Counted from the first letter of the whole stretch, positions 1 to 63,980 are shown. The stretch: 63,980 bases of DNA, filler included, from Olpidium bornovanus S191 (GCA_017911155.1; 27 parts of 27 records of this genome joined end to end with filler, not necessarily neighbours in it); one strand, 5' to 3'. Numbers and translations are program-made. Notes: generated by a model not told the origin, from the letters alone.

Positions 1-1
1 C

Positions 2-883
2 ATGATGCCCAATCCTGCGTACTGCGAACTTCAGAAGGACATTAACCACCGGATGAGGGATGTGCTGCTGGATTGGATGGTGGAGGTCCACCAGAGCTTC
101 AAGATGATCCCTGAGACGCTATACCTCGCGATCAACATCCTTGACCGCTACCTATCGCTGATACAGGTGCCGAGCAACACGCTGCAGCTGGCCGGAATCA
201 CAGCCCTCTTCATCGCCGCAAAGGTCGAAGAGATTGCCATCCCGGAAATAAAGGAGTTCGCCTACATGGCCGACAACGCCTATTCACTGGAGGAGATCCG
301 CCGGGCGGAGCGCCACGTGCTCCAGAAGATCAATTTCCGCCTGTCGTACCCGAATCCCATGAACTTCCTCCGGCGCATCTCAAAAGCAGACGACTACGAC
401 ACGTTATCGCGCACCGTCGGGAAGTATCTTTTGGAGATCGCCATCGTCGATCACAGGTTCATGGGGTTCGCCCCAAGTCTTATTGCTGCCGGCGCCATGT
501 ACCTCGCCCGTCACATTCTGAATAAAGGAATCTGGGTACGTCGCGTCGCTTACCTTACAAAGAGGAGACCGCCGCTCAATCTAACCCCATTCGTCGACAC
601 TTCCCAAATAACTGTCTTCTGTTGTTCGATTGCCCCTGCCCCTCCCCCCCCTTTTCCCCCCTTTCCCCCAACCCACCGCGTTCTCCCTTCGCAGGATGCC
701 ACGTTGGCACACTACGCCGGATACGACGAGGAGGATATTCTTCCCGTGGTGTCCCTCATGGTCGTTTACATCAGCGAGCCCATCCACGAGTCGCTTTACA
801 AGAAGTACGCCGGAAAGAAGTTTTCCAAGGTCAGCGTCAGGGTCCACGAGTGGTACCAGAGCCGCAAGAACGGTCGCCAGTGA
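2..883 (+). CDS. B-type (G2/mitotic) cyclin, 5' partial; intron 536-694
   Basis: Cyclin box MRDVLLDWMVEVHQSFKMIPETLYLAINILDRYL, LQLAGITALFIAAKVEE, YPNPMNFLRRISKADDYD. GTACGT..GCAG intron joins W to DATLAHYAGY. Confidence 0.95.
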   Translation: MMPNPAYCELQKDINHRMRDVLLDWMVEVHQSFKMIPETLYLAINILDRYLSLIQVPSNTLQLAGITALFIAAKVEEIAIPEIKEFAYMADNAYSLEEIRRAERHVLQKINFRLSYPNPMNFLRRISKADDYDTLSRTVGKYLLEIAIVDHRFMGFAPSLIAAGAMYLARHILNKGIWVRRVAYLTKRRPPLNLTPFVDTSQITVFCCSIAPAPPPPFPPFPPTHRVLPSQDATLAHYAGYDEEDILPVVSLMVVYISEPIHESLYKKYAGKKFSKVSVRVHEWYQSRKNGRQ

Positions 884-1478
884 CTTTTTTTCCGGGACAA
901 CGTGTTTTTGTTCATTTCGACTGAGAGAGCCCGCGACACGGACCACACACACTCACCCGCAAACGGCGCATTTTCGACTCGTGACTGCTCCATTTGTTGC
1001 CTAGTTTAAGCCTGCTTTGGTTCCCGCCCCTTTCCTGCGACGGCCCCCCACCCTCCCAGCCCCGCTTGTTCTCCTCCCTCTGTATGTTTCCTGCGCCCTA
1101 ATTATTGCTCGATCAGACCGTGGCTTTCCTGCATGTCCCAACCGAAAACGGATAAATTTTTGGAGGTTGGACGCGAGGGTCCAGGTGGGGTGATATCGCA
1201 CGTAAAAGAGAAATGGCCGACTTCGCGGCGGAGCCGACATCCCGCCGCCCGCCCGCCCTCGGGCCCAGCGAAGTAATCCCGAAAGGCCACCAAGCGAAGG
1301 CTTTACGCAGCCTTTCTTTTTTTCCGCCTCCCGTCCTTGTAATAACGGCAACAATTTACTGGGCGTAAACACGGAGGGGGCGGGGTTGGTTAGAGGGAAA
1401 AGTTGAAGATTTGTACGTGACTGTTTTACAAAGGGGAAGCAAACGCGAGGGCAGGGGGATAGTAAACAAAGCAGCATG

Positions 1479-1578
1479 NNNNNNNNNNNNNNNNNNNNNN
1501 NNNNNNNNNNNNNNNNNNNNNNTTAATTAATTAANNNNNNNNNNNNNNNNNNNNNNNNNNNNNNNNNNNNNNNNNNNN
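1479..1578. other. Artificial contig spacer (44 N + TTAATTAATTAA + 44 N); first of 26 such spacers (others start 4779, 5949, 7160, 8575, 11108, 13823, 15584, 17424, 18538, 27691, 29638, 32799, 34394, 37050, 39880, 41054, 42936, 44037, 45300, 48388, 50553, 52636, 57191, 58715, 61519)
   Basis: Same 100-nt cassette with stop codons in all six frames; genes are truncated at these points. Confidence 0.98.
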
Positions 1579-3329
1579 ATAGAATACGAAGGTATTTGGC
1601 AAGGTTACCGCCCTTCTGTGATGCAAACTGGGCCTGATGCCGTCTGGCTCGTGCGACTACCTCGGGAATGACCATTTTCCACAACGAAGGCCTCACATGT
1701 TGGTATTCAAACCCGGCAACGCAACCCTCGTCGCGCGAAGCGGGAAATTCGTGTCGGGATCTGCAAGAAATACAAACGGCTGCACTCGATCGTCGAGCAA
1801 CATCGATCCAATGGCAATAACCGAGTCTGCGGTGTGTGGATTGACAGTGTCGGCGCGCCCGAACTCGCCCGCGAAGCCAATGCGCCGTCAAGGTCCGCGC
1901 ACGTTGACGTCAAAGAACCATCACTTCCAGGCGGCGCGCTGCAGATGAGACCATTCGAATCCGAGCGCACAACGTCCGCCAAAAATTCAGCCGACATATC
2001 AACCAAGCCTTTTGGGAAGGCACGTTCCGGCTCTTCCGAGAAATGATTAAAGTGAGGGGGGAGACAGGAGATGTCATCGAAAGCGGAATTCGTCTGGCGT
2101 GGAGATGATTCAAATGTGAAACCGAAAGGAACGGAACAAACCCAAGCAGCCATGAGCCCGGTAAGCGTAGTGAAGGGGAATGCGCCAAAGGGGGAAAAGT
2201 GTAATGCATTCCGAGCACCGGCCCATGTGGGTCCCCTTGTACGCGCCTATTCGGAACCCTATCAAATTAGGGGGTGGGGAAGTAGACAACTACCGTGCAG
2301 CTCGGTGAACGAATTCTTTCCTTCAAAGCTGTCTCGTACGGCGCCTGCCTTCCTGTCTTCCTGCCGCGGCTTCGCAACATCCCCCGCTCTCGATCGCGCC
2401 CGCCTTTGCGTATTCCGGCCCGCGTGCACACCGCCTTTCCTCGTCCGCCGGTGGGGAGCGATCAGCCGCGATTCGAATGATGCACCGCCCGGCCCCGAGG
2501 TAGGCGCGGCGGGGCGAGGGCGGGCGGTGAACGCGCGGGCTCGCAACGTCGCGCGCGTGGAATTTTTTTTTTTGTGTGTTTTTTGTTTCTCCCCCGCGGA
2601 GGCCTCGGCGTATACGGTATATATTTCAGCGCGGGGATTGCCTGTCTTGGAGGGAAGGGAGGCAGAAGGCGGACGGATGGGACGGGTGTGCCTGTTTCGG
2701 CGAGTGCGCGCGCGCGGGGAGGCCGGGATGTTGCGGTGACGTTCGCGTCTCCAGGAAGAAGAAGGGGGTAAGGGGAGGTAGAGTGTTGCAACTCCTTTTA
2801 GAGCCCGGAAGGCAAATAATGATTGACATGGCCTCTTGGGATTTGATGCGCGCAAGCGGCCTAGTAAAGTCGTCGGCCGCATTCTCGGGCGGTCAGAATG
2901 CGACGGATCTCAACATCGCCTTCTGCCGCAGCATGCCGGACGTGGAAGAGCTGATGTCGTTTTTCGAATCGTCCGTCGCCTGCCAGCTCCTGCGCTCCGA
3001 AAATTGTCGATGCACAGTGGAGTCGGCTGGCTGATCAGCCCAGGCGCGATGTATGCGGCAATGTCACACAGCCATTTGATTTTTTAATTTGCAATGCTGG
3101 CGCGTCAATCGCCAGGTAACGAGAGCAGTGTCGAGCATGAGCCTGCCCTGCGTGCCGCCCTTGCAGGGCAGGGGTGACAGATTCAGTGAGTACCAGTACG
3201 AGCGAGTATCCGGCATACTCGAGCTCGGCAACATATGCGTCCACATTCGGCAGCATATGGAAGGAGACGAGTATGCAAGATTCACTCGTCAGCATGTATG
3301 AGACGTGCCGACTTCTTGAAGAGCTCTCA

Positions 3330-4000
3330 ATATTGAGGAGAGGGACGGCCTGATATACCATCAGGAACGACTACATACCAGACTGTGAGCTGCGACAACA
3401 ACTCATCGCCAGCGCTCACGACACGCACCATCCCGGTGCAGCACGTCTGACGGGCTCCCTATCCAAGAAGTACTTCTGGCCTAGTCTCGCAAAAGACTGC
3501 TGCGCCTGGTGCGCATCATACGATACCTGCCAGAGGTACAAGAAGGGAGGCTGTCAGCCAGGCATGCTATACCCGCTGCCTGTGCCAAAAGCAAGACTCA
3601 CAGACCTTGCTATGGCACGTTCGAGCCCCCGTATCCGTCACCAGGGTATGACAGCATACTGCTTGTCATAAGACCACCTTACGAAGCTCCCTGCGAGAAA
3701 GGACGATACCGCGATATCGCCAAGTGATTCCTAGAGGGCGTCGTCCGCTACCAGGGACTACCCGATCAAATAGTCACAGACCGCAGCGCAATCTGGACTT
3801 CCGATTTCTGGCGCGCCTTATGCCAGGACCTCGGCATAGAGCAACAGCTTGCCACAGCACGTCACCAACAGACGGACGGGCAAGCCGAGCGAGCTATTCG
3901 CATCATCAAGACAATGATCGCAAGCCGTATCGGATCCACTCCGAAGGATTGGCTCGCCGCTTTGCATACGCTTGAATTCCTACACAACTTGACGCTGTGC
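3330..4000 (+). mobile_element. Degenerate Ty3/gypsy integrase (HHCC zinc finger + DDE core), frameshifted
   Basis: Mixed-frame translation: AHDTHHPGAARL..KYFWPSLAKD..CASYDTCQRYK; GVVRYQGLPDQIVTDRSAIWTSDFWRALCQDLGIEQQLATARHQQTDGQAERAIRIIK. Confidence 0.9.
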
Positions 4001-4259
4001 TGTGGCACGGCCCTCGAACCGCCCGTCGGCCGACGCCACGGAAGGCGGCGGGCGAGAGACGGGGGCGGGATCGAGGGGAAGACGGCCCCCGAACCCGGGG
4101 GCCGGCCAATAGAATAATCCCCCTCGAAGCCTGCCAATCGAGGAGCTTTCCCCCCTTCGCCCCCCCTCGCCAATCGAACAGCTTTCCCCCTTTCCCCCAG
4201 CACTCCACGTGGGAACCCCCGCCAACCACCTTCCCCCCCCCCCCCCCCCCGCCCCACCC

Positions 4260-4294
<35 letters not shown>

Positions 4295-4296
4295 GG

Positions 4297-4333
<37 letters not shown>

Positions 4334-4377
4334 GTAGACGAGACAGCCCCCGCACGCAACCGTGCAAGAGCTAAGAG

Positions 4378-4669
4378 CCCCGCGTGGTAACCGCGACCGC
4401 GCGGGAAGGGACCGGACGCACCACGTCAACAGACGCGACGTCGAAGAACGGCTTTGCCGTCGACCTGCCTTCCGCTCGACGTCGACGAGCATAAATAGCG
4501 CCCCTTCCGCTCCGTAGCTCAACTTCAAACACGGCCTTTTCCTTTTACTTCTGATCGGCTTTGATCTTAAACTGTACTGTCAGCCCTTGTCACCTTACCT
4601 GTAGCACTGTCACAGACCTGACGAGGAGAGGAATAGACGCTTAACCTTGCCGCAGTACATGGTAGCAAT
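4378..4669 (+). mobile_element. LTR-like repeat (family shared with 11338-11578) ending ..GTACA(4659), followed by a putative PBS TGGTAGCA
   Basis: Alignable by eye with 11338-11578 (gccgtcg.cctgcct..cgctcga..cga.g.gcataaatagcgccc; gtcacctta.c.gtagc..gacctgacg). TATA-like CATAAATA. CA|TGG junction is typical of an LTR/PBS boundary. Confidence 0.6.
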
Positions 4670-4681
4670 GCCTCTTCGACA

Positions 4682-4778
4682 ATGACCCGTAACCCGACCT
4701 CTCCCGTTGCCCCCGCCGCAGGACTGACCATCCTGCAGACAAAGGCGGACTACCAGCTGGCGATCCGTCAGCTGGCGG
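4682..4778 (+). mobile_element. Putative gag N-terminus (MTRNPTSPVAPAAGLTILQTKADYQLAIRQL), truncated by contig end
   Basis: Lies just after the putative PBS; a homologous copy is at 7264-7398. Confidence 0.5.
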
Positions 4779-5750
4779 NNNNNNNNNNNNNNNNNNNNNN
4801 NNNNNNNNNNNNNNNNNNNNNNTTAATTAATTAANNNNNNNNNNNNNNNNNNNNNNNNNNNNNNNNNNNNNNNNNNNNCATGGGCGAAAAGTTTGTCGCC
4901 ACCCGGCGCCTCGCCCCCCTCATTCGCGGTTTCCTGCGGGATCAACGAGATAGCCGTTCGCGGAGTAGGAATTTTACTTTAGACGGACCTGAGTCGCGCA
5001 CCCGCGGGTCAAAGTTGCGGTGGCGTTTGGTTGCTTTGCTTCCATTGACGGATGTGGTCACGTGACTCCAGGCTTGTCGTAGAACCAGCTCCACCCCCCC
5101 CTCCCCCACCCAAAAAAAAGTTTGGCGGCTTATCGACTGTTTAAGGATGATGATGCGCAGGGCGCGTGCACACCCGAAAGCGAAGACGGCCGTTCCAGAC
5201 GAAGATCTTAACGCGCGACTGCACGAGAAACACGCCGACAGGCCAGCACCAATCGCGGCTGCGTATTACCGTTAGGCAACTTCGGCGCACATTGCTTGAC
5301 ACGCAGGAGACCCCGGTGCTGTTCCAGTGACAAGCAGATGGGCTGAGAATGAAGGCACCGCCGTGCGGGCGACCACCGCACGTGCCACGGGGCGGGAAAT
5401 GGACGCGGACTCGGGCCGCGCTGACGCCGAACAAGTTGCCTTTGCTCCCCCCCCCCGACTCGGCCCCTAAATAGCAGTGCAAACCCCCAGCGTTTTTTGT
5501 TGCGCGAGCGGTGCATTGCGACGGCAAGTCACCAGTGTTTCACCCTTGTGGCAAAGTGCATCGGCATTAAATTGACTCCGGGGCTGCGGGGGGAAGTCGT
5601 GCAGTTGCAGCGGGCCGCGGCGAATAACACGGTTCCACCTGTGATCGAGCGCGCGACCCGGCGCCGGTTTTTAGAGGAGGCGTGCACCCCGGACGTCTCG
5701 CCGATTCCGACCCCATTTGCAGGCGTTGCCCGCGGCGGCCGCGGCAACGG

Positions 5751-5782
<32 letters not shown>

Positions 5783-5815
5783 CGGGGGGGGGGGGGGGCG
5801 GCGGCGGGGGGGCGG

Positions 5816-5873
<58 letters not shown>

Positions 5874-6048
5874 GGGGGGGGGGGGGGGGGGGCGCGGGGG
5901 GGGGGGGGGGGGGGGGGGGGGGGCGAGGGCAAGGGGGAAGCCCTTCAANNNNNNNNNNNNNNNNNNNNNNNNNNNNNNNNNNNNNNNNNNNNTTAATTAA
6001 TTAANNNNNNNNNNNNNNNNNNNNNNNNNNNNNNNNNNNNNNNNNNNN

Positions 6049-6818
6049 CATGGCCTTTTCTGCAAGGGCGGAACAGGGATCGAACATATAACAACAATCG
6101 TGCGGAAGTTTTCTCCTGCAGTAAGGAAAGAGCTGATGACTTTCGATCCGGCTCCGCAAACCAAAAAATAACCAGCCGACACACGAACGGCACGTCCGTG
6201 TCCCGGCCCACGCACCGGCTTGCGACGCGAGCATATTTGCGATGCCCATTCGACGTTGGCTTCGCAGGACCGAAATTGACGTGATGTGTCCGTGCGGCTC
6301 ATCCTCCGGCTCGTCTTCCCTGTTCGGCGGCAAAAGCGCGAGGCCCCCCGGGCGGAAGCGCCCTGTTATCCCCTGCATAAGCCGCCTTTGGTGGCAGCGT
6401 CTCCTTGCCGCAACACCGCCCGCTTCCGCTTCCGCACAAGCCCGCCCCGTACATTTTTGCCAGCACGTATCCGACGATATGGCCTCTCTCGTCTTCTGCT
6501 ATCCAGGATAGCTGGGGCCAAGATAGCGCATGGTACAAGTCTGGGGAACAAAAGCGGCACGACAGGCGACCTCGGTCAACACGTTTCTATGCTTGGACTA
6601 GCAACACACCCCCCTCCCCTTCCTCCTCCCCTTCCTCCTCCTCTTCCCCTGCATGCTCGGCTGAAGAACCGGGAGCACACCCCCCAGTTCCCCCTTCCCG
6701 CCTTCCCGCCCGCGCGCGACCACCGGTTCCCGTCCTCCAACAACGCACAGTATTTCATTTGATAGTTTTCCGGAAGATTCAGCAAGTTGCAGTTCTGCAT
6801 GTACAACAGATCGCGGAC
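6049..6818 (-). CDS. NAA10: N-alpha-acetyltransferase 10 (NatA catalytic subunit), multi-exon, partial
   Basis: Spliced exons [21 protein letters not shown]|[30 protein letters not shown]|[27 protein letters not shown]|EKAM with GT-AG introns. Confidence 0.95.
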
Positions 6819-7263
6819 CTGCAAGAAGCATGATGACCGGCCGGCGGTAGACACGTCAGAAGGAACGGCCTCGAGGAGGCGGGGGGCGAAGACACGCCGT
6901 CGCACCAGACGCCCGGAGGGGAGCGGAAAACCCGAGCTTGCGTGGAAACCTGGAGGGCAAGCGTGGGGGACTGCGCATCGGACAAAGTGGAGAGCAGACA
7001 GCGCGCGCCCCCCCCCCCCCCCCCCCCCCGCCGCTCTCCCCGCCACGGAAAAGGTTGCAACCAGCCGGACAGACCAGACTCACTGCGCGCCTGCCTGCCT
7101 GCCTGCCCTCTCCCTCTCTCTCTCTGTCTCTGTCTCTCTCTGCCCGCTCTCTCTCGCCGNNNNNNNNNNNNNNNNNNNNNNNNNNNNNNNNNNNNNNNNN
7201 NNNTTAATTAATTAANNNNNNNNNNNNNNNNNNNNNNNNNNNNNNNNNNNNNNNNNNNNAAGC

Positions 7264-7398
7264 ATGACCCGTAACCTGACTTCTCCCATCGCCTCCGCCG
7301 CAGGACCGACCCTCCTGCAGACAGAGGCGGACTACCAGTTGGCGATCCGTCAGCTGGAGGCCCGCCTGGCGGAGGTGACCGCGCTTTTGGAAAAATAG
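7264..7398 (+). mobile_element. Second copy of the gag-like N-terminus (MTRNLTSPIASAAGPTLLQTEADYQLAIRQLEARLAEVTALLEK*)
   Basis: Clear nucleotide and peptide similarity to 4682-4778. Confidence 0.55.
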
Positions 7399-7443
7399 GT
7401 GGGCAGTTAGGGACAGGCAGCGCCGGGCCTTGTGGAAAGTCGT

Positions 7444-7804
7444 TGTTCCAACTTTTGCACTCGAAACTCCAAAACCCAGCCTCTAAATTTCAGTTCTCGC
7501 GAACATTTTCTCCGTCTCCCTTTCTCTTTCCCTCTCCTACTCGTTCTGGGGTACGTTCGCTCTATGACTCTAGCGTTACTCGAGGACGCGTTCGTTCTAT
7601 TCCGCAAGAGTTTTCGCCGCGCGTGGGCGTTTGGGGGTGGGGTGTTCCCGAAATTTTTGGAGGGCGGGGCGGGAGAAGAAAATTCTTTGGGGGGGGGGGA
7701 ACCATACGCATCTCGAATCACAACGCGTAATCTTTCTTTTTCCGCAGCCTCACGTTCAGCCCAATCTTTTATCGGTAGTCGCCTTGAGCTTCCGCTTCAC
7801 AACA
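7444..7804 (-). mobile_element. Candidate 3' LTR (361 bp, TGTT..AACA termini) of a minus-strand gypsy element, preceded on the minus strand by a G-rich PPT-like tract
   Basis: Termini TGTT(7444)/AACA(7804). The right edge coincides with the start of homology to 28545 onward. The minus strand reads GGGGGGGGCGGC|TGT. Confidence 0.45.
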
Positions 7805-7975
7805 GCCGCCCCCCCCCGGGACTGACGAGCTTGTTTCGGCAGTCAAGGTGTATCACGTGGCCGACAGCTTTTTTAGTTTTTAACGAATCGGATTTGGCTC
7901 CACCAACGCCACTCGCTCCACACCGTTACCGCACCGCTTCAGTTTCCCTCGCGTCCACCCGTCCACCCAGCCACG

Positions 7976-8574
7976 ATGTCGTCCTCTGCATCCGCTGCTC
8001 CTGCGCCCGCTCCGGTCTCGTTCGCCGGGAGACGTCTCGACGCCAACACCCGTCGGATCTACACGGCCTTCTGGGCGCACCGGTTGCGCGATTCCCGCAG
8101 CTTGCTTGCTGCCGCGGCTGCGTGCGTCGCCGATCGCCCAACACCGGAACGTCAATGCCTATTACGCGGACGCATGATTCGCTTTATCCATTACGCGTGG
8201 AGGTTTCGCGCAGTCCACGAGGACGGAAGCACCGAAGCATGCGTTGCTCTTCTCCCGTTAGTCCCGATCTTTCCTTCGTAATGCAACTCTACTTTGGCAA
8301 ATAACCCCGCGTTCGATTCCTTGCAGACTTCGCCGTTCCATGATCGAGGCGTTCCTTCAGGTCATGAATTGGCCAGCCACCTTTTGGCTGCCCGCGGATC
8401 CCCGCGATCTGGAGTTCCTGTTCTTGCCGTCAGACACGCAATACTGTGGTCCTGGTGGTCCTGAGGATCGCGACTATGATCCGCGTCCCGCCCCCGTCGC
8501 TGATGACAGTTATATTCAAGTCCGCGTTCTCATGCGCTCGGTTTCTCCGCCACAACCGGACGCCGAACTCCCCG
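7976..8574 (+). CDS. Spliced gene of unknown function carried by a dispersed repeat, copy 1 (exon 1 7976-8256, intron 8257-8326, exon 2 8327 to contig end)
   Basis: GTTAGT..TTGCAG 70-nt phase-2 intron restores frame (..ALLP|LRRSMIEAFLQVMNW..). Homologous copy at 28712-29561 with many synonymous differences. Confidence 0.75.
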
Positions 8575-8674
8575 NNNNNNNNNNNNNNNNNNNNNNNNNN
8601 NNNNNNNNNNNNNNNNNNTTAATTAATTAANNNNNNNNNNNNNNNNNNNNNNNNNNNNNNNNNNNNNNNNNNNN

Positions 8675-8850
8675 CATGAAGGCAGCATTAGAAATGACGG
8701 ATCTTGGAAAGGCCAGGTTTGCTCTTGGAATGCGAATCACCAGAGACCAGAATAACAAGACCCTCTGGATGGACCAAGAAAAGAACGCAGCAGATATCTT
8801 GAAGCGATTCAACATAAACGAATCAAAACCGGCAACTATACCATTACGTC
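8675..8850 (+). mobile_element. Ty1/copia reverse transcriptase remnant
   Basis: MTDLGKARFALGMRITRDQNNKTLWMDQEKNAADILKRFNINESKPATIPL matches the copia RT thumb region. Confidence 0.85.
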
Positions 8851-10544
8851 CTTGGGTCTGTTTTGTTCCCGGAAGCAGGTGGGTGTTCGTGGCGGAACAG
8901 CACGGCAAGCTTCGGTTTTGGCGGCAGAGAAAGGGATGGAAACAAGCCTCAATCGAGGAAGATAGAAGAGAATGTTAATCCTCTCAAGGAACTGTCAGAT
9001 GGTCCTTGGGCCCTTACTCTCACGCGGGCGCGGAACTTTGAATGCAGTCTCTTCTTGGTTGGTTTGGGTTGGGGTACGGAAAGAGTACGGAATACAGGAA
9101 AGGACGGGGTTGCATGCAACATGGGGGGCGGACCTGGCACAATAGGCGAGGTTGCCTGCGAAACTTGCCGAACGCATTATTATTCTTGCGTCCCGGAAAA
9201 CCAAGCTTGGCAAAGCGGATTACCGAGCACATGGGAGCGTGCACACGAGCGCATGGAACGGATGGGCACAACCCAGGGGTTGGCGCAAACCGGGAACACA
9301 GGCGATCCACCTAAGGACCAACCGATTACGGAGCGGCGCGAACCCTTCCATGTGCAACATGGTGGCCGTGTTCTCTCTTCCCTTACGCGGTCTCAGCCAG
9401 TGCGCCAATAGTGTAGGCAGCCTGCTCGGCCTCATCGCCGGGAGCCTCTCCTTTGCTCCGATTTCTCCGTCTGCCTGTGCTCGTTCTTCGGTTTGCGGCT
9501 CCGAGAGGCCTTTGTAATTCCCGGCCAAGGTCCTCGCGACACGAACTCCTGTCAGCCGAAGGCCCTTGCCTGCGGCCTCCTCTTGCGGCCAAGCCGTCCC
9601 AAATTGCAGGCGCTTTCCTTGCCCAGGACGCCCGAATTTTTTTTTTGTTCTCCTGTGAAGGGCGGGCTTCCCCCCAACAAACTCAAGAGCACATGTCGCT
9701 GTCCAGCACCTTTCTCGCGCGCAGCAAGAGCACAAACATACACTGCCAAGATAGATGAGAGTTAACGTTTCAAGCCCCGCGGCGGGTCGATTGCAACCAT
9801 TATCTCTACCGAAATGGGACTACAATAAGTAAACGTCGATTCGACAATACCATTAAGATGTGCCGAAATTGATCCTGGGGGGAGGGGGGGGGGGGTCCCA
9901 GACTTCAGCCAAGGTACCAGGGAAGGATTTCGGGGATTCCATACGCTCCTGCTTTGTTCCAAACCTCCGCGCGATTGATAATTTTCCCCGACAGCAGTGT
10001 GCGATCCACTGGTGAGTTACCTTTTCCTGGCCCGCCAAAACATCCCCGCCCCCACGCCATCCCACACGCCGGGCACTGTTCCGTAAAAAAAAAAAAAAAA
10101 AAAAAAAGAGCGGGAATTCTGTTTGGCTCTCCAGTTTGAGATTTGCCGGTCCAAATGTGAATTCCTTGACCTTCCCTTCTCCCCCCAAACCCTATTTTAC
10201 CCTCTTCCGGCGTGCCTTGTCGGAGATTCCTGTTCAAAAAGTTCCGACTTCCGGTGTGGCGTGGCGCGATGTTGGAAACGGGTCGGGCAAGGTGTAGATT
10301 CTAAACCCCGAGTCGAAGGGCTAATGATTGGGGCGCAGCCAGGCGGCCCAGATTTCATCGCAGATAAAGTCCGAACGCCCAACCCCCATCTTCTCCTAAA
10401 ACAGCCTTTTGCGAAGGAAACAAATCGCCCGGCAAATCCTTATTTTCTACGCTTTATTGCAAAGAGAACTGTTTGGCTCTTACCCTTTTCTTTTTTTTTT
10501 TTTTTTTTTTTTGCCCCACGCACCCCTCGACGAAAAAAAAACAA

Positions 10545-11107
10545 ATGTCGAACCCCAATATCGCCCCAATCATAAAGGCGGCGCACTCGCCGTCGTCGGA
10601 GTGGCACCTGCACGTCCTGGTGCCCTGGGCCGAAGTCAGCAAGGTCACCGCACCGCTCCCGGATGCCCAGCACGACCGCCTCGAGAACGGGACGGAGATC
10701 GTCTCGGAGTGGGGTGTCAAGGCGATCGAGACGCTCAAATCCGCTTTGGAACCTTTTAAGGCCGAAGTGGTCGTGTTCCACCGCATTTTTCTCGGGAAAG
10801 AGGACGAAGTGTTAGACCGCATACCCACAGACGACAACAGGGTCGTCGTCCTCAACCTCGTCGACGGAGGGGTGGGTCCAGACAGACTAGACTTTCCATT
10901 CGCAAAAATCCCTCTCTCTGTTCGGAAAAGAGGGGGAAAAAAAACAAAACGCACGGCGTTTCGCCGGAATCAAATTTTTGTTTAAAATGAATTCGAATTG
11001 AACGTCATTAACCCGGACACCCGACAGGAAACTGACGGATGGCCGGGGGCGTCCGTCATCCGCGGAATCGAGAGGAGGGGGCTTGCGTACACCGGAAGTT
11101 GCGCATG
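10545..11107 (+). CDS. D-Ala-D-Ala-ligase-like ATP-grasp protein, N-terminal part (exon 1 10545-10871, exon 2 from 11028), 3' partial
   Basis: Spliced VVVLNLVDGG|ETDGWPGASVIRGIERRGLAYTGSC resembles the Ddl-family N-domain motif (FNL..G..GEDG...LE..GIPYTGS). GTGGGT..ACAG intron. Confidence 0.6.
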
Positions 11108-11207
11108 NNNNNNNNNNNNNNNNNNNNNNNNNNNNNNNNNNNNNNNNNNNNTTAATTAATTAANNNNNNNNNNNNNNNNNNNNNNNNNNNNNNNNNNNNN
11201 NNNNNNN

Positions 11208-11578
11208 AGCCTTGTCACCTCCTACCGAGTCCGCTAAATCATTTCGCTCTACGCTCGCCGATATCGCGAAGTTCGACGGGACCGGAGGTGCTAGCCAACT
11301 ACGCTCCTTCATTAGCAAACTCGACATGAACACCGAACCCCGCGTGGGGACCACGACAGCGCCGGAGAGGAACATCGTCCGCGCCCGCGGACGAAGGGAC
11401 GGATTCTGCCGTCGTCCTGCCTCGCCGCTCGATCGACGGGCATAAATAGCGCCCTCCCCGTTCCGTAGCTCCGTTCCACACAGACTCCACAGACTCGAAC
11501 CAACCGGGAAAACACCTTTCTCTCCCAGAACTCGTTAGCCTCGTCACCTTAACCGTAGCTCCAGCGCGGACCTGACGT
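11208..11578 (+). mobile_element. Retrotransposon gag-like fragment (LADIAKFDGTGGASQLRSFISKL) fused to a second copy of the 4378-4622 LTR-like repeat
   Basis: KFDG-type gag motif; nucleotide similarity of 11338-11578 to 4378-4622. Confidence 0.55.
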
Positions 11579-11699
11579 TGCAATAACAAGAGACTTGGAC
11601 TTTACCGAACCTTGTCGCTCCTCCTTCCTCCGTATGAGAGGAGTGCGACGCCGGAGCCTTCCCTTCGATCTTGCGTTTGATGCGTCCTTTGATCCCCGC

Positions 11700-12560
11700 A
11701 TCCATGGCTTCATTGCCTTCGGGCAGTCGCGTTTTAAATGCCCGAGCTTCATGTAACCAAAGCAGCGATGCCCTTCTTTCTTCTTGTTGATCGGGCGCTT
11801 TGTCAACCCGCGAGTCACAGCGAGCGCACTTCCCGTGGTCGACGCGGTAAACGCAATGGCCTCCCGTCTTCGCCTGACATCAGCTTCCCGCAGCACAGCG
11901 ACGGTTTCTCCAAGGGAAATGCGTGCGCCACTCCTCCGTGGCCTCATCCTTGCGGGAGTTCGCTTCCAGTACGTCAATGCTCGTCCAGAAAAGGTGGAGA
12001 CTCCCATGAGGATGACGTCTCTCGCCTCGCGCTTCCAATCGCAAACGTTGTCTTCCCCTCTGTTTCTAATCCGTTGTACTTGGTCCTTCACCTGAAGGCA
12101 GAACTTGTCAAAGCTTTCCGTGTTCCTCCATGGACATGGTGTAGAGGCCTTTTTTGAGGTCAAGTCGCGCACTCGAAGTGGGCGCTTCATTTCACCCAGG
12201 CATCGGCTGAAGTCTCGGTCTCGTCGAGGAGGTGCCTGTAGAAATCACTCATGTGTAAGACGATCTCCCCGAAGGCTTCCCCGTCAGCCTGCAACCGTTC
12301 CTGCAGTTCTGCCGCGTTTCCGGCGCTCCCAGCGCGAGGGCGTGGTACCGCTCCTGAAGCAATCAACCAAAGGCGCCTCCTCTGCAGGACGGCGCGCATG
12401 GAGACCTTCCACGAGCGCCAGTTATCCTCCTCGAGAGCAGCTATCACGAGTCGCGCCGCATGCATCGCCGACCCTTCCTCCATGGTCAGCTCGCACGTGT
12501 CCCCCTTCCTCTGCCGTGTCGTTTTACCGTCGACTCTTCCGCGCCGTGCACGCAGCAACG
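11700..12560 (-). mobile_element. Ty1/copia gag, frameshifted pseudogene
   Basis: LEEDNWRSWKVSMRAVLQRRRLWLIASG..EAFGEIVLHM..TSADAW (copia gag N-terminus) and a degenerate zinc knuckle CFGYMKLGHLKRDC. Confidence 0.85.
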
Positions 12561-12687
12561 GTCTCCCTGACGTTCTCAGGCACTGCGCGTAGTCCGTTGC
12601 GCGCGTGGAGGAGAACGTAATACGTTGCGCGCGTGGAGGATGGGATGGAGGTCCTACGGGATGATTTGCGGGCAGCGGGGTCCGGTT

Positions 12688-12953
12688 GGGCTCATAACCT
12701 GTCGCCCGTTGATTGTACGGAGATTCCCCGTTCGTGTTTGCATTCGTAAGCGGCGTAGTGTATGTACAGGGGGAGGTGGTCGGGAGTAGTAGCTATAGTA
12801 GAACATTGCGGGGTTCCGGCTAACCGCCCGACCTCCAAACAGGAAGTACCTATAAAAACCTTCCGGGGTTCCGACCAGTGTGCGGAAGACATAGGGGATT
12901 TGCATAAGCACTTGGATAATCTACCGAGCTCCGCGACGGACGCACTTCCAACA
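12688..12953 (-). mobile_element. Copia 5' LTR (12700-12953, TGTTGG..CGACA) with adjacent PBS GGTTATGAGCCC (12688-12699)
   Basis: Canonical TG..CA ends. GGTTATG(A/G)GCCC is the known copia-type PBS directly upstream of gag. Confidence 0.8.
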
Positions 12954-13494
12954 CAAACAATTCACCACAACAGCGGATGAACGAAAATTTAGAATTTCCA
13001 GGTTAAGATTTTACAACGTGCGGGCGGAAAGTAAATGCGGTTCAACTTCGTTGACTGTGGCGCTTCGCGCAACAAAAGCTTCTGGGAAGAGTGGGCATCT
13101 ATTTCATTACCACGTGATCCATCGAAATATTATTTAACTATACGACGTTTGCGAGCCGCCGCGTCCGGTGACACAAAGGCGGAGAATACTTCTGTAAAGC
13201 AAAATCTCCCCTCCCCGCCAAACTGTGTACCTTCCTCCCCCACTTCCGTGCTCCCACTGGTGCGCCGCTATGTTCCTGTACATCTTCATGGACTCAACCT
13301 GACCTTCAACGTGAACGGAATGCAACTTTTGACTCAAAAATGCCCCTCAAACGTTTCTCACACGCAAAACTAAAAGAAAAACAAAAAAAATCCTAAGCTG
13401 AGACCACCTTTTCGCTGCGTACAAACGGAACAAAATTCTTAGTCAAAAATTTGAAAATGCGTTGAAGAGGGAGCTGTAGTCGACGGGCGACCAT

Positions 13495-13822
13495 TTATAT
13501 GCCGGCAACCTTGACCCTCTCGTCGATTGCCTGGAAAGTCTTGTCGTAAGTGGGCCCAGCCGGGGTGCCGAAAGGCATCTGGGCAATAAGGCGCCACTCT
13601 TCATCGACGTGCCAGTTAACCTTGACGAACTCGTCAATGACCGGGTTGTAGTGCTGGGAGAATCGTGATAGGAAGGAATGGGATGGGGGCGCGGGGTAGG
13701 GGCGGTCACCTCCAAGCCAGTTTCGTAACAGAAATCATTTTCAAGAAAGGAAAAGTTTCACCTGGAGGGAACAACCGAGACCCTCAGCTTCAAGAGCGGT
13801 CCACACAACGTGCTGGAGCATG
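13495..13822 (-). CDS. Nitroreductase family protein (Frm2/Hbn1-like), C-terminal two exons (13762-13822, 13495-13653)
   Basis: MLQHVVWTALEAEGLGCSLQ|HYNPVIDEFVKVNWHVDEEWRLIAQMPFGTPAGPTYDKTFQAIDERVKV*. Confidence 0.9.
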
Positions 13823-13979
13823 NNNNNNNNNNNNNNNNNNNNNNNNNNNNNNNNNNNNNNNNNNNNTTAATTAATTAANNNNNNNNNNNNNNNNNNNNNN
13901 NNNNNNNNNNNNNNNNNNNNNNCCTTCCCTAGCCCAGTTTTTTACTGTACGCTCCTGGCGATCCCCTCTACCTTTTTGA

Positions 13980-14762
13980 TTAATGGCCCAAGGCTCCAAG
14001 TGCCAACCCTAAAACCCTAAATTTCGGCGAGACCCCTTGTAACCATAACCCTAACCCTAACCCTAACCCTACGTTGCATAGGTAGCTCCAGGGAACAAGG
14101 CCAAGCTTGGCGAGCTCGTCGAGCTCGTCGCGCTTGCCGGCGGGCCGGATAATTGCAGTTGGATCAGCGTGGACTCTGGCGTTGCTGTGTCCTGGCGCTG
14201 CCAGGACACAGGAACGCCAGAGGTGCTTCCTGACAACGTCTGCATGGTCCAGCTCCGGTCCTGTCCAGCCGTCGTCAACGTCCCGAAGTGATGTGACAAA
14301 AGCGGCGTATCCGGCTGAACGAGCTAGAATAATGAAATCGTTATCCCATGGCACGTGTTCGTCCCCACTATCCAGTACGTGGACGGGCGAGGTCCTCAGC
14401 GACCAACAGAGACTCAGGATGTGGCGTAGCCACCAGTCATTTTGCGACGGGTTTGCAATCTTGTAACTTAGGAGATTTTTTCTAACATGTTTGCCAAGTC
14501 GCTGAAATCCCTGTTTGCCGCACGGTCCCCCTCCATTCTCTTGACAAATCCTTGTAAAAAGGGGAGGGTGCTTTCGGTAATGGAGAGCCGCGCACACGAC
14601 CTCACAGCAGCGGGCATAGACAGGCAGTGATGGGGCAATGATTCTTTGCGCGCCTTGAGGAACACTGCCTCCCAATCTTCGTGTCCAGGCGTCTCGGGAG
14701 TCCCTACCTGCGATTTGGTGCGCTTCCTTTTCAATCTTGCCGTGCCAACGAGGGTAAGCCAT
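13980..14762 (-). CDS. Hypothetical ORF, unassigned; its 3' end runs through telomere-type repeats
   Basis: 260-codon ORF with protein-like composition but no recognised family. Confidence 0.25.
   Translation of the reverse strand: MAYPRWHGKIEKEAHQIAGRDSRDAWTRRLGGSVPQGAQRIIAPSLPVYARCCEVVCAALHYRKHPPLFTRICQENGGGPCGKQGFQRLGKHVRKNLLSYKIANPSQNDWWLRHILSLCWSLRTSPVHVLDSGDEHVPWDNDFIILARSAGYAAFVTSLRDVDDGWTGPELDHADVVRKHLWRSCVLAAPGHSNARVHADPTAIIRPAGKRDELDELAKLGLVPWSYLCNVGLGLGLGLWLQGVSPKFRVLGLALGALGH
14005..14071 (+). repeat. Interstitial telomere-type repeats (TAACCC)x4 plus variant CCCTAAAA/CCCTAAA units
   Basis: taaccctaaccctaaccctaacccta at 14046-14071; aaccctaaaaccctaaa at 14005-14021. Confidence 0.85.
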
Positions 14763-15155
14763 GGATGTCAGGTTGAAGACAGCCTGACTTGAAGGACCAC
14801 AAAATTATTCTTTTACCGATGCTTGCGGGTCAGGGCAGTCACTCTGGCCTCAAAAACAAGTTTGGCATAGTTTCCGATATAAGCTTTGTTTTTTGCCACT
14901 TCGAGTCCTTCGTCGTATAGTGCCTTCGCCTCCCGTTTCACCACGGGATTTTTGGACAGCTCCCATGAGCCATGAAGCGGAAGAGTGCTCGAATGGGCAA
15001 TAAAGTGCAAGAAGGAGGGTGCAAATGAGCAAAGAGGAGGAAGAAAGAATACGCGAGGTGAAACGCCCGTTAGCTGCTCGCTAAGAGGTGGAAATACGCA
15101 TCAGAGATCTGCTCACAACTCCTTGGACCACCACAACCGATTGCCACGGACCAGT

Positions 15156-15418
15156 GTCTCTGCCAGGGGCGGGATGACCTATAGGCCCTGCCATAAACTT
15201 GCCGTGCCGTCAAATGCAGTCCAAGGCAAGGCTAGCCCCCGGCCGCAACGAGCTATTGCAACGCGCGTTTTCGACAACTAGTCCGCACCGGCCAGCGCAA
15301 CGTCTCTGCCAAGGGCGGGGTGACCTACTGGCCCTGCCATAAACTTGCCGTGCCGCCAAAGGCGGACAAGGCAAAGCTAGCCCCGACCGCGACGTGCTAC
15401 TGCATGCGCGTTTTCGAC
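15156..15418 (+). repeat. Diverged tandem duplication, 2 copies, period 146 bp
   Basis: gtctctgcca.gggcggg.tgaccta..ggccctgccataaacttgccgtgccg..gctagcccc..gcgcgttttcgac starts at 15156 and 15302. Confidence 0.9.
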
Positions 15419-16583
15419 CGGTGGACTGGCTGCAACCGGTTGCCCTGGCGAGAGAGAAAGCCTACCTTTATGATTTGAATTGCTTGAAGTTTGCGAGTAT
15501 GGTCTTCTTCCTTGTGGTAGCCGCAAATCCGCTCTCTGAGCTGGTTCACAAACCGCACGTGCCAATACCGAAAGTCGCCCGCANNNNNNNNNNNNNNNNN
15601 NNNNNNNNNNNNNNNNNNNNNNNNNNNTTAATTAATTAANNNNNNNNNNNNNNNNNNNNNNNNNNNNNNNNNNNNNNNNNNNNGCACTTGGACTCTTGTA
15701 GTTGCCGTACGGATCACTCGGGCGAGGGGGAGTGTTCAGATATGCGCCCTCGTTTTTGCCCCCCCCCCCTTTTTCTTTTTCTTTTTGACCGCCCGGCACC
15801 TCCCCGCTGTAACCGTCAACCATAGCAAATACACGAGAGAACGTTGAGCTGAACGTAACACCGGCGTCAAGTCACGTGACGTGCCGCTGGCGCACTCCCT
15901 CACCGCCCCTCGCCCTCTCTCACCGGCACCAGCCCTCCCACAAACCCTTCCGCCGCACTCAACGCGCAACTTCTGTAATCCCTCGGACAAAGCAGAACGG
16001 GACCGATGTCGGCGAAGTCTGCGCCAGCCCCGTCGGCGACAGTGGAGGAGGTTGTTCGAATGAAGAAGAGCGCGGCGGAGGCTGTTAAGACAGAGAATTA
16101 TAAGGTGGGGAGTGAAGCAGGGAACACGCGGGGCAAGTGCGGCAGGGAGGAAGGCGTGCCAGGCGCGGAACGCGCAGCCAGGTAGCCTGGGAAGGATTGC
16201 GCATCGTAAGCGGCCGGAATTGCCAGACCTGTTCTGCGAATTATCACTGCAGGAGACAAGGAAACTAGTCATCTAAACAATTTGCCGGCCAGCGTCTTAC
16301 CGGACGTTGAATTCGCGGGCGTATGAAGCGAGGTTTGACGAGTCACCCTGTGTGACCTGCGCTCGCAGTCTGCACTCGATGTGGTTGGCACTCGATTCAC
16401 AGTTGGATTTCACCTTTGTCTTACATGAGCATCCGCCTTGATGCTTGCCTGACGCGCTGCACGCCGGGACCGCTGGTTTAGACCCCGAACGGATGAAAGG
16501 GGGTGGGGGGGGGGGAGGAAGGGGGGGTTGGGAGAGGTTGAAAGCTTTTGATTTAACGCGTATCCACTCTCTATATTCACCAG

Positions 16584-17423
16584 CTTCTTTTGGACGTTCT
16601 CGACAATTTAAACCACATTCGTATTACGGAGTTACTGCTAAAGGTATGACTGCCATATGTATATCGCGTCACCTCACGGCCGCTTCTCGGTCCTTCAGCT
16701 GGATTCCGCTTTGACATCTTTAAGGTGTAGCCGCAAGTGGCGAGGCTTAAGAGAAGAGCCTAAAACTTATCGTGCTCCCATCTGCGGGGTTCGTTCAATG
16801 CGATTTCTGTCCCTGGCCAGAAAACCGACATTGGTCTTTTTGTCGCTGGCTTGCGCAAGAGTCCCAACAAGCAGGTGGCATCCGCCGCAAAGGAGATCGT
16901 GACTGCGTGGAAGAAAGACGTGTTGAAGTCAGCAACTGGGCCGATGACCGGGCGGAATAGAGCGAGTCATACGCCACCTCGCGCGGAGCTTGCCAGGAAG
17001 CAGAGCTCGTCGTCCGTTTCGAGCGAAAAGCGGCAATCTCTGTCTGAACGTGAGCAGAACACACGCTGGTGTTGGAACCGAGAGAATATGTGGCCCTATT
17101 TTTTTCGGTGATCCGGTTGAGCTCAAGATCTGGGCGTCCCGAGTTATAACAGTCGCCGGCTGGATGCCGCTTTTTGACGCGAGTACCATCCGCTCCGAAC
17201 CATCCCTTGTAGTTTCAATCCCAGAGCGAACTAACGTGACTCCCAAATGTGATTTAGCATGCGCCACGTCTCAGCCGTCCGAACCGGGCACCCCCCAGTC
17301 CCCCATGCCGTCCTCCACAACGTCCAACAGGACCGCGGAGACGGACAACCCGTCCTTCCAGGACCTTGGTGAGAACGCAAGGAACAAGGCGGTCAGGATG
17401 CTGTACAAGGCTTTGGCGACTGA
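16584..17423 (+). CDS. DST1: Transcription elongation factor TFIIS, internal exons, partial
   Basis: LLLDVLDNLNHIRITELLLK|KTDIGLFVAGLRKSPNKQVASAAKEIVTAWKKDV (N-terminal domain) and RTAETD..LGENARNKAVRMLYKAL (central domain). Confidence 0.85.
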
Positions 17424-17559
17424 NNNNNNNNNNNNNNNNNNNNNNNNNNNNNNNNNNNNNNNNNNNNTTAATTAATTAANNNNNNNNNNNNNNNNNNNNN
17501 NNNNNNNNNNNNNNNNNNNNNNNCCACTTCCACCCCCGGCAGGAGAGGCATTTTAACAC

Positions 17560-18405
17560 GTGCTCGAAGGCAGCAAGCACAAAACGCAACGTGTTCAACG
17601 CGACGCTGGCACGCGTGAAGGGAACGGAGCTGGAGAAGTTTGTCAAGGAGACCGGCAAAAAGCTGCCGAACGCGTCAGCGGAAGCGGAGAGGCTTCTGAG
17701 GAAGGCGAAGGAGGCGGCGAGGCGACTGGACGGCCTCAGCGGCAAAACGCAGGGGGCCGGAAACAAGGTGAGCAGCGCGCGAGCCGATCCGTCTCCCGGG
17801 GCTTGCGCGCGTGCGCCGCGGGGGAGATTCTAAAGAAAAAAAAAAAAGAAACCGGGGTTTTCTTACCTTTGCTTTACCCGAAAAAATAAAAAAAGGGCGA
17901 AGACCCGGAGCGCAAGCCCGCCTGGAAGGTGAAGCACGACTCGTTCATCCGGATGGTCCGCAACGCGCGGATGCCGGCGGGGAACGGGCCGTACGCGCCG
18001 CCCGACGAGAACCCGGACTACGTCAAGTGCGACGCGTGCGGGCGGCGGTTCAACGAGGCGGCCGCGGAGCGGCACATCCCGCACTGCAGGCAGCAGGCGC
18101 AGAAGAGGGCGATGCTCGGCCGGTCCGCCGCCGCCCGCAGCAGGGCGGCGGCGGCAAACTCCGGTGCGGCGACCCCGGCGGCCGCCGCCGCCCGGGGCGG
18201 CGGACACGGCGCGAAGAGAAAGACGGCGGGGCCCGGCATCCCGCACGCGGCGTCGACGGCGGCGGCGGCGCCTTCGCCGTCGTCGTCGTCCAGGGCGGAG
18301 GCGCGCGGCGGCGGCGGCGCCGTCCCGTGGTGCGCCGGGTGCGGGGCAAGGTTTAACGCGACGGCGAAATTCTGCTCGGCGTGCGGAGGCAGGAGGCCGC
18401 GGTAG
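17560..18405 (+). CDS. C2HC zinc finger protein (ZC2HC1/FAM164-like) with C-terminal zinc ribbon, 5' partial
   Basis: VFNATLARVKGTELEKF; KPAWKVKHDSFIRMVRNAR; CDACGRRFNEAAAERHIPHC; CAGCGARFNATAKFCSACG. Confidence 0.75.
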
Positions 18406-18479
18406 GCGGAGCGGTTCCGCGCTCTTAAGCCCACCGGGCGTGAGTTGGGGGGGGGGGGGGGGGGGGGGGGGGGGCGGGC

Positions 18480-18525
<46 letters not shown>

Positions 18526-18637
18526 GGGGGGGGGGGGNNNNNNNNNNNNNNNNNNNNNNNNNNNNNNNNNNNNNNNNNNNNTTAATTAATTAANNNNNNN
18601 NNNNNNNNNNNNNNNNNNNNNNNNNNNNNNNNNNNNN

Positions 18638-21600
18638 CATGATGATGGCCAGGCCGAGCGAAAGTAAGTTTCTTTTCCAAATAGGTATACGGTTAAAAGC
18701 GTTGTTGTTGCCCAATTGAGCAACAACGCTAACTTATAATCATCTTTCGTTAGTTGCGACCCGCATCAAATTTTTACATCAGGCCATAAAATCTTCACAA
18801 TCTTCCGCAACACTTCTATTCAACCTCAACGAGCTATCGCAAATTCTACTCTGTGCGAACGAGGACATTCTGGCGGGAATGTTTCCTTTGGACTCCTTCG
18901 TTCGCGAACTTGTGAATATTCTCCGGGGTGGCGGCGGCGCCGCGTCCGGATCGTCAAGCAGCGAAGACTTTGGGATGGCTAGAGACCTCGGGCCCAACCC
19001 CGAGGTAATGCTGATGGCCTGCCGGTGCTTAACGAACCTTGTGGAGGCACTGCCTTCTGCTGCCCCTGCGGTCGTTTACGGTGGCGCAGTACCCGTACTG
19101 TGCGCAAAGCTATTGGAGATCCAGTACATCGAATTAGCGGAGGGCGCGTTAGCGGTAGGCGGAAACGTGATGGAGTCCGCTTGTTGTGGTTTTATCGGTA
19201 GCTGTAAGTTCAGGCGTTAACGCGCTCCTGCCCCTGATGTCGCTTCGCTAGACGTTGGAAAAGTTGTCCTTGGACTATCCGACAGCCATCGTTCGCGAGG
19301 GCGGACTGGCAGCCGTTCTGCAATTCCTGGATTTTTTCAACACAAGCGTGCAGCGTACGGCCGTCACCACTGCTGCCAACTGCGCGCGCAACGTTCCGAT
19401 GGATTGCTTTCCCCAGGTTATAGATGTGATAGGCAACATCAAGCAGGTGTTAGAGTATTCCGATAGCAGAGGTACGCCAATCTTCGTGGTCTGAGAGAGT
19501 TCTGTTACACTGGAGATAGTGGGACTCGTTGGGTTACACGGTCGCCGTCTCTTGTTAGTTGTGGAGCAGGCTTGTCTGTGTCTGATGAGGCTGGCTGAAA
19601 GTTTCCGAAACAGCACAGCGAAAATTGAGGTATCCATCTTCTGTTAGTGATGCTGACAGAGGCGTATTTTTTGCGGGATAGTCACTAACGGGGTAACGTG
19701 CAGGAAATGGTTTCTGAAGACCTGCTTGCTACTGTTGTCCGACTTCTCGGAGTTGGAACCGCCGATTCCAGGAACGGGTCATCGTCGCCAAACATCTTCT
19801 CTAGACTATTGCAGTTTCTGTCGATTTTGTCCAAGTCCTCGCCCCAGCGCGGTTATTCACTTCTGCGTTTGGGAATTGTCGATATTATCTACGTTGCGTT
19901 AACGGGAAGACGCCCTCCGGAAGACGCGATCTCTGAACTACAAGAACCGAAGGATACGGGGGAGAGTGAAGTATGCTTTGGGGAGTCCCACGCAATCGAA
20001 TTGCAGGTGGTATTGGATCATATTCAGCAAAGACCTGCGGACGAAGTCGCCGACATCTTGGATGTTGTCAGCGAGCTTTTGCCGCCTCTACGCTCTTGCG
20101 GTATGTTCAACCGGATTCTTCAGAGTTCCCAAGTGGCCGTGTCCAGCATGCCGGCTGCCCCGCCGGCTGCTCGCCCCGGCGAGCATTCGGTGACACCCGG
20201 TGCCGCAGGATCGGAGGCAAAAGACACTAGAAAGGAGCTCCTCAAGGAGTCGCCAGATTTGGTTGCGCGCTTTGGCAAGATCCTCCTGCCGGTCCTTATG
20301 GAAATCTACGCCGCTTCTACAAACCCCCAGATTCGAAGACGCGTCCTGGTGGCAATCCTAAAAATTCTCCACTTCACTCCAGCCGAACAGCTTGCACGGA
20401 CGTTGCACACCGTGTCGTTTGCGACCTTTGTTGCCTGCGTCCTTCTCCAAAGCATTACCGGCTTGAACTCCGTCAAGAGCGCCGCGTCTCCGCGGCCGGC
20501 GAGACCGAATATGTACCAGTATGACATGGCCGACAAGGGAAATCAAAGCGAGCAGCCCTACGTCGCCACATTGGTAGCGGGACTGCAGATGGCCGACATG
20601 TGCATGGCCAAGCTTCCGGACCTTTACCACACACTTTTCCGGCGCGAGGGAGTCGTGCACGAAATCGCCAAAATTGCCAAAATGGAGCCACCGGCCCGCG
20701 ATCTGCCTCCGTCATCTCCGGCGCCTGCCGGCGCATCGCTACCGCCTTCTGCCGGCGGCACCACGTTGCCTTCCAGCGTGGAAGGTTCTTCATCGTTTTC
20801 TGGCAGGTCCCCATTTTCCACCGCCACCGCTGGCCCAACTTCGAGCCCCACCGCGGCGAGCACGAGCGCACTCGTGGCAGCGATCTTGAGACGCGTGCGA
20901 GACCTCGCACCTGACGGCGCCCACCTTTCGTTCCTCGAACGTGAAATTGCGGCCGTGGCTGATGAGGCGGCCGACGGGGTTGCAGAGGATACGATCAAGA
21001 TGATCGCCCCGGGCTCCTTGGGCGCTGCATCATCGGCCGTTTCGTCGTCGGGCTCGAGCGCGGACGCCGCTACATCATCGGTGCCCGCGGCGGTGTCCTA
21101 TTCCTCCGCCCGCCCTGCGTCCGCCATCACTGCGCGCATGATGGAACGCCTTATTGGCACGCCCGAACGTGCCGGATCGCTTGGCATGAACATTTCCACT
21201 GCCCGTTCGCGGGTTGACACGGTGACGAATGAGGCCAAGACATGGGCGATCAACAAAGCGAAATCCCTGTGCGAAACGTACTTCCCCGAACTACAGGTGA
21301 GTGAGTCTGTCTAATCTCTGATTTGTTGTGTCTTTGTAACATGCGACTTCCCGCGGTGACAGCTAACTCAAAGGGCGTGTTCATGTTTGAACTTACCACG
21401 TTGTCAGGAGGACGAAGAAAAGCCCGACCCACACCCTGCCGCTCGAAGATTGGCCGAGCTTCGTCGCCTTTCGAAAAATCTTGCGGGAAAGAAGGATGAC
21501 CCGACCGCCGCTGGCACGCTACGTTGTATTGCCGAGCTCCTTGGCGACGTCCGTGATGGCATCTCGTCTTTTGAATTGTTAAAATCGGGTCTCATCGACT

Positions 21601-24600
21601 CGCTTCTCTCGTACCTGGTGACCGGAGACGACGTCAAACCGCCGGCGGCGCCGGAGTACGCGGCTACGCGTAGCAACCGGCTTTTGGAGTTCCTGCGCGT
21701 GTTCTGCGGTGACTCGATCGCCCTGCCACTTTCCGGTAAATCAAAGTCGGCGCCGGGCGACGAGGGCAAGGCCCACTTTGGGCCAGCCCCTTTAACCGGG
21801 TCGCCTTTCCGGACGCTGGTGAAGAGATTGCAAGAGAGCTTGAGCAGGACGGAGTTGTTTGAGGTGTTCTCTCTCATTCCGACCACGGCAAATTCCAACA
21901 GCTGTGGGTTTCCGTTTTTTGGTTGTTGAGAAAGTTTGCGCGGGTATGTCGCCAGCTAATTATACAAAATCTCGCATATTTTCGTGTCTGCCAAAACAGT
22001 AGCAAGACGGAATTCCCACGTTTCATCGATCGCCAAAGCCCTGCGTCTCCGCCTTGTAGCAGGTTGGTTAATGCTGTTTTACACGAGCCTTACTCAGTAA
22101 CGTGCACCCTAACAATTTCTATCTTCGACGGTAGAGGAAGGGACGGAAATGGCCCGTGGATATCATAACTTAGTCGTTTCTGTGCCAGTCGTCGCCACTT
22201 TCCGAACGGTGAACGACTACCTTAGCCCTCGGCTGGATGTGTCGCCGCCACGTAGCCAGTCAACCAAGACTGTTGGCGGCAAAGCATCTGACGTCGTTCC
22301 AAGCGCGGCGAGTATAAAGGAAAGCGGCTCTTCGTCCAGCAGCAACTTGCCATCCGCGGTGGAAAATACGCAAGTAATTATGCATGCCGCGAAAAATGAC
22401 CCGGAAATGGACCACGCTGATCTCCACGACGACTACGATTACGAGGCGGCTGATCTTGGGGAAAGCGAGATGGACGTCGACGACGACGATTACGGGGAAG
22501 ATGGGAGCAGCGACATCTTGCCGGAGGAGGCGAGTATGGTACGCCGGGACAGCTTGGATTCGCAAGGTCGGACGTTTACCAATGTGGTCGATCTGGACGT
22601 CAGCGGCGACAGCGGAAAGCGAGAGACAACAGGGCAGCCGAATTACAAGGACGCTTCTACGTCGGTGCCCGGGCAGGGTTCGGCGGCAGTCAGCACCATG
22701 TCCCCGGCGTCCCTGTCGGCTCCGCTGTCGTATGCGGCCGCCGCGTCCCGTCGGCAGCCGGACTGGCACCTGGAGTTTTCTATCGGCGACAACCCCGTCG
22801 GCCTAGATGACCTTGTATTCGGGGCGGTGCAGCGGTACTCTACGGACAAAGGGCAAAGCATCCGGAGTCTGTGGACGAACACCTACCCAGTGTGCTTCCG
22901 CCGCGTCCCCGGCCCAACTCCAGCACTTCCAAGCGGGTTCCGCCCGCCGCACCCATCGGATAACGAGGCGCTGGTCGACCTTTCCTTCACCGACGTGGTG
23001 CCCGAGTCAGTCGAAGCTGGCAGCGCGCCTTCCCGTATCCTAAGTTTGCTCAGAGCCCTCCATGCGCTGAACTTTCGTTGCGAGGACCTTTACAAAGGGG
23101 ATTACGACGAGCGTGGGGCGGCGTCCACACCGAGGATCTTGGTGAACCGGCTTTCGCCCAAGGAATTCGTGAACGCCAAGCTGACCGCCAAGCTGAGACG
23201 TCAGCTCGACGAGCCTCTTATCGTGGCCAGCAACGCCTTTCCCGACTGGTGCCGAGACCTTCCGCGACAATTCCCATTCCTCTTTCCGTTTGAGACGCGC
23301 ATCCATTATCTGCAAGCGACTAGCTTTGGCTTTACGAGGAGTATCCAGGTACGGCCTGCTAAGCCGGACACGCGAACTCATACCCTGTGGATGGTAAATA
23401 AAGAAAGATGCTGACGTAACGAAAATTACGCAGCAATGGCAAATGCAGCAGTCTCGAAATCCGGATTCGAACCGCGAGAGCTTGTCTGCGCGTGTCGTCC
23501 GTCAAAAGGTCAGCATCGTCAGCTAACTGGTGTGATCTGTTCCGTGCTGGAACTGCGCTAAGTAGACTTTGGGCACCGCGGCAGGTCCGGATATCACGTG
23601 AGAGGATGCTGGATTCCGCGTCCAAGATACTGGAACTGTACGGTACGAACCAGTCTATCCTCGAGGTGGAGTATTTCAATGAAGTCGGCACCGGGCTGGG
23701 CCCAACTTTGGAGTTCTACGCAACTGTGTCCCGCGAAATGTGCAAGCGGCAGCTGAAGCTGTGGCGCGACGAAGGCCGCGACACGGTTGACGCGGACGCG
23801 GACGCCTACGTGCTGGCGCACTCGGGGCTTTTTCCCGCACCTAAAGCCGCGCACGAGTTGGAACAGAGAGGGGAAACGTAAGATCTCTAGTGATTCTTTT
23901 CTCTCTCTCGCTTTCTCTTTTCCTCTGCGCATATTCTCAGTGATCACGATGTTAATCCCGGTACTGCGTCGTACCCAGGAGCGTACTTGAACGATTTAGG
24001 ATGGTCGGCCAGTTTGTCTCCAAGTCCCTAGTGGACGGCCGCATCATCGACTTGCACTTCAGCCCGCTTTTCATACGAATGATCCTGGGCGAGTCGATTG
24101 CACCGACCGTGCGCATGGTGAAGACCGTCGACCGTGCTCTGGGCCAATCGTTGGCGATTCTCAAAGGCTACGCGGCGAAGAAGAAGAAAATACATTTGAG
24201 AAAGAAGCATGTGGGTGATACGCAGGTGGTCCTTCAAATTCGTGTTCATGTCGTTGTGACATTTTCCCTTTTTTCTTCAGGTCAAACAGGACATGGAGCG
24301 TTTGAACAACGAGATCCACAATTTGTGTCTTGACTTCACACTTCCTGGTCACCCTGGTTTGGAGCTGTTGGTGAGGATTGGCGCTGATGAGATTATGCGT
24401 AAGCTCCATTGCGAAGAGCCGATCCTGATGCCAGACGACCGTCGCACCCTGGAACAGCCCAATGGCTCGTCTGTTGCAGTAACCGTACACAACTTGGAAG
24501 AGTATATCGACCTGGTTCTCGATTATACCCTCGGGCGCGGCATCTCATCCCAAGTCGACGCTTTCAGGAGCGGTTTCAACCGCGTCTTTTGCGCCAAAGA

Positions 24601-25230
24601 CATGCGCATATTTGCGGCGGAGGAGCTCGTCTCGCTGTTTGGACGCGGCGAGGAGGATTGGTCCGTCGCAGGTATGTGTGGGCTTGCGCGAGTGCGCGAA
24701 CGAGTTTTTTTGCGACATTCCGGCCGCAACTAGTTGCGCGCTTTTGTTCTTCCTGCAATAATTTGCGGTTTTCTGGCCAGATTTGCGAAACGCAATCAAT
24801 GCAGACCACGGGGTCACGCTGAACAGCGAGGCCGTTTGCAACCTCATCGAGATCCTTTCCGAATTCGGCGAACCTGAACGCCGCAAGTTCCTCCAGTTCG
24901 TGACGGGCAGTCCAAAACTGCCAGTTGGAGGTACTTTCTTAACTCGGCTTTCTCCCGCGTCCGAGGCCTACGACGGCTCCGTAATCCTGCCGGAGCGACG
25001 CTCACATGTCCTTTCGCGTTTTGCCATATGCAGGCTTCAAAGACCTGATACCAGCACTGACAGTCGTTTGCAAGCCGTCCGAACCCCCGCTCACTCCCGA
25101 CGATTATCTGCCCTCAGTTATGACGTGCGTCAACTACCTCAAGATGCCCAACTATTCGAGCAAGGAGGTCATGCGGCGGAAGCTGCTGTTGTCGATGAAC
25201 GAAGGGGCAGATAGTTTCCACCTTTCGTGA
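18638..25230 (+). CDS. UFD4: HECT E3 ubiquitin ligase UFD4/TRIP12/UPL3 family, many exons, 5' partial
   Basis: ARM-like N-terminus [20 protein letters not shown]; [18 protein letters not shown]; [20 protein letters not shown]; catalytic end [23 protein letters not shown]. Confidence 0.97.
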
Positions 25231-25639
25231 TTTCACTCTCCTCCTCCCCACTTCCCCTCCCCCCCTCCCTTTCGCTTGGTGGGTTTGCCTCGCCGACCCA
25301 GCTTCCCCTTGTTCACACTGCAGCTATCATTCTGCTTTTCACTCGATGTTTCTTTTGCAGAGACCACGACTGATTGATGGCGTGCGTAGTGTCACACATG
25401 CGCAATCGGATCTTCCTTCTTTTGCTGACGCGTTGGCGTCGGGCGCCGTATTATCTCATTTCCCGGATTCGCGTCAAATTCTCGTTGCTCGAGCTGCGGC
25501 TTTCCGGTATGTTGGGTGACGCTATCCTACCCATACCAAAGGCAATGTCTCGTTTTCCCGTGGTTCGGTATGGCTCCCCACGGACCTAAATAAGGCAATG
25601 AAAGGCTCGCCAGATCTGCCTTTTCGAGGTGAATTGGCG

Positions 25640-26110
25640 CGGGCCGCGTCTTGAGGCACCCCCCAGACCTAGTGTGGAGCGAATGGACTAGAAGTTTCAC
25701 GTGCCCCCAGGACTTTCCGTCGTAGGACCCATTCCCCTTCCGCTGCTCTATGTAACTCATGTCCCTGCCTGTCAGATCCACAGGGAGGCGGAGGTTTATA
25801 CTGTGCCGCAGGGAAAAAGGCCAAGGTCAACTGTCCAAACTGCGTGCAGTTTGGAGTGGGACATGAGCGCTTCCAAGTCGTCTTCCCTCCTCTCCAAAGT
25901 TCGTAGCCTCACCTCCAGCAACTCTTCCTGGGTTCCTAGCATCCTTTCAGAGCAGCACCGCCCGGCTGGTTAGCACATCCTCCGCAGGCAGCGCCCCGGT
26001 TGTGTAATAGGCGCAAGGGCCCTGTTCCGCTCGTAAACACGGAACATTTTCCACACCGCCGTCAGCCAGATGTTGATCTCCTGGAGACGGAAGTATTTTT
26101 GCACCGTCAC
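25640..26110 (-). mobile_element. Decayed Ty3/gypsy integrase C-terminal region
   Basis: Minus-strand pieces QEELLEVRLRTLERREDDLE and GEWVLRRK resemble ELIALRFRQLERREVDLE and GEWVLVRN at 29266-29637; stops and frameshifts present. Confidence 0.55.
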
Positions 26111-26358
26111 ACGGGTGTAACTCCTCCCCGATTGGTGCCGGACCGAACGCATAGCCTGTAGTGACATGCAATGTCATGCTGTAAAACCCGGCTCATGCTT
26201 GCTGTGTGCTTGGGACACAACAAATAACCCTCAACATTATTCAACAGTCCCTCCCACCCCCCCAACGTCAACTAATGGACCCCACGGCAGCAAGGTAACC
26301 TGATCAGATCCACGCACCCTTCCGAGGGTATTGTCGAGAGCAACGGCAGCTGTAATTC

Positions 26359-26640
26359 GTGACGACACGCCTTCGAGTGCTCTTGGCAAACAACGGTCTC
26401 CTTGTTGCAGGATTTGATGTCACAGGAGCAGCCAGCCCGGTAATACCTCTCCATGGTCCTTCTGGCATTTGCCTGCTTAACCTCGAAGCGACCGTTTGCG
26501 ACGTAGTCGTGAACGCCTTCCAGCTTGACGTGGTGTTCATCAGGTCACCCCACAACTTCCAACGGCAACATTTTGCCCCATGGTGGGCTTGCCCTGCATA
26601 GCTCAATGTCACAGCGCCCGTTGCGGCAGCCGTCAAACCT
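26359..26640 (+). mobile_element. Retrotransposon aspartyl-protease-like remnant followed by an LTR-like start TGTCAC (26607)
   Basis: VTGAASPVIPLHGPSGICLLNLEATVCDVVVNAFQLDV; TGTCAC.GCGC..GTCAAACC is shared with 34281-34311, and GTGGTGGCGTCAAACCC also occurs at 26951. Confidence 0.45.
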
Positions 26641-26996
26641 TCCCCTGCCAAGCGTGACTCTACCAAGGTCATGCGACGTCATTGCGTCAAGATAAGCCGC
26701 CAAACCTGGTGGGCACCAAATGTGACATCATGGTTGCGCCAAGTACTTCCCTTGTGCCCAGTCAGGCAGCCCAAACGTGCGCAGGAATCACGTGACGTCA
26801 AGGTTTTGCGACTGCGTCAAGGCAAGGTCACCGACTGTGTCCGTCGCACAGAGCACGTGATATCGTCATGCCTCTGAGCAGTGTGTCCAGCTGTGCCAGC
26901 GCATGACCAAGATTTAGATCTAGACCCTTTGGTGCACATGATGTGCCTGCGTGGTGGCGTCAAACCCATAATATAAAATACTACCCTTATTCTGTT

Positions 26997-27115
26997 ATAT
27001 TCGGAATGCTTTCAAAATAGCCGCCAGTATTGGCACTGTAATACTGGATATTTCAAGCAATATTCGGAGTACTTTTAAAACAGCCGCCAGTATTGTCACT
27101 ATAATACTGGATATT
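26997..27115. repeat. 63-bp tandem duplication, each unit containing the palindrome CCAGTATT-N8-AATACTGG
   Basis: Arms at 27024-27031/27040-27047 and 27087-27094/27103-27110. Confidence 0.92.
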
Positions 27116-27974
27116 TTTTCATTTTTTCACAATGAGCCATGTGAACGCACTACCTAGAGATGCAACGCGCACACACCTTTGACGCCGCCTGTAAGCCACT
27201 CCTCCATAAAGCGGGCGTGTTCCACATACTGTCAGTCGCATGGAGAACTGCAGAATTCCAGACCCTTCCAGATCCAGAACCAAAACCCAGACCCAGAGCA
27301 AGAACTTGTCAATACGAATGCCAGAGTTTACCCTGGTATTTTCTGCGAACAAATGACAGAGTTTAAGGTTAAGTTTAAGCTTCAAAAAAAGAAGGAAGCC
27401 GCTGATCGGCATTCTTGATTTTTATCCCTTATGGTGTGGAGAGGTGTGTTTTTCTGGTATGCGCCCCTTGCGCTTTGGGGCGGGAGTGGTTCCGTTCTGG
27501 CGTGGGGTAGGATCTGTCGGGTTCCCCTGGCGCTCCGGAGATGCGCGTCCCAATCGGGCCTCTCTCCTGTGCGCCCTTGGCCTCTTTCTGCCGCTGATGG
27601 CCGCTCTCCCACGGGAAGGAGACGGGAACAAAGTTCGGGTGGCAGACAAATTACGTGGCGCCATACGTATATATACGTAACATCCGCATGNNNNNNNNNN
27701 NNNNNNNNNNNNNNNNNNNNNNNNNNNNNNNNNNTTAATTAATTAANNNNNNNNNNNNNNNNNNNNNNNNNNNNNNNNNNNNNNNNNNNNAAGGTGCGCC
27801 TACACCGTGGTGTGGCCCTTGCCCCCGTCACACGACCCACATGGGCCCACCCACGTAGGGCGCCCACGCAGGGGGGCCCACATGCTCAGAGGGCCCACGC
27901 AAAGGGGGCCCGCACGCTCGATGCCCGCATGCAGAACTGTTCCCCCATGAAACTGTCTCCGCGCGGAACCCCAC

Positions 27975-28140
27975 ACGGCGCGCCCATGCCCGGCACGCCC
28001 ATGCCCGGCACGCCCCGCCCGGAGCGCCCCACACAGTGGGCCCATGCCCGGCGCGCCCATGCCCGGCACGCCCCACGCGGAGCGCACATGCCTGGCGCGC
28101 CCATGCCCGGCAAGCCCCGCCCGGAGCGTCCCACATGACG
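27975..28140 (+). repeat. GC-rich minisatellite with a 15-bp core GCCCATGCCCGGCAC and higher-order variants
   Basis: Repeated gcccatgcccggc(a/g)c interspersed with ccccgcccggagcg. Confidence 0.85.
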
Positions 28141-28200
28141 CGCCCCGCACGACAAGCCCACACACGATGAGGGCGCGGCTGTGCTCACACCCGCGCTGCG

Positions 28201-28544
28201 TGTATATAAGGCGCGCTATTGCATAACTGAGATGAAGGAAGGCAGGTTTTCAAGGCGGCGCAGGGCCTTATATTCGTGGGACGGTTTATGCAAAGAGTGG
28301 GCAAGTACGCGTCAAAAGAAAGAGGAAGGAGAGAGTAGGCTGCCTTTCGCGTGGGTTCGCACGCGTCTAGGGGAGGAAAGAAGAGGCCTACGCGTAGTAC
28401 AAAATTGCCTCGTGGCAACCGGCCTCCCACTCTTCTGCAATAGTTGGAATTCTATGCTCGGTTTCTAGAATATAATGTGCGGCTTTTGGTTTCCTCACGG
28501 CTTCTCCGGTTTTTCCCTCGTACCCTTCATTCCCCTTCACTACA
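28201..28544 (-). mobile_element. Candidate 3' LTR (344 bp, TGTA..TACA termini) with a PPT-like GGGGGGCGGC immediately upstream on the minus strand
   Basis: Inverted 4-bp termini; same position relative to the shared repeat as 7444-7804. Confidence 0.45.
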
Positions 28545-28711
28545 GCCGCCCCCCGTGACTGAAGAGCTTTTTTCGGCAGTCACGGTGTATCACGTGGCTG
28601 ACAGCTTTTTTGATTTTTAACGAGTCGGATTTGGCTCCACCAACGCCACTTGCCCCGTTCCATTACCCCGAACTCCAGTCTCTGCCGCGTCCACCCGTCC
28701 ACCCAGCCACA

Positions 28712-29561
28712 ATGTCGTCCTCTGCGTCCGCTGCCCCTGCATCCACCCCGTCCGTCTTCACCGAGAGGCGTCTCCACGCCGCCACCCGTCGGATATACAC
28801 GGCCTTCTGGGCGCACCGGTTGCGAGACTCCCGCAGTTTGCTCGCAGCCGCAGCTGCGTGCGTTGCCGCTCGACCGACGCCAGAACGTCAATGCACTCTG
28901 CGCAGGCGGATGATCCGGTTCATCCATTACGCGTGGAGGTTTTGCGCCGTCCACGAGGACAGAAGTACCGAAGCCTGCGTTGCCCTTCTCCAGTCAGTTC
29001 TGGTCCCTCCTTCGTATTGCAACTCCACTCTGATAGATAACCTCTTCCACGTCTACTTGTAGACTCTGCTGATCAATGATTGACGCCTTCTTCCAGGTCA
29101 TGAATTGGCCAGCCTCCCTTTGGCTTCCCGCGGATCCTCGCGATTTGGATTTCCTGTTCCTGCCGTCAGACACGCAGTATTGTGGCCCCGGCGGCCCCGA
29201 AGATCGCGACTACGATCCGCGCCCCGCTCCCGTCGCCGATGACAGTTATATTCAGGTCCGCGTTCTCATGCGCCTGGTTTCCCCGCCACAACCAGATGCC
29301 GAACTCCCCGACGATGCCCCGGCCACCATCTCTCCCCGCGCTCGGAATTCCTGGTTCCCCGAGCTCCGCCAAAGTGCCGAGTCCTATAATTTTCTCCCCC
29401 GGCTCGCGGTCGCACGAGAGGACCCTCCCATCGACATGTCCCGGGTCGATCATTTCGCACTAAGACCCATTCTCCGGGTTCAATGGTTCGTTCCCGTGTT
29501 GTTCGGGCTAAGTCCACCATCTCCTTTGCCTTTTCCCGTTCTTCCTCCAGTCGCTCCTTAG
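28712..29561 (+). pseudogene. Copy 2 of the spliced unknown gene (exon 1 28712-28992, intron 28993-29062, exon 2 29063-29561) with an in-frame TGA at 29070-29072
   Basis: Exon 1 (281 nt) and intron (70 nt) have the same lengths as in copy 1; GTCAGT..TTGTAG splice sites. Confidence 0.7.
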
Positions 29562-29637
29562 CCCGTTCAAGGTCGACTTCCCGTCTTTCTAGCTGCCTGA
29601 ACCGCAACGCAATAAGCTCATTTGTCGTACAGCCATC
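29266..29637 (-). mobile_element. Ty3/gypsy integrase C-terminus (GPY/F-like domain), overlapping the plus-strand gene
   Basis: LERAKERLEEEREKAKEMVDLARTTRERTIEPGEWVLVRNDRPGTCRWEGPLVR..ENY follows the coiled coil + G(D/E)xVLV..RWxGP(Y/F) pattern. Confidence 0.7.
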
Positions 29638-29877
29638 NNNNNNNNNNNNNNNNNNNNNNNNNNNNNNNNNNNNNNNNNNNNTTAATTAATTAANNNNNNN
29701 NNNNNNNNNNNNNNNNNNNNNNNNNNNNNNNNNNNNNCATGCGTGCGAGGGCCTCCCGGTATATCCTCCGGTCTAAATACGTGGGTAAATTAGTCCAACT
29801 ACAATTGGCCGTTTCTAGGTCGTCAAACTAGTTTCCCGGGCCGGCCATTCGCCGACGAGTAACAAGAAGACGAAGCG

Positions 29878-31159
29878 TACCATACGGCATCAAGAAACCG
29901 AGCCTTCCTAACGAGAACGGCATAATCGGCGGCACTTCCTTGTCGAATAAGCCTGAAACCCGTAACATCGTTCCTGAAGCATATCCGCGGACGTCAAAAA
30001 GGGTAACCGAGCTTTGACAGGTGAACCGGCTGCTCGAGGCTCGGACAGGCCACTCCTACCGTCTCCGCCGATGGCGACCACGAAATCAACAATCCGCGCC
30101 AATTCCGATTTCTCCTCTGCACACCGGTCGGAAGGCGATTTAGAATCAGCAGAATCGCCCTCAAACTCGACCAGCTCCGAAGTCGTGATACCTTCCGGGA
30201 CAAAACGAGCGAACGGTAATTCCTGGAAAAGATAACCTAGACTGGACTCGACGACAATATTCACGTGAGGCCACTTCTTCTTTATATGCCTAGCACAAGG
30301 AAAACCCGAACATTTATCGACGAAGTAATCATAGTAAACACGATCCAGGCGAACGACGCGTCCGAGGCAATTTGCGAGAGGTTGAAAATGCGGTGTTATA
30401 TTTCACCCGCTTGTTAATGCGATTAAATCATCACAGCACTGCGGCACCTTGCAATCTCAATGAGAACCTTCGCAGCGTCGTCATCATGTTTTTTCACAAG
30501 CAGCACTGTCCGCGGTGGATCAATCCAATCTAGGGTGAACTCGTCCCTATTATCCAGGTCTTTAGATTCGCAATTACTGCGCACGTCTCATATTTGTCAA
30601 AAGCCTTACCCCGTTGCGGCGTCGTCGCAGTCATTAGAATTGCTGGACGCTGACGGATTGTTCTCGGGACGAGCGTCGACCCAGACTTCCGTCCTACCCG
30701 CGGCATTTTCCTGGGTGAGTATCCGCGGTTCTGTAATGGAGAGCTGATTGAGACAGCAACGGGAGACCGGTGCTTCCTAACCCCGCGCCGACGCGCCTCG
30801 GACGTGTTTTCTTTTTGCCTACCTTGCTTGGAGGCACGTCGAATTGCTAACCGCGCTTTGGCAGGCAGATCCTCCGTCGCCGGGAGAGAGTCCGAATGAT
30901 CTCTCCTCACGCAACTTCGAGGGACAAGGCGCCGGCCTGCGCGAACGGCCGGCGTGAAATACAGCGGCCGCGGGCACAGGAAGGAAAAGGTGGCGCCGTG
31001 GGCGTTCTGGCCAACGTCGGAAGCGGGCGTTGACCGGCCCGTCAACCTTCGCACGAGCACAGTACTGGACCTGCAAAGCGCTGACCGCTCTGCCGTCCGG
31101 CGTCCGGATCTCCCTGCGGCCGCCGCCGTTGCTGCCGCAGCGGCAGGCCTGGAGGGCAT
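29878..31159 (-). CDS. POS5: NAD(H) kinase, POS5-like, multi-exon, 3' partial; start approximate
   Basis: LDWIDPPRTVLLVKK; IVDFVVAIGGDG|TMLRVSGLFDKEVPPIMPFSLGRLGFLMPY (GGDG motif). Confidence 0.85.
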
Positions 31160-32898
31160 GGTCCCTTCCGCGCACGATCTTCGCCGAGGGGGGAGAGGTG
31201 GCCGGGTTGCGAGCGGCGGAAGCCGGGTACAAGAGCCGCGCCCACGGTTTGGAAAGCACGGGAAGTGCGAGCGATATGTCCGATAATCAAGCAGACGGGC
31301 GCCGGCGAGGCTGCCCTGCTGGCGGAAAGCGTGGTCCTGAAGCGCGTGGGTTTCCCTCAAGAATGTCGCGCGGCCAGCGCAGGACGCGGGGTATTAAGCT
31401 GCGCAAAAAGGACGAACAAGGCAGCCTGCAAGAGGCTCCTCCTCCCCCTCGCTTCCAGCAGAGAAAACCCGCCTGGTGCAGGAGCCCTGCTACGACCGCC
31501 GCGAGTCCGATCGCGGCGGAGAGAGAGCTCCGTCACTCATTGCGATACCCGCCGGTCGTCACATTTGCTTCAGAGGCCGTCAGAGGTGATTTCGTGTGCA
31601 CTTTGAGGGTAATCATGTCGTACGGAAACTCTCAGCTGCCAATTTGGTTGGCGACCATATCAACTATTTTGCGGAGTGGCTCCCCCACTTCGAGCGGTAT
31701 GTAACAAAAGCCGTCTCGCGCGCCCGGTGGACAGCACGGTCGAGAGCCCCCCCTGCTCGACGCGGGTGTTCATCGCCAGCCGCGGCTGGACTTGGCCGCA
31801 TACTCATCCGAAGACTTGACGACTGGGCCGCGAGGGAAGCTCCTAACTGTAGGGGCCTGGCAGCGCTCCGGCGGCTGCGAAAGTCAAACGCCGACCGCAA
31901 ACGCATGCGTCCCGGGAACGTGTCGTCGCAGAGGACCGGAATGCGTCCGCGGCTGCTATGGACCGTGTCATTATCAGGGTAGTATCGTATCGATATGGAC
32001 AGTGAGCTGGCTAGACGGCCGCGTGTCCTTACGCTTCCGGTAAATTCCGCGCCATGCAAAGTGGAGTGAGGGCCCACCTTGCAAGCCTGCACGCCTTCGC
32101 AGGAAGGTAGATCATGTGCCAGTTCGGTTCAATCTAACTTGGCAAACGAAACTTCGACAATCTTAGTGAGTCTTTAAGATACCACGACACTCCGGCGCAC
32201 GAACGTGGATCAAGGGAAAACCACCGTTTGTTTTATCCGCGGTGAGTCGCCCGAACAACGGTCCGTGTCGGCCATTCAATCGGTCCACAAACTGTCGACA
32301 AATCCAGGCAACGCGTACCACATGCCTCGGCAAGAAAAAATAAATAAACAAAATAGTCAAAAACGGCCCCGACGCCGTGCGTCAATAAGCAGTTTACGAC
32401 GACCTGATTTGTTGAATTTGGACAATGCCTTCGTCCATAACTAACGTATATGGGTAGACAAGACTATGTATCGTCCACGACGAAGATGCTTTGAACAGGG
32501 AAATGGCCACGACAGGGGAAGAATAATGAAAAGTACAGCGGGTGAAATGCAAGGAAATATCCGTGGAAGTGCATAAACCAGTGAAACGCAAGATGTGCAA
32601 TGTCCGGCCCGTTGGCGCTACTTGCATCGGAGGTGATCACGGTCATAGTCTTCGTACGGTCGGTGGATGTCGCCCTGACCGTGCACGCCGTACGCGAAGG
32701 AGAACATTCCGGGGTCGTACCCCAAACTTGATCTCCGGCGGCGGGGGTAGTGGAAGCTGTGGTCATCCCCGTGGAGATCGGTCTGGCTGGCCAGCATGNN
32801 NNNNNNNNNNNNNNNNNNNNNNNNNNNNNNNNNNNNNNNNNNTTAATTAATTAANNNNNNNNNNNNNNNNNNNNNNNNNNNNNNNNNNNNNNNNNNNN

Positions 32899-33490
32899 AA
32901 AGTCGAACTCATTCAAGTTCCATCGGAGAACAACCTTGCTGACGGCTTCACAAAAGGACTCAACTCCATCAACTTCGCACGCTTCCGGGATGCCATTGGA
33001 GTGCGCCCTTGCCCGTCCAAGGTCAGGTAGACATCAAGTTCCTGGATATTCAAGAGGTCACAAGGGGGCGTTGGCCGAGACGAGAAGGTACCGAGCAGTC
33101 AGGATTTTCCGCACAGTTCCGCACTTTACTTTCCATCCAATTAGTTTTCCCATTTTACCATACTTCTCCTTCTCGCTTTACCGTCAACTCAAGCTTCATA
33201 TTTCCCTTCCTTTCTCTATTCCGTCCTCGAGCGAGGGGGGGTGTTGCGCCCGAAGTAATTTACCGCTCTCAGACTACTACTACTACCACCCAACGTAGCC
33301 CAAACGAAAACACATAAATAAAAACGACAAAACCACCCCTCCCCAAAAAACTCTACCATAGCCGATCCGCTCGCTTCGAAATAAACAAGCCGTCGGGCTT
33401 GTTCGAGCGTCGCATTCCCCTTCAGTCCCGTATAAACAAAGCCGTCGGGCTTGTTCGAGCGTCGCATTCCCCTTCGGTCCCGTTCGAGGG
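32899..33490 (+). mobile_element. Ty1/copia pol C-terminus, PPT (GAGGGGGGG, 33233-33241) and start of the 3' LTR (TGTTG at 33242) with an internal ~51-bp duplication
   Basis: KVELIQVPSENNLADGFTKGLNSINFARFRDAIG is the copia RNase H end; PPT|TGTTG junction. Confidence 0.8.
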
Positions 33491-33769
33491 GAGGCGGCGG
33501 CCACCGCTACGGGTCAAGCAGCGTCAGGTGCTCTCTGTTTTTCGTTTTTCCTCATCTTTTCGCACGCAGCGCCTGCTGCAGAGTGGTTCGAGGCCGCGTC
33601 GTAGCGCTACCGACGTCGGTCTGAGTGCGACACGCGAGCCCGTTTACCAACCGGATCGCCCAGAGCCCCCTGCGGGCCTGAAGCCGACTCTGCCTTCTCT
33701 GCCGCTTGGACTTGATCTGCTTGCGGCGTCGGCTTTATCGTTGACAGCTGCTCCCCGACTTCACGCGCA

Positions 33770-34140
33770 ACTTCAAATTCACCTTGCAAACGGACGCCAG
33801 CGACCATAGGCTAGGCGCGTCCTCTGTCAGGAAGGTGATGATGGCTTCCTCCACCCAGTCGCTTTCGCCAGCCGAATGTTGACACCTGCGGAACTGAAGT
33901 ACCACACACAGGAAAAACAAGCGCTTGCCATCATCTGGGCTTGCGAAAAATTTTGCCCCTACCTGATGGGCAAAACCTTCGATGTCGAAACCGACCACGG
34001 CTCCCTAAAATGGCTTCTTGGCACACAAAAAGGCCGCCTTGCCTGCTGGGCCATGCGCCTCTCAGACTTTGATCTCACGATCAAACCAAAGCCGGGGAAG
34101 AGCAACGGCAATGCCAATGCCCCAAGCCGGTATCCGGTGG
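33770..34140 (+). mobile_element. Ty3/gypsy RNase H domain remnant
   Basis: FTLQTDASDHRLGA(fs)VLCQEGDDGFLHPVAFASRMLTPAELKYHTQEKQALAIIWACEKFCPYLMGKTFDVETDHGSLKWL..RLACWAMRLSDFDLTIKPKPGKSNGNANAPSR. Confidence 0.92.
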
Positions 34141-34493
34141 CTGACGCAGACCCCGCATGGTCTCCCGACAATATACCGCAGTACACGGACCTGCTTAATG
34201 CCTCGTCCACATTTGCACAGCCGGTTGCGCAGCACATGCACCTCTGCAATTTCACGACAGAGGCAGCCTACGCGCAGGTCTGTCACGGCGCACCGTGGTG
34301 GCGTCAAACCCCTCAGGCCGCGTCAAGCCCCTCTCGGGAATGCCTGCCGGGCAACGGTCACGTGATCTAGAAATCGCCGAGACCACTAGACACNNNNNNN
34401 NNNNNNNNNNNNNNNNNNNNNNNNNNNNNNNNNNNNNTTAATTAATTAANNNNNNNNNNNNNNNNNNNNNNNNNNNNNNNNNNNNNNNNNNNN

Positions 34494-35353
34494 CATGTTC
34501 TTCGCCACCCTGGCCACTTGCGACGCTGGGATCAAGCCGTCGTACGGGCATCCCAGCACGCAGGACACGTAACTGCGTGCGCAGGAAATCTGCATCGTCC
34601 AGCGAGGCGCAATAAGGGACGGCAGGGCAAACCCACCAAAAGGAAAATGGCGTACCCCCGGATATCGATGTTTTTCTTTTTTGCCGAGTTGACCACTTTA
34701 GAGAACTTCTCGAAGCTCTCGTCGATCGAACAGTTGATGTTTTTTTTACTGAAGGACTCGCTGGCGGCGCCAAAAATGGCGATCTCCTCCGCGCCCGCCG
34801 CCAACGCCGCCTCAAAACCCTTTAAATTCGGTGTCAGAACCGGGTATCGTGTTCCCAGCTTACGGGTGATCTTGGCCATTACGGCCGAGGCGTCGCTCAT
34901 CTGGTGGCAGGGGCGCCACCGGATGCACGTTCCGATCGGAGGTAGATTTGAGTGCTGGTGCGTAGCAGGTTGCTCGGCGGGGCAGGGACCAGCGTACAGC
35001 CCACAAGAAAAACACACCTGCGGGACCCACTTTGGCGACACAAACGATGTGCATTCCACCACGGGCAGTCCAGCGTCGGATAGGCGGTTGATCAGGTCGA
35101 TTTTGACATCGGTGGGCACGTTTTTCTTTTCGTTCTGGAGACCGTCGCGCGGTCCCACCTCAACGACCTTCACGAACGCGCCCGTCTGCCGGGCGACCTC
35201 CGGAAACTGCGACAACGCGGAGGAGTAGGACCTCCGCGCCGCGGCCGCGGCGCTGGAGAGAGTGACCACGGCGGGCGGAGCGGAGCTGGCGGACAACGCT
35301 CTCAGGGCCGGGCCGCTCAATACGCGCCACCTCGCGGGAACGCGGCAGGACAT
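34494..35353 (-). CDS. HMGCL: Hydroxymethylglutaryl-CoA lyase with a mitochondrial-type presequence, 3' partial
   Basis: [27 protein letters not shown]|[40 protein letters not shown]|[10 protein letters not shown]. Confidence 0.96.
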
Positions 35354-37291
35354 AATTTGTTCGCAAAGGCGGCAAACAGAGAGAGCGACAGCTACAGGAA
35401 AACCTTGGGCGTGTCCGTCGCCTGAAAAAGTTGACGTGGCCTCTTTGTTCGGGACGGACGCCCGCCACCACCCTCCCCCGGCTCGCGCGCTCACTATGAA
35501 GCCAAGTTAAAGACTTCTCTTTTCCACTTTCGCACGAAGGATGGCGTTCTTGGTCGGGAGCGCGTCCGCGCCGTCACGTGACTTTTTTCCAAGGACATGG
35601 CCGCATGGCTTCGCAGGCGGACACGCAAACCGCACCGAGGCCGATTAATCTCGAATGGCACTTGCACACGGCGCGGGCGATCCTTGACGCAGGATCGGTG
35701 GCCCATCCCTTCTAGCCCGGGCTCGACAAGCTGCGCCCCGCACATCCACCCAAATACCACTACGGGAGCGCCGGGCCTCCACAGGCGTCCTGGAAGGAGG
35801 CCCACCACTGTAGCGCGCAAAAGAAGACGACAATTCCCCTAGGCAACGGAATTAACACAGTAGCGTTTTTTCGTTCCTTGACTCCAGGTTGGCTCACCAG
35901 AAGATACAAACCTTTGGCGGAAGGCACCGAATTTTTACTTCAAATTCCGTTGGGTGAGGTCACGTGGCCGAACATGTTCCAGTCGTCTGACGGGTCGTGA
36001 TCAGATCCCGTCAGGGCACTGGGGCACCGAGGTACCAGGGCCACCAAGGTGGGTTTACAGACTCGGCTTCCAATGCCTCCTCGTCAGCGGAGGGCGGTCG
36101 ATGATGGCACTGGTATGGCGGAAACAGGAGTGTCTGGTTGTACGTGTCAAAAAAGAGATTTTCATGCGGTTCATTGTGTGTGCAGTTCGAAAAATCTCTG
36201 CGGAGAATCCTAGGAACTTTAGGATGGAGAGCACAATACATACGAAAGCCAAGATGTCGCACCACGCCCCAGTTTGCAGCTGAAGGATTGTAATCAGCAA
36301 GTCACAAAGCATCAAGACCCTGAACTGTCTGGTGTCGAACGCGCGTATTTTCATGTATATTGGTGCCAGAGCTTACTCCGCACGGAATTGCTAGACAACG
36401 GCGAAGTGTTGACATGCTAGATTGGACTGAACCATGGTCCATGTGCGGCGTGGGGCGCGCAACCTGCAGCAGCTTTTGCGCTGATGGGCACCGCCCATAC
36501 AACGTTTGTGCGAGACGACCGTAAGCTCCACCGACGAGTGACCGTAGGAAAACCTGATATAGTATTGAATTTATCTCAAACGCCCATGCTGTTCGAGTCA
36601 TCCGGCCACACAAACGCAACCGAAGAAACCTCAGTGTACCTGCTGACCTGCCGCGAGCAACACTTCCGGCGAAATTATACGGGCCACGTTGCACGGCCTA
36701 GCACACGGCATGAGAGCGAACCCGGCCAGTAAGCTCGGCCTCCTGTCCCGCGTGCTGAATTTCACAAGGCCGCCAATGTAAGTGTGGGGGATCTTGCAAG
36801 CAATAGGAACGTTGGCCTCGGTCTGGATTTAATCACCTATTCATGCAATGCAGAGATGCAATCCTCTGGTTCTTCCCTGGTTCTATGTTTTTTTTACCGT
36901 GACAGCAGCGTGGTGTCAAAAGTATAAAGCATGTAACACTATACATTTCCAGCGGTAGCTACTGAGTGCGGCCAGATAGGATCGATGGAATGAGGGGAAT
37001 AGTTTCCCACGTTTTGTTTCTATCAGTTCACCAGGCGATCACGGGTGGGNNNNNNNNNNNNNNNNNNNNNNNNNNNNNNNNNNNNNNNNNNNNTTAATTA
37101 ATTAANNNNNNNNNNNNNNNNNNNNNNNNNNNNNNNNNNNNNNNNNNNNCATGCAGGAGTTTCGGTTCCGACGTCACTGGGTCCGGCCCTCTATCATATA
37201 CTCTGATCACTGATCAGGGCAGCGTGATAATGAGCGCCCCTGTCACCGCCGATCGGCAGACCGCAAAAGCACGTCCGAGAGCGCGCTTACC

Positions 37292-39562
37292 GTTGTCATA
37301 ACTGTTAATGGCAAAGACCAAGTCCTCATCGAAGCTGTATCCTTTTACCACGTCAATCAATCTCCGTCGTGCATTGCTGCCGCTCTTGCCGAGGCGAACA
37401 GTAAGGACGACGCGCCATCTCACAAGACGCGTACCTGATACCTTGCTGCACATGGCTATGTGCGAAAGCGGTTTCCGCGTCGGTTCGTTAAGAAAGGAGT
37501 GGACGCATTTGCCTACACGGACGTCCCACGTTTTCACGGTGCCCAGCGCGTCCCCTGTCACGACGTAGACACCGTCCCCGTGTGGTTGACTGCGGAAAAA
37601 GAATCGGGCAGGAACTTTAGCAAATGGTGTGAGCGTGTACGTGTGTGTGTGGCGGGGAAGGGGAAGAAGTCTGAAGCAACCGACTTGTAAAAAAAAGAAC
37701 GACGATGTCGACGACCGTCGAGCCAATGCCTTCCCTCTTGGCCTTACAGTGTGTTTACCATCGCGTCGTTACGAATGATGAGAGTGGCGTCGGAGCCACC
37801 TTTCCTCGTGTCAACAACCGCCAGGACGTTGCGCGAAGTGCCGTAGAAAAACACGTTACGGTCTGCAGAAAGAGTGCGCGCGGGGGAGATTCAACGACCA
37901 GAGTGAAAAAAAAACTCGTCCGAGAGCGGCATCGGCGTAACAGGAAAAGCCGTATAAAGATAATCCGGCAAAAAAAAAAAAAAAAAAAAAAGAAAAAATT
38001 GGCCACGTCTCGAGAGAGACGGAGAGAGAGAGAAAGGGTTTGTCGCACCTTGCGGGTGGAACGCGACACACTGAACGAAGCCCTCGCAGTCAAAGGACCC
38101 GCTCAGCTTCTGCTCTTCGATGGCCCAAGTCTTGCACGTTTGGTCGTACGCGCCTGAAACAAGCGCCGCCGAGTCCGCCGACCACGAGACGTCCGACACG
38201 TTCAGGTTGTGGTCTCTGAAGCACGCGACCTGCGACGGACGCTGTGGGTTGAGTATCCGGCGTTCGCCCCCTCGTTTATAATACAATTGCACACCCCCCC
38301 ACCTCTTTCGGTGTTGACACCGTGTCCCATATCTTGACTGCCTTATCGAACGACCCTGACGCGAGGAACTTGCCGCACGGCGAGTGCTGCACAACGTAGA
38401 CGGCCGCCGAGTGGCCCTGCAACAGGCGCGGCAGGCCACCGCGAAGTAGGATTCGGCTGTCAGGCGGCATAGTTTGCAGATTCCAAATAAAAAATCTGTC
38501 CATCGATCGCTTCCGGCGCTTGCCTTGAGCTCGTATCTCTGCTGAAATAATCGGCCGTCCCGGTGCTTGTCTCTTCTTGATACCTCTGACGGGGTCGTGC
38601 TCGCTGGCGTTGTTCCCACCCACCCCACGAAGTCCACCCGCGTTAGCCCGGGGCCCTGTGGGTGCTTCCAGAGTTGCACCGACGCGCGGCCAAAAATAGC
38701 TGCCCCCCCCCTCCGCGCCGCGCGTCGTATCCAGATCGGCCAAGCGCGTCCCGCAACGACAACTGCGAAACGGGGTGAGGGGAGGAGCGCCTTGGCCGTC
38801 CGGAAGCGGGGTTGGGTCGAACGCGTTTCGGACGCGCGGAAACCGGCGCGCACGCCAGAGGGGTGGAAACAGACGGGGGACAATACCGGGCGCGTCTGCG
38901 CGAGCTTTTTCGTTCCTTCCGGCTCTGTGCCACGCCGGGGGCGGGGGGGGGGGGAAACGGCCCGCGGCAAAACTCCCAAGACCCACCGGGGCGGCGAGTA
39001 ACCCCGGGGAGCGTGGGGAAAGGCGTATGCGAAACCCCGTTCCGGACCTCTCAACTCAACAAAAAAAAAAACGAAACTCACGCAGGCTTTCCAGCTCCTG
39101 GATCCCCTCGGGCACCACGGCTGCCGCGGCGGTCGCCAGTCCCGGTCCCGGATCGAAGGCTGGGGCAGGGGCAGCGGCCGCAGCGGAGGACGACGACGAC
39201 GACGACGACAACGCCGGCGGCGGGGCGGCGGCGGCGGCGGCGGCGGCGGCGGAGTCGGCGGGTTCGAAGACGAGGAACGGCCCGGGCTTGGCGAGGACCT
39301 GGGGGGGCTGGAGAGGAAGGGCGGCGGCGGCGACGCCGGCGCCGGCGCCTGCGCCCTGGGGCCCGCCGTGGTGGTGGTGGTGGCGGTGGCTGCAGCACTG
39401 GTGGAGCGCCCACGAGTACCTCGTGGAGAGCTCGTAGATGGACTTCTTCAGGCTCGAGTTCTCGCGCTCCAACTGGTCGACGCGCGCCTTGAGCGCCTTG
39501 CTCTCCCGGAGGAGCTTCTCCACGTCCGACGTGCCGGCCACGCCCACGCCCACGGCCTCCAT
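37292..39562 (-). CDS. WD40-repeat protein with an N-terminal coiled coil, family not identified, 3' partial
   Basis: KALKARVDQLERENSSLKKSIYELS; GHSAAVYVVQHSPCGKFLASGSFDKAVKIWD; HNLNVSDVSWSADSAALVSGAYDQTCKTW; VVTGDALGTVKTWD. Confidence 0.85.
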
Positions 39563-39568
39563 CAATTC

Positions 39569-39611
<43 letters not shown>

Positions 39612-39765
39612 TTTTTTTGCCTTTTGGGGGGCGAGCGGGGGCGGGGGCGGGGGCGGGGAAGGCGCGGGGGGAGGGAGGGGCGGGCCGTGTGCGAGCCGAG
39701 GAGAGGAGGAGAGGAGGAGAGGCGGGGAAGGGGGGGGGGGGGGGGGGGGGTGGGGGGGGGGGGGG

Positions 39766-39796
<31 letters not shown>

Positions 39797-40028
39797 CCGC
39801 GAACCGTCCAAATACTCTTGTGCGGAAATTCCGCGGGATGGAATGAAACCCGTGGAGACGGAAAAGTTCACTGCCGCGANNNNNNNNNNNNNNNNNNNNN
39901 NNNNNNNNNNNNNNNNNNNNNNNTTAATTAATTAANNNNNNNNNNNNNNNNNNNNNNNNNNNNNNNNNNNNNNNNNNNNCCGGGCCCTTTATCCGCTTGC
40001 AATTTTGTCTGAATCTTGCGCCCGGGGC

Positions 40029-40061
<33 letters not shown>

Positions 40062-40089
40062 CTTTTTCCTCTTTCTTTGTTAGTTTCTG

Positions 40090-40955
40090 ACGCGGTTGGC
40101 TCCCCACAGACGTCAACATTACCGACGTCTCCGAGCTCTCCGACGTCCCGAGCGACATCGTGGACGACGAGGACGAGGAGCTGGATGACGAAGACGCCGC
40201 GATGCCGGACGCGGCGGGAGACGACGACGACGACGACGCGGAGGGGGAAGAAGACGAAGCCGACGAGGGCAACGACGTTTCTTCAGAGGCCGTGTCGTCG
40301 CCGCCGCGCCCCGCGCTACGGAGAGTTTCCCGACAGGCGGCGGCAGCTGCGGCGGCGGCGGCGGCGACGGCGACCTCTGCTCGGTCGGCAAGGGCGCGGG
40401 CCGCGAAAGCCAAGGCCGCGGGGCGGCGAGCGCAGGAAATTCATAGGCGAAAAGGTGCTTTAACCCACCGACCGAACGAATAAACGGGAGTTTTTTGGAT
40501 TTTTGTTTTTTTATGCTTTGGCGGCCCGTGTGTAGCCGAAACTGACTTTTCTCTTCACTCGCCTCGGCCCCGTTGGACGGTCCCTCCCCCCGGAACCCGC
40601 TACACCCCTGTTTTCGTGAGTTGCCTGTTGTGCCCAGGGTTTTTTGCTTCGCCGCCGAAACTCGACGCGTTTCTATGGCTGATTTCTTTTTTTCGTTCAG
40701 GGACGTCGGAAAGAGGGACCCGGACAGGAGGAAGAGCTTGATGACCTGGACATGGAAGAGCCAGAGGAGGAGGAGCTTGACGACGAGGAAGGTGACGACG
40801 ATGTTCTCTCTGATCTGTCGTTGGAAACCGGAGACGACGGCGAAGGCCGAAAGTCCACGCCGAGCCTGGCCGAGCTTCAAGGCAAGCTGACGCGGCGGCA
40901 ACTGGCAAAGCTGGACGGATACGAGGAGGATCTCATGCTTGAACTCCCTACCGCC
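40090..40955 (+). CDS. Acidic protein fragment, possibly INO80 subunit Ies2/INO80B
   Basis: D/E-rich exons followed by KLTRRQLAKLDG..LMLELP, which resembles the LT(A/K)RQRA..LP motif of Ies2/INO80B. Confidence 0.45.
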
Positions 40956-41917
40956 GGTAAACAGCAGAAAACCGGGACGGGGAGTGAGAGAGAGAGAAAG
41001 AGAAAGAGAAAGACAGACACCGAGATTTGCAAACGGAGTCGGAAATGACGACGNNNNNNNNNNNNNNNNNNNNNNNNNNNNNNNNNNNNNNNNNNNNTTA
41101 ATTAATTAANNNNNNNNNNNNNNNNNNNNNNNNNNNNNNNNNNNNNNNNNNNNCATGATGAAAGCCACCTTGCGGACAGTTCGAGCTTGTTGGGATTTTG
41201 AGCTGCACAAGCAACGAGCTGCGCCGTCAAAACCTTATAAACCCAAAACGAACATAACAAAAGCGGCAAAACAAACATCAAAACCTCTTAGGCCTACGAG
41301 CCGACGCACAGGGTTGTGCTGGCAAAGTTGTTGAGCGGTGTCGTGCGCGCGTTTGATCGAGTGTGGTCGTTTGAAATTGGCACTTGCCCAAAACGCATAT
41401 CCGAGCTTCATGCGCAAACGATCACGTGACCACACTGCGCCTACCTTCCTGACAAGGATTCCCGGCCGTCCTCCCGTCCCCATCGCGCTCTTCAGCAACG
41501 ATGGCCGACGACCAGCGCGGGGACCTCAACGGCCGAAAACTTGGCAGAGAAGCAGACGGCGGAGGACCGGATACCCGGGCGGCCAGCCGCGAACAGCAGC
41601 ATCAGCTGCTGCTGCAACCACCCCGCCGGAAGCTTTTCCAGGAGAGCGGAGGGGCCGGAGGCAGCGCGGACCGTGACTATTGCCCAGCTGCCGAAGAGAG
41701 CGATCTGGGCTCTGACTCCGCGGTGCTCTGCAGCCAGGTTTTGGGGCCGCCTGTCAAGCTCCCGAGTGATGGACCAACCAAGAGCGCATTCGAACCCCTG
41801 CGGATGCGGGCGTGCCTTGGCGGATCAGTCTCGCATGGTTCGGAGGTGCGGAAACCGGCCGGACTCGTTCTCTTTTCCGTTCAAACGGAAACATGATCGC
41901 CCTAACACATCGGCGCT

Positions 41918-42617
41918 TTGCAGTCCGAGCAAACGACGCCGCTGCATTCACCCACAGTGTCCATGACGTCCCTTTCACTGTCTTCGACGCATGTATCACC
42001 GGCGACGAGAGCGGCAACCAGGGGATCGTGTTCCACTCCAACGCGGCCGGCGGGTCCGCCGTTACCCTTCGGTTCTCAGAATTTGAATATGCGTTCTGTG
42101 ATCTGCGCAGAGTCGATGCAAGACGGAGACCTCGGTGGCGGCATGATCTCGCCCGAGTCGACCTTATCGTCGACCGTAAATTCCCCCGCAACGCTCGGCG
42201 CCGGTTTCCGAAGCGACGTCACGGCGGGCAAACAGACTTTTCCCGAGGGAAGCAGAACGCTGGACAACCCGCGGATGGACCCGGGCGAGCTCTTCACCGG
42301 ACTTCCCCAGCAAAAGTCCGATGCCGGCTTGTCGCCCGACGGGCCAAGTTCTCCGCTGTTGCCGGCGGCGCCGGGGACCAATGATGGGATCGGTGCCCGC
42401 TCCAGGCGGAAGAGCTCCTGGCAAATCATTGAACGGCTAGCCCTTCACCAATTCCGCAGCTGGGTCGCCGCTGTTTGCATTGTCACGTTTGACCTCGAAG
42501 TCGGACAGGCGCTCGAACTCGTGTACCCGCCCACCACCGAAGCTTCCGAAAACTCCGAGTACGCCACCCACGCTGAAGGGGACGTGGTGTTCGACGCAAA
42601 GGAGAGGAAAAACGTGT
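41918..42617 (+). CDS. DENND6: DENN-domain protein 6 (FAM116)-like, partial
   Basis: FRSWVAAVCIVTFDLEVGQALELVYPP..ERKNV matches the DENND6 uDENN start. Confidence 0.8.
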
Positions 42618-44136
42618 GAGTAGCGGTGAGTTTCCCGGCAACTCTTCTGCAGGCGCCAATCATACATGCTGTTAAAAGAAGTTATGTGGTGTTGAAGGCG
42701 GTTCGGGCATTGGCAAAAGTTGAAGCCGCGTCGAGTGTTTGCATCACTTTTGTCGAGGATGACGAGTTCCGCATCGCGGCTATTTTGACTAAAATAGGTG
42801 ACCCTTACCTTTGCCATGCTTTGCCTCTGCATCTGTTCTTGCATCCGTGTTTGTTTAACGTAGCGCATTCTCGGCGTTCCCGGATTCCAATGCTTTTGAG
42901 AGCGTGGGCGAAACCGTGTTTTCCTTCCGAACAAANNNNNNNNNNNNNNNNNNNNNNNNNNNNNNNNNNNNNNNNNNNNTTAATTAATTAANNNNNNNNN
43001 NNNNNNNNNNNNNNNNNNNNNNNNNNNNNNNNNNNCATGAAAAAGGATAATTCGGCTACCAAACTCGAGAATCTGGACGCCATACACGATGTTTCTTTCA
43101 GTCGAGTTCTTGAGGTCACTGGACTTCTCGTTCCGAGTTAACGGCGGGCTGTCACGCCATTGGTTAGACACGCCTCCTTCCCCTCCTGTTTATGCGGTTC
43201 GCGGGCCCCCGAGATGCGCATAAACCCGGTGTTTGGGGGGGGGGCAACATCCGGACACGCTGGGAAAAGAGTTATCGAAAAGGTTTGTCAAGGGTTTTTT
43301 ACAGGGGAGGGGCCTATCTGTGAGTCGAGGGTCGCCGTATTTCTACCGTCTACTCGGCGGTTCGATTTCGGATTTCTACAAAAATTCTACTGGAGGTTTG
43401 ACACCCCCCACTGATGTCCCGACGTGCGTTGGTGGATATCCAAGAACGGTTCTGACCGAGCAGCGGCAGTCGCAACATCCCGTGTTGTGTGTCGGCTCTC
43501 TCCGCCGTTAAACAAAAAAAAAAAAAAAAAAAAGATTGACACACAAGAAGGTAACGCCGGGCGTCAGTCAAATCAAAAAGCACGCGGGCGGCCGCAGGAA
43601 ATGTTGAAACCCGGGACGAACACGTGGCAACAAACGCTCGCCAGAAGTGGGCAGTGGCCGTCCTTCTCGGGAAGATTCTCGCTTCTCAGCGCAAACAAAC
43701 GTAAACAGAGGCGTACAAAGAAGAAAGAAGTGCTTCCACAGCAAGAAAGAAGATATTACGCCGCCGACCAGAAATAAAAAGAGAACAAACAAGACAAGAA
43801 AAAAGTGCACGACGGCGAACGCAAGAGAGGGCCCGGACCTGATTATCTCGAAGCAATAAAAGAATAAAGCGGTAAGCCGAAGAATTTGCTGTTCCTATTG
43901 GGTTTACTCTATTGAGTTAACTCTCGCCCTATGCGACTTGCAAGCGACGCTTGACAGTTCTTGGTGGTTATTGCTAACACTGGGCATCCTTTGTGATGAT
44001 CCAAGTCTTATATTGGAGTGAATGCAAAAGCGCATGNNNNNNNNNNNNNNNNNNNNNNNNNNNNNNNNNNNNNNNNNNNNTTAATTAATTAANNNNNNNN
44101 NNNNNNNNNNNNNNNNNNNNNNNNNNNNNNNNNNNN

Positions 44137-44741
44137 CATGCCGAGAGCGGCGCTCCGGCGTCATCGTTTGGGTGTTGGTCGACCTGCTCCGAGATCAAAG
44201 AATTTCGCGCGTTGTCAGCGTCGGGGTGACGAGAGAGCTGTTCGTTGCCGTCGGGGCAAAGAGATACCTGTTCGGAGTTGTCGGGGTGACGAGATACCTG
44301 TTCGCTGTCGTCGGGACAACCAGAAGCCTGCTCCACGAACATACTCTTTTGCCAGTGGTCGTCGTCGGGATGTTGAACAAACTGCTGGCTGTCGCTTGCT
44401 CGACCAGAGGCCGGTTCCAAGATTGAACGCTTTTGCCGGTGGTTGCCGTCGGGGTGTTGAGTGACCCCTTCGTTGACGTCGAAGCGACGAAAAGCCGGTT
44501 TCAAGATCAAAGGTTTTCCCGCGTTTTCTTCGGGGTGTTGCGCGACTGGGTCGTTGTCGCCGGGGCGACGAGAGACCAGTTCCGAAATCGGAAACTTTCG
44601 CGCGGCCTTGTCGTGGTGTTGAACGACCTGTTCGTTGTCGTCGAGGAGACGAGAAACCCGTTCCGAGATCGAAAGCTTTAGCGCGTTGTTGTTGTCGTCG
44701 GGGCGACAAAAGACCCGCCGCGAAGTCGAAGGCCGCACCAC
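44137..44741 (-). CDS. Unknown protein with hierarchical 10-aa and 27-28-aa repeats (PDDxEQVSRH), partial
   Basis: Open frame of more than 200 codons; 30-bp DNA repeats gtcggggtgacgaga..cctgttcg and longer ~81-84-bp units. Confidence 0.55.
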
Positions 44742-45231
44742 GTCCTCGTCGAAATGATGCTGTTCGCAATCGATTTTCGAAGCACCGCTGTTTTTGATCG
44801 TGTGGCGAGGAGCTCCGCAGTGGTGGTCCGCCTCGCGAGAAGTCGGGGAGTATTCCGTATTAAAAGTCTCCGGCTTGAAACGGGCGTGACAAATAATTTT
44901 GTAACCTCTGTGAATTTAAATGGAGTCGGAAACGGCGGGACGACAGCGGAAACGGTGAGCAGGCATGGGTGGGCGAGAATTATGATTCTAATCTCAATTT
45001 ATTGACACTTTATGCGCATGAAAAACACAACAGGCTCGGCAAACATTCTTCATGCCCCTCTGGCGAAGCGCTTGCATTTTCCCGGTATATCTAACTAGCA
45101 CATACCGGATTTTGTCGAACATATCGAAACGCGAGGTCGGCAGCAGCGTCTCGTAGGCCTGCGGAGAGACGACCGGTAAAAAAGCGTCCGCCTGGGAGAT
45201 CGAATCTGAAATGGTCGCGGCTGTTTTGAGG

Positions 45232-45287
<56 letters not shown>

Positions 45288-57178: not shown

Positions 57179-59701
57179 AAAAAAAACACCNNNNNNNNNN
57201 NNNNNNNNNNNNNNNNNNNNNNNNNNNNNNNNNNTTAATTAATTAANNNNNNNNNNNNNNNNNNNNNNNNNNNNNNNNNNNNNNNNNNNNACATGCAGCC
57301 CGCGGGCGCGCCCGCGCACCCCACCCCTGCGTCGTGAGAGGGGGGAAAGGCTTTCCGACGACGACGCGGAGAACGCGAAAAAAAAAACATATGCCGTCGT
57401 ACCGGCGTCCCCCCCCTATCTTCCCCCCTCGCCACCCCCCTTGCGCCTCTTTTCAGGGCGTCTGCGGCGGCGGCGGCGGCCGGGGCGCGCTTCGCAACGC
57501 GCTCGGGTCGGCGGCGTCGCTCCCTTCCGAATAAGGAGACCCGGAGCGCGCGAGCGAGCGGCACAACGGGTTTCGAAACCACTACACGTCGGAACCGGTA
57601 GCCGCCGGAATCCTCCGCAGATGAGCGAGCGCGCCCCCCCGCGAGCCGGCGGGCGCCGGCGGGAGGGGAAGCCGCGGGCAGTCGGCGACCGCTCCGGCGG
57701 GGCGGCGGAACCGGAAGTACGCTAGAGTTCGCCTGGGAGTAGTTGCTGCACCGGCGCCTCGCAGAGGAGTGGCAGGCGGCGGCGGCGCGCGCAGAAAGAC
57801 TGGTGTCCGCAATTTCCTCCGCGCGCACGGACGAAACAGGGAGGGGAACGTCCGGCCTGGACGCGTCTCTCTGACCGTTCGCTCGCCCGCTCGCGCACCC
57901 GCGCCGGCTGCCCCACTCTTCCCCCCCACCAAAAAAAAAAACAAAACAAAACAAAAAATATTTTATCCCCCTTCCAGCCCTCTCTCCCCTCCCCGCGCAC
58001 TCGGAATCCCGGCCGCCAGACGTCCGGGAGGTGTTTCTCGGTGCGCGTGCGCGATTCTCGAAACGCCTGGGTTTACGAGGAGTTTCAGCGGAGGTACGCC
58101 CGGCTGAGGGAGGAGGCGGAGCGCGCGTGCGCAAGGAGCGACGCGCTGCCGGACAACGTGCGGAGGAAGGCGCCGGCGGTTTTCGCCTGGGCTTCAAAAA
58201 ATAGTTGGCGCGCGCGCCTCCATTACGTCCCCGACGGCGTGTGTTCCCGATGTGCTCCTCGTCTCGCCGGCGCACGCGCAACAGGGTTTTTGCCACCCCG
58301 GGGCGGCGCCGCGGAATGTTTTTTTCTCGCATAAGCACATCCCTCGTGGCCGGGGTCAGCAGCCGGCGTCTGCATCGTACGATACGTTTTAAATTGCGGG
58401 GCCGGATGCTCCGTCCTTGCATTCTCACTTTCTGTATCGAGGCTACGGTGGCCCGCCGAATTCGGGCCCACACGCCCGCTCGCGATGAAAGGTTTGGGAT
58501 TGATTCCGCAAAGAATCGCGCAAGTCTCGTGGCCGTCGGGACAGAAGGAGGAGGGGAAGGAAGGTGGGGGGCAAGGGATGGAAAGGTCATCTGCCCGCCC
58601 AGGGGATACTCTTCGTGCCACACGCAAAAGGGGGCGCGGATCGCGCGCGCGTCGCGGTGGCTGGTGCAATTTCGAGGGGGGTTGAGGAAGTTGCCAGCGC
58701 CCGCAATGCATGTANNNNNNNNNNNNNNNNNNNNNNNNNNNNNNNNNNNNNNNNNNNNTTAATTAATTAANNNNNNNNNNNNNNNNNNNNNNNNNNNNNN
58801 NNNNNNNNNNNNNNCCGCGTCACGTGGCGCGGTCCTCCCGGCCGGACGTGGAGGTCCCGGTACGCGGCCTCTGATTATCATTTGTATTGATTGCATTGTG
58901 TTCAGTCATATGCTCGTGTGATTACACGCCCATGCTACTACAAGATATGGCCGGGCTATCCGCGAAGGCGGGCAGATGCACGAAACCCGGTGCGCAAACG
59001 GCGAGCGAAGAGACTCGAACGCTCTGTAAAATTTTGTGCCCAAGGACGTAGTCGGGACAGTTGCCGCTTTCGCGGCGGTATGTCGAATTTCGCAGATTAT
59101 GCGGGGACAGACCGGTGCCCATGAAGTACCGCAGAGGTTTTTGACATGCCTCCCTCGCCCCCTTCTTCCCCTCCTCACCCCCCTTCTCTTTTTCAAAGAA
59201 AAAAAAACTTTGCCGAAGGGGAAAAAAAATCACATGTGCTTGCTTCTGGTTTACCTAAAGGAGTCGCCAGATTGGGGTTGTTAGCCTGGTCGCTCGTAGA
59301 CTTGTTAAGCCGTTTCTAGAGGAGTCGAGCGAAGGTTGTAGTGGCTTAAATGTGGGCGTTCCCGGGAAGCTCGAACGCTTTGCTTTTCCAAAAATCCGCG
59401 GGCATCCCCCTCTGACGGGTCACGAAACAAGGTTCTCCCGGGGCAAAAGCGCCAATAGGAATTAACTATTCGGCTTCTGCCAGTTCGACTGTACTCAGGA
59501 ATTTACCGGTCAACAGGACAGCATGGTCATCAATCCTCTCCTAAAGCCGTCATCAGATATTTGCCCCCGTTCTGCCTTTTCTCATTCAGTGAGTTCATCG
59601 ACAGTTCACGCCAGGCAAGATTGGCTCCAGCACTTAATATTTTTGGAAAAAGCGGAAACGACTAAGTTCTTGCGGGCGGGCCTTGCAAAACGGGAGGCTG
59701 G

Positions 59702-61400
59702 TTAAACTCCATGCAGGGCGAAGTCGGACTCCGAGGGTGGAATTATGAACTGTTGTTGAGAGTAACCGCGATTGCACATGTACTCGACCATGAAGTACGA
59801 GTCTTCGCTGCCAACATCGGTGGAAAAAATAGGCTCGTCATAATCGTTATCCGAGTCGAACAAAGACGGGTAGGCCGGTAGCGAAAGCAGAGACGGCATG
59901 GCGTGAGGAGGCGTGGCCGAAAACGGAACAGCTCGAAGCGGCGTCGTATGTTCGACGCCGCCGAAATCTTCCTCTGCCGTAAACCTGTTGTAGGATTGGC
60001 AGAGAGCTGCCGGAAAAATCGTCGGGTCAGGGTATTCCGAGACCTCCAGATGTCTGGAAGCGTATTTCTCATTATCCGAGTCGCCCGTTCTCCGGCTGCG
60101 GTCTTTGTCGCCTTGCGGGTTGGGATCTAAAAGATTGCCGTCGTTGCCCTCATCGATGGGTCCGTTGGGGGCGCGGGGCGCTTCGCTGACGAGTGGTGAG
60201 ATGTTTGTATCACGCAAAATGCGGCGGACAGGAATTCTGATCTTCATCGGAGCCAGACTGGTGTATGTCGATGGTGGATCGTAAAGTTCAGATAATTTGA
60301 CAACCTCCTCTTTGGCCGCGGACGCCGCCGCGTACGCGGGTTCGCTGCTCGATTTGGCGGCCGCGTCGTTCCCTTTATGAAACATCCTTCGCCTTTCGTT
60401 GCGCGCTAAGCCAGTCCTGAGCACGGGCTCCCTGTCAGGAAGGGATGGAGATTCCGTTTCGGAATCGAGTTCGGATATCTCGGAGTGTCTCCTCTTCGGG
60501 GGTTTCCTCTGCCTACTATTCGCGGTCCTTTTGCGTGCCAAGCGCTTGTACTTCTGCGAGGTTTGCGATGTTGACGATTTCCGGCGCCGGAAGCGCCGGG
60601 CCTGGGCGAATTCTTGCTGTACGCGGATTCGAGCAAGCTCCGGGAAATCCGAAGGAACAGGAAGATTATCGGGCGGCGCATCTGCAAAACGCGTTAACGT
60701 CGCTGATATTGTTCACAACAGGAAAGTTACAGCGTTCAGTAAAAAAAAAAGAAAAAAAAGGCAACAAAAACTCACGTTCATTCGCGATGTAGACTACGAC
60801 GTGGGTGGTGGAGCTCCCGTTTGGGACGCTGAACCTCTTCTTTATTAGGCCGCCCGGCCCTTTCATAATGAAAGTTCCTTTCGTGCTGCCGACGACCTTA
60901 CGACAAACAGAGAAAAACCAGGGATTATCCACTTCTCGCAAAAGAAAAAAAATTTTGCAACGAAAGTCATACCTGTAAACCGCTCTCCTTGAGTTCGTTT
61001 GGAACCCCTGAGCAGTTTGGTCCACCGCCCGCGCGGCGGCCGATCTTGCGTTCCAGTTCGCGGTAGACCAGCCAGTCTCCTAGTATTCTCGACGGTGACC
61101 ATATCTTCCCGTCCGTCCAACTGGCAGAAACACGGGGGGAAAAGAAAGGTGATGCGAGTTAGCCTCGGACCACCAGAGCTGTTGGGAACGCCGCGCGGGG
61201 CAGTGTCGTCGTATCGCCACCGTTTGATTCCGCTTTCTTCCTCGTCGAACACGAAGACGCTTCCGGGACGGATCGCCGTGCATTCCTCCGCGGCCCGCGC
61301 CATGGCACGCTTCAGGACGCCGTCCGAACATGCCCCTGCGAGAGCCGATAAGAGGCGAGCGTCACTGAGGTGAACAGGGTGACGGCAGCGTGCGAGACGG
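59702..61400 (-). CDS. Gti1/Pac2 (WOPR) family transcription factor; start approximate
   Basis: IRPGSVFVFDEEESGIKR|WTDGKIWSPSRILGDWLVYRE (WOPRa) and GLIKKRFSV..HVVVY (WOPRb). Confidence 0.92.
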
Positions 61401-61618
61401 GCGGAGGGGGCGAAGGGGGGGAAGGTGGAGGGGGGGGGGGGGGGAGGGGGAAGAGGGGGGGGGGGGGGGGGGGGACGAGCGCAAAGTTCACACAACACGC
61501 ACACACCTATGATGCGGANNNNNNNNNNNNNNNNNNNNNNNNNNNNNNNNNNNNNNNNNNNNTTAATTAATTAANNNNNNNNNNNNNNNNNNNNNNNNNN
61601 NNNNNNNNNNNNNNNNNN

Positions 61619-63049
61619 CCATGATTAGACGAGCCGTAAACCGTGAGTGGCTGCGTTATCGACGGTGAAACCCACGTGCCAATCCAGCGTCGTTACGTCC
61701 TTCGCTTCTTCCGGAATCGGCAGGTGAGGGAGCACACGCGACTCTGCCATATTCCCCCGCACTGTCCAAATTCTTGCTGTCGCGTCACCAGCACTGGAAA
61801 TAGCGCCGTGCTAAAGCGTCAGGAGAAACCGCACGTTACCTGTCCAAATTGATAATCTCACGCAGGTACGTACCCTGATGCAAGCTCATTTGGGTCGTTC
61901 GGATTCCATGCGCAGACGAAGACCGACGCCGTGTGACCCCGCAGTGTCAGGACATCATTCTCCGGCGAATAAGCTGCCGACTCGTCTTTTACTTTTGGTA
62001 TCAGCTCGTTCGCGATAAGGTTCTCGTCAACTGTATCTGGACGCGTGCGGGGGAAGAATACGGTTAAGCTTACACCTTCAGCAAGCCAAGGGGAATTCAC
62101 ACCTTGCAGGAGCGACCACCGCACGACGATCGCGCTTGCCTGCGTCGTCGTCCGACTTTGAAGGAGACAGAGGCGCTCCCTCGCTAACGGCGCCGACGAC
62201 GCCGGCGTCGCCATCAGCAGTGCCCGGTGGCCCACCCGGGCGCGCTGCCTTTTCCGATTCGCCTCGGTCCATCTCTTCCCTCACTCGCGTTCTGGCAACT
62301 TTTCGCCTCTTGTCTTTCTCCGCGGCCACTCGCCCCCAACCTCTATTTGATTCCTCCCGGCCGTCGTTCTCCAGCGACAGCTGGAGGCTTCTCCGCTTCG
62401 AAGGCTTCGCATCCCGGTCGCATTTGTGCGTGTGCGGTGTGAGGATTGAAAATGGCGCCCTGCACTCTCGTTCATCGCCGTCCTTGCCAGCCGAAAAAAG
62501 AAGCCAACATTAAGCCAAAGAAGTTGCGATCAGGCAATCGCCAATGGTGGCGCCGAAGGCAAAACAGCCGCGGTTTCTTCTGGGTTACAGCACGCATCGC
62601 AAACTGCAGCTACCTCATTCAGGTGCGCCTCCATAATCAAGAACTGCAGTCCCTTCTGCAATGTCCGGATCAGAGCTCCGCGTTTCACTTCGCCATCAAC
62701 CCTGCTCGTTGCCGCCCTGTCGACACGTGACTCGGTCTGGAACACAAAAAGAGAATGTTCGAAGCCTGGAGGTCCGAGAAGCCTACCTGTCAGCAGCAGT
62801 CGGGTCTGCCAACGGACCAAACGTGACGGGCATCCTCGACTCCGGCCGCGTTCACGGCTCGACATTGCCGCATGGACGGCGGCGGATTGCCGCGGGTATT
62901 GCGACTTCGCATATTCCTCGAGACGGAAGTTTTCCAGTAAATGCCGTCGCCAACGCATCCAAGACTGCGCATGCCTACCAAGGAGGGCAGCTTTTGTCGC
63001 GCAGAGGCTGGGCAATTTTTTCTTCGGGCAACACCCCCCCCTTTTTCCC

Positions 63050-63095
<46 letters not shown>

Positions 63096-63165
63096 CCGGC
63101 GGCTCACCTGACTCCTGCATGTACCTGCATATAAGATGGTTCACGTCTTCACTGGTGAAGGTCAT
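61619..63165 (-). CDS. TBL1: LisH/WD40 corepressor subunit TBL1/Sif2-like, 3' partial
   Basis: MTFTSEDVNHLICRYMQES|GFEHSLFVF..GALIRTLQKGLQF (LisH region); LRGHTASVFVCAWNP..LASG|..GDATARIW. Confidence 0.92.
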
Positions 63166-63916
63166 ATCGGAGAGCGGCCAGGGCTTACCCACACAGGGAG
63201 TAAAAGGCGAATCGCGAGGCTTCCGTCGGTGGGAGGCTGGCGGGCGGCGGGGTGTTTGACGGGCGACGGAGGGTGCGTCTCCTCTCTGCGGACGAACCTT
63301 TTAAGCGGTCAAGACTTCCCCGCCGCGGTTGGGGCACGTTCGGGTTACGCCCTGCTGGGATTCTTCGGGGGGTGGGGGAAGTGGGGCCGGCTAATTTTTT
63401 TTTTTTTTTTTTTTTTCCTCCGGATCGTCCGCTACACACCCGCCGGCATTCCAACCGAGACATTTGGTTCGAATGGATGTGAACTCGACTGTAGAGCATT
63501 CTTCTGGGTAGGAGAAGGTCGCAACTTTCACCCATGGTCGGCCAGCTGTCAATACCAGGCTTATTGCTTATCTATGTCAACACCTACGGCGGCCGCTTCA
63601 TTGCAGCTGTAAAGTGTGCGTACTTGGTGCAGCCACAGCCGCAAGTCCAGGCCCTGAGCCCAGCTAGGAGTTGGGAGCCAGTGCGCACATTTGGTCCATG
63701 CTGGCGGCCCTTGCTGAGGAACATAGTCGTTGTGACAGCGTTTGTACAACCAAATCCATATCAATCTCCGGCAACTACTTCTGGCTTCATTAAAGTATCA
63801 GATGCTTCTTGCCCGCTGCTTGTAGCTGACCGCCTCACCCTCCGATTGCGAATGAGCTGGTAACATGTTTGGGCGCTGGGGATTTCGGGGGAAAACGCTG
63901 TTCCTTAAAGCGGCCG

Positions 63917-63926
63917 GTCACGTGAC
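63917..63926. promoter_or_regulatory. Palindromic E-box GTCACGTGAC (Cbf1/USF/CLEAR-type); also at 5057, 15871 and 35573, with variants at 26788, 34357 and 41421
   Basis: Perfect 10-bp palindrome recurring in non-coding DNA upstream of genes. Confidence 0.55.
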
Positions 63927-63980
63927 ACACGACGCGTAGGATTATAACTATGAGTAGCGGCTCCAAATATTCCCACCCAA

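Follow-up and report, generated by a model that had tools for sequence, protein, structure and literature searches.

To our knowledge, antisense extra genes are widespread in LTR retrotransposons and none of them has a known function. In spliced HBZ of HTLV-1 the first exon is located in the LTR, and a role as nuclear regulators has been proposed for retroviral antisense proteins. In plants, an antisense frame between pol and the 3' LTR (aORF-3R) is found in maize Grande (gene23), rice RIRE2 and Silene Retand (TRP28) (PMC7264820, PMC11963269). These plant frames are present in most copies of a family and lie in a long region between pol and the LTR. Their function is not established, and a regulatory role has been proposed for the proteins of Grande gene23 and Retand TRP28 (PMC7264820, PMC11963269). 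For fungi, PMC7264820 and PMC8365987 cite brtn, an antisense extra gene of a Boty-like Ty3/gypsy element of Botrytis cinerea (Zhao et al. 2011, Virology 417:248).

The locus analyzed here is from the zoosporic, root-parasitic fungus Olpidium bornovanus. Comparison with related loci indicates that it is very likely a deleted, dead copy of a Ty3/gypsy element with an element-borne, two-exon antisense gene. The initial annotation had regarded the locus as a candidate for a new kind of system. This view was abandoned because antisense extra ORFs at the same position have already been described (PMC7264820, PMC8365987).

Layout of the copy

The window is a stretch of 63,980 nucleotides (filler included) in which 27 parts of 27 records of assembly GCA_017911155.1 (strain S191) are joined end to end, and all positions are counted from its first nucleotide. 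The analyzed piece covers positions 27791–29637 (1,847 bp). GCA_017911155.1 was obtained by binning a metagenome of non-axenic zoospores (PMC7865070), and its assignment to Olpidium rests on the binning by the depositors. The element is located on the minus strand. Two further copies from the O. bornovanus assembly, L007 and L018, serve as the main references. The features of the piece are as follows.

27791–28200, no strand: flank outside the element, 70–77% GC, with tandem repeats at 27969–28133
28201–28544 (344 bp), minus strand: putative 3' LTR, TGTA...TACA, about 84–88% identical to L007 435–779 from 28215 on
28545–28554, minus strand: polypurine-tract-like G run GGGGGGCGGC, abutting the LTR on the upstream side (element strand) and conserved in L007
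28555–28711, plus strand: leader from the polypurine tract to the ATG of the antisense gene; 28545–28711 is 93% identical to L007
28712–28992, plus strand: predicted exon 1 of the antisense gene, 93 codons and 2 nt, open in this copy
28993–29062 (70 nt), plus strand: predicted phase-2 intron, GTCAGT...TAG, at a position shared with relatives
29063–29450, plus strand: predicted exon 2, conserved core only, truncated at 29450
29070–29072, plus strand: in-frame TGA that breaks the spliced frame; L007 and L012 are open here
29446–29449, no strand: deletion junction with the 4-nt microhomology TCGA; 1,213 bp are kept in L007 and L018
29451–29561, plus strand: read-through tail of the plus ORF, antisense of integrase DNA, without homology to the gene family
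29446–29637, minus strand: integrase C-terminal fragment (..ELIALR.RQLERRE.DL...IEPGEWVLVRND), bounded by the edge of the piece (29637) and the deletion (29446)
29266–29445, minus strand: spurious 'GPY/F' frame, an antisense reading of exon 2 that stays open

A polypurine tract followed by a TGTA..TACA block had been proposed for this region, and both are present: GGGGGGCGGC (28554–28545) is directly followed by positions 28544–28201, which comprise 344 bp. The GC content falls to ~0.51–0.54 inside this block, with the edge at 28201. The homology to L007 ends 14 bp inside the proposed outer end of the LTR. A single LTR-like block is present, and no 5' LTR lies in the piece. The flank (27791–28200) has no match among the fetched loci. 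Its repeats at 27969–28133 have nested periods of 15, 44 and 58 nt and a GC content of ~75% and lie just beyond the LTR-like block. They could be host satellite DNA or a piece of another element.

The motif TATATAA is found at 28203–28209 (plus strand), at the extreme outer edge of the LTR block and ~500 nt 5' of the ATG of the antisense gene. In the related locus L013, TATAAAAG is located ~55 nt 5' of the corresponding ATG.

Open reading frames extend over 28610–29062 and 29076–29561 on the plus strand and over 29266–29637 on the minus strand, the latter reaching the edge of the piece. None of the ORFs of the piece has a Pfam match with E values up to 10.

Integrase fragment and element type

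The peptide read from 29637–29446 (minus strand) matches L001, a metagenome contig, with E 5e-22 and L002 with E 5e-13 (42% identity) in tblastn searches. The window copy retains 64 integrase codons. The tail of L001 has weak matches to SH3_Tf2-1 (E 0.0046) and to the MLV IN C-terminal domain. P0014, the integrase of L018, contains the core motif ..TTPYNPGANGKVEQ.. and is named 'Integrase catalytic domain-containing protein' in UniRef. An ORF of 1,124 aa in L002 comprises RVT_1, RT_RNaseH_2 and Integrase_H2C2 in that order; the ORF upstream matches DUF4100 with E 1.8e-05, which is below the Pfam cut-off. The integrase homology and the order RT, RNase H and integrase in L002 support the Ty3/gypsy type given in the initial annotation.

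A metagenome search with the integrase tail yielded five gypsy loci (L002–L006), and the antisense gene is absent from all five. Clear integrase C-terminal tails were also seen in the metagenomic ORFs P0055, P0057, P0063, P0078 and P0109, which carry the JGI names 'translation initiation factor IF-1' or 'SufB'. These names are probably automatic misannotations.

Internal deletion and apparent overlap of gene and integrase

Positions 28215–29449 of the window align with L007 435–1685, and positions 29446–29515 align with L007 2895–2964. The two alignments meet at the shared four nucleotides TCGA; thus, the window copy lacks 1,213 bp of L007. This region is kept in the O. bornovanus contig L018, where positions 1682–513 match L007 1770–2964. 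L018 also matches window positions 29448–29637 at 94.7% DNA identity. The gene of L007 ends at 2175; the integrase tail of that copy carries two stops and lies on the opposite strand at ~2703–2963. The stop codons of gene and integrase are 243 bp apart in the distant relative L001. In all three loci the gene and the integrase converge without overlapping.

As an alternative to a deletion in the window copy, a duplication in L001 or L007 was considered and rejected. The extra DNA is present in three independent copies, loop and tail are normal in the outgroup integrases of L002 and L005, and in all other members the gene family runs past SRVD.

The last ~100 codons of the plus-strand protein had been described as overlapping the integrase frame. 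This overlap was not borne out, since the family homology of the plus ORF stops at 29450 and the integrase homology begins at 29446. The minus-strand frame 29266–29637 had likewise been read as the GPY/F C-terminus of an integrase. The part from 29637 to 29446 is indeed integrase, whereas 29266–29445 is the antisense of exon 2. The true GPY/F tail is seen in P0014, in which VLVRND is followed by QIFNEFWTELKLWPRWFGPYVV...YVLRELDG; the true tail of the family reads RWFGPYVV..YVLRELDG. In the window copy this SH3-like/GPY-F module is deleted and only its first strand, GEWVLVRND, is left.

An antisense gene built to overlap the GPY/F coding region, with the window copy showing the native arrangement, would agree with several features of the piece. 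Both frames are open across 29266–29561, the minus frame contains R-W-x-G-P-x-V and G..Y spaced like GPY/F modules, and BLAST carries the integrase alignment through 29266–29445. The peptide of 29266–29445 alone, however, reaches only E 0.073 against the tail of L001. The same peptide ('RWEGPLV..GGENYR') can be read from L007 1502–1705 (minus strand), where it is detached from the integrase, and the equivalent frame of L001 has stops. Furthermore, the substitutions mark the plus frame only: 14 of the 19 differences between the window copy and L007 in 29266–29449 are located at position 3 of the plus frame, which is position 2 of the minus frame. Both sister copies and L001 are non-overlapping and have the real tail elsewhere, and the plus ORF loses its family homology exactly at the junction. 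An overlap by design is thus extremely unlikely. On the alignments described above, the gene/integrase overlap and the 'GPY/F' motif are artefacts of a 1.2-kb internal deletion in this copy. With the deletion and the TGA at 29070–29072, the gene of the window copy is a pseudogene and the copy is dead.

Exon-intron structure of the antisense gene

A two-exon protein of ~259 aa had been predicted on the plus strand. The exon-intron structure was confirmed, but the frame is not open, as a TGA is located three codons past the acceptor. The predicted splice sites are CCA/GTCAGT (donor) and TTGTAG/A (acceptor), and exon 1 joins exon 2 in frame. The protein encoded by exon 1 is 58% identical to L008 1–234 (E 3e-26) and contains the motifs FW.HR.R and RR..I.F...WRF...LL. 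A phase-2 intron of the GT..AG type is located at the identical codon in six diverged lineages. The introns of the relatives are listed below.

L007: donor GTCAGT, 70 nt
L008/L012: donor GTAAGT, 70 nt
L013: donor GTGAGT, 73 nt
L010: donor GTGAGG, 70 nt
L011: donor GTATGT, 94 nt
L009: donor GTAATG, 85 nt
L017: donor GTATGT, 67 nt

The motif L/M-R-R-x-x-I directly past the acceptor is conserved in the family alignment. L015 and L016 have their intron six codons upstream (~419–485) and in phase 0. An apparent second intron follows ..FDPR (past 668) in these two loci; intron positions therefore vary within the family.

L014 (291–701, ENA ERZ27282702) is intronless, and its sequence ..CWRYRG....SVLLQ-LRRSAIEVY.. 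spans the predicted junction. Since L014 reads straight across, the predicted junction is independently confirmed. A frameshift is present within exon 1 of L014, which would itself be a spliced transcript if its assembly were cDNA.

The spliced ORFs are intact in L012 (412 aa), L013 (~235 aa) and L010 (~355–370 aa). A TGA is found in exon 1 of L007 and also of L009. The stop in L007 is a CGA-to-TGA difference at a CpG. Between the window copy and L007, 78 of the 105 mismatches in 28215–29449 are transitions, mostly C/T. The prevalence of C/T mismatches and the stop at a CpG fit a methylation-linked decay of the copies. At L007 2215–2235, AAAACAAAATAATAAAAAAA is found soon after the stop of the antisense gene (AATAATAAAAAAA stretch) and is a possible plus-strand polyadenylation signal.

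Protein family

The 161-aa ORF retrieved one relative in a word search, P0001 (52% identity), which is encoded on the metagenome contig L001. The family profile was built from two sequences, the ORF of the window copy and P0001, and was searched against 1.84 billion representatives. Eleven proteins were matched. One of these, P0011 (1641 aa), was rejected as an unrelated repeat protein, and ~10 related clusters remain after its removal. Two members, KAG5462423.1 and KAG5462209.1, are annotated as 'hypothetical protein' of O. bornovanus (GCA_017911155.1). The remaining members are derived from soil and other metagenome assemblies and from Logan contigs. No relatives in other sequenced fungi were found in the profile search of the 1.84 billion representatives.

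The family protein comprises ~235–410 residues: exon 1 encodes a basic, helical N-terminus, and a conserved core is followed by a tail that is usually rich in Ser, Thr, Pro and Ala (55–79% S/T/P/A/G). The invariant core, which is encoded by exon 2, is FLFLPSD.QYCGP.GP.D..YDPR..P.ADD, followed by WFP, YN.L and SRV(D/Q).G, with SRVD in the window copy. Past SRVD the members have a G-centered stretch, in the closest of them QGQ.RS.NF, that the window copy lacks. Conservation of the protein reaches down to 34–59% identity with the invariant motifs kept. No hydrophobic segment was found in the family protein. This and the composition of the tail suggest that the protein is soluble.

A metagenome locus search with the gene profile gave 213 pattern matches, none of which was confirmed. 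There was no match in a word search with exon 1 or in a profile search of the PDB, and no usable match in a feature search of the ESM Atlas. Pfam showed no family for P0001 with E values up to 10. The AlphaFold2 model of the exon-2 domain (12-row alignment) has a pLDDT of 47.7 and is too poor to use. As judged by these sequence searches, the family is an orphan protein family.

KAG5462423.1 (P0002, 541 aa) spans both a gene fragment (L007 239–432) and the LTR and uses the wrong frame of exon 1. As it reads through the fragment and the LTR, it is a chimeric prediction. For annotation, this deposited chimera and the frame at 29266–29445 are instructive, the latter because it shows that a GPY/F motif can be mimicked by an antisense frame that happens to be open.

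Selection on the plus frame

The spliced coding sequences of the window copy and L007 (90% DNA identity) give dN 0.041, dS 0.250 and dN/dS 0.17, with 12, 9 and 34 differences at the first, second and third codon positions, respectively. Within 29076–29449, 22 of the 33 mismatches are at the third codon position. For more distant pairs dS is saturated and the ratios range from 0.16 to 0.42. These comparisons support an antisense gene that is conserved in several element lineages and is under purifying selection.

Origin of the antisense gene

The gene is located between the integrase and the 3' LTR, antisense to pol, in the window copy, L007, L018 (tail only) and L001. The comparison of the family and its intron supports the proposal that an intron-containing antisense gene of an unrecognized family lies between pol and the 3' LTR. 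The window copy, L007, L018 and the distant L001 all show convergent pairing of gene and integrase. The identity of L001 to the window copy is 52% in the gene and ~49% in the integrase, and L001 has an open integrase ORF. The O. bornovanus assembly contains at least four copies of the family, namely the window copy, L007, the fragment at L007 239–432 and L018, in addition to the divergent L009. The fragment at L007 239–432 (JAEFCI010002162.1) is inverted and shares 92% identity with the window copy and 86% with L007's own gene; it adjoins the LTR at a point 14 bp inside the proposed LTR end. Either a nested insertion or a chimeric assembly accounts for it.

Downstream of the gene, no pol is detectable in 1.1 kb of L010 and in 0.9 kb of L013. 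Either some copies lie outside a recognizable element or these are degraded copies. A putative RT remnant in L010 (2857–3117, minus strand) was rejected, as it has neither a Pfam match nor tblastx support.

The missing pol within ~1 kb downstream in L010 and L013 would be expected if the two-exon gene were an ordinary Olpidium host gene beside retrotransposon debris. The TATAAAAG that L013 has of its own ~55 nt 5' of the ATG and an intron as in host genes point in the same direction. Against a host gene, the pairing with integrase recurs in the window copy, L007 and L018 on the one hand and L001 on the other, although synonymous sites are saturated between them and the integrase of L001 is still open. 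The gene is multi-copy in one genome, where fragments also occur nested in other copies, and is placed between the polypurine tract and LTR on one side and the integrase on the other. No LTR can be located between gene and integrase in L001, because the spacer of 243 bp is too short, and the profile search showed relatives to be lacking in every other sequenced fungus. A host gene is thus improbable, and we consider it very likely from the sequence comparisons that the antisense gene is element-borne.

It could also be argued that the plus ORFs are chance frames, as long ORFs on both strands are expected from GC-rich DNA, or that the antisense RNA alone matters, in a control by dsRNA or siRNA. 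Antisense non-coding transcripts are known in other retroelements (PMC7264820). Neither suggestion accounts for a protein that is conserved down to 34–59% identity with invariant motifs, for the dN/dS of 0.17 or for the conserved position and phase of the intron, and we regard both as having hardly any probability. An RNA role may exist alongside the protein.

Proposed history and function

The piece very probably represents the 3' part of an internally deleted Ty3/gypsy copy on the minus strand, from O. bornovanus or a very close relative. In intact relatives, pol with the integrase is followed by a spacer of ~0.25–0.55 kb, the antisense gene in opposite orientation (exon 2, intron, exon 1), the polypurine tract and the 3' LTR. 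The 1,213-bp deletion at TCGA took away the C-terminal third of the gene together with the spacer and the genuine SH3/GPY-F tail of the integrase. Both coding regions were thereby fused tail to tail, with frames that stay open across the junction by chance. The TGA at 29070–29072 disables the gene further.

In functional copies, plus-strand transcription would start within or close to the 3' LTR, and the transcript would then be spliced and translated to a soluble protein. From general retroelement biology we infer that the intron passes to new copies: as it lies antisense to the genomic RNA, splicing cannot strip it from the reverse-transcribed template. An antisense intron surviving retrotransposition would be a natural counterpart of the antisense-intron cassettes used as reporters of retrotransposition.

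By analogy, the protein could act for the element as an accessory regulator, e.g. in the nucleus, but this assignment is rather doubtful. Slightly less tentative is the idea that an Olpidium-like Ty3/gypsy lineage has long carried its own intron-containing antisense orphan gene and needs or uses it. If so, the gene may regulate expression of the element or counter host silencing, the intron would be kept because it is on the non-genomic strand, and L014 would be a rare retro-copy of a spliced antisense mRNA or a case of intron loss. The small, well-defined orphan protein with its sharp invariant motifs is suited to expression and localization studies.

Comparison with known antisense genes

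The Olpidium gene has the same place and orientation as the aORF-3R of plants, antisense to gag-pol. It differs from these in belonging to another host kingdom (Olpidiomycota) and in having a conserved spliceosomal intron; the word intron is absent from the texts describing the plant frames (PMC7264820, PMC11963269). Unlike the TRP28 proteins of Retand and Grande, it has neither Transposase_28 (PF04195) nor any other Pfam match.

As far as brtn is described in the papers citing it, both genes are extra antisense genes of a fungal Ty3/gypsy element. The Olpidium profile matched no protein of Botrytis or other ascomycetes among the 1.84 billion representatives. The two genes are probably unrelated.

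HTLV-1 HBZ likewise lies antisense at the 3' end of a retroelement and contains an intron, which survives replication because it is on the non-genomic strand. In contrast to HBZ, the Olpidium protein has no bZIP or other recognized Pfam domain, and both Olpidium exons are located within the internal region.

The copy in the window is itself an ordinary degraded transposon. The gene family to which it belongs provides a case from an early-diverging fungus with unusually clean coding evidence, namely intron position and phase, an intronless variant and a dN/dS of 0.17. Compared with the systems described above, three features are new: a host from the Olpidiomycota, an orphan family of proteins and conservation of the intron.
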